Assembly (NCBI GenBank): GCA_964619725.1
Contig: CAZUFC010000072.1
Location: 1-41,545 of the forward strand
Origin: an uncultured bacterium
GTDB taxonomy: Bacteria; CSSED10-310; CAZUFC01
Direction: 5' to 3'
DNA length: 41,545 bases
A program made the position numbers and the translations under genes. Below the pieces are notes generated by a model. The model did no database searches. It was not told where the DNA came from and saw only the letters and a program-made list of their open reading frames with translations. Below are positions 1-41,545 of this stretch, one piece after another. Each line of letters opens with the position of its first letter. The first letter of the stretch is position 1.

Positions 1-49
1 ATTAACTTGATATTGGTATTGTGAGCGATACCGTAGGCTTTCACATAAC

Positions 50-315
50 GCGCCTCCGGCGCTTAAGAGGATCGTCGCGGATTGATATTATCGTCCAATT
101 AATAAATTTTAGTAGGAAGTATGTTCCTCCTGCGCTTAAGCGGATTTTCGCAAATTAGTGTTGCCGTTCGCATTATAGACTCGAGGGGCAAGCATGACCC
201 TCCGGCGCTTGAGAGGATCGTCGCGCATTGGTATTGCCGTCCGCATAATAGATTTGAGGAGTTCATATGACCTTCCGGGGCTGAAGAAGATCATTGCTCA
301 TTGATATGCCGCATC
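50..315. repeat. Degenerate tandem repeat, 73-bp period, ~3.6 copies
   Basis: Units start at 53 (CCTCCGGCGCTTAAGAGGATCGTCGC), 126 (CCTCCTGCGCTTAAGCGGATTTTCGC), 199 (CCTCCGGCGCTTGAGAGGATCGTCGC) and 272 (CTTCCGGGGCTGAAGAAGATCATTGC). The three full units align end to end without indels. Hairpin GCGCC-TCC-GGCGC at 50-62. Confidence 0.9.
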
Positions 316-524
316 CTGGGATTTTCAAAAATTCATTATTTCGATGAAATTTTATGCAGGTCAAAAATTTTTTAGAATCATTTCCGCCGGCAGGACTTAA
401 TCCAGATACTCAGCCCCCTCTTTCCTTTGTTTTCGGCCTCTACCGCATATTTCATAAATATTCTTGCAGAAAATCGGGACTGAACAAGCCGGGAATTCTT
501 TCAAAACTTTTGACAATTTGTGTC

Positions 525-643
525 GACATCGCAATCGGTATCGCAATCGGTTCCGGGGTCGGGGTCAGGGTCGGTATCGCAATCGGGGTCGGTATCGCAA
601 TCGGAGATCGGTATCGGGATCGCAATCGGGAGCAAAATCGAAA
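525..643. repeat. Hexamer array (GGTATC/GCAATC/GGGGTC/GGGATC variants), ~19 units
   Basis: Read directly: GACATC GCAATC GGTATC GCAATC GGTTCC GGGGTC GGGGTC AGGGTC GGTATC GCAATC GGGGTC GGTATC GCAATC GGAGATC GGTATC GGGATC GCAATC... Confidence 0.9.
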
Positions 644-695
644 TAAAATGGTGCAAGGTTCTGTAAAATTGTAAGCTGAAAAGCCGATTTTTTGA

Positions 696-998
696 TCAAT
701 GCCTTTTTATTCCTCTTTTTATCGTCAAAAGACCTATACACAGGATAAGCAGAATCAGTCCTGAATTTTGCGTCGAGGGAATAGGCGGAATATAGGGCGT
801 ATGCAAAGCAGTCGTAGTTATCGTGGGGCTCCAGGTAAACGCAGGACTCGTTGTGGGTGTTTATGTAAAAGTAGCTGTGAGCGTCATGGTGGGAGTCAGA
901 GACGGTATCGGAGTGAAGTCGGTGACCTGGGGAAAGGCGGCGACTTCATTGCTGAGCGGTCCCAGATTAAAGAACTGAAAGGACTGAAAAGCGGTCAT
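696..998 (-). pseudogene. Remnant of a surface-protein 3' end: Pro/Thr linker plus IPTL-CTERM-like sorting signal, with an internal TAA
   Basis: Manual translation (not in the ORF track): MTAFQSFQFFNLGPLSNEVAAFPQVTDFTPIPSLTPTMTLTATFT*TPTTSPAFTWSPTITTTALHTPYIPPIPSTQNSGLILLILCIGLLTIKRGIKRH*. The internal stop is at 861-863. No intact N-terminal part was found upstream. Confidence 0.65.
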
Positions 999-1093
999 AG
1001 CCCTCCCGGGACGAACGCTACGACAATGTTTATAGCGATTAAAACGGTAATTCAGCTTCAGTCTTTTGAATCACGATAATTGTTTTGTTCGAG

Positions 1094-2066
1094 AGTAGAC
1101 GCAGCATCCTGCCGCGTTCCCATCAACCCCGATGCTGACCCCGGCGCTTACGAACGACCGAAAACCCGTTTTATATGCCTCAATCCATATTTACTGCTTT
1201 CATGCATTACAGCCCGATTCTGAGTATTTTCGTCGGCTTGATCCATGGCGGCTGCGGCAAAAAAACAGCAGCAGCAGCAAGCTTAGAGACCTGCCCGATT
1301 GATTGCGGAAAAACTGCTGTTTTCGCATCGATACCGGTGCAGGCATATGCCTTATTCGATTACTTTTCGAGGTGTGCATAGATACTACTGCGGCGGGTCA
1401 GGGCATCCGGAATCAAAGGTTTGATGAGCCATTTCAGCCTTATCGTTCGTATCAACCGCATCGGGAAAGCGGCAGGATGCCGCTTCTACTTTCTTGCCTT
1501 TTCTGTTGTTGGTTTTTGATTGACTGTTATTGTATTTTTTAAGTAGACACGGCATCCTGCCGCGCTCCCATCCGCCCCGATGCAGACCCCGATGCTTACG
1601 AACGACCGAAAACCCGTTTTATATGCCTCAATCCATATTTACTGCTTTCATGCATTACAGCCCGATTCTGAGTATTTTCGTCGGCTTGATCCATGGCGGC
1701 TGCGGCAAAAAAACAGCAGCAGCAGCAAGCTTAGAGACCTGCCCGATTGATTGCGGAAAAACTGCTGTTTTCGCATCGATACCGGTGCAGGCATATGCCT
1801 TATTCGATTACTTTTCGAGGTGTGCATAGATACTACTGCGGCGGGTCAGGGCATCCGGAATCAGAGGTTTGATGAGCCATTTCAGATTTATCGCTCTTAT
1901 TGACCTCATCGGGAACGCGGCAGGATGCCGCTTCTACTTTCTTGCCTTCTCTGTTTTTGGTTTTTGAATGACTGTTATTGTTTTTTAAAGTAGACGCGGC
2001 ATCCTGCCGCGTTCCCAGCGCCTCGGTGCAAATCCCGACGTATGCGAAAAACCGAAAGCCGTTTTG
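1094..2066. repeat. Tandem ~448-bp element (two full copies plus a partial third) bounded by inverted GTAG-family REP palindromes (REPIN/BIME-like array)
   Basis: Copies start at 1094, 1542 and 1989. Forward REP consensus AGTAGACGCGGCATCCTGCCGCGTTCCC at 1094/1542/1989. Inverted REP GGGAA(A/C)GCGGCAGGATGCCGCTTCTACT at 1463-1490 and 1911-1938. Core 1146-1415 is identical to 1594-1863. Confidence 0.92.
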
Positions 2067-2273
2067 GAAAAGGAGTTAGGACCTTCTGAAATGACGGGTA
2101 TAATTTGATTTTCTTGTCCTTCTGGCCGCCGGAATTTATCCCTGTCGTATCGAAACGCAGCAAACACAATATTTATTTTTAATACTCCGACACATTCAGC
2201 GACGAACAATTTTTGATTCCCGCTTGCTTTTGCGATATAGAAGTATTGGGTTGATTTTTCCAGGAGGACTCAT

Positions 2274-5200
2274 ATGAAAAAAATAATCCTTTTTTGTTTA
2301 CTTCTTTCCGTTTCAAATAACTTGTTCGGAGACGATACGTCGTTGGAACGCCGATATGTCATAGAAACCGGGGAGTCCTATGACGTTCTCCGTTCCGAAA
2401 ATTATGATCTACTGACGATGCCGAATTGCGATCTCAACCTGGAACCCGGCGAACCCATGATTCCCGTTCGTCCGGTTTACCTGAAGACGAAAGGTGATTT
2501 GACCGTTACTCAAATCGAAATCACGGAAATAGATGGTAAATTCCTTGAAGGCTATTTCGACATACCTGCCGCTCCTCAGCCTCAAGTATTATCGGACCCG
2601 AACCCGGAAAACATCAGGCTGCCGGACGAAAGCATTTTCGGCAGCGATCAGGGATTTCCCTCTTGCCCATTGAGCATATCCGGCCAATGCAATCTTCGGG
2701 GAAATGGCGTGCTGGCTTTGACTTATTACCCGGTGAGATATCACCCTCTGTCGGGCCGTATCTTTCTTGTTGAAGAATTGACTTATAAATTACACATGAG
2801 AGTTACCGGTAAAGAGGCTGATGAGCCGGTAAAAATAAACTTATCGCATGATTTTGAACGTTGTCTTTTTGCTGAGAACCCGTCAGACGACCGACCCGGC
2901 ATTCAAACTCCCGGCGGAGGAGAGATCAAATACCTGATTATAACCGCGGAAAATTTCGTTTCAGCTTTCGAGCCTTTATGCGAATGGAAAACGGCCAAGG
3001 GATTGCCCTGCTTTATCCAAACCGTGGAATGGATCGAATCGCATTGTGAAGGCGAGGACCTCCAGGAAAAAATGCGGAATTACGTTACAGAACTTTATGA
3101 AAATAACGGGTTGGAATGGCTGCTCTTGGGCGGCGACACCTATCTGTTGCCGGCCCGCATAACTTTCGCCATGGACTGTGAAGCCGGTTTTTACCCTGAT
3201 GAGAACGATCTCGGCGCCGACCTTTATTTTTCCGATCTGGACGGCGACTGGGATGCCGACGGCGACGGCATCTACGGGGAAGTGGAAGACAATGTCGACC
3301 TCTTCCCTGAGCTTTTCGTAGGACGTGCGCCGGTTGATCTTCTTCCGCAGGCCGAAGCATTTGTGCAAAAAACATTGGATTATGAGCTCAATCCTCCGTC
3401 CGATCATTGGAATCAGGTTCTCTTTCTGGGTGAGATACTCTGGAACAACCCCTTCACCGACGGAGGCGTCGGTAAGGATATGATAGATGATGAATGCTTT
3501 CCTCCGGAGTATGACCCTATCATGAAGCTGTATGAGTCTCAGGGAAATGAGACCTGGGCGTCGGTAATGGCTGCGTTGAATGACGGCAAAAACATCGTTA
3601 ATCATGACGGTCATGCTTTTTATGATGTAATGGGCGTCGGGGACGGTTACATGGATCAGGATGACATGGATGATTTGATCAACGGGGACAAACAGGGTCT
3701 GCTTTATTCCATCGGCTGCTGGGCCGCAGCCTTTGATTACGATGCCGTGGCCGAACATTTCGTTTTTAATCCTGACGGCGGCGGCGTCGCTTTCGTCGGT
3801 AATTACCGCTACGGATGGGGATCGCCCGGACATCCCGGATGGGGATATTCCGACCTTTTCGACAGGAAATTCATGCATTACCTTATCACTGAGCGCGTAA
3901 ACAGACCCGGCGAAACGCTGGCGCTTACCAGAACCTGGTTCATAGACCGCTCCCGCGAACAGAACGTTTATCGATGGCATCAGTATCAATTGAATTTGCT
4001 GGGCGACCCCGAATTGCCCATTTTGATCAGCGAACCGGTCGAAGCTGAAGTTTCGGCGCCCCAGGCTGTGATGGAAGGCCCGGCAAAGATCGACGTCATC
4101 GTGCAGCGAAGCGACGACGGAAAACCCGTGAAAAACGCCAGGGTATGCCTCAGCAATAACGACGGCGTTTATATCTTCGGTATGACGGACGACAAGGGCC
4201 AAATTTCTCTCCAGACACCTGTAACAGGCGAACAATTACGCCTTGTCGTCACCGGTCCCGGCCTTATTCCTTATGACGGCAGCATCGATGTTCTTCACGA
4301 AGGAGCCTGGCTTCACGTTTCTGAAACCTCCATTATCGACGACGGAACAGGCTCAAGTTTCGGCAATGCCGACAACGAAATTAACGCCGGCGAAACCATC
4401 GAATTATTCATCCACCTGGAGAACCTGGGTCAGGAAACCGCAACTTCAGTCTCCGCAACTTTAACTTCCGAAGATCCCTTTGTAACCGTTCTGCAAAATA
4501 CCGCAGACTTTTCAAATATCCCTCCTCTGGATCAGGCGGGACCCGGCTCTCCTTTCCTTCTGCAATTTTCTCCGGATACGCCGGATGCTCATACCTCATT
4601 CATGCGACTGCTGATTGAATATAACGCTCAATCCAGAACTGACGTCATTCCTCTGAAAGTCGTCACGGCATCCATTATCTACAATGGTTACGTGGTCTAC
4701 GATGATCAAGGCGGCGATTCCGATGCAGAAGCCGATCCCGGTGAAACCGTCCGTTTATATGTGCTGCTGAAGAACACAGGAACAGGATGGGCTCACGATA
4801 TTACCGGAGAACTGACCAGCGATTCACCCCTGGTAGATATACAGTCAAGTCACGATCAATACCCGGACCTGCACGTCAACGTTTCCTCCGGCGGTCTGAA
4901 CGCGTTCAACATACATTTTGACGGCGCTCTGGACGACGGCTGCCTTCTTCCTTTCCAATTGCACGCGTCCTGGAACAATGATGAGGCCGTATTGGAGTTT
5001 CCCGTCAGCGTCGGCAATACGGGTTTTGAATCGGATATGGAAAGTATCGGCGGCTGGACAGTCGAAGGCGGCGGATGGAACCTATCGGCGCATAGATATT
5101 CTTCCGGTCTGCATTCGTTTTATTGCGGCATTCCTGACGAATGGGAATACGGAAACAACTGGAATTGCAGCCTGGTCAGCCCTGAATTCAATGCCGCTCC

Positions 5201-5873
5201 GCCTGTTTCCCTGTCATTCAACCGTTGGTTTCAACTTCCCATGTACGGAAGCGACGGCTTGTTCGTTGAAATACGGGATAACGCAGATCAATGGATACCT
5301 CTGACCTTCATCGGCAGCGGAGGCGCACTTCCCCTCTTGACGCTGGACTCCGACTGGAATGAATGCCGCCTGGATATTTCCCGGTTCGATTCGCCTATTC
5401 AATTCCGGTTCCGGTTCGAAAGCGACGATTATAATACCAAAGAAGGCTTCTATATCGATCAGGTCAAAGCTGAAGGATACGCCGGCAGCGCCTGGGGCAG
5501 CGAGAATCCCGCCTATCCTACGCCCACGCCGACTTACACGCCCCCGCCAACGCCGACTCAAACGCCGTTGCCCAAGCCCGTCATCGGTGCAGCCGGATGG
5601 TGGAATACACGCCTGACGACGAACGGCGGCTTCCTTTCCTTCACCGTCTGGGCTTACGATCCTCAAAATCAGGGCATCAGGGGAGTATTCGTCCTGGCAG
5701 ACGGCATTCCCACCGATATCGCCATTCCACCCATGCCGGGAACTGAAAATTTCTTTATGCTGGAAAACATACCGGTGGACGACCTGCCGGAAGGCGAAAC
5801 CGTAATTCAAATCGCTGCTCAAAATGAATCTGGCGTCTGGAGCGATCCCTGGCCGTCCCTGAACGTCGAATAA
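2274..5873 (+). CDS. Secreted peptidase family C25 (gingipain-like) with propeptide, Ig-like repeats, jelly-roll domain, PT linker and C-terminal domain
   Basis: RBS AGGAGG at 2262-2267. Signal peptide MKKIILFCLLLSVS. C25 motifs YLIIT, WKTAKG, WLLLGGD, DLYFSDLDG, ELFVGR, NHDGH (catalytic His), SIGCW (catalytic Cys), NLLGDPEL. Two GET(I/V)xLxxxLxNxG repeats. PTPTPT linker. Confidence 0.9.
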   Translation: MKKIILFCLLLSVSNNLFGDDTSLERRYVIETGESYDVLRSENYDLLTMPNCDLNLEPGEPMIPVRPVYLKTKGDLTVTQIEITEIDGKFLEGYFDIPAAPQPQVLSDPNPENIRLPDESIFGSDQGFPSCPLSISGQCNLRGNGVLALTYYPVRYHPLSGRIFLVEELTYKLHMRVTGKEADEPVKINLSHDFERCLFAENPSDDRPGIQTPGGGEIKYLIITAENFVSAFEPLCEWKTAKGLPCFIQTVEWIESHCEGEDLQEKMRNYVTELYENNGLEWLLLGGDTYLLPARITFAMDCEAGFYPDENDLGADLYFSDLDGDWDADGDGIYGEVEDNVDLFPELFVGRAPVDLLPQAEAFVQKTLDYELNPPSDHWNQVLFLGEILWNNPFTDGGVGKDMIDDECFPPEYDPIMKLYESQGNETWASVMAALNDGKNIVNHDGHAFYDVMGVGDGYMDQDDMDDLINGDKQGLLYSIGCWAAAFDYDAVAEHFVFNPDGGGVAFVGNYRYGWGSPGHPGWGYSDLFDRKFMHYLITERVNRPGETLALTRTWFIDRSREQNVYRWHQYQLNLLGDPELPILISEPVEAEVSAPQAVMEGPAKIDVIVQRSDDGKPVKNARVCLSNNDGVYIFGMTDDKGQISLQTPVTGEQLRLVVTGPGLIPYDGSIDVLHEGAWLHVSETSIIDDGTGSSFGNADNEINAGETIELFIHLENLGQETATSVSATLTSEDPFVTVLQNTADFSNIPPLDQAGPGSPFLLQFSPDTPDAHTSFMRLLIEYNAQSRTDVIPLKVVTASIIYNGYVVYDDQGGDSDAEADPGETVRLYVLLKNTGTGWAHDITGELTSDSPLVDIQSSHDQYPDLHVNVSSGGLNAFNIHFDGALDDGCLLPFQLHASWNNDEAVLEFPVSVGNTGFESDMESIGGWTVEGGGWNLSAHRYSSGLHSFYCGIPDEWEYGNNWNCSLVSPEFNAAPPVSLSFNRWFQLPMYGSDGLFVEIRDNADQWIPLTFIGSGGALPLLTLDSDWNECRLDISRFDSPIQFRFRFESDDYNTKEGFYIDQVKAEGYAGSAWGSENPAYPTPTPTYTPPPTPTQTPLPKPVIGAAGWWNTRLTTNGGFLSFTVWAYDPQNQGIRGVFVLADGIPTDIAIPPMPGTENFFMLENIPVDDLPEGETVIQIAAQNESGVWSDPWPSLNVE

Positions 5874-6012
5874 AAAAACACATAAAACAAAGAGGCCGTA
5901 TGCTCCAGAAAGAACTCCGACTAGTGACTCTCCGCATACTCGAATCTCAATTCAAAATTTATTGCAGGACCAAAAGTGACTAATTTTTCACCTGTTTCAT
6001 CCGACTTTCCGC

Positions 6013-7227
6013 CTACTTTTTCCTCAGCAGAATAAGCGTAAAATCGTCGTCCATAGGGGTAGTCGGCCCGATGTGAAATGCCGCATATTTTATTTTTTCA
6101 ATTATCTGGTCCAACGATAAATTGGAATATTTAATAATAATCTCCGCCAGCTTCCCTGCGCCGTCTTCTCCTTCTTTTTCCGCCAGGCTGTCCAGCACCC
6201 CATCCGAATAAAGCGAAAGAATGTCGCCGGATTTCAAGGTCAACTGGCGCTCTTTATATTGCGCCTCGATCCTCCAACCCAGCGGCAGCCCTTCCACGCC
6301 AATTTCCCTGGCCGTATCGTTTCGAATCAGCATTGGCGGCAGATGCCCCGCGCAACTGAACCTGACTTTCGTCCTTTCCCGGCTTAAAACGGCGATACAG
6401 GTCGTTATCAGCGTCCTGCTTTCCATGTTCCTTATAATGTGACGGTTTAATCTGCCCAGTATCTGTCGCGGCCGGAATTCACGATACAAAAGCAGTCTAT
6501 AAGCGGAATGCAGATAAACCGCCGGCAGGGTCGCGGTGATCCCCTTGCCTATGGCGTCAGCGATAAATAAAAATAATCTGCTGGATTTCGTCAGGCCTAC
6601 ATCATATATGTCGCCGCCCACCTTCAAGGCGGGACGACACAAAGCCGCAGTCTCCAGTTTCTCGTCATTGGGAAGACTATTCGGAAGCAAAGACGACTGC
6701 ATCTTGGCCGCTATCTTCAGCTCCTTCTCCAATGTGATCTTTTTCATCAGCGCTTCGGCCAGGAATGCGCTTCTGAGAGATACATGCGAAATATTGAGCA
6801 ACCCTTCAAAATCCGTTTTCGATCTTTCAGGAACGCCACCGAACAACAAATACAATAATTCGCCTTCACGTTCGGTTACGAAAAAACTTTTGAACACATC
6901 CACCCAGGACGGCCGGGGTTCTTCATAATTCTTTACGATCCTGAATCTTTCGAATATCGTATCCTCGGTCTCAGCCGCTTCAAATCGCTTTTTCAATTCA
7001 TCGATTATCGGACTTACGAACGTCTCTTCCAGTACTTTTTCATCATCTGAATCGATTCCGCGTATCCTCTCGAATCTGAAATTCAAACTCAATACGTCGA
7101 TAGATACTATAACCGCTGTCCGGACTTCATACGCTTCGCACAATTCATCGATAATAAAATTGAAGACGTCATCCAGGTTCCTCAATTCAACCAGTTTTCG
7201 TTCAAGTTCTCTGTATACATTCTCCAT
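6013..7227 (-). CDS. SpoIIE/RsbU-type PP2C serine phosphatase with N-terminal sensory (GAF-like) region
   Basis: ELKIAAKMQSSLLP coiled linker, then GGDIYD, ADAIGKG, CAGHLPP, GLPLG, LYSDG and DDFTLI motifs. Confidence 0.88.
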   Translation of the reverse strand: MENVYRELERKLVELRNLDDVFNFIIDELCEAYEVRTAVIVSIDVLSLNFRFERIRGIDSDDEKVLEETFVSPIIDELKKRFEAAETEDTIFERFRIVKNYEEPRPSWVDVFKSFFVTEREGELLYLLFGGVPERSKTDFEGLLNISHVSLRSAFLAEALMKKITLEKELKIAAKMQSSLLPNSLPNDEKLETAALCRPALKVGGDIYDVGLTKSSRLFLFIADAIGKGITATLPAVYLHSAYRLLLYREFRPRQILGRLNRHIIRNMESRTLITTCIAVLSRERTKVRFSCAGHLPPMLIRNDTAREIGVEGLPLGWRIEAQYKERQLTLKSGDILSLYSDGVLDSLAEKEGEDGAGKLAEIIIKYSNLSLDQIIEKIKYAAFHIGPTTPMDDDFTLILLRKK

Positions 7228-7358
7228 ATGCCGATACTCAAGCCGATTTCAGCCGCTGGCGTCAGTAACGCAGCCGGTTCATCCTCCGCTATGCATTCTA
7301 AGGCAATGCCGGTTCATTTCCAGGAATAAAATAATTCGTCTGACTTCCTGGAAATTCG

Positions 7359-9305
7359 TTATTCTTCCTGCTCCTCTTTCTTCAGCATTATTATATTATT
7401 TCTGAGTTTTCCAAAGCGATCAATCTGTTCTTTGAATTCATCATATTGTTCGGGCATGATTGTACGTTCGTCGTATTTGAATGTTCTGCGCAGCGTTATC
7501 AAGTCATTTTCAGGGTCAAATTCAGAAGACTGAGTGAATTCGCCGTATTCCGGATCAAAATCTATTTCAGGCGGTTGGAATAAAACTCGCTGATCCGTCG
7601 GTATGACTATTTCATACGTTGTTGATACTTCGCATTCCGTCATAATTCTGAATGGGTACGTTCTTTTCTCCAGGCGCGGCGCTTCTAGTAGCCTTGAGAA
7701 ACCGTAAGGAAATTCAGGAAGCTCGATAGTCATGATATCGCCCTGAAGAATGCCGAAATGCCTGGCCGTGAAAGACTGACTGACATTCATCTGCGTCAAT
7801 GGGTCCGAGGCGTCCGTATAGGAATGCTCTATTTCTTCAGAATCAGTAACCAGGGCCGATAACGCTTCATCAAAAAACATATCAGCTTCCTGGCCGGTTT
7901 TGTCCCGCAATTCCATCCGGCTTATCGCATCAAAATATCCGAATAATTCGCTTGAAATTCGCCCCTCAACCACATTGCCGTTATCGTCCAGCTCCACCCG
8001 TATCAGATTCTCAGCCCTTGATTCCACATCTTCAGGAAATTCGACTGAAACAAATTCATAACCCTCTTCCGAAATCAGCAATCCTTCGCTTTTACTGCCT
8101 TTCCTGAAATAAGGATAGGGTTCGTAATCGGACAGAGGGTCCAGGAAAAGATATTCGTCCTCCTTCAGCGCCGCTCTTACGATAACTTTATTGAACTGAT
8201 CCAGGGCCGGTATTTCTTTAATAACGGGTATTCGTTCCTGCTCCACAAGAACCGGTTGAGCTTCAATTCCCGCCGCACGCAGTAACGACGTCAGCAGGAC
8301 CGCTTTGTCAGTACCGTCGCCGTACCTGTTTTCGAGAATTTCCCCGGCTTTATGAGGATGATGTCCGACCAGTCCGAAAGGTAAATAGACATTCCTTACC
8401 TTCTTTGTCAGGAACAGGAATATCTTCTGAACTTTTTCCTCCGCCCCACTTGCATCGCCTATCAACTCCTCCGCCTTTTCTTTTATCGCTCCCTTCACCT
8501 CGACCGCATCTTCAAAAGGCTCTTTGAACTCCCTGATAACCTCATCCCAGGATTCCGCTGTGCTGAATATGATTCGAGGCGCTATTTCCTTTAAACCAGG
8601 CATATATTCTTCCGTCTTGATCTGATCCTGACCCGTCACAGAGACTTTGATGCCGTTTTTTCCCTTATCGTCCAACGGAGCTACCGTTCCGTTGAAATCA
8701 ACGCAGCGACAGAAAATCTCCATTTCTTCCGGAACCCGGATATTTACTGTACGGGACAAAAGAGGTTCGTATTTCTGAAGGAGTATGCTTCCGCTCAGAA
8801 TTTTATTTTTTTCCGGTTCGAGAATCTTTTTATATTTCGTTTCCAAAACGACTCCTGGTTCTGCAGCCGGAAACGACAGCACGCGGTCCGCCACGTTTGC
8901 ATAAATCGCCGCATTCATCAGGTAGGGAGGAGTTACATCATTAATGTTTCCTTCGTCCACTTCTATTACGGTTTTGTCTTCCTTAAAGGTCCGGGCTTCC
9001 TCCAGGATTACCTCTTCCCTTTCCTTGTCATAAGTGATCCTCAGATCGCTGAATTCGCCTCTTCCCTTCTGGTTCAAAATTTTATCGGCCCTGTAGACTT
9101 CTTCAATGATTGTGCCGTCTTTTTGTAATGTTAATGTAATGACTGATTTCAAATACAGTCCCGTAGCGTCCGGATACTCAGAAGCGCCCGGAGCGTCTTC
9201 TATTAAACGTTCAATTTCCGTTTCCGAATGAACGACGATCCCGGAAAAAGCCAACCAAAATGCCGCTATTACAACAATTATACTCTTATTTCCTTTTATC
9301 CTCAT
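7359..9305 (-). CDS. DUF3857 + transglutaminase-like + DUF3858 exported protein, catalytic residues degenerate
   Basis: ATG at 9305 preceded by AAGGAGG. Signal peptide. TGase-fold motifs read YGDGTDKAVLL (Cys replaced by Gly), FNKVI (His replaced by Lys) and FLDPL. Confidence 0.82.
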   Translation of the reverse strand: MRIKGNKSIIVVIAAFWLAFSGIVVHSETEIERLIEDAPGASEYPDATGLYLKSVITLTLQKDGTIIEEVYRADKILNQKGRGEFSDLRITYDKEREEVILEEARTFKEDKTVIEVDEGNINDVTPPYLMNAAIYANVADRVLSFPAAEPGVVLETKYKKILEPEKNKILSGSILLQKYEPLLSRTVNIRVPEEMEIFCRCVDFNGTVAPLDDKGKNGIKVSVTGQDQIKTEEYMPGLKEIAPRIIFSTAESWDEVIREFKEPFEDAVEVKGAIKEKAEELIGDASGAEEKVQKIFLFLTKKVRNVYLPFGLVGHHPHKAGEILENRYGDGTDKAVLLTSLLRAAGIEAQPVLVEQERIPVIKEIPALDQFNKVIVRAALKEDEYLFLDPLSDYEPYPYFRKGSKSEGLLISEEGYEFVSVEFPEDVESRAENLIRVELDDNGNVVEGRISSELFGYFDAISRMELRDKTGQEADMFFDEALSALVTDSEEIEHSYTDASDPLTQMNVSQSFTARHFGILQGDIMTIELPEFPYGFSRLLEAPRLEKRTYPFRIMTECEVSTTYEIVIPTDQRVLFQPPEIDFDPEYGEFTQSSEFDPENDLITLRRTFKYDERTIMPEQYDEFKEQIDRFGKLRNNIIMLKKEEQEE

Positions 9306-9325
9306 GATACCGCCTCCTTCCGACA

Positions 9326-11275
9326 TTAACCGTCTTGCCTTCGTTTAAGTATGATCATTGACTTCTGGAATAATTTCAGCCTCTTGTGCGCTTCTCTGAA
9401 TTGCAGATATTCTTCCGGTTCAAGCAGATTGGCGTTTAATCGAAAATCGCTGCGGAATATGATCTTCTGCCCTTCTTCCGTTACATCTATTTTCAGCGAT
9501 ACAGGCCCCGCCTCCATATCAAATGAGTCGGGCACGGCCACGATTTCGTAATCGTCCGGTATGATCAGCGTTTCTTCCTGTACAGAACCGTTAGGCGTAA
9601 ACACGAAAAGAGGATGCCTTCTTTCCTTTAACCCCGACAGATACTCGAACCTGCCGGATTGAACGACATCAAAATCAAAACCCCCTAAAGCGAATTTTAA
9701 AAACTGGTATTCCCCGATGTCCACGATATATTCGGGAGCCTCAAATTCAAACGTTATCACATAAGGCTCCAACAGATCGCTCGGACTCCCGGCATCCGTA
9801 TTCGCTATGCTCGTTCCTTTGTGAAAATCCTGGGCGATCTTCTGCCAGAGCATCAAAAACTGGAATCCCGGCAATTGCCTGCCCAACATCCTTAAAACAT
9901 ATTCATAGAATCCCCTGCCCTTTATCTCAATCGATCCTGATAAACCGCCCTCTTCCGACAGAACCGTCTCTGCCGTTATGAATCCCAGACTCCTGGATGC
10001 CGGCGTCGGCGGCAGCTTCTTTAAATCGCTTCCCGGTTCCGTCAAATGCAATACATATCTGTCGCCTACATATGGCTCGCCAAATGCCGCACTTAATTCC
10101 AACGTCGGGTCCATATACACCGTACGACCCTCATACTTCACGCCGCAGATCGCATGCTGAAAATATATGCTCGGTATCGCCGGCTCCGTCTTGTAATTGA
10201 TGTTTATTATGACATCGTCGCACTCCACTCCGATCTCACGCAACATCGATATCATCAGTATCGTCTTGTCTCGGCATACGCCGAATTGCTTCTCAAACGT
10301 ATATGATGCCTTATGAGGCTCCATGAATGCTCCCACATCCATCGATGATCCCATATACCTCACCTTCGTGGATACATAATTGTATATCGACATTATCTTT
10401 TCCTTCAAACTCACGTAATCCTTCGTCAGCTCTTCGACCTTCTCACGCATCTCCGGCGTTATGTCAATCTTGCCTTCATTCAATGATGCCCCATACACAG
10501 ACAACTCCTTCCAATCCTTGAACGTCCCGACCATCAATTTGCCCGCTATATCTACAAGACTCGTCATTCCAAATTCTTCCACTATCTGAGGAACATTCGA
10601 CACTCGCCAGTAATATTCTGTCTTGCCATCCGCATTCTTCTCACTATACTCCGCCTCCGCATCTTCAATGTATACCTCCAAAGGTTTATCCTCCGGTCCT
10701 CGAATGATGACCTCCTTTTCGATGATTGGGGCAAACTCCTGTAAAAGTACCAGTCCGTTGTAATGACCCCTGACGATCGGATCAGCCTTGTAATGCGTCT
10801 TCGCTTCTATCGTGTCCCCCACTTTTAAAGATGGATATGTTACCGTCTTCTGACGAAAATCCTCCTCAAATATATTCATCTGCTGAGTCAAAGACATCGT
10901 GCCGTCCTTAATCGCATCCTCAGGCGCCTCGGTTATCTCGCCGTCAGGATGTATTACACGCGCTGTCTCTATATCCACAGACATGTATCCCGCATGATAC
11001 GGATACGTCGCAGTCGCCAAATCCTTTAAACCCTTCTCCGTTAATATCTTCACTACTCGATGATTGATGCTCTCAAAAGCCCCCGTCGCATCAAATTCCG
11101 TCTCATTCCTCTCATAGATTACTACGTAATTCGATTCCGGATAATCCTCTACGCCGCCAGCTTCCGCTATCCGCTCCAGTATCCCCGAATCCGACCTCTC
11201 TGCTCCATTACTGACATCCATGCAGCTAAAAAATGTAATCAATATCAATGTCGCCGCTATTCCTGCTTCTTTCAT
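9326..11275 (-). CDS. DUF3857 + transglutaminase-like exported protein (possible lipoprotein) with intact Cys-His-Asp triad
   Basis: RBS AAGGAGG at 11280-11286. N-terminus ...ITFFSC. Motifs GVCRDK, FQHAI, YMDPT. DUF3857-type LKVGDTIE. Confidence 0.85.
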   Translation of the reverse strand: MKEAGIAATLILITFFSCMDVSNGAERSDSGILERIAEAGGVEDYPESNYVVIYERNETEFDATGAFESINHRVVKILTEKGLKDLATATYPYHAGYMSVDIETARVIHPDGEITEAPEDAIKDGTMSLTQQMNIFEEDFRQKTVTYPSLKVGDTIEAKTHYKADPIVRGHYNGLVLLQEFAPIIEKEVIIRGPEDKPLEVYIEDAEAEYSEKNADGKTEYYWRVSNVPQIVEEFGMTSLVDIAGKLMVGTFKDWKELSVYGASLNEGKIDITPEMREKVEELTKDYVSLKEKIMSIYNYVSTKVRYMGSSMDVGAFMEPHKASYTFEKQFGVCRDKTILMISMLREIGVECDDVIININYKTEPAIPSIYFQHAICGVKYEGRTVYMDPTLELSAAFGEPYVGDRYVLHLTEPGSDLKKLPPTPASRSLGFITAETVLSEEGGLSGSIEIKGRGFYEYVLRMLGRQLPGFQFLMLWQKIAQDFHKGTSIANTDAGSPSDLLEPYVITFEFEAPEYIVDIGEYQFLKFALGGFDFDVVQSGRFEYLSGLKERRHPLFVFTPNGSVQEETLIIPDDYEIVAVPDSFDMEAGPVSLKIDVTEEGQKIIFRSDFRLNANLLEPEEYLQFREAHKRLKLFQKSMIILKRRQDG

Positions 11276-11374
11276 AATTCCTCCTTGTCCTTCAGACTCT
11301 GAAATCCCTTCAACTTCCGCTTTCGCCTCGCCGATGACGAATCAAAAACGAAATTGCGCCTCTTCCTCGCCCTA

Positions 11375-11403
11375 ACACTAATCTCACCATCCCCTAATGT
11401 CAA
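11375..11403 (-). promoter_or_regulatory. Putative sigma70 promoter for the DUF3857/TGase genes
   Basis: TTGACA (11403-11398), 17 bp, TAGTGT (11380-11375) on the minus strand. Confidence 0.55.
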
Positions 11404-11517
11404 AAGTTTCTCCTCCCCTTTTAATCCCTGACAACAGTCTGCCGATGCCCCGCTGCTAGAATTTTTCGTTTTTTTTTACTTTTTATTACTTTTTTCCAAT
11501 ATTTCTGCTTTTATCCT

Positions 11518-11547
11518 TTGACACGAGGTGTCGTTTTGTGGTAAAAA
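11518..11547 (+). promoter_or_regulatory. Putative dcw (mraZ) promoter
   Basis: TTGACA at 11518-11523. Extended -10 TGgTAAAAA at 11539-11547. T-rich UP-like tract upstream. Confidence 0.55.
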
Positions 11548-11548
11548 A

Positions 11549-11582
11549 TCCCAGAGTGGCCCAATTTTTCCCAAACTTGGGA
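11549..11582. promoter_or_regulatory. Putative MraZ operator (TGGGN repeats at 10-bp period)
   Basis: TCCCA 11549, GCCCA 11559, TCCCA 11569 (TGGGN on the minus strand, exact 10-bp phasing), plus TGGGA on the plus strand at 11578. Lies just downstream of the promoter, as expected for MraZ autorepression. Confidence 0.65.
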
Positions 11583-11636
11583 TTATAGGCTGAGCAGGAA
11601 TACGTTGGAAAAACAACCTAATATTGGCGGTAAAAC

Positions 11637-12089
11637 ATGTTTGGAGCATTCATAACTAAAGAATTGGACTCCAAAAACAGATTGATGATTCCGAAGAAAC
11701 TTCGGGAGGACCTGCTGTCGGCAGGAGAGCGAAAGCTGGCCGTCATGTATCTGGATGGTTGTCTTCAAATATATCCCTGGAAATATTGGGAAATGATAAT
11801 GCAGAAGATGCTGGCCCTGTCGATTCTGGATCCTGACGCGCGTAAGCTTCAGCGCGTCTGGGGAAGCAAAGTGGAGGTATGCGAATTGGATAAGGAGGGT
11901 AGATTTACTCTTACGAAGAGCATGAAGGAAAAAGCGGGGATTGAAAAGGAAACGGTGATATTCGGTGCGTTCAACCGTCTGGAAATCTGGTCGAGAGAGA
12001 ATTGGGACAATTCGGACGATGAAATGCCTTCGCCTGAGGAGATAGGCCGCATAGTGAATCAGAAGAAGGAGGCGACGGGATTATTTTGA
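11637..12089 (+). CDS. mraZ: Division/cell wall cluster transcriptional repressor MraZ
   Basis: Two AbrB-like repeats LDSKNRLMIP and LDKEGRFTL, GAFNRLEIW. First gene of the dcw cluster. Confidence 0.95.
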   Translation: MFGAFITKELDSKNRLMIPKKLREDLLSAGERKLAVMYLDGCLQIYPWKYWEMIMQKMLALSILDPDARKLQRVWGSKVEVCELDKEGRFTLTKSMKEKAGIEKETVIFGAFNRLEIWSRENWDNSDDEMPSPEEIGRIVNQKKEATGLF

Positions 12090-13033
12090 TGTCGACTTAT
12101 GCCCATCAGCCGGTGTTGCTTGAAGAGACGGTTAAATTTTTAAATTTAAGCCGGGGTTCGTTTTTTATAGACGGAACGATAGGAGAGGGAGGACATGCGG
12201 AGCGTGTTGCCCAGGCGGTGTCGCCGGCGGGCAAAATAATTGGGATAGACCGGGACAGCTCAGCGCTGGAAAAAGCGAAGGTCAGGTTATCGGAATATGG
12301 AGTGGCGCTGGAACTCTTTCATGGACGTTTTGAGGATATTTTTCAGGACTTGCTTCGTTCAGGAACGGAGGCTGATGGGATTTTGCTGGATTTGGGTATT
12401 TCCGTTAACCAGTTGGAGAATCCAGATCGGGGATTCAGTTTCCGAGAAAGGGGTCCGTTGGATATGCGTATGGACCGGAGTTCACATGAAACAGCGGCCA
12501 CGCTTCTTCACCGGGTGAGTCAATCCGAACTTGCGAAGCTGCTCTGGAAATATGGCGAAGAGAGGTATTCGAAACGGATATCAAGAGCGATCGTTTCTGG
12601 AATTAAGAAGGGAGAGATACAGAGTACGTTGGATTTGTCCGAGACGATATACAAAACCGTTCCGGGAGGCAGGCACGGACGAGTGCATCCGGCTACAAGG
12701 ACTTTTCAGGCGATACGCATTGCGGTGAACAATGAATTGGAAAGGCTTGAGGAGGGCATACTGAACGGCATAGAACTGTTGAGAAACGGGGGAAAAATAG
12801 CGGTCATATCTTTTCATTCTCTTGAGGACCGCATTGTAAAAGAAACTTTTCGGGATGCCGCAGGCCGGTGCCGTTGTCCTCGGGATTTTCCCGAATGCGT
12901 TTGCGGCGCCGAATCATCGGGAACTATTCAAACATTGAAACCGGTTCGGCCGCAAGAATCTGAAGTAGATCGAAATCCGAAATCACGCAGCGCCAGGCTC
13001 CGCGTTTTTAAGAAAATCATCAAGGAATTATGA
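12089..13033 (+). CDS. rsmH: 16S rRNA m4C1402 methyltransferase RsmH (MraW)
   Basis: HQPVLLEE, DGTIGEGGH, DLGIS, PLDMRMD, HPATRTFQAIRIAVNNEL, ISFHSLEDRIVK, NPKSRSARLR. TGATG overlap with mraZ. Confidence 0.97.
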   Translation: MSTYAHQPVLLEETVKFLNLSRGSFFIDGTIGEGGHAERVAQAVSPAGKIIGIDRDSSALEKAKVRLSEYGVALELFHGRFEDIFQDLLRSGTEADGILLDLGISVNQLENPDRGFSFRERGPLDMRMDRSSHETAATLLHRVSQSELAKLLWKYGEERYSKRISRAIVSGIKKGEIQSTLDLSETIYKTVPGGRHGRVHPATRTFQAIRIAVNNELERLEEGILNGIELLRNGGKIAVISFHSLEDRIVKETFRDAAGRCRCPRDFPECVCGAESSGTIQTLKPVRPQESEVDRNPKSRSARLRVFKKIIKEL

Positions 13034-14445
13034 TGAATTCGAGAAAAATCCTATCACCGGCCCTTCTAAGGCTGAAACCTCAAGATCGCGTCGTTGTGGT
13101 CGGATTGGGAATCAGCGGGAAAAGCGCGGCTTTGTTGCTGTCAAAGATGGGATTTGAAGCGGTATTGAGTGAAAAGCGAGAGTTGACTGCATCCGATCCA
13201 GAAATTCGTGATTTAAATTTGAATCGAATCAGGATAGAGAGCGGCGGTCATTCCGAAGGGTTATTTTTAGCGAGCAAGTTGATCGTTCTGAGTCCCGGAG
13301 TTCCTTTCGATCTTCCCATTCTGCAGAAATGCCGTTCAAGGGGCATTCCGGTTATCGGTGAAGTTGAGCTGGCATGGCGCCTAATGTCCAATCCTGTTAT
13401 CGCTGTTACTGGAACAAACGGCAAAAGCACTACCGTGACCTGGACAGCGCACGTCATGCGTGAGTCAGGCATACCCGTTGAATTAGTCGGCAATATTGGT
13501 AAACCTGTTACCGGCATCGTCGGAACAGTGTCGGATGAAACCTGGCTGGTCGAAGAAATAAGCAGTTTTCAGCTCGAAACAATAGAGTATTTCAAACCTC
13601 GAATAGCCGTCTGTTTAAATTTTGCGCCGGACCACCTGGATCGACACAAAACGGTAGAAGAATATTATAAAATGAAACTCAAGATATTCAAAAATCAGGA
13701 CGCCGATGATACGGCGCTTCTAAACAGCGACGATTCCATATGTCGTGAAGCATCTTCCGGTCTTCCGATCAAACCCCTGTTTTTCGGGGGTAAGGGTGAC
13801 CGCGGCGAATATGTTTTCCTCAAACAGGGGGATATCCGCTATCGTTCAAATGATCATGAACACATCATGGGTAATGCCGGAAGTCTCCCTCTCCCGGGAA
13901 TTCACAACGTTGAAAACGCCATGGCTGTCTGCGCCGCATGCTTATCCGCGGGAATAGACGCTACAGCTATCTGGAAAGCTCTGCTGACTTTTAAAGGTCT
14001 TGATCATCGTATGCAGAAGGTCCTGGAAAAAGACGGGATAGTATATTACAACGATTCGAAAGCCACTAATCCCGCAGCGACAATAAAATCGTTGGAAAGC
14101 TTCTCCTGCCCTCTCATCCTCATCGCCGGCGGAAAAGACAAGGGCCTGGACCCGGCGGAACTGGCGCCGCATTTGAAAAACGTACGATACGTCGTTACTC
14201 TGGGAGAAACGGGACCTTATATCCAAAAAATAATCAGAAACATTGTTCCGGGAATGCATGCGAAATCAATGGAAGAAGCATTAAGGACGGCCTGTCGCAA
14301 AGCGAAAAGAGGAGATGCGGTTTTATTTTCCCCCGCCGCATCGAGTTTCGATATGTTCGATAACTTCGAACATCGGGGCAAAGTGTTTACAGAAACGTTA
14401 ACAAGAGTCTGCAGTCATAATGAAAATGAACTCAGCGCCGTTTGA
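13030..14445 (+). CDS. murD: UDP-N-acetylmuramoyl-L-alanine--D-glutamate ligase MurD
   Basis: GLGISG, SPGVP, TGTNGKSTT, EISSFQLE, DHLDRH, NDSKATN, SPAASSFDMFDNFEHRG. Confidence 0.96.
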   Translation: MMNSRKILSPALLRLKPQDRVVVVGLGISGKSAALLLSKMGFEAVLSEKRELTASDPEIRDLNLNRIRIESGGHSEGLFLASKLIVLSPGVPFDLPILQKCRSRGIPVIGEVELAWRLMSNPVIAVTGTNGKSTTVTWTAHVMRESGIPVELVGNIGKPVTGIVGTVSDETWLVEEISSFQLETIEYFKPRIAVCLNFAPDHLDRHKTVEEYYKMKLKIFKNQDADDTALLNSDDSICREASSGLPIKPLFFGGKGDRGEYVFLKQGDIRYRSNDHEHIMGNAGSLPLPGIHNVENAMAVCAACLSAGIDATAIWKALLTFKGLDHRMQKVLEKDGIVYYNDSKATNPAATIKSLESFSCPLILIAGGKDKGLDPAELAPHLKNVRYVVTLGETGPYIQKIIRNIVPGMHAKSMEEALRTACRKAKRGDAVLFSPAASSFDMFDNFEHRGKVFTETLTRVCSHNENELSAV

Positions 14446-15385
14446 ACAGCTTAAAAAAACTATCGCCGGCCGATGCAGCCGCAATGTCAAACTGGCTCCT
14501 CTGACTTCCTGGAAAATCGGAGGTCCCGCTGATATCTTCGTTCAACCCGGTAATATTGACGAACTGGAAGAAACTCTGAAAATATCCTCTGAATTTTCGA
14601 TTCCCCTCTTTGTTCTGGGTAACGGCAGCAATTTGCTTATCAGTGATGAGGGAGTTCGCGGAATAGTAATAAAAATGGGCGGTGATTTTAACAGTATAAC
14701 TGTCGAAAAATCACGCATCACGGCGGGAGCGAGCGCGATATTAAGCCTTGTCGTAAACGAAGCGTCGAGGAATGGATTGACCGGTCTTGAATTTCTGGCG
14801 GGCATTCCCGGGACCGTCGGCGGCGCTGTGTTTATGAATGCAGGATCGACAGAACGGGGAATAAACGATTATTTAAAATACGTCGACGTCTTGACTTTTT
14901 CCGGCAAAAGGGTTCGGTATTCCTCTTCTGATTTGAAATACGGTTACCGCTGGACCCTATTTCCGGAGAAATGCATAATCACGGGGGTCGCTTTTAATCT
15001 GAATGGCATTGATCCTGAAAAAAGCCGGCAAATGGTCATTGAATACCTGGGACGCAAGAGGTCGACACAACCCATCGGAGCGCATACCGCGGGTTGCGTA
15101 TTCAAGAATCCGCCCGGCATCCTTGCAGGAAAAATCATTGACGACCTGGGACTGAAAGGGACCAGGGAAGGAGATGCTGAAATTTCGCGACTCCACGCTA
15201 ATCACATCATCAACAAAGGTAATGCGACGTTCCGTAACATTCTTGATCTGATAAACCGGGTACAACATGAAGTCTTTGTTAACACAGGCGAAAAGTTAAC
15301 TCTTGAAATCAAAATTATTGGAAAATGCAGCGATAAAGCAACCCTAAAATTACTCGAAACCGTCAGCGCTGAAAATCATGAATAA
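14420..15385 (+). CDS. murB: UDP-N-acetylenolpyruvoylglucosamine reductase MurB
   Basis: TSWKIGGPA, LGNGSNLL, GIPGTVGGAVFMNAG, YGYR, AGCVFKNP, HANHIIN, LEIKIIG. Confidence 0.95.
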   Translation: MKMNSAPFEQLKKTIAGRCSRNVKLAPLTSWKIGGPADIFVQPGNIDELEETLKISSEFSIPLFVLGNGSNLLISDEGVRGIVIKMGGDFNSITVEKSRITAGASAILSLVVNEASRNGLTGLEFLAGIPGTVGGAVFMNAGSTERGINDYLKYVDVLTFSGKRVRYSSSDLKYGYRWTLFPEKCIITGVAFNLNGIDPEKSRQMVIEYLGRKRSTQPIGAHTAGCVFKNPPGILAGKIIDDLGLKGTREGDAEISRLHANHIINKGNATFRNILDLINRVQHEVFVNTGEKLTLEIKIIGKCSDKATLKLLETVSAENHE

Positions 15386-16586
15386 ATTACTCATTAAAAA
15401 CAACAGAGATGCAGTCGGAGCCATTGAAATCGGTTCAACGGCCATCCGCTCCGCAGCGGGCTGCTTCGATGCCCAAGGGCGACTCGATTTGTTAGGCGCC
15501 GCTTCACGCCGTTTTTCGGGAATCATGTGCGGCGAAGTAGTCGACAGGTTTGAAACAGTCCAGGCTATGAAAGAAGTCGCCGAACAGGTGAAAATTGCTT
15601 CTGGAATGACAGAAATGGATTTTATCGTCGGCCTGCAGGGCTCCTACGTAAGAAAATGGAAAGCGCCGTTAAATGACTTTGCCGGATTGCCCCTGGATGA
15701 CGACGAAGAAATTTTTCACTTGTTCAATGATGCAGAAATGATGTTTCATTCTGGAGCTCCGTCGGGCGCTTCCGACAAACGCGGATTGGTCGTCTCCGCC
15801 AGAAAAAAAAGAATCGATGAAATACTGGAATGTTTAAACGAAGCTGAAATTCCTATAAAAAACATCACCTGGTCACCGCTTGCCCTGGCCTTTCTGCATT
15901 TCAGAAAATTCCTTCAAAAAAATCAGGCGCTTTTGATAGATTTGGGAGAAACCGAAACCACCGTCATCATGAAGAACAATGTGGACATTCCGGATATTTT
16001 TTCTTTAAAACAGGGTGAACTCCATGCCGTTAACCGGCTGGCGGTTGAATTCGCTATTCAAGCCGTCGAAGCAAGAAGGCTGAAAAGGAAATTAGGATGT
16101 TCGCTCAACGAAGCCTCGGTTCATCCAGAAACCTTCAGAATACCCGGAATTAAAAATCAAATCGTTGAAATAAACAAGGCTGCAGCGGTAAAAAAACTCC
16201 GGGTTCACTTTTACCGATTAATGCAAAAAATCAAGGATATCGCAGAAGAAGAAAATCCTGCATTCTCTCCGGATGAAGTCATCTTAACCGGCGAAGGGGC
16301 TTGCACGAGAGGGCTTCCGGCATTCATTCAGACAATCTGGGGAGCGAATTGCGGTAAGCATGATGAATCCTTTCCCATAAAAGGATCGGTGATATCCGGA
16401 GATTATGACAATTTATCGACGTTAATCTCATTGCTGTTCGTTGATCAGTCTTCCGGAATCAATTGCAGACTGCTGAAAAACAGGCATCAGTCGACATTGA
16501 AGCGGTGGTATTTTAAGGGAAAACAAATGGCGGATAAAGTCTTAGAACACGGAGCCTGGCGGGAATGGGCCATTCAGGATTACTGA
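15378..16586 (+). CDS. ftsA: Highly divergent FtsA-like cell division protein
   Basis: Actin-fold motif order AIEIGSTAI, GIMCGEVVD, LIDLGETETT, ARRLKRKLG, VILTGEGA. Position between murB and ftsZ. Aromatic/basic C-terminal tail. Confidence 0.7.
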   Translation: MNKLLIKNNRDAVGAIEIGSTAIRSAAGCFDAQGRLDLLGAASRRFSGIMCGEVVDRFETVQAMKEVAEQVKIASGMTEMDFIVGLQGSYVRKWKAPLNDFAGLPLDDDEEIFHLFNDAEMMFHSGAPSGASDKRGLVVSARKKRIDEILECLNEAEIPIKNITWSPLALAFLHFRKFLQKNQALLIDLGETETTVIMKNNVDIPDIFSLKQGELHAVNRLAVEFAIQAVEARRLKRKLGCSLNEASVHPETFRIPGIKNQIVEINKAAAVKKLRVHFYRLMQKIKDIAEEENPAFSPDEVILTGEGACTRGLPAFIQTIWGANCGKHDESFPIKGSVISGDYDNLSTLISLLFVDQSSGINCRLLKNRHQSTLKRWYFKGKQMADKVLEHGAWREWAIQDY

Positions 16587-16651
16587 TGAAATTTATAATA
16601 AATGCATTGTCAACGGATCATTTAAAAAATCAATTCGTTTCATCTCAATTT

Positions 16652-16680
16652 TTGCAAAAAACGACATTAACCCTTATACT
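16652..16680 (+). promoter_or_regulatory. Putative dedicated ftsZ promoter
   Basis: TTGCAA (16652-16657), 17 bp, TATACT (16675-16680) in the AT-rich ftsA-ftsZ gap. GGAGG RBS at 16713-16717. Confidence 0.6.
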
Positions 16681-16724
16681 GATCGTTCAGTTTCACTCGT
16701 GCATTGCTTGATGGAGGTTTAATA

Positions 16725-18194
16725 ATGATTAGGTTTGCAGAGGAGGACAATTCTTCGAAAAAGAAGGCGGGAATCAAAGTTGTCGGACTCGGGGGAGGCG
16801 GAGGAAACGCTGTTTCCCGCATGCTTGATAAGGATATGTCCGGCGTCGAATTCATAATTTGTAATACGGACCTGCAGGCTCTTAATAATTTTCCCGGGCC
16901 GGTGAAAATCCAGATCGGAAGGGAACTGTGCAACGGTTTGGGCGCGGGCGGAGCCCCGGCCATAGGAGAGCAGGCTGCGCTTGAGCAAATTGAAGAGATA
17001 AAGCAGCAATTGGAAGGCGCAGACATGGTTTTTATAACGGCGGGCATGGGCGGAGGAACCGGAACAGGCTCTGCGCCTGTGGTAGCCGGAGCCGCAAAAG
17101 AGCTTGGAGCGCTGACTGTCGGAGTAGTAACGAAGCCTTTTCAGTTTGAAGGCGGTTACAGGATGGAGCAGGCCGAACAGGGAATAAGAGAGCTCAGCAA
17201 AAGAGCGGATACTCTGCTGGTTATCCAGAATGAAAAACTTCTTGAGACCGCTGCAGAGGATACGACGATACAGGAAGGGTTCTCCATGGCTGACGACGTT
17301 CTGTACAAAGCCGTCAGGGGCATATCCGACCTTATTACCATTCCCGGGTACATCAACCTGGATTTCGCTGACGTCAAACGAATAATGGCGGAAATGGGAA
17401 TGACCCTCATGGGTACCGCGGAAGCCGAAGGAAAAGAGCGGGCGATCCAGGCCGTCAAAGAAGCCATCGAATGCCCGTTGCTGGAAGACCTGTCCATTGA
17501 AGGAGCCAGGGGCATACTGATTAATATTACCGGAGGCCCTGATATGACCCTTAAAGAAATTAATGACGCCTCCACCTATATCTTTGAAGCCTCCGACAGG
17601 GAAGCCAACATCATTTGGGGTTACGTCGTCTCTCCGGAATACGAGGGAAAAATTAAAATTACCGTTATAGCCACAGGGTTGAGTACTTCCGGTTTCAAAA
17701 CTTCTGAATCGCTGAACATCAAAAAAGAGGAACTTCCTCCACCTGAAGAAGAGGAAGATGAGCAGGAACCCGCATTGGTTACGACCGCTGCCGGCAATGA
17801 CGGAAGACCTGATGAAATGCCGGATGTTGAAACGCCCCAACCCGTTCCCACCCCTGTTTCTGACGAGTCCGAAGAGACCGAATACCATGATAATGAAGAA
17901 ACCTCCGAGGATAACATCGATACCCTGGAAGAACAGGAAATGCCGGCTTCGACAAAATCACAGGAAAAAACCGATAATTATCAGAAGGAAGCTTACGAAC
18001 CTTCCCCGGCTATTAATCCGGACCTTCCTATCGCTTTAAGATGGAAAAGCATCGAACCCTACCAGAAAAAATCTCTCTCATTAAAATCAGTCAGCCAGGA
18101 CCAGATGTTCACCAACCTCTATTTAAATAATCGAAAACCCTACTCGCCGATAATGTGCCGTCTTAACAAACAAGAAGCGGCCGTTAATGGTTGA
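16725..18194 (+). CDS. ftsZ: Cell division protein FtsZ with long acidic linker
   Basis: ATG at 16725 after [31 protein letters not shown] (tubulin signature), PFQFEG, INLDFAD, ITVIATG. Confidence 0.98.
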
Positions 18195-18211
18195 TTTGTA
18201 TCCCCATACAG

Positions 18212-18254
18212 GCCCTTTTCCGAATACCCCCTATACGGAAAAGGGCTTTTTTTT
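18212..18254 (+). terminator. Intrinsic terminator after ftsZ
   Basis: GCCCTTTTCCG, 13-nt loop, CGGAAAAGGGC, then T8. An outer CCCATAC/GTATGGG pair extends the inverted repeat. Confidence 0.85.
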
Positions 18255-18499
18255 GCCCGTATGGGTTTACAGGGGCTTTGACCCCAATTTCTTCAATTGC
18301 TTAATCATTCATCCATCTCCATGAAACTCCATCCAGGCAGCAGTCGGGATGCGGTCCCGAAAAAGAGTCCGAAACGAGTCAGAAACGGGGTCAGAGCCCT
18401 TCGCAAACTTCGGCCCTTCCCCATCAAAATAGCTGAAGAGGAACTTATGAGTATGGCTCATACGCGGTTGATCCAGGAAAAAGCTGAGTCTTACGAAAT

Positions 18500-19564
18500 T
18501 TAAGACGAAACGCGCATCAGAATTCCAATTCCAAGAACCAGAAGCAGGCACATCGTCAGCGAGGCGGCCGGTATTGGAAGCTCTTCCTGACCGGCAGGAT
18601 AATGAAAACCCATGTCGACCTGATCCGTATCCGGGATTTTGTCCGTACGAGCGGTTAACTCGTTCAGACAAATGGGTTCCGTTTTTTCCTTGATGCATAT
18701 ATTTTCAGATAAGTCGTCTCCCGCATTGATGCACGGACTGTCGAAAAATTGGCCGGCTGCTGAATGGCTCAGGTAATGCCCTCCGTCCGGACCCGACGTG
18801 AACAGCGGAGGTGCATCTATATTGCCAGAACCCTCAAATCCTCTCTGAATATCTGAATAAGTGATTTGAATATCCGAATCGACGTACTCTATCTCACTAG
18901 GCCAATCAGCCCATAGGATCGAATTTCTTATAATCGGAGAACTATATTCCCAGTATGTCGCCCCTCCTTTTACCGCCGAAGTGTTGTGCGACAGAGTACA
19001 ATTCGTTATGGCGGCATTGGAATAATGCCCGTAAATTCCACCTCCGTCGCTTTCAGTCGTTACGTTGTCGATTATCAAACAATTAGTGATGCTCGGAGAA
19101 CTTGACAGAAGACAAATGCCTCCTCCCGCCCTGGCAGCGTTAAACTTAATAATGCAATTTTCGATTGTTGGTGAAGAATTGATGCAGCGGACCCCGCCGC
19201 CGCACGATGGAAATCACGTGCAGGCTCTGCCGTTGATTATAGTAAAGCCGGACAAAATGGACCCCGCGTCTTCACCGAATTCGAATATGAAACCTGAACC
19301 CTGCTCCATACAATCAATCACGCAATTGAGAGGACCATTAAGCGATACGACGTTTACAGCCTTTCCCTGGAAAGAAACGTCAAAATTTCCTGGTCCCGAA
19401 TAAGTCCCGTCTGCAACCAGAATAATATCTCCACCAACCGCATTCTCTATTCCGTCCTGGATCGTTGGGTAATCCAACGGAACATGAATTACTTCCGCAC
19501 GAGCTGATAATCCGCCGATCATCAACAAAAGCAGAGCAGTAAGTGACCGGTTATAATTAAGCAC
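18500..19564 (-). CDS. Secreted right-handed beta-helix (pectin-lyase-like) protein with C-terminal IPTL-CTERM-like anchor and one in-frame TGA at codon 117 (recoded or pseudogene)
   Basis: GTG at 19564 with AGGAG upstream. Signal peptide ...GLSARA/EVIHVPLDYPTIQ. ILVADGTYSG, repeated GGG(I/V)x...SSPTIxNCxIxxN units, DSPCINAG, DMGFHY, IPAASLTMCLLLVLGIGILMR. Track ORFs 19214..19627 and 18500..19078 share a frame and join through TGA 19216-19214 (NGRACT*FPSCGGGVRCINSSPTIENC). Confidence 0.8.
19182..19216 (-). promoter_or_regulatory. Candidate bacterial SECIS element downstream of the in-frame UGA
   Basis: UGA UUUCCAUC GUGCGGCGG CGGGGU CCGCUGCAU forms a 9-bp stem with a G-rich loop starting 18 nt after UGA. 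An alternative register gives a 7-bp stem with a GGU loop at +21. Confidence 0.4.
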
Positions 19565-19812
19565 TCCCTTTCTCCTTTTTAAGAATTTAAACAAATGTAG
19601 AAATAAATTCATAACTCTTGCCGTCAATGCTTCGCTAATAAACCGAAAAGACCTGTTAATAACTTCTGACTTGCATCAAACCTGTCCTCTCCATACATCA
19701 ACTCCGCTGTTTCTTTGATACTGATTTAATCATTCAGATTCAATTTTTTAAAATTTTCAGAGCTGTCTACAGATTTGAGCTTGAAAAAATTGCATCCCTG
19801 GACTTTGCTTTT

Positions 19813-19841
19813 TTGATCATCGCGGAAAAAAGTTATAGAAT
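19813..19841 (+). promoter_or_regulatory. Putative sigma70 promoter for the radical SAM gene
   Basis: TTGATC (19813-19818), 17 bp, TAGAAT (19836-19841). Confidence 0.5.
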
Positions 19842-19877
19842 TTGCGAAGGAGGTCCGCGTTAGCCGCGTACAATATT

Positions 19878-21539
19878 ATGAGCAGGAGGCGCAGTAAATC
19901 GTTTTTTGTTGAAGAGGGGGCATCAAAATCCTGGGGACTGCCGGTTAAGGCGGCTTTGATTTACCCGAACCATCGTTACGTGGGTTTATCTAATTTGGGA
20001 TTCCAGTGCGTTTATGAACTTTTTAATTCACGGACAGATACGGTGTGTGAGAGTTTTTTTCTTCCTGAGGGTAAAACCAGCAATGCCTTGTCGAGGACCG
20101 AGAAACCTTTGAGATCGCAGGAATCCGGACATTTACTAAGTGAATTCGATTTGGCTGCTTTCACGATTTCATTTGAAAACGATCTTCCCAATGTGCTCAA
20201 GATACTGGAATTGTGCCGCATTCCTCTATTCAAGGAAGAACGAAATGAATTTCATCCGATTGTCTTAGCGGGAGGAATGGTTCCCACAGCTAATCCTGAA
20301 CCTTTAACGGACTTCATTGATCTTTTTGCGCTCGGCGAGGCGGAAAATCTTGTCGACCCCATCGCTGATGCGGTATATGACTTGAAAGATGCAGGAGAAG
20401 ACAGACGCACGCTCATTGAAAGGCTGAGCGAAATCCCCGGTATATACAATCCAGACTTCTTTGACATTCAATATGATGTTTCGGGAAAAATCAGCGCAAT
20501 CGAACGACTGACAGACAAAAATCCTCCGGGATATTCATTTGTTGAAGAAATTGATCGTTTCGTCCCTAAAACGGTAATTCATGATTCTGGAACTGAATTT
20601 TCAAACATGCGACTCGTAGAAGTCGGACGCGGTTGTCCGAGAGGATGTCGCTTCTGTATGGTCAGCAAAGTCTACGGGAAAGCCAGATTTCGTTCAAAAG
20701 AAGTTTTGCTGAATACAGTAAAATCTGTTTATCCACAGAATTCAGTTATAGGACTGGTTGCTGCTTCACTGGGGGATTATCCCGATCTGTCCGCCTTATG
20801 CCGGGGGCTTCTCTCCTCCGGTTATTTTTTCTCTCTTTCATCTTTAAGAATCGACAGATTGACTGAAAATTTCGTGAAAATGATCCTGGAAAGCGGACAG
20901 AAAACGGTGACATTAGCTCCGGAAACTGGAAGCGAGAAACTACGTTATCAGATCGGAAAAAATTTGCCTGATGAGAAGCTGATGGAAGCTGTCAAATTAT
21001 TCGGAAAATATAAAATTCCTCGCATAAAGCTGTACTTTTTAATCGGTTTGCCGGACGAAACGAATGAGGACGTCAAATCGATCATTCTGCTGGTAAAGCG
21101 TATTATTCATGTTTTGAAAACGGAGTCACGAAACCAGGCTGTTCCGACGCGTTTGCATCTAAGCGTGAATTCATTTGTTCCAAAACCCTGGACGGCCTTT
21201 GAGCGCGAACCGGTAAAAGAACCGGGCGAACTCAAGAAAAAACTTAATTATCTGAAAAGAGAAGCGGCTTCGATAAGAAATGTAAAGTTAACTCATGACC
21301 TTCCGAAATGGTCAGTTATTCAAGCGCTGTTGTCATTAGGCGACCGCAGGGTCGGCAGATTGCTTTATGAAGTGCATCAATTAAAGGGCAACTGGGCTCA
21401 ATGTTTGAAGCAAATCAACATAAGCCTTCCTTTTTACGCACACAGGCGCAAAGATGCAGATGAGATACTTCCCTGGAATCATTTGCGTATTCAAGATCAT
21501 ACAATCCCCCTTTCTGACGGGATATCCCCAAAGCTATAA
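19878..21539 (+). CDS. Radical SAM protein, TIGR03960-like family with B12-binding-like N-terminal region
   Basis: YPNHRYVGLSNLG, FTISFE, ANPEPL, EVGRGCPRGCRFC (CxxxCxxC), SSLRID, TLAPETGSEKLR, KLYFLIGLP, FVPKPWTAF, LPW. Start placed at ATG 19878 because TTG 19842 abuts the -10 box. Confidence 0.88.
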   Translation: MSRRRSKSFFVEEGASKSWGLPVKAALIYPNHRYVGLSNLGFQCVYELFNSRTDTVCESFFLPEGKTSNALSRTEKPLRSQESGHLLSEFDLAAFTISFENDLPNVLKILELCRIPLFKEERNEFHPIVLAGGMVPTANPEPLTDFIDLFALGEAENLVDPIADAVYDLKDAGEDRRTLIERLSEIPGIYNPDFFDIQYDVSGKISAIERLTDKNPPGYSFVEEIDRFVPKTVIHDSGTEFSNMRLVEVGRGCPRGCRFCMVSKVYGKARFRSKEVLLNTVKSVYPQNSVIGLVAASLGDYPDLSALCRGLLSSGYFFSLSSLRIDRLTENFVKMILESGQKTVTLAPETGSEKLRYQIGKNLPDEKLMEAVKLFGKYKIPRIKLYFLIGLPDETNEDVKSIILLVKRIIHVLKTESRNQAVPTRLHLSVNSFVPKPWTAFEREPVKEPGELKKKLNYLKREAASIRNVKLTHDLPKWSVIQALLSLGDRRVGRLLYEVHQLKGNWAQCLKQINISLPFYAHRRKDADEILPWNHLRIQDHTIPLSDGISPKL

Positions 21540-22027
21540 AAATCAAAGCGGCATGAATGCGAATCAATGCCCATCAGCTATTTACTTTTTGTCCATTGCG
21601 GAGCAGAAACCGCAGTGACTTTCAAGCGCTTAAATTTGAATCTGGACCAGCGTTTATGGACAGGCGCCGTTTAATAAACTCGTACACAATTTGATCGAAA
21701 CTGCGAAATACGCCGGGATTAAATGTAAAACTTTTAACGAGAGTGGACTGTTTAAAGTGGAAAATGCACTTTTTTTATGTATAAATCCCCTTTAATTGTA
21801 TTTCTGCAATGACTCTTTCTAGCAACTTTGTAGGGCGCAATCATAAAGATCAGGCCCATCGACAGACTTGGATGGAGAATGGTACAAGAATTGCTCCGTC
21901 TTTAACGGTTGTTTTCGTTAAACCGGAAAAAATTTTTTTTTGGCAAGCGGAAGTGATATATAACAAACAGAAAGGGCCCAACGCCTTTCAGAGGAAAAAA
22001 CTGTATAAACAAACAGGATAAAGGAAT

Positions 22028-25000
22028 ATGATGAAAAAATCATCGAAGTCATCGAGGACATTTTTCACGTCGCTTCAATTATTTACCGTCATTTTAATGA
22101 TGCCTCGTCCGGAAGTTTTCTGCAGTGAAAACCAGCGGACAAATCATATTATTGATTGCAGGCAAGCTTCACCCTGGATTGATTTACAGGGAGCGCATCA
22201 TATCGGCGCTCCATCGAAAATCGAATCAGGAGATATCGGGACTTCAAGCGCTGCATATTTCGGTTACTATTTCGACTGGGAACATGCGGGAGATTGTTAT
22301 GAAGTGAAACCGGCCGTTTCATTAATTACGGTATACGGCAAACCGTCGAATGAGGCGCCGGGTCCCTCTCCGGTGTGGAGCGAAGAATTTTATGAAATAA
22401 ATATCGACAACGGGAGTATTCCTCTGATCAGGTTAGAAGAGTTGTGGTGGTTTGCGCGTGGGATGTATATGGGCCTCGATCCCGAAGAAAAAGTCTACAT
22501 AGCCGTGGGGGATCAGCTTGAGAATATGGCCGCTCCTTTACTCACAGAAGATTCATATGAATGGACGAGCAGCGATCCGGGCGTCGTATACGTTGATGAT
22601 GCGGGTATGGCGACGGGTATCGCTCCGGGTGTATGCCGTCTGACGGCCATTGATTCTTCAAGCGGCGATTCCGGCGAATCCGTTGAGATTGAGGTAAAAA
22701 ACGTAGCGGCTTTAGTCAAGAAGGAAGTATTGAAGGGCATGACTTACACCTTTTTAGCGGTCGGGCAAAACGAACCGTTAGTTTGGCAATCAGACGATCC
22801 GGGCAGAGGCTCGATTGACGAAGAGAGCGGTATTTTCACCGCTCATGCCGCTGGAAGCGTAACGATACGCGTGACAGATTCCCAAGGTTATATGGATCAG
22901 CATACCATAAAAATCCTTGATTTTCTGATCAGTCCTCGAACGCCTGCGAGATGGGATGATTTAGCCGTCGGGGAGGAGGTTCAGTTAACGTTAGAAGGCG
23001 AGTATGAGGGTGAAACGGAGTGGAAATATGATGATACGATATTAACGTTTGATGAAGAAAGTTTAAGTTATACAGCGGCAGCGCCGGGGACGACCTATCT
23101 CTATTTATCTGCGTCCGATATTCGAATAAGCAACATCCTGACGATTCGCGTAAGAGAAGTAGCGATATCGAATCCCTGGAACCTTCATACGATTCCTGGC
23201 GAAGAACTCCGTTTTAACGCCCGGCGTCCCGGCGCGAATGAATTCGAGTGGATTTCCACGAATCCTGCGGTCGGCACGGTATCCGATGAGGGCATATTTA
23301 CTTCATTAAGTCCCGGCGTATGCCGGATTAAAGCTAAAACCGGCGACTGGGAATCTTTTTCCGATCCTATAACGGTTCATGAAGTATTAATCATGAGCGA
23401 GCATTGGACATTTTTCGATCTGTGGGTTCAGGAATGGGCGAAATATTTTCCCGAAGCCTGGTTTCAATATGGAAATGAGATAGGGGGTCAGGGCGACCCG
23501 TTGTTAACGAGTTATTCCAGTTTGTATGACGGATTCACGGAAGCCAATCGTCATGTTTATGAGAACATCAAGTCGATATCTCCCGACATTCCATTGATAG
23601 CCCAAAGTAATGCGGACCCCGATGCCTTCCTGGAATTACTGGACCGCGGGATAAGTCAATGGATAGACGCATATTCGACGAACGGTTTTTTTTGTTCCGT
23701 CGATTTGCGCCAGATGGGCTTATTTCCTGAACAGGCACAGCAGGGAACAGACCCGGATGCCTGGTTTGAATTTTTGATGAATTCTCCCGGAGTCGATCCA
23801 GACAAGGATTGGATATTGACCGACGTTACGATAGAAGGAAATTATCAGTCTGTTCGCACTCCATTAAGCATGCCGACAGCGCTGGGTTATCTCAAGGATT
23901 TCATCAGCAGCAACGGCAAAAAATTTAATGCTTTGATCTGGTACAGCATGGATTATTTGATTCATCCTCGCGTGGAACAGGATAGAGACTGGGAAGGTTA
24001 TCATCATTATAAAACCATGCTGCAGCGAATTCATGAGCCGGATTCAAGGGCTCAATATCCGATTGATATTTCAACATATTTCGACGGCGACGGTATATCA
24101 TACGAATCAAACTATACTGATGGGGACTTTGACGGCTCAGGAAAAACATATTCAGCAGAACTCATGCCTGAAAGCGGGTCAGTCGCTTATACCACTCTGG
24201 ACGGAGTTCCCTGGTTGATGCCCGACAAAAACGATTCTGCGCTTAATTACTTATCCTGTTCCGGACAGGTGATCGAGTTTCCGACAGGACGTTATGGCGA
24301 GGTACATCTGATCGGAGCGGGGACCGGCGGAAGCATCCCGGCTCCAGACATACCCCGGGGAGAAATCGGACTTTCCGAGGAAGGCGAATTTATTTTCAGA
24401 TATCAGGACGGATTAAAACAAACAGAAATGATATCCATGTCGAACTGGTATTCCGGGGGTGTGCATGGAGAATGGCCGGCTTTGACCATGAGGCATTTCC
24501 ATACGGCTTCCGGTCCCGCTTATGAGTATGATTTCCAAAATAATCTCCTCTACGACAATCCTGCTTTCATCTGGGACTATACGATATTCACCGACGGCTC
24601 CAGGGTTTTGGAATCCATTACGCTTCCTTTAAATTCAAATATGAAAATATTGGGGTTGACGCTGACCTCGGCTCCTGAACCGGGCCTTTCTGTCGAAGTC
24701 ATTTCAAACTACCCGGAATATTCGTCAGGGGATGAATTCTGCATCGAATTGTTCATCGATAATCAGGGACCGAAAACCAACGTCGCAAAATACATCGCCC
24801 TCGAAGTGCACGGACAATTCTGGTTCTGGCCGGACTGGAATCAAACCGGAGATGAACCCGGTTCGATCGAACAAATTCCCTCTAACAGCCGGCTTCAATC
24901 CACTGTTATTTCTTTTGAATGGCCGGAAGATTCAGGGTCAGAACAAGGGTTGTTTTTCTGGGCCGGATTATTCCATCCGCAGGAAATCAGCCTGATAGAT

Positions 25001-25030
25001 TATGACGTTTGTTCTTTCGATTATCATTGA
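22028..25030 (+). CDS. Large secreted protein: Ig-like (Big_2) repeats, GH-A-clan-like barrel segments, beta-sandwich and C-terminal domain
   Basis: AAGGA RBS. N-terminal basic/hydrophobic leader. Repeats WTSSDPGVVYVDDAG, WQSDDPGRGSIDEESG, WISTNPAVGTVSDEG. FQYGNEIG motif. DFDGSGKTY...GQVIEFPTGRY sandwich. FWFWPDW...FFWAGL terminal domain. Confidence 0.7.
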   Translation: MMKKSSKSSRTFFTSLQLFTVILMMPRPEVFCSENQRTNHIIDCRQASPWIDLQGAHHIGAPSKIESGDIGTSSAAYFGYYFDWEHAGDCYEVKPAVSLITVYGKPSNEAPGPSPVWSEEFYEINIDNGSIPLIRLEELWWFARGMYMGLDPEEKVYIAVGDQLENMAAPLLTEDSYEWTSSDPGVVYVDDAGMATGIAPGVCRLTAIDSSSGDSGESVEIEVKNVAALVKKEVLKGMTYTFLAVGQNEPLVWQSDDPGRGSIDEESGIFTAHAAGSVTIRVTDSQGYMDQHTIKILDFLISPRTPARWDDLAVGEEVQLTLEGEYEGETEWKYDDTILTFDEESLSYTAAAPGTTYLYLSASDIRISNILTIRVREVAISNPWNLHTIPGEELRFNARRPGANEFEWISTNPAVGTVSDEGIFTSLSPGVCRIKAKTGDWESFSDPITVHEVLIMSEHWTFFDLWVQEWAKYFPEAWFQYGNEIGGQGDPLLTSYSSLYDGFTEANRHVYENIKSISPDIPLIAQSNADPDAFLELLDRGISQWIDAYSTNGFFCSVDLRQMGLFPEQAQQGTDPDAWFEFLMNSPGVDPDKDWILTDVTIEGNYQSVRTPLSMPTALGYLKDFISSNGKKFNALIWYSMDYLIHPRVEQDRDWEGYHHYKTMLQRIHEPDSRAQYPIDISTYFDGDGISYESNYTDGDFDGSGKTYSAELMPESGSVAYTTLDGVPWLMPDKNDSALNYLSCSGQVIEFPTGRYGEVHLIGAGTGGSIPAPDIPRGEIGLSEEGEFIFRYQDGLKQTEMISMSNWYSGGVHGEWPALTMRHFHTASGPAYEYDFQNNLLYDNPAFIWDYTIFTDGSRVLESITLPLNSNMKILGLTLTSAPEPGLSVEVISNYPEYSSGDEFCIELFIDNQGPKTNVAKYIALEVHGQFWFWPDWNQTGDEPGSIEQIPSNSRLQSTVISFEWPEDSGSEQGLFFWAGLFHPQEISLIDYDVCSFDYH

Positions 25031-25324
25031 TGCTGATAAAATTCCAAAGCCTGCTCGGGTCTTAACGAACCCCTGACCCGCATCCTGTTTTTTTCAGCTT
25101 ACAATTCTGCTGACCGGCGTTAATAATCCCTGCAGAACAAACCTGTTTTTACCCTCTTATGCCTTGGCGGACCAGCCCTCAATCCTCACTAAAAAGCAGA
25201 GCGCTATGAGCATGAGCATAAGCATCGAAGGAAATAATTAAACAGCAGGCCGCCGGCATCATTTTATCCTGTCCCGATTTCTCATACACATTCGAGACGG
25301 GTTTGCACTGAAAATAGCGGACTG

Positions 25325-25357
25325 AAAAAAAAACGTCCCGCCATGCAAGACGGGACG
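25325..25357 (-). terminator. Intrinsic terminator of the Gld-like ABC operon
   Basis: Minus strand CGTCCCG-TCTTGCATGG-CGGGACG followed by T9. Confidence 0.8.
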
Positions 25358-25436
25358 GAATTTCTTTCAGATTACTCTATTAACGCGGCAACTTGTGATT
25401 GCGACGCAAGGCGCGCATTAAACTTCGGTTAATGCT

Positions 25437-26576
25437 TTATTCCCCGGCATCCTCTTCGGTACTTTTCATTTCATCCTCAACAGCCGGTTTTTCAGTCGGT
25501 TCAGGTATGGGCGTGGGCTCAGCCTTGAATTCTTCCAGCGGTTTGTCGAACATCTCGTAACGGTATTCCGGCAATTTGTAAACCCACTCCTCACCTTCCC
25601 GTTTTGCATAGTAATTACGTTCGTCAAGTTTGTTTCCGAAAAGAATTACTTTCGTCGTATTGTCATCCAATTCCACAGCTACTCTCATCGTCGGCTCCTC
25701 AAATCCATAATCAGGTTCAAGCTTCCCTTCTTCCACTTTCTCCTCTCCAGCGTCCCTCTCTTCTTCAGCTTCCATGCCTTCTCCGGATTCTTCGGCTGTT
25801 TCAGCTCCTTCCTCTTCATCGCCCTCTTCCTGATCCGGATCGACGAAATCAGTAGCCATAAAGTTACGGAAAGAATTGACGATCCTGTTAACCGGCTTCT
25901 CGTCTGCAGGATATTCTATGGGCGAAGTAATTTCCCATTTTTCCTCGTCATCAGCGACTCTGGCAATACGAATTATCTCTTCGGAATCCTTCTTGTCGAT
26001 TGAAAATGCCCTGATATTTTCTTTCTCAGCACGAATTAACGCTCTATCCTTCCACATTTTCAGAGTCTTATCGAAATGGGACTTGAGATACTCAGCCACC
26101 TGGAGAACGCGGTCTTCATCGGCCAGCCTCACGTAGGTGCTGAAAAAATCCGGTCCGTTTTTTCCGACAAAGAAGTGAGCAACGGGCATTTCGCCGTCAG
26201 TGAACACTTTCACTTCAGCGCCCTGAGAATCGACTTCAAACAGCACATGATTTTCCGGATTCTCCGAAACGACTTCATCGACTTTCATGCTTTCCAGATG
26301 GTTCATCAGGTTATCAATTGCTTTTTCATCCACAGGGAAATATTTTTCTTCGTCTTGGACTTTCCATTGATTGTTTATTTTTTTCAATTCGACTTCCGAA
26401 CCCCTGGAATTAATGTTAATCCTGGTTATTTCATCTATGTTGAGGTCGGAAAAGAGGATCAATTCTTCTTCCGGGATTTTTTCTGAGGAAGAATCGAAAG
26501 GCTTTTCAACAATAACGACGACGGCAAGCAAAATGACCAACACAACAAAGGCAATGATTGTCTTTTTTGTATTCAT
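25437..26576 (-). CDS. DUF4340 domain membrane-anchored periplasmic protein
   Basis: N-terminal TM helix. Two repeats with W.(V/I)...(YF/Y)P(V/A)DEK, YVR/YYAK and YGF motifs. Typical fourth gene of GldAFG-type operons. Confidence 0.8.
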   Translation of the reverse strand: MNTKKTIIAFVVLVILLAVVVIVEKPFDSSSEKIPEEELILFSDLNIDEITRININSRGSEVELKKINNQWKVQDEEKYFPVDEKAIDNLMNHLESMKVDEVVSENPENHVLFEVDSQGAEVKVFTDGEMPVAHFFVGKNGPDFFSTYVRLADEDRVLQVAEYLKSHFDKTLKMWKDRALIRAEKENIRAFSIDKKDSEEIIRIARVADDEEKWEITSPIEYPADEKPVNRIVNSFRNFMATDFVDPDQEEGDEEEGAETAEESGEGMEAEEERDAGEEKVEEGKLEPDYGFEEPTMRVAVELDDNTTKVILFGNKLDERNYYAKREGEEWVYKLPEYRYEMFDKPLEEFKAEPTPIPEPTEKPAVEDEMKSTEEDAGE

Positions 26577-26578
26577 GA

Positions 26579-28213
26579 CTACATCCTCTGGGTATAGATT
26601 ATTCTTTCTCTTTTTTTCATGTAGGATCGAACCAAACCGATGATTATTAAAATAAGAGAAACGCCGAAGGTATTCGCGTATTTAACCAGTGCCTTGCTGG
26701 AATCTGAGATTTCCTTCAGAGGTCTTTCCGTAATTTCTCTCGAACGAATGCCGATCAATTGTTCTCCGAAAGTCATATAATCGACCAGATTGAGGAAAAA
26801 CGTCAGGTTATCTCTGAAGGCTGCGGAACGAGCAGCCATTTGATGGAACTGGTTAGAGATGAATCTGGCATTCGGTATAACCGCTACGTAAGTTTCCGGA
26901 CTTTCTTCTTTGGTTTCCTGATCTTCTTGGGGGGGCATAGGCGGTCTGTCTTCATCTTCAGGCATCTCCGGTTCCGGGATATCCTTCCCCTGGTAGAAAC
27001 TTTCGAAGTTTCCTTTAACGACTGCTGCAAGTGCATAACTGCCCAGCGTTTCCCCATCGGGTTGGAATCTTTGTTGCGGATTGAGATCATAAGGAGCGCT
27101 CTGAAGCCAGGACCTGTCGCTGGAGAAAGCCAGCATGGTCGGCTCATTGTCCGCCAGGTTCTCATCGATTGTTTCGACATATCCCGTCCAGGGAAACACG
27201 AGCGATTCCAATTGACTGACCACTGGATGCTCCCTGGTAAAATTGGTCTTAAGGACTCTCGGCCATAACGGATAAGGCATGGAAAAAGTCATGAATCCGC
27301 TGGAAAAAGAAGCATTTGTGTTAATCTGGTCAGCCACCAGTTCATCTCCTACGCGGATTCCATAATGAGCGATCAAGTCCGCCAGTTCGGAATCGGCAGG
27401 CTCTGCCGTAAGACCCGTCGTTCCCATCTCGATGGGATCGTGAAGGAAAACCAGGGAACCGCCGTTCATCAGAAACTGATCCAACTCGTATTTGTCTCTT
27501 TCCGTCACATCATCAGGATCGACGACGATTATCGTATCGAAGGTATCCGGTATCGGCCTTCCCGGCATGATCTGAACAGGCTGAACCTGGTATTGAGCGC
27601 CGAACTCCTGGAGGATGCTGCGATATTCCTGCATGGCCTCTTCGTCGTTCCCGAAATAAAAACCGATCGTTTCAGGTTCGCTCTTGGTGACTTTAAGCAA
27701 AGCCGACGTTAAAAGATACTCCAGATCATATATTCCCTTAACGACCGGAATAACCTCACTTCTGTCTTTATATTGCAGCGCAATACCCAGATATGAGGCG
27801 CTGACGGCCCTTTTGTCCTTTTCTATAACGTCAAGTTGAACCTGAGGAATCCCCATGCGCCGTACCTTCTCCTCTAATTTTTCATCAGACGCAGGGTCAA
27901 CCCACTCAATCCTTAAATTTCCGCCGGCATAAGCCTGGTATTCATCCAACATATCCTGAACCTGGTTGACGAGATTCACAAGATAACTCGGCAAATTCTT
28001 CGAGAAATAGACTTTCACATTGACCAGATCATTCATTTCATTGAGTATCTTTTTCGTGGACGGAGATATGGTGTAAAGTTTATTCTCTGTGAGGTCGGCC
28101 CGAACGAAATGGTTGGATGCCAGGTAATTGACCAGAAGGAGTATAACAAGAATGACTCCTGTAAACGCCGTAATATTGGAACTGTATTTAACTCTTCTTG
28201 CAGTGCTTTTCAT
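26579..28213 (-). CDS. GldG-like ABC transporter auxiliary/substrate-binding component
   Basis: N- and C-terminal TM helices. DLTENKLYTISPSTK, LEYLLTSAL, LDQFLMNGG, FFLNLVDY, IRSR..TERPL. Confidence 0.88.
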   Translation of the reverse strand: MKSTARRVKYSSNITAFTGVILVILLLVNYLASNHFVRADLTENKLYTISPSTKKILNEMNDLVNVKVYFSKNLPSYLVNLVNQVQDMLDEYQAYAGGNLRIEWVDPASDEKLEEKVRRMGIPQVQLDVIEKDKRAVSASYLGIALQYKDRSEVIPVVKGIYDLEYLLTSALLKVTKSEPETIGFYFGNDEEAMQEYRSILQEFGAQYQVQPVQIMPGRPIPDTFDTIIVVDPDDVTERDKYELDQFLMNGGSLVFLHDPIEMGTTGLTAEPADSELADLIAHYGIRVGDELVADQINTNASFSSGFMTFSMPYPLWPRVLKTNFTREHPVVSQLESLVFPWTGYVETIDENLADNEPTMLAFSSDRSWLQSAPYDLNPQQRFQPDGETLGSYALAAVVKGNFESFYQGKDIPEPEMPEDEDRPPMPPQEDQETKEESPETYVAVIPNARFISNQFHQMAARSAAFRDNLTFFLNLVDYMTFGEQLIGIRSREITERPLKEISDSSKALVKYANTFGVSLILIIIGLVRSYMKKRERIIYTQRM

Positions 28214-28219
28214 GTTCTA

Positions 28220-28936
28220 TCACTTCCATTTCCTGGATTCTACCGAACGAACGTTCAGAAAGAGAAAAAAACCAATGACAGAGAGGTAATATATGATATC
28301 TCTCGAATCGATTACCCCTCGACCGATACTCTCAAAATGAGTCCCAAGTCCTAAATATCTAAAGAACGGAGCTATACCCGACGGCAGCGCCATGAGCACG
28401 AAGCTCTCTCCGATAATAAAAAATCCGAAGCAAATGACGACCCCGATAATGAACGCTATGATCTGATTTTCTGTTAGGCTTGAAGCGAAAAGGCCGATGG
28501 CCAGGTATGCCGCTCCCATGAAAACAGCGCCGATGTAACCGCCCACGATTACTCCGCCGTCCGGATTCCCCAGACCGCCGACGGTGAAGGCCAGCGGCAA
28601 AGTCAGTATGATGGCGGATGAGAGAAACGCCAAAGCCGCTAAATATTTGCCCATGACTACCTCATGATCCTTAACGGGTAACGTCATAAGCAGTTCCATC
28701 GTTCCCATTTTTTTCTCTTCCGCCCATAAACGCATGCTGATTGCCGGAACGAAAAACAGGAAAATCCACGGCAACAAAGAAAACATGTATCTCATGGTTG
28801 CCTGGTTGCCGATGAAAAAAGGGCGAAAGAAAAGCCAATTCACCAACACTAAAAAAACCGTCAAAAAAATATACGCTATAGGCGCATTGAAATAGCTTTT
28901 GAATTCCTTGCAGAAAATGCTCCATGTCTGTTTCAT
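28220..28936 (-). CDS. GldF-like ABC-2 type permease
   Basis: Start ATG 28936 (ATGA overlap with the ATPase gene). KEFKSYFNAPIAY, SMRLWAEEKKMGTMELLMTLP, SSLTENQIIA, RGVIDSRD. Confidence 0.9.
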   Translation of the reverse strand: MKQTWSIFCKEFKSYFNAPIAYIFLTVFLVLVNWLFFRPFFIGNQATMRYMFSLLPWIFLFFVPAISMRLWAEEKKMGTMELLMTLPVKDHEVVMGKYLAALAFLSSAIILTLPLAFTVGGLGNPDGGVIVGGYIGAVFMGAAYLAIGLFASSLTENQIIAFIIGVVICFGFFIIGESFVLMALPSGIAPFFRYLGLGTHFESIGRGVIDSRDIIYYLSVIGFFLFLNVRSVESRKWK

Positions 28937-29880
28937 GCTTGCTTTTCCTTCATTGTCAGTTGTAAAAATACGTCTTCCAGACTTATCGATTCTTTGTGCA
29001 GTTCCGTTAAAACCCAATTTTTGTCAACAGCCGTCTTAAAGATGTTCTCAGCCGCCTGCGATCCGCCGGTCGCTTTCAGCAGTAATCGAACGGAATCATT
29101 ATCCGGAGCCGTGAGAACCTTGAAGTACGACACACCGTCCATATTTTTAAAGGTCTGCTTCACTTCCGTCGAAGGCCCCTTCACAGTAACATAGAACGAT
29201 GCGCCTTCTCCGCTCGCGCTTGCCGTTAACTCCTCAGGAGTCCCGTCAGCGACCAGCTTTCCTTCATTAATAATCAAAATACGGCCGCATGTTGCCGTCG
29301 CTTCCGGAAGAATATGCGTACTGAGTATTACCGTCTTCTCCTTCCCGATCTCTTTGATCAACTCTCTGATTTCGATAATCTGAGTTGGGTCCAGGCCGCT
29401 TGTCGGCTCGTCCAGAATCAGGATATCCGGATCATGGATCAACGACTGAGCCAGACCTATCCTTTGCCGGTATCCGCGGGACAGGGTGCCGATTTGTTTC
29501 TTCAGTTCCTTTTGAAGTCCGCACACTTCGATCATTTTCCTGATTCGATCTGGTATCTGGTTTGCCGGAATTTTCCTCATCCGGGCAATGAACGTCAAAA
29601 AATCCGTTGGCGTCATATCGTAATACAATGGTGCGCTTTCAGGTAAATAACCGACTCGACTTCTGACTTCCAATGAATTGTGAAACACATCGAAACCCGC
29701 TATCTCAGCCGTCCCCTGGTCCGCCGGCAAAAAACACGTGAGTATCCTCATCGTCGTCGTCTTACCGGCTCCATTCGGTCCCAGAAAACCTACAACTTCT
29801 CCTTTTGATACATCAAATGATACATCATCGACAGCAGTTGTGCTTCCGAATTGTTTGACTAAATTTTTGACTTTTATCAT
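28933..29880 (-). CDS. GldA-like ABC transporter ATP-binding protein
   Basis: Walker A GPNGAGKTT, signature LSRGYRQR, Walker B ILILDEPTSGLDP, STH switch. Confidence 0.95.
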   Translation of the reverse strand: MIKVKNLVKQFGSTTAVDDVSFDVSKGEVVGFLGPNGAGKTTTMRILTCFLPADQGTAEIAGFDVFHNSLEVRSRVGYLPESAPLYYDMTPTDFLTFIARMRKIPANQIPDRIRKMIEVCGLQKELKKQIGTLSRGYRQRIGLAQSLIHDPDILILDEPTSGLDPTQIIEIRELIKEIGKEKTVILSTHILPEATATCGRILIINEGKLVADGTPEELTASASGEGASFYVTVKGPSTEVKQTFKNMDGVSYFKVLTAPDNDSVRLLLKATGGSQAAENIFKTAVDKNWVLTELHKESISLEDVFLQLTMKEKQA

Positions 29881-29917
29881 CTGCCCTCACCTCAAAAAAA
29901 AAATTTTTCGAACGATC

Positions 29918-29946
29918 TGTTTAGCAAAACAGTCTTCCTTTGTCAA
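29918..29946 (-). promoter_or_regulatory. Putative promoter for the Gld-like ABC operon
   Basis: TTGACA (29946-29941), 17 bp, TAAACA with an extended TG. Confidence 0.5.
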
Positions 29947-30055
29947 GGTTTTTTCAACTTCAAAGAGCTGCGAAGGCGGCGCTTTTCTATGCGATGGATA
30001 AGAAAATCCGCAGCCTGACGCTGCATCGGAAAAATACGCCGTTTTCGGACAGGAA

Positions 30056-33000
30056 CTAAGTGACGATGGATTCCGTCTTGTATATCTGATCCAATGCGTC
30101 TTCAGAAGCTTCTCTGATTTTTCGAATTCTGCTTCTGGCGGAATCCATCAACAAACGCTTTGCTTCCGGTCCTCCAATCCTTCCCAGTGATTGAATCGCG
30201 CTGACCGACACATTAATCTTTTTTGATTTTGAAAAGCTGCTTGTTTCCTTGGCGACTTTGCCCAGGATAGGAACTGCTTTTCCCCTCGGATTGTGGTCAG
30301 GCGAGTTGAATTCAGGCCTGGAAAGCAAACGCCCGAGAGCGGCACAAGATTCTCTTCTCAGGTCTTCGTCTTCCGAGGGTTTGAAAAACGGCGTTCTTCT
30401 GGTCAGTATCTTAATTAACGGGTCCACGGATTTTTCGGTCCCGACATTACCCAGCAGGAATACGGCGTAACGCCGTATCGTGCCGTATTCGTCCTCCAAA
30501 GCCTCCAAAAGTATGTCCTCAGCATCATAAGAAGCCAAATTTCCGATAGCGACGATGGCTTCTCTTCTGACCTGAACGTGATTATCCTTCATCAAATCTT
30601 TAAGATGCTGGATTATGTTTTTGTCTCCTATTTTCCCGAGCAGCATGCATGAGTTGCGTCTGACAAACCATTTTTCGTTTTTCAGTTCTTTCAGAAGAGC
30701 CGGCACAACGGGGTCTCCGATTTCAGTAAGAATGCGGCTGATACGCCATCTCACCGACTGCTTGTCGCTTTTTTTCAGTACCTCGATTAAGGGCTCTATG
30801 GCGCCCTCTCCGATTTCCAGCAGTGATTGGACGCTTTGATCGAGGATGAGTCTGTCTTCCAAGGCTGAGATCAAGGCGCTGACGGCTTTTTCATCGCCAA
30901 TTTCGCCGAGGGCTTTGGCCACGATTCGTCGTTTAGTCAACGAATGTTTTCTTCGCTGTTTCAACTGTTCAGAAAAGAAATCCGTAATTCTGTCGCCGGT
31001 TTCCTGATGATCGGTCTCTTTCAGTTTCATGGCAATGTGCCGCAGTGAATTTATTAAAGCCTTGTAAGCCTGCAATACGTTTTCCACCTGAAAGCGTTCG
31101 ATAAATTTGACGATAACCTCTTCCAGAATATCCATTGAATTGCCGGCGACCAGATCGTCCGCAATTTCTCTCAGCGCCTCGGCCGCTCTCTGGCGAATTT
31201 CCCAGGAATCATGGTCCATGAACCGGGCGTAAGGCTTAACGACCAACGAAGCTGCAGCGCCGTCCTCCTCCAGAACGGCATCTTTTAGTATACGCCGTGT
31301 TTCAAACACGAAAGCATCCGTCAACAACTCTTCCGCATCCGCGCTCTTCATACGGTCCATCAGGGCAGCCATTTGGGGATTCTCCGGCTCGTCTTTTCCC
31401 ATCAAATTTCGAATGTCTCTTATGGCTACGCCTGCTTCCGTTAAATATAACTTGACGCTTTTAAGCAACTCGACTCTCGACTCCGAACCCTCCGTTTCCT
31501 CAGTAAGCTTCGACAACCTGTCCAACGACTCCTGCATCCGAATATACAATTCCTTCCGGCTTTCCTCGTCTTCAGCATCCACATTCCTTAAAAGCGATTC
31601 GTATTCCTCTGCAAACATTTCGGCTCGTTCATCCGCCGTAATCTCCATCAAATAATCATCCAAATGCTTGTCTAAACTGCTGTCCGTACGGTCGCTTCTG
31701 AAAAGCAATCCCCTACGTATTCTGGGGTCAAGCTCTTTAAATATTGCTCTGAATTGTTGCGCATCATCCGGAAAATTGTCGTTAAGAATACGCTCAAATG
31801 AAGCCTTCAGCATCTCTATCTGAAGAAGCATTTCGCTGAATGATACTTCTCCCGACAAATCCGTCATCGCCGCTAAATCACCGGCGATATCCTGAGGGTC
31901 CCGTTTCTGATATAATCCTTCCTCTTCAGGCTTTGAAACCGCAACCGATTCCGCTTCTTCCTCCAGATCAAAAGGATAGACGCTTCTGCCGCCTGTCTGG
32001 TTTACCTGATATCCCGCATCTATGTTTTCCACCCGGATGTGCTTAATATCATAATCTTTTAAAATATTGGCGATTCCGCCTTTTGACTTAATATCATCAA
32101 GCTTTAATCGTAATATATGCAAAAATTGAAGCAGCTCTTCAGTCGATATCCCCTGAAAAAACAATAAATTGCGTATGTCTCGAACTTTGAGCGTTTCCAC
32201 GAATGCAGAAAATTGATCGTCAGGATAAGGCAAAGGAACGTTATCCGCTATCAGTCGACCCTCAAAGTGCGAAAACACGAAAATGGGATGCCTGGAAGTA
32301 AGCGTATCAATAAATGATTTCAATTCCATCACTGTTCTGATTAATACGGGATGTTTTTCTGGATATAAACTCCTGTTGATGATGCCTTTCGTTAGATGAC
32401 GTACGAATTCCTTACTGATTTCAGTCAGCCGGTCCTTGGTCAGATTCAATTTAGCCCCGGATGAAGAGAAACGCAAAGAAGAAACTGCCGTTCCCTCAGA
32501 AATAGAACCGGCATTATACAATTCAGTGACGGTTTTCAATGTTTCGAAACGACTTAACGGCGAAATTCCGTATAGGTCCTGAAGGCTTTGCGGTTCTGAC
32601 AGCAGTTGAAAAATTTTCCATTTCGACTGATCATGCTTGAGTTCCTCAGGATTCTTTGTTTTCGCTTGCTTCAGAGGTATCTGATCCGAAGGAAGCTGCT
32701 TCAATTTCATGATTTTCGATATTTTGGCCGAGCTTTCCCGCATCAAATCCTCAATTGACAACGCCGCCTTCGTCTCATTCGTGTTTTTAAACTCCGCTCC
32801 GCTCTCAAAATGAAAAGTTCCCTTTTTCCAGAGGATCAAATCAGTAAAAAAAATCCTGATCTTCCATTCCACGAAATTCCTGATATCTTTCTGACTGATG
32901 GAACCCTCCATAAGCAAAACATCATGCGATTCAATCCCGCTTTGCTTCTGCAATTGCGACAACTCATCTATCCTGCTCTCAGAAATAATGTTTTCAGAAA

Positions 33001-33193
33001 CCAGGTATTGCAGAAAATGCTGATCGCTTTGATTTCTCTCACAGTAAAGATTAGTCGTCAATCCTGCGCGTATCTCAAGGGAAATCCTGTCTTCATTGTT
33101 TTCAAATATAAGAATGCCGGACTTTCGCTGAGTCGCAATAAGTTTTAAAATGTCGCCGACTTTAAAATCATGAAGGTTTCCCTTTAAAGCCAT
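30056..33193 (-). CDS. DUF4388 (PatA-N-like) domain + helical region + HEAT/PBS-lyase repeat protein
   Basis: LKGNLHDFKVGDILKLIATQRKSGIL and WKKGTFHF (DUF4388). LYPEKHP segment. C-terminal repeats ALGEIGDEKAVSALISALED, WFVRRNSCMLLGKIGD, VRREAIVAIGNL. Confidence 0.82.
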   Translation of the reverse strand: MALKGNLHDFKVGDILKLIATQRKSGILIFENNEDRISLEIRAGLTTNLYCERNQSDQHFLQYLVSENIISESRIDELSQLQKQSGIESHDVLLMEGSISQKDIRNFVEWKIRIFFTDLILWKKGTFHFESGAEFKNTNETKAALSIEDLMRESSAKISKIMKLKQLPSDQIPLKQAKTKNPEELKHDQSKWKIFQLLSEPQSLQDLYGISPLSRFETLKTVTELYNAGSISEGTAVSSLRFSSSGAKLNLTKDRLTEISKEFVRHLTKGIINRSLYPEKHPVLIRTVMELKSFIDTLTSRHPIFVFSHFEGRLIADNVPLPYPDDQFSAFVETLKVRDIRNLLFFQGISTEELLQFLHILRLKLDDIKSKGGIANILKDYDIKHIRVENIDAGYQVNQTGGRSVYPFDLEEEAESVAVSKPEEEGLYQKRDPQDIAGDLAAMTDLSGEVSFSEMLLQIEMLKASFERILNDNFPDDAQQFRAIFKELDPRIRRGLLFRSDRTDSSLDKHLDDYLMEITADERAEMFAEEYESLLRNVDAEDEESRKELYIRMQESLDRLSKLTEETEGSESRVELLKSVKLYLTEAGVAIRDIRNLMGKDEPENPQMAALMDRMKSADAEELLTDAFVFETRRILKDAVLEEDGAAASLVVKPYARFMDHDSWEIRQRAAEALREIADDLVAGNSMDILEEVIVKFIERFQVENVLQAYKALINSLRHIAMKLKETDHQETGDRITDFFSEQLKQRRKHSLTKRRIVAKALGEIGDEKAVSALISALEDRLILDQSVQSLLEIGEGAIEPLIEVLKKSDKQSVRWRISRILTEIGDPVVPALLKELKNEKWFVRRNSCMLLGKIGDKNIIQHLKDLMKDNHVQVRREAIVAIGNLASYDAEDILLEALEDEYGTIRRYAVFLLGNVGTEKSVDPLIKILTRRTPFFKPSEDEDLRRESCAALGRLLSRPEFNSPDHNPRGKAVPILGKVAKETSSFSKSKKINVSVSAIQSLGRIGGPEAKRLLMDSARSRIRKIREASEDALDQIYKTESIVT

Positions 33194-33243
33194 TCATTGC
33201 TCCTTTTCGACGATCATAAAACCATGCGTGAAGTGCATCCCAT

Positions 33244-33272
33244 ATTGTATAAGAGATGAAACGCAAAAGCAA
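33244..33272 (-). promoter_or_regulatory. Putative promoter for the DUF4388-HEAT gene
   Basis: TTGCTT (33272-33267), 17 bp, TACAAT (33249-33244). Confidence 0.4.
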
Positions 33273-33286
33273 TGTTTTTTTTCGTC

Positions 33287-34258
33287 TTAATCATGAATGA
33301 GTTTTCCTGCAGGATCGATACAGGCGTACGGATCGTCCGTCGCCGGCAGACTTTCTCTGGAAGCGATGTATTTCATGGCATCGTCCAGGCCGGGTATGCC
33401 GGGTCTTCCTCCCAGCATAGTACATTTCAATCCTGCGACAATATTGGCGAAATCCAGTATTCGGGTTAAATTCCAATTTTGAAGGAATGCAAAAAGCGCG
33501 GCGCCGTGAAAGACATCTCCTGCGCCCGTAGTATCGACAGCCGAAACTTTCAGCGCCGGCGAACTGACGATCTGTCCGTTCCTCATACCGATGCATCCCT
33601 GCTTTCCAAAGGTTATTCCGACAATTTCCGGGCCTTTCTGCGCCATTTTCGTCAGAGCGTTTTTAATTACGTTTTCTCCTGTAAATTCCGCGGCAAATGA
33701 ACGAGTAGCGAAGAGGATGTCTGCGAGTTCGACCAGTTTGTCTACTCCCGGTCTTACGGTTCCCGCGTCATAAGAGATTACGCCGCCGGCTTTTTTGACG
33801 CATTCAGCCGCAACGGCCGATGCTTCTATATGATGGCCGTCCATGTGAAAAGCTCGGACGTTTTTCAACATCGTCATATCCAGCGATCCGGGCTCGATCG
33901 GTTCGGCCGAGCCGTCTGTCCACAGAATGGTTCTTTCGCCGGAAGTACGTTCTACAGCAATACAGGCAAAAGGACTGATCCCCGTTTCATCCACATGTAT
34001 CGCGCTGGTGTTGACGCCCTCATTTTCAAGAGCCTCAATCATAAATTTCCCGAACCAATCATTGCAGACTTTACTTATGAGAGCTGTTTGCATTCCCAAT
34101 CTTTGGACGGCAACCATAGCTGTGGCCGCGGGACCGCCGCCCTGGACATCGAATTCGGATAACTTCTTTTTCGAGTCAGGTTCCGGGAAGCCGTCCATGC
34201 GACCAATGAAGTCAATGGACATGCGCCCCATTCCAATTACATTGACCTGGTCAAGCAT
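33287..34258 (-). CDS. PfkB/ribokinase family carbohydrate kinase
   Basis: GGGPAATA, GERTI, TFGKQG, VDTTGAGDVFHG (PfkB signature 2). Confidence 0.93.
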   Translation of the reverse strand: MLDQVNVIGMGRMSIDFIGRMDGFPEPDSKKKLSEFDVQGGGPAATAMVAVQRLGMQTALISKVCNDWFGKFMIEALENEGVNTSAIHVDETGISPFACIAVERTSGERTILWTDGSAEPIEPGSLDMTMLKNVRAFHMDGHHIEASAVAAECVKKAGGVISYDAGTVRPGVDKLVELADILFATRSFAAEFTGENVIKNALTKMAQKGPEIVGITFGKQGCIGMRNGQIVSSPALKVSAVDTTGAGDVFHGAALFAFLQNWNLTRILDFANIVAGLKCTMLGGRPGIPGLDDAMKYIASRESLPATDDPYACIDPAGKLIHD

Positions 34259-34339
34259 AGCAGGTTTTTCTTTTCAGATAAAAGATCGTTTTTCAACTTC
34301 TTTCACGGTTTCTCGACGACACTTCCATTTGCCGAGCAG

Positions 34340-34368
34340 ACTATAATCAAGATATGACGATTTGTCAA
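34340..34368 (-). promoter_or_regulatory. Near-consensus sigma70 promoter for the PfkB gene
   Basis: TTGACA (34368-34363), 17 bp, TATAGT (34345-34340). Confidence 0.65.
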
Positions 34369-34519
34369 ACATCGGCTTGAAAAAACAAAACCTTTAAAAT
34401 CCTTTGCTCATGATTCACGGGGATCAAATCATAAAAAGCAGCGGGAGCTTCATATCCGGCATCTTGAATGAAATGAAACGCTATGCTAATTTTATTCATC
34501 GCTGAGAGGTCGGGAGCGT

Positions 34520-37500
34520 ATGCGAAAGAAAAAATTAATCGTCATCACTGGCATTTCGGTTATAGCCTTATCAGCCGTTTTTTTTCTCGTTCTTCTTCAT
34601 ACGCCGCTGCTGCAACGGTATATTGAAAAAAAAACCGAGGAATTTTTATCGGAAAAGTTCGGCAGTCGAGTATCATTAGGTGAATTGCGTTTTTCATTAA
34701 CCGGATCAGTCGAAATCAGAGATGCCGCAATAGCGAATGCCGCTCCTTTTGAGGGCGACTGGATTAGAGTCAAGCGACTTTACGCCGAGGTTAAAATGTT
34801 GTCTTTACTTCGGGGAGAAGCGTATCTGAAGACATTGGAAGTTGACGAACCGGAGTTCAATCTTCTTTACGATCGTTCACGCAACAACAACTTGCCCGGA
34901 AGAGACCGGAAAGATGCTCAACGGGAAATGTCTACCTCCAGAGAAGGTCGAAGGAGAAACACGCGGGAGTTGACCTATTATTTCCAGAGATATTCGACGA
35001 ATCGCCTGGAATTGACTGACGGAGTTTTTCATTTTGAGTATCCCGACAAAGAGATGAGTATCCATGCCCAGGGTATAAACATTGACCTATCGACTTCTGG
35101 CATCAAGGGGAAATACGCCGGCAGCGCCGACATCCCCCGGATTGATTTTACCATGAGAGACAAATTGCAGATTCATGCCTCCATAAATCTGGAAACTTAT
35201 GCGGATGGAAACGGTTGCGAGGTTCAATCCTTGAATGTGAAGTTCATCCAGGGCAAATCTTCGCTCAACATAACCGGGGGCCAGCTCACGAATTACCGCG
35301 ACCCTTCCCTAAAATTCGATTTCAACTCCGATATAGAATTCAAAGATGCAGAAAACGCGCTTTATTTCGATTCCCCTGTTGAAGGGACTCTGAGCCTGAA
35401 AGGACGAGGTTCCGGCCCGGCTGAAGACTTGTCGGTCAACGCTGACCTTTGGTCCAGGGAATTAAAAATAGATCGCATTCCGGTCGATAGCCTGAAAAGT
35501 GAAATAGGCTATTATGCAGAAGTCTTTAAATTTTCTGAGTTTCACGTCAACGCCGCAGGCGGAGAGATAGAAGGAAGAGGCGACATAGATTTGTCGAATG
35601 AAGATTCGGTTTTTAGCGGCGAATTTGCCTGGAAAGAATTAAGCAGCCGGGAATTCTTCTCTTTGTACGAAGCAGGATGGCCTGGGCAAAACTTCAGAAT
35701 CAACGGTTCCTCAACCTTTGAATGGAAGGATTTCAAACCTGAAAAGTTAAAAGCAAATGGAAAACTGCAGATCAACGATGATACTGATTCCCCGCACGAA
35801 GGCTTTCAGGGGCATTTGGACATCTCGGTTGAAAACGAGAAAATCCGTCTTGCCGGCTCTCCCTTGAAATGGGACGCCACCGACGTAATGGTTGAGGCAG
35901 CGGAAATAAATTTCGACGGTGAAATATCGGGAAAATGGAATATTTCAATCAGGGATTTGGGCAGAGACATGCGCAGGATACTTTTGTTTTTGGGAGTGCA
36001 GTATGAGGATGGTGAGGAAACCCTGCTTAAAGGCGGAGAACTTTACGCATTCGGAGGATTGAGCGGAGAATTGAGCCGGCCGGCTGTCGATGCGCTGGCT
36101 GAAGCGACAGAAATTGATCTGGGAACATTTGAAATTGATGAAGTCAACGCGATAATCCAGGTGGACCGCGATAAAGTCCTGTTCGATGTAAAACGTATTG
36201 CCCTGGGCGACAGTTCTTCCTGGGCGCGCGGCACATATTATTTCGATCAGCTTCAAAAGACAAAAGCTGATGAGCATATTGAAGAAGCTTCTATAAACGG
36301 ATTCTACAGCAAACTCTGGAGACATCTGCCCCTTATGAAGCTGCACGGAAGATTCTCGGGGATTGAAGCGGCAAATTTCTTTCCTGTTTTATCGAGGGGC
36401 AAACTGGACGGCGAGATACATTTAATTAGTCCGCCAGACAACGAAAGCGACAAATTTTTACACATCAGGAGCGTTCTGAAAGAGGCGAAACTAGGCGGAA
36501 TGTCCATAGACGAGGCGAATCTGGATTTATCGGCTGACGGACGGCAATTAAAGATCGACGTTCTCAATATGGTTCACGGCGACAAAAAGCTTATAAGTTT
36601 ATCCGGAACCCTGGGGGCTTCAGGGCATTACAGGATCGAGGGGAATTCAGATGCCTTTCCTGTTCATGAGTTAAATAAACCGTTCCCGGCATTGGGACCC
36701 CTGAAGGCCGATATATCTCTTAAGATAGAAGGCGAGGGGAAATTATCCGATCCGAAGGGCGAAATAGGAATTTCCGCTTCAGGAGTCGAATACGGCGGGA
36801 ATGCGCTGGGCGAAACTAATGTGACGATTGCAGTTGAAAATAAAAGAGCTAACCTTGATATTGTTTTTTTGGACGAGTTGATTACAGGCGACGGAGAGAT
36901 AATTCTGGACGGTGATATGCCTTTTTCTGTCAGCTTGAATTTGAACAGTGAAGAGCAACAAAAGCTTGATAATCTCGTAAATGCTTTCATTGCGGAAACC
37001 GTCAAGATATCGTCATACGGCAAGGCCAACGTCACGGGAAGCTTACTGCCGCTTAATCTGGCCTCTCTGGATTGTCAATTGTCAGAACTCGGAATAAAAG
37101 CGGCCGATTATCATCTGAGCAGCGACGAACCTCTGGTTATCCAGGGAAATTATGACAAAATGGTATTAAAACCCGTCAGGTTTTCCGGGCTGGAATCGCA
37201 ATTGGACGTCTCTGCAACCGTTGGCAGCATGAGCAGCATTGATTTGAACGCTGACGGAGTTTTGCAATTTGCTTTGCTGAGCCATTTTATTCCGGAATTC
37301 CAGAACCCGAAAGGAAGAATAATTCTTGAGATTCAGGGAGAAGGTCCTTTTGATTCACCGGATTTACAGGGAGATATAAGGGCAGAGGAGGTTTTTTTTC
37401 GGTTGTCGCCTTATAATTTAGCCATCGAGGACGTTCACGGGGGATTCAGCGTTTCTTCGAGGAGGATAGACATCGATTATTTCGTCGGGATGGCCGGTCA

Positions 37501-38536
37501 GAGTCCGGTAACTGTGACAGGGCAGATCGGGCTGGAGGGTTTCCTGCCGGAGTATTTTGATTTTGAGATAAACGGGGAGCGCAACGAATTAAATTATCCT
37601 GAGGGCATGCAAACGGAGCTGGACTTATCTTTAAAAGCGGCAGGACCGCCGGAGTCGCTTCTTATCTCAGGAGATGTCGATATCCGTGAAGCGATATACA
37701 GTAAACGTTTCGATTATCGAACGGTTATGTTTGAGGAATCCAAAGCTGTATTTCTTTCAGCCGACCGTTCCGTCGAACCCCGTTTGCAAACAGAGGCTTC
37801 TTTTTCTCCTCGCATCAATATTAACCTGAACGCTCCGGAAGGCATATTTATTAGAAATAATATCGCAGACCTGGAAATGAAATGCGACCTGAATATCGTT
37901 GGAGATTTAAGTGATCCGGGAGTTGCGGGACGCGTGGAAGTTTTGAAGGGTAGCCTTACCTATCAAGGCAGACGCTTTCAAATAATCAACGGCAGTTTCG
38001 ATTTTGTTGACCCTGAGACCATTAATCCCTATTTTGAATTCCAGACAGAAGCCGAAATCAGCAACTATTCCGTTTATCTGAATATCAACGGAAGACTGGA
38101 CGGCGATATTTATGTTGACTTATCCTCTTCTCCGCCCCTGGGCGAAGTGGATTTATGGGCCCTTATCACCCTGGGAAAGACTACCGAAATGATGAAGCAG
38201 GGCGGCGCCGAATACGGCGGAATGGAAGCAGCTTCTTTTCTGACCGGCCAGATACAGGATGAAATTGAAAAAAGAGCTCAAATGTTCGGAGGTTTCGATG
38301 AATTTCAGATCAATCCCATTTTTTCAGACCCCGAATCCGGCGCCGGGGCAAGACTTACCGTCAAAAAAAACATCGGGGACCGCTTATCCGTCATTTACTC
38401 CACTGACATCAGCTCATCAGGCAAACAACTGGTTTTCGTCGAATATAAAATCAATGATAAAATGTATCTCGTAGGCGAGCGCAATGAAGATGGAGCCCTG
38501 GGAGCAGACCTTAAAATGCGGTGGGAATTCAAATGA
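34520..38536 (+). CDS. tamB: Translocation/assembly module TamB (AsmA-like N-terminus, DUF490 C-terminus)
   Basis: N-terminal TM anchor. Long beta-taco repeat region. DUF490-like GRRFQIINGSFDF, LSSSPPL, GADLKMRWEFK. ATGA-coupled to an Omp85 gene. Confidence 0.85.
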   Translation: MRKKKLIVITGISVIALSAVFFLVLLHTPLLQRYIEKKTEEFLSEKFGSRVSLGELRFSLTGSVEIRDAAIANAAPFEGDWIRVKRLYAEVKMLSLLRGEAYLKTLEVDEPEFNLLYDRSRNNNLPGRDRKDAQREMSTSREGRRRNTRELTYYFQRYSTNRLELTDGVFHFEYPDKEMSIHAQGINIDLSTSGIKGKYAGSADIPRIDFTMRDKLQIHASINLETYADGNGCEVQSLNVKFIQGKSSLNITGGQLTNYRDPSLKFDFNSDIEFKDAENALYFDSPVEGTLSLKGRGSGPAEDLSVNADLWSRELKIDRIPVDSLKSEIGYYAEVFKFSEFHVNAAGGEIEGRGDIDLSNEDSVFSGEFAWKELSSREFFSLYEAGWPGQNFRINGSSTFEWKDFKPEKLKANGKLQINDDTDSPHEGFQGHLDISVENEKIRLAGSPLKWDATDVMVEAAEINFDGEISGKWNISIRDLGRDMRRILLFLGVQYEDGEETLLKGGELYAFGGLSGELSRPAVDALAEATEIDLGTFEIDEVNAIIQVDRDKVLFDVKRIALGDSSSWARGTYYFDQLQKTKADEHIEEASINGFYSKLWRHLPLMKLHGRFSGIEAANFFPVLSRGKLDGEIHLISPPDNESDKFLHIRSVLKEAKLGGMSIDEANLDLSADGRQLKIDVLNMVHGDKKLISLSGTLGASGHYRIEGNSDAFPVHELNKPFPALGPLKADISLKIEGEGKLSDPKGEIGISASGVEYGGNALGETNVTIAVENKRANLDIVFLDELITGDGEIILDGDMPFSVSLNLNSEEQQKLDNLVNAFIAETVKISSYGKANVTGSLLPLNLASLDCQLSELGIKAADYHLSSDEPLVIQGNYDKMVLKPVRFSGLESQLDVSATVGSMSSIDLNADGVLQFALLSHFIPEFQNPKGRIILEIQGEGPFDSPDLQGDIRAEEVFFRLSPYNLAIEDVHGGFSVSSRRIDIDYFVGMAGQSPVTVTGQIGLEGFLPEYFDFEINGERNELNYPEGMQTELDLSLKAAGPPESLLISGDVDIREAIYSKRFDYRTVMFEESKAVFLSADRSVEPRLQTEASFSPRININLNAPEGIFIRNNIADLEMKCDLNIVGDLSDPGVAGRVEVLKGSLTYQGRRFQIINGSFDFVDPETINPYFEFQTEAEISNYSVYLNINGRLDGDIYVDLSSSPPLGEVDLWALITLGKTTEMMKQGGAEYGGMEAASFLTGQIQDEIEKRAQMFGGFDEFQINPIFSDPESGAGARLTVKKNIGDRLSVIYSTDISSSGKQLVFVEYKINDKMYLVGERNEDGALGADLKMRWEFK

Positions 38537-41364
38537 GTTTCAAAAAACTGATCTTCCTCTTAGTTTTTCCGTCCGTATTGATGATGAATCTATTCTCGAT
38601 CTCCGGATTGAGCGCCAACGACAAATTTGAACCATTTCATGAAATTGCCCCCTATGATCAATTCGAAGGATTAAAGATTCAATATCTGAGAATCGAATCG
38701 GACGTTCCGGTCTCCAGAAACAAAATTCTGAAGGTCCTTTCAACCAAAAAAGGGGCCGTTTTTACAAAACAATCGGCCCGGGAAAGCCTTCAGAATTTGT
38801 ATCTCCTGGGAATGTTCGACGAAATTGTCCTGGACGTCGAACCTTTCGTCGACGGCATCATGGTTACATATCGCCTTAAAAAAAGAAAACTGATTCGTTC
38901 GGTAAAGTTCAGACAGAAAGATAACCGAATCAAACGATTATTCAATATAATCGATCCGCTGCCGGGCAGGGAGATGAAAAAAGCCGCCGCTCTTTACCCC
39001 ACAAGGGAACTCAATGAAGAACAAATTGATGAAGCGGTGAAATCTTTAGAGGAATTATGTAATCTACACGGCTATTACGATCCGGAGATAATTCCTGAAG
39101 TTATACTGAACGATGAAACCAGAGAGGCGACGGTTGTATTTAATATTCATTCAGGGCTGCCTTCTGAAGTAGGGAATATTGAATTCAAAGGCGATATACA
39201 TTTTTTGCCGGAACATTTAAAACGGGTGGTCCATACTAAAACCGGAAAGCCTTTCTCACTTGATAAAGTGACGAATGACCGCGAACGACTGATGGCTCTT
39301 TACCGTTTTTATTATTACCTGAATTGCGAAATTTCAAAACCGGAGTATTACCTGGACTCTGAAACGGATAAAATGAACGTGATATTTGAAATCGAGGCTG
39401 AACCTCCTTTCAAGATACGGATTACAGCGCCGAAGCATCTGTGGAATTGGGACTGGCTGTCTGCCGGTATAGACCCTTCTAAAGTTTATTCCATCCTCGG
39501 TTTTCCAGAAAACAGTCCTATCGCCGAGACGATGCTTACTGAAGCTGAAGTCCGGCTGAAAAATTTGTACCAGGAGAAAGGTTATCATTTCGCATCGGTA
39601 GAGAGGAAGGAAAAACAGCCGAGCTCCTTGCATCCCAGAATAATTGATTACAGGGTAAACGAAGGAGATAAAGCGTTCATACGGAACCTGGAAATAGCAG
39701 GTCATGACTCATTTGAAGAGGAGACGCTCAGAAAATCGATATTGACGAAGAAAGGAAGACCCTATGTTGAGAGCGTCTTTCAAAAAGATATGGAAGCTCT
39801 CAGGGCTTTTTACCTTGAACGGGGATACAGAAATGTGGAAATAGTCTCTCAGAATCCGGAATTCGTTCCCATAAGCAATACGCTTTACGTGGATTTGAAA
39901 ATTATGATTAACGAGGGGGAATCTCTTTATTTCGGCGGCATTGATTTTGATGGTATAAACGAGCTATCAGAGGAAAAAATCAAAAAATTGAACTTGATTC
40001 AGAATGGTGACCCTTTTTCCGTCGAAGCGATTGAAGAATCAACGGATGCCCTTCGTGAACTATATAAGGATCAAGGGTTCAAAGATGTCCGGGTAGAATG
40101 GGAAGCTTCGCTTCATGAGGATGAAGGGAAAAGAGCGGAAGTTACCATTAAAATTGAAGAAGGTCGCCGCTATACCTTCGGAGAAGTTGTGATTCAAGGC
40201 GATTTTTTAACCAAAAGAAAAGTTTTTGACAGACTTATCGAATTTGAAACCGGTGATGATTACGATTATCAGAAAATCCTGGACGCTCAAAGAAAAATTT
40301 CTCAAGTCAGGCTTTTCTCCTCTGTAAGATTAGAACCTTTCAACGATACGCGAATGTCCAGCAGCGAAACGCTGTTGCTGAGCGTTACAGAAAGAAGCGC
40401 TCTGTTTTTCGAATTGGGTTTCGGCTATAATACGGATGAAAAATTAAGACTTTTCGGTGAAATTGGGACCAACAACCTTGCGGGATACAATCGCAGTCTG
40501 AGAGGTTCATTTATTTTCAGCCGAAGAGAAACCAGGTATCAGGTATCTTTTCGCGAGCCATGGTTTTCCAATAATCCTATTCCATTCACTGCCAATTTGT
40601 TTCGCCATTACAAACATAAAGACGAGTACAGCTCGAAGCGCGACGGAGGAAATTTATCCTGGGAAAAAAAATTAAACTCGCATTGGAAAGCGTTGGTCGA
40701 ATACCGTCTGGAAAGTCAAAAATTATACAACGTAAAAGACCCCGACAGCATTCCCGAAGAGGACAGAGAAACCATAAGGATAGGAGCTGCAGGACCTTCT
40801 CTGATTTATGACAGCCGTGACGATCCCCGTGATCCTCACAGCGGTTGGCTCATCTCCAACAAATTGGAATGGGCTACGAAAAACGTGCTGGGGTCTGAAG
40901 TAAAATTTTTCAAAGCCGGCGGTCAGGCGACAAGCTTCATTCCCTTGAGGAAAAAAACATCTGCCGGCCTTTCTTTGAGATACGGAATAGGGAGCAATTT
41001 GCCCTTGCAGGAAAGTTTCTACGCAGGGGGAGCCAAAACGATAAGAGGTTTCAAATATGAATCCATCCATCCCCCTAAAGATGAAGAAGGGAACCTGGCG
41101 CCCGGGAATGCAATGCTGATAGGAAATTTAGAATTGCGCTTTCCCTTCCTGCTCGGTCTTGAAGGGGTCATTTTCATGGATTCTGGAAATGTCTGGGAAT
41201 CGATCGGGGATGTGAAACTCAGCGGCTGGCGGTTCGGGGCCGGAGGCGGCATTCGTTTCATGACTCCTTTCGGTCCGATAGGGCTGGATATTGGTTATAA
41301 CCTCGATCCAAAAAAAGACGAACCCCCGAACAGAACCTATTTTGTCATCGGGCATGCATTTTGA
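38533..41364 (+). CDS. Omp85 family outer membrane protein (BamA/TamA-like) with ~7 POTRA domains
   Basis: ATG 38533. Signal peptide. Repeated POTRA motifs (LY..xGY, I.EG). Barrel motifs NLAG, YDSRDD, FYAGGAKTIRGF, ELRFP, TPFGPIGLD. Terminal Phe. Confidence 0.92.
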   Translation: MSFKKLIFLLVFPSVLMMNLFSISGLSANDKFEPFHEIAPYDQFEGLKIQYLRIESDVPVSRNKILKVLSTKKGAVFTKQSARESLQNLYLLGMFDEIVLDVEPFVDGIMVTYRLKKRKLIRSVKFRQKDNRIKRLFNIIDPLPGREMKKAAALYPTRELNEEQIDEAVKSLEELCNLHGYYDPEIIPEVILNDETREATVVFNIHSGLPSEVGNIEFKGDIHFLPEHLKRVVHTKTGKPFSLDKVTNDRERLMALYRFYYYLNCEISKPEYYLDSETDKMNVIFEIEAEPPFKIRITAPKHLWNWDWLSAGIDPSKVYSILGFPENSPIAETMLTEAEVRLKNLYQEKGYHFASVERKEKQPSSLHPRIIDYRVNEGDKAFIRNLEIAGHDSFEEETLRKSILTKKGRPYVESVFQKDMEALRAFYLERGYRNVEIVSQNPEFVPISNTLYVDLKIMINEGESLYFGGIDFDGINELSEEKIKKLNLIQNGDPFSVEAIEESTDALRELYKDQGFKDVRVEWEASLHEDEGKRAEVTIKIEEGRRYTFGEVVIQGDFLTKRKVFDRLIEFETGDDYDYQKILDAQRKISQVRLFSSVRLEPFNDTRMSSSETLLLSVTERSALFFELGFGYNTDEKLRLFGEIGTNNLAGYNRSLRGSFIFSRRETRYQVSFREPWFSNNPIPFTANLFRHYKHKDEYSSKRDGGNLSWEKKLNSHWKALVEYRLESQKLYNVKDPDSIPEEDRETIRIGAAGPSLIYDSRDDPRDPHSGWLISNKLEWATKNVLGSEVKFFKAGGQATSFIPLRKKTSAGLSLRYGIGSNLPLQESFYAGGAKTIRGFKYESIHPPKDEEGNLAPGNAMLIGNLELRFPFLLGLEGVIFMDSGNVWESIGDVKLSGWRFGAGGGIRFMTPFGPIGLDIGYNLDPKKDEPPNRTYFVIGHAF

Positions 41365-41545
41365 TCTGCAACAGATCGGAAGAAGGAAAGATTGGACGGG
41401 CGGAATTTTGGATGGTTGAAACGGGCGATTGTTACAGCCCTGTGTCGCTGCTTGCAGCAGTTGAATAGTGACTGTCCGTAAACTCGATTGTCGATTCAAA
41501 ATTTAATGCTGGACAGTCACTGCGGTTTTTGATCCATAAACGAGC

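Follow-up and report, generated by a model that had tools for sequence, protein, structure and literature searches.

A gene for a predicted exported beta-helix protein contains a single in-frame TGA that is probably a selenocysteine (Sec, U) codon followed by a SECIS element. It lies on contig C72, analysed here as one stretch of 41,545 nucleotides (the window), in a metagenome-assembled genome of 9.17 Mb with 344 contigs, 90.9% completeness and 6.5% contamination. We assign a probability of about 0.87 to the reading that the TGA codes for Sec and that the gene belongs, as a divergent member, to a widespread and so far uncatalogued family of beta-helix selenoproteins that are exported.

The proposed mechanism is as follows. 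The hairpin formed by the GGGVRC codons, 12 nt downstream of the UGA, would act as a bacterial SECIS and bring in SelB with Sec-tRNA(UCA), so that Sec would be inserted instead of termination. The product would be exported via its N-terminal signal peptide and held by its C-terminal hydrophobic anchor. A loop inserted between the first rungs would then show Sec beside cysteines, in the arrangement C-x-U-x-x-x-C in the window protein and U-P-x-C in most relatives.

The gene and its in-frame TGA

With TGA read as X, the minus-strand frame from 19564 to 18500 translates into 354 residues, the only internal stop being X117 (Table 1). Open reading frame calling with translation table 11 splits the gene into 19214..19627 and 18500..19078, both on the minus strand. 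The beta-helix repeat runs on through the 45 codons bridging the two fragments (FPSCGGGVRCINSSPTIENC...), and database homologues cover both fragments in alignment. The repeats in the beta-helix domain are PMP-like, GGGxxC..SSPxIxNC. The TGA is placed in the loop R-A-C-T-U-F-P-S-C-GGGVRC.

Table 1. Features of the candidate selenoprotein gene (positions in the window)
Feature	Position	Strand	Basis
Gene, 354 codons and TAA stop	18500..19564	-	Translation with TGA read as X; homologues aligned across both fragments
Candidate Shine-Dalgarno-like AGGAGA, 7 nt before the GTG start 19564-19562	19571..19576	-	Sequence
Predicted Sec-type signal peptide, residues 1-23, MLNYNRSLTALLLLMIGGLSARA	19496..19564	-	Sequence
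In-frame TGA, proposed U117; loop R-A-C-T-U-F-P-S-C, located between the first rungs of the beta-helix	19214..19216	-	
SECIS-like hairpin with an 18-nt core, GGCGGCGGGGTCCGCTGC, at 19201-19184, encoding GGGVRC	19182..19205	-	Fold and conservation
Right-handed parallel beta-helix domain, residues 25-240	18845..19492	-	AF2, Foldseek, PF13229 in relatives
C-terminal hydrophobic helix, residues 334-352	18509..18565	-	Model; LPIP before, R-V-S-S after

The signal peptide is supported by hydrophobic N-termini aligned in 18 relatives and by a helix at residues 4-17 of the structural model. The C-terminal helix of the same model looks like a membrane anchor or a sorting signal. It resembles PEP-CTERM (P-x-P, a hydrophobic stretch, basic residues) by eye only, and no PEP-CTERM model of NCBIfam matched the window protein at E<=1 or its closest paralogue at E<=0.1. 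The C-terminus of the paralogue consists of M-P-E-P, a hydrophobic stretch and GRKLKNKP. The neighbours of the window gene are ftsZ and a radical SAM gene. The best named match of FtsZ, under a name that begins "candidate division CSSED1", is 60% identical, too remote for a phylum to be assigned.

TGA terminates 10 of the 21 long open reading frames listed in the window, and thus genome-wide reassignment of this codon is excluded. An earlier note, made from the sequence alone, had described one frame with a single TGA, bridging codons that keep the repeat, an intact signal peptide and C-terminal anchor in an otherwise undamaged frame, a Cys-flanked loop, and TGA as an ordinary stop elsewhere. 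The translation, the homologue alignment, the model and the stop codon counts bear out each of these points.

The region 18450-19650 is spanned without differences by a re-assembled contig of X1, the probable source run. The TGA is seen, base for base, in this re-assembly only, the comparison being one of contigs. The contigs of run X2 end at 19198 and restart at 19288, so that the TGA is not bridged, and runs X3 and X4 have no cover there.

The paralogue and other relatives in the same genome

A search of the genome with the window protein gave 255 matches, nearly all of them stop-free. The closest paralogue (C240:6090-7130; 47% identity, 162/354 aligned residues) contains one TGA. Read through, it yields GFTIINGKCIGSG-U-QVRA-GGGVRC, to be compared with GFTIINGRACT-U-FPSC-GGGVRC in the window protein, the TGA being exactly four codons before GGGVRC in both genes. 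The sequence GGCGGCGGGGTCCGCTGC is the longest identical run of the pair (18 nt; the next is 11 nt), and the same codon is used at 70 of the 160 identical degenerate residues. This 18-mer occurs twice in the 9.17-Mb genome, in the window gene and in the paralogue.

Two of the 110 N-terminal modules of the genome that align over the loop have the TGA, and the other modules have a shorter loop. One more paralogue, C2:52561, contains an in-frame TGA that is not followed by the 18-mer. The non-Sec PMP-repeat/beta-helix surface proteins (PF13229, PF02415; about 108 N-terminal modules in the genome) are similar to the Sec forms in the N-terminal module and in the repeats, with 40-50% identity, and they too have signal peptides and C-terminal sorting domains. 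However, their loop has 4-6 residues, no Sec, mostly no Cys and no 18-mer, whereas in the Sec forms the U loop is inserted at this place.

No close orthologues were found in 40 relatives of the genome, where the best non-self matches are 45-49% identical and stop-free; nor was a close Sec form found in the same-phylum genomes among them.

The hairpin downstream of the TGA

The minimum-energy hairpin has a 9-bp stem, the loop CGGGGU, an energy of -14.8 kcal/mol and a gap of 17 nt between the UGA and the loop. Its 18-nt core starts exactly 12 nt after the TGA in both the window gene and the paralogue. The consensus criteria for bacterial SECIS elements are a loop of 3-9 nt, a stem of 4-16 bp and G in the first two loop positions, with a spacing of 16-37 nt and a minimum free energy <= -7.5 (PMC13188914, section 5 and legend to Fig. 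2). All of these values hold for the window hairpin.

On the other hand, the energy is ordinary for the composition. Compared with dinucleotide shuffles it has z from -0.94 to -1.0, and an equally good fold is reached by 35-38 of 200 shuffles. With z of about -1, the hairpin energy was dropped as evidence. Since the energy alone is no better than chance, it is conservation only that makes the hairpin significant. The GC-rich stem-loop proposed in the earlier note thus does fold, with 9 bp and a G-rich loop, but is not unusually stable.

Relatives in other genomes and metagenomes

The first scan of genome contigs used the pattern TG-N13-18-mer. It gave 36 matches in 35 loci, and 21 matches (20 loci) have a beta-helix context. 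All 21 have TGA, a typical product being VDTTTVISGFTIRNGHAEGQ-U-PWCS-GGGVRC-LNSSP. The loci in context come from records titled Candidatus Eisenbacteria, Krumholzibacteriota, Fermentibacteria, Effluviviaceae, or simply "bacterium". The remaining 15 matches are from GC-rich genomes and have no beta-helix context.

As this pattern selects for the hairpin itself, a codon-free rescan was made with the back-translated peptide [U/C]PWCxGGGVRC, leaving every synonymous site free. In genomes it found 13 loci, 12 of them in context, all 12 with TGA and the exact 18-mer. In metagenomes it found 31 loci, 30 of them in context, all 30 with TGA and 29 with the exact 18-mer. Two candidates, L094 in the genomes and L102 in the metagenomes, were rejected as chance matches. 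Pooled, the codon-free scans give TGA in 42/42 relatives and an identical 18-mer, that is, identity at all six codons, in 41/42, the sole exception (L112) having a single change. Outside the hairpin, conservation of third positions is only 0.46-0.54 at residues that are equally conserved. The set used for third positions was partly chosen by the 18-mer, and therefore the 42 codon-free relatives are the fair sample.

The looser pattern GxUPWCxGGG matched 75 loci. Fifteen of them are in context, namely 12 known and three new ones. Two further rows passed the loose filter and were discarded, having no repeat context when the sequence was examined. The three new loci (L143, L162 and L176) have another hairpin, GGCGGA-GGUC-UCCGCC, in the corresponding place. 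This variant encodes GGGLR[L/F], and thus the conserved Cys of the family has been given up in these loci.

In an alignment of 25 sequences, five base pairs (positions 16-20 with 27-31, numbered from the U of the UGA) are formed in 124 of 125 cells, for both types of hairpin. No base pairs changed on both sides were seen in either register. Hence it is not covariation that argues for an RNA element here, but the fact that synonymous sites are frozen and that two alternative hairpins both have a GGU apex. The earlier note had suggested that homologues be checked for this codon and for a conserved, covarying hairpin. In the paralogue and in every relative of the codon-free scans the TGA occupies the corresponding position of the loop, and the hairpin sequence is kept, but compensatory covariation and a Cys form were not found. 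Trp, Arg or Gly, which in that note would have spoken against Sec, occur at the codon in no relative with the Sec loop motif.

The commonest context of U is UPWCS, and UPYCS, UPFCS, UPSCD, UPRCD, UPPCN, UPDCD and UGSCS are also observed. Other contexts are C-U-GGVP, UPDKD, UFPSC of the window protein and CIGSG-U-QVRA of the paralogue. The common form is U-P-x-C, from which the window loop U-F-P-S-C departs; in the paralogue no Cys follows U. The window protein is only 24-32% identical to the Sec forms other than the paralogue. Full-length relatives are about 420-500 residues long, begin with a hydrophobic N-terminus and have U at about position 112-139. Two types of C-terminus occur, a conserved tail ...W-x-x-[IL]-K-x-x-[YH]-R and a domain matching Por_Secre_tail (T9SS type A sorting) and FlgD_ig.

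A gene for a Pectate_lyase_4 protein adjoins the gene divergently in three loci (L060, L092 and L105). A gene for an LPG_synthase_TM protein was found downstream in L083 and L092.

Search for cysteine forms and origin of the Sec forms

The main text of deep-Sep (PMC12013277) states that almost all selenoproteins have Cys homologues. In the present family, TGC or TGT was found at the Sec codon in 0/42 in-context matches of the codon-free scans, CxxC.GGG was found in 0/234 database homologues, and no Cys version of the loop pattern is in context among the at least 119 matches listed. A profile search with the 19-sequence alignment retrieved mostly long multi-repeat proteins and no Cys form.

A quick tree was built from 74 N-terminal modules, leaving out the columns of the loop. 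The rows were 19 Sec forms, the best 35 of 207 coverage-filtered database homologues and the first 20 of 82 modules from the same genome. In the free tree the Sec forms fall into three groups, which suggested transfer of a Sec cassette into unrelated backbones. However, the tree with all 19 Sec forms together is better by 23.6 lnL, with p-AU 0.77. As the AU test did not reject one Sec clade, the idea of cassette transfer was dropped. The data thus allow all 19 Sec forms to share one origin.

Fold and protein family

The AF2 model, made with the 19-row alignment, is a right-handed beta-helix with regular three-strand rungs at residues 25-240 and pLDDT above 90. The pLDDT falls to 79 in the block 111-120, which holds the Sec loop. 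Residues 242-336 are disordered in the model and are followed by the terminal helix 334-352. Foldseek retrieved generic beta-helix enzymes (pectin methylesterases, lyases and epimerases), the best being 1xg2_A with E 6.8e-5. The TM-scores are low, 0.15-0.39 when normalised by query length, partly because of the disordered residues 242-336. The beta-helix scaffold is otherwise known for carbohydrate-active enzymes and adhesins.

The Pfam matches of the window protein are NosD, with 19.5 bits (cut-off 23.6), and Chlam_PMP, with 17.2 bits (cut-off 20.6), both below the cut-offs, and there are no others. PF13229 matches the paralogue and five orthologues with 28.5-79.1 bits (cut-off 25.9). The selenoprotein models of NCBIfam release 20 match neither the window protein nor the paralogue nor these orthologues.

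NosD (PF05048, TIGR04247), a protein of nitrous-oxide reductase maturation, is likewise a periplasmic beta-helix protein with weak profile similarity to the window protein: against the NosD profile the window protein has E 7e-4, and the orthologue L099 reaches up to 28.8 bits. However, the whole-protein score is 23, compared with a cut-off of 300 bits for TIGR04247, and no nos gene was seen next to the window gene.

Selenocysteine machinery

The source genome encodes selA, selB, two copies of selD and tRNA-Sec, which the earlier note had listed as selA, selB, selC and selD among the genes to be sought. The tRNA-Sec scores 78.6 bits and is called tRNA-SeC(tca) by ARAGORN. One selD is on contig C59. 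The other, on C204, has an in-frame TGA itself, in SHGAG-U-ACK, and two hairpins were obtained on folding its SECIS region. The FdhA-like gene of the genome has no TGA and hence offers no second SECIS for comparison. The GC content and tetranucleotide composition of C72 and of the machinery contigs are typical of the bin.

The gene selA was found in 5/5 carrier genomes tested. In the phylum of genome G043, 10 of 31 genomes contain TGA with the 18-mer, and all 10 have selA. However, selA is over the cut-off in 28 of these 31 genomes, including 18 of the 21 non-carriers. Because selA is nearly universal in this phylum, its co-occurrence with the gene cannot discriminate.

Comparison with known selenoproteins

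The prototype of bacterial genes with an intragenic SECIS recognised by SelB is fdhF of E. coli. As in the window gene, in genes of this type the UGA is followed by a GC-rich stem-loop within the coding region, with G early in the loop, 17-20 nt downstream. The GGU(C) apex of the hairpins described here may resemble the fdhF loop. The differences are that in the present family a single 18-nt SECIS sequence stays frozen in proteins that are only 24-32% identical to the window protein, and that no Cys homologues were found.

The exported thioredoxin-like UxxC selenoproteins, namely the thiol:disulfide interchange protein and the DsbA-like, DsbG-like and GOS_C/NF045500 families (PMC13188914, Table 1), also have a motif of the U-x-x-C type and, like the window protein, are predicted to act outside the cytoplasm. 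They are set apart by the fold, which is a beta-helix here, and by the NCBIfam models. Table 1 of the same 2026 review lists 119 prokaryotic selenoprotein families, and there is no beta-helix, PMP or pectate-lyase-like entry among them. The words "beta-helix" and "parallel" are absent from the main texts of BSepDB (PMC13326102) and deep-Sep, to which this comparison applies, the family list of BSepDB being in its supplement. A literature search found no paper on a beta-helix selenoprotein.

Discussion

The earlier note had proposed that the gene may encode an exported, anchored selenoprotein of a fold not known among selenoproteins. The machinery, the conserved TGA and the conserved hairpin all favour this reading.

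One alternative is programmed stop-codon read-through or regulated termination, with a standard amino acid inserted via a near-cognate tRNA, or with a controlled ratio of truncated and full-length products, and in either case without selenium. Conservation of the TGA and the hairpin shows recoding and not which residue goes in, and this alternative agrees with the finding of neither Cys forms nor covariation. However, the hairpin fits the geometry of bacterial SECIS elements and has a G-rich apex, the source genome has the Sec machinery, and selA is present in every carrier tested. Besides, U is found in U-x-x-C, a redox-related selenoprotein motif (PMC13188914, section 7), and the truncated product of 116 residues would consist of the signal peptide and an incomplete start of the beta-helix. 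We consider such read-through improbable.

Another possibility is that there are two genes, one for a small exported protein ending at the TGA and one for a second protein starting from TTG 19078. Gene calling with table 11 yields exactly these two frames. However, the protein sequence of the 45 codons between them is conserved, with the repeat unbroken, the downstream frame has no signal peptide, and the homologues are single proteins, which makes this arrangement very doubtful.

Least credible of all is a broken gene or an error: the gene would belong to a very large family of paralogues and be decaying, its TGA having arisen by nonsense mutation, during sequencing or in assembly. Although paralogues are many (110 N-terminal modules align over the loop), C2:52561 has an in-frame TGA with no 18-mer, and the TGA is bridged by the X1 contig only, the TGA and the 18-mer are at the same position in a 47%-identical paralogue, TGA is present in all 42 relatives from several phyla, the frame is otherwise undamaged, and the X1 re-assembly agrees base for base.

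Returning to the selenoprotein reading, the recoding mechanism is standard. The unusual features are the fold, the extracellular location, the frozen SECIS and the fact that no Cys forms were found. As judged from the loop sequence, its likeliest role, with roughly one chance in three, would be that of a selenol-thiol site on the cell surface, either redox-active or binding a metal or metalloid. A broader reading is tentative as well. The Sec forms may constitute an old, Sec-only subfamily of cell-surface beta-helix proteins without a Cys form, with the SECIS held to one 18-nt sequence that fixes GGGVRC across several candidate phyla, and with the U-x-x-C loop serving as an extracellular selenium-based catalytic or metal/metalloid-handling site.

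If this broader reading is true, these proteins would be the first selenoenzymes with a right-handed beta-helix fold, and in some relatives a type IX sorting domain would serve for export. Confirmation of Sec would add to the selenoproteome an extracellular fold other than thioredoxin. As gene callers cut such genes in two, a whole exported family would be mis-annotated in the source genome and in metagenome-assembled genomes titled Eisenbacteria, Krumholzibacteriota and Fermentibacteria. A family for which no Cys counterpart was found is a rare case, and it matters to search methods built on Sec/Cys pairs. It would also show how an RNA signal can dictate the sequence of a protein in nature: the main hairpin imposes GGGVRC, and the variant hairpin imposes GGGLR[L/F] with loss of the conserved Cys. 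The invariant 18-mer is a ready probe for more members of the family.

Further in-frame TGA codons

The genome carrying the window encodes a very large beta-helix/PMP-like family: the window's probable selenoprotein of 354 aa has 255 matches genome-wide, including giant multi-module open reading frames of approximately 3,000-4,300 aa on contigs C53, C94 and C170. A paralogue on contig C2, outside the window, contains a single in-frame TGA codon (52561-52563) in the corresponding loop of a rung further along the helix, with the context DNYT*MYGGGIVS. This codon has neither a neighboring cysteine nor the 18-nt SECIS-like hairpin core downstream; it may mark a recoding site of another kind, or be either a genuine nonsense mutation or an error. 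One in-frame TGA was also found in a beta-helix match from a same-phylum relative (G005:C33:9840-10397, minus strand).

Three contigs of relatives (L074, L100, L107) each carry a tandem pair of selenocysteine-containing beta-helix genes, every one with its own TGA codon and its own hairpin core. The loops differ between the tandem genes, e.g. UPWCS versus UGSCS in L100 and L107, where U is the proposed selenocysteine.

One of the two selD genes of the window's genome (contig C204) itself encodes a selenoprotein, SHGAG-U-ACKIG, with the TGA codon at 698-700. This UGA is followed by two successive hairpins with loops UGA and GUU.

Gene neighborhoods

The probable selenoprotein gene of the window is located between ftsZ (16704-18194), where the dcw cluster ends, and the gene of a radical SAM protein with the N-terminal domain Radical_SAM_N2. 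In relatives, pectate lyase-like proteins of approximately 380-400 aa are encoded next to the selenoprotein genes at three loci, and membrane proteins at two.

Neighbors of the selenoprotein genes
Protein	Domains	Locus	Position	Strand	Location
Radical SAM, 565 aa	PF19864, PF04055	window	19842-21539	+	divergent
Pectate_lyase_4	PF00544	L060	3569-4714	-	divergent
Pectate_lyase_4	PF00544	L092	3095-4303	+	divergent
Pectate_lyase_4	PF00544	L105	2210-3331	-	divergent
LPG_synthase_TM, membrane	PF03706	L083	4936-5976	-	just downstream
LPG_synthase_TM, membrane	PF03706	L092	515-1642	-	just downstream

The PF00544 and PF03706 neighbors may form a conserved neighborhood, pointing to a role in cell-envelope or polysaccharide work.
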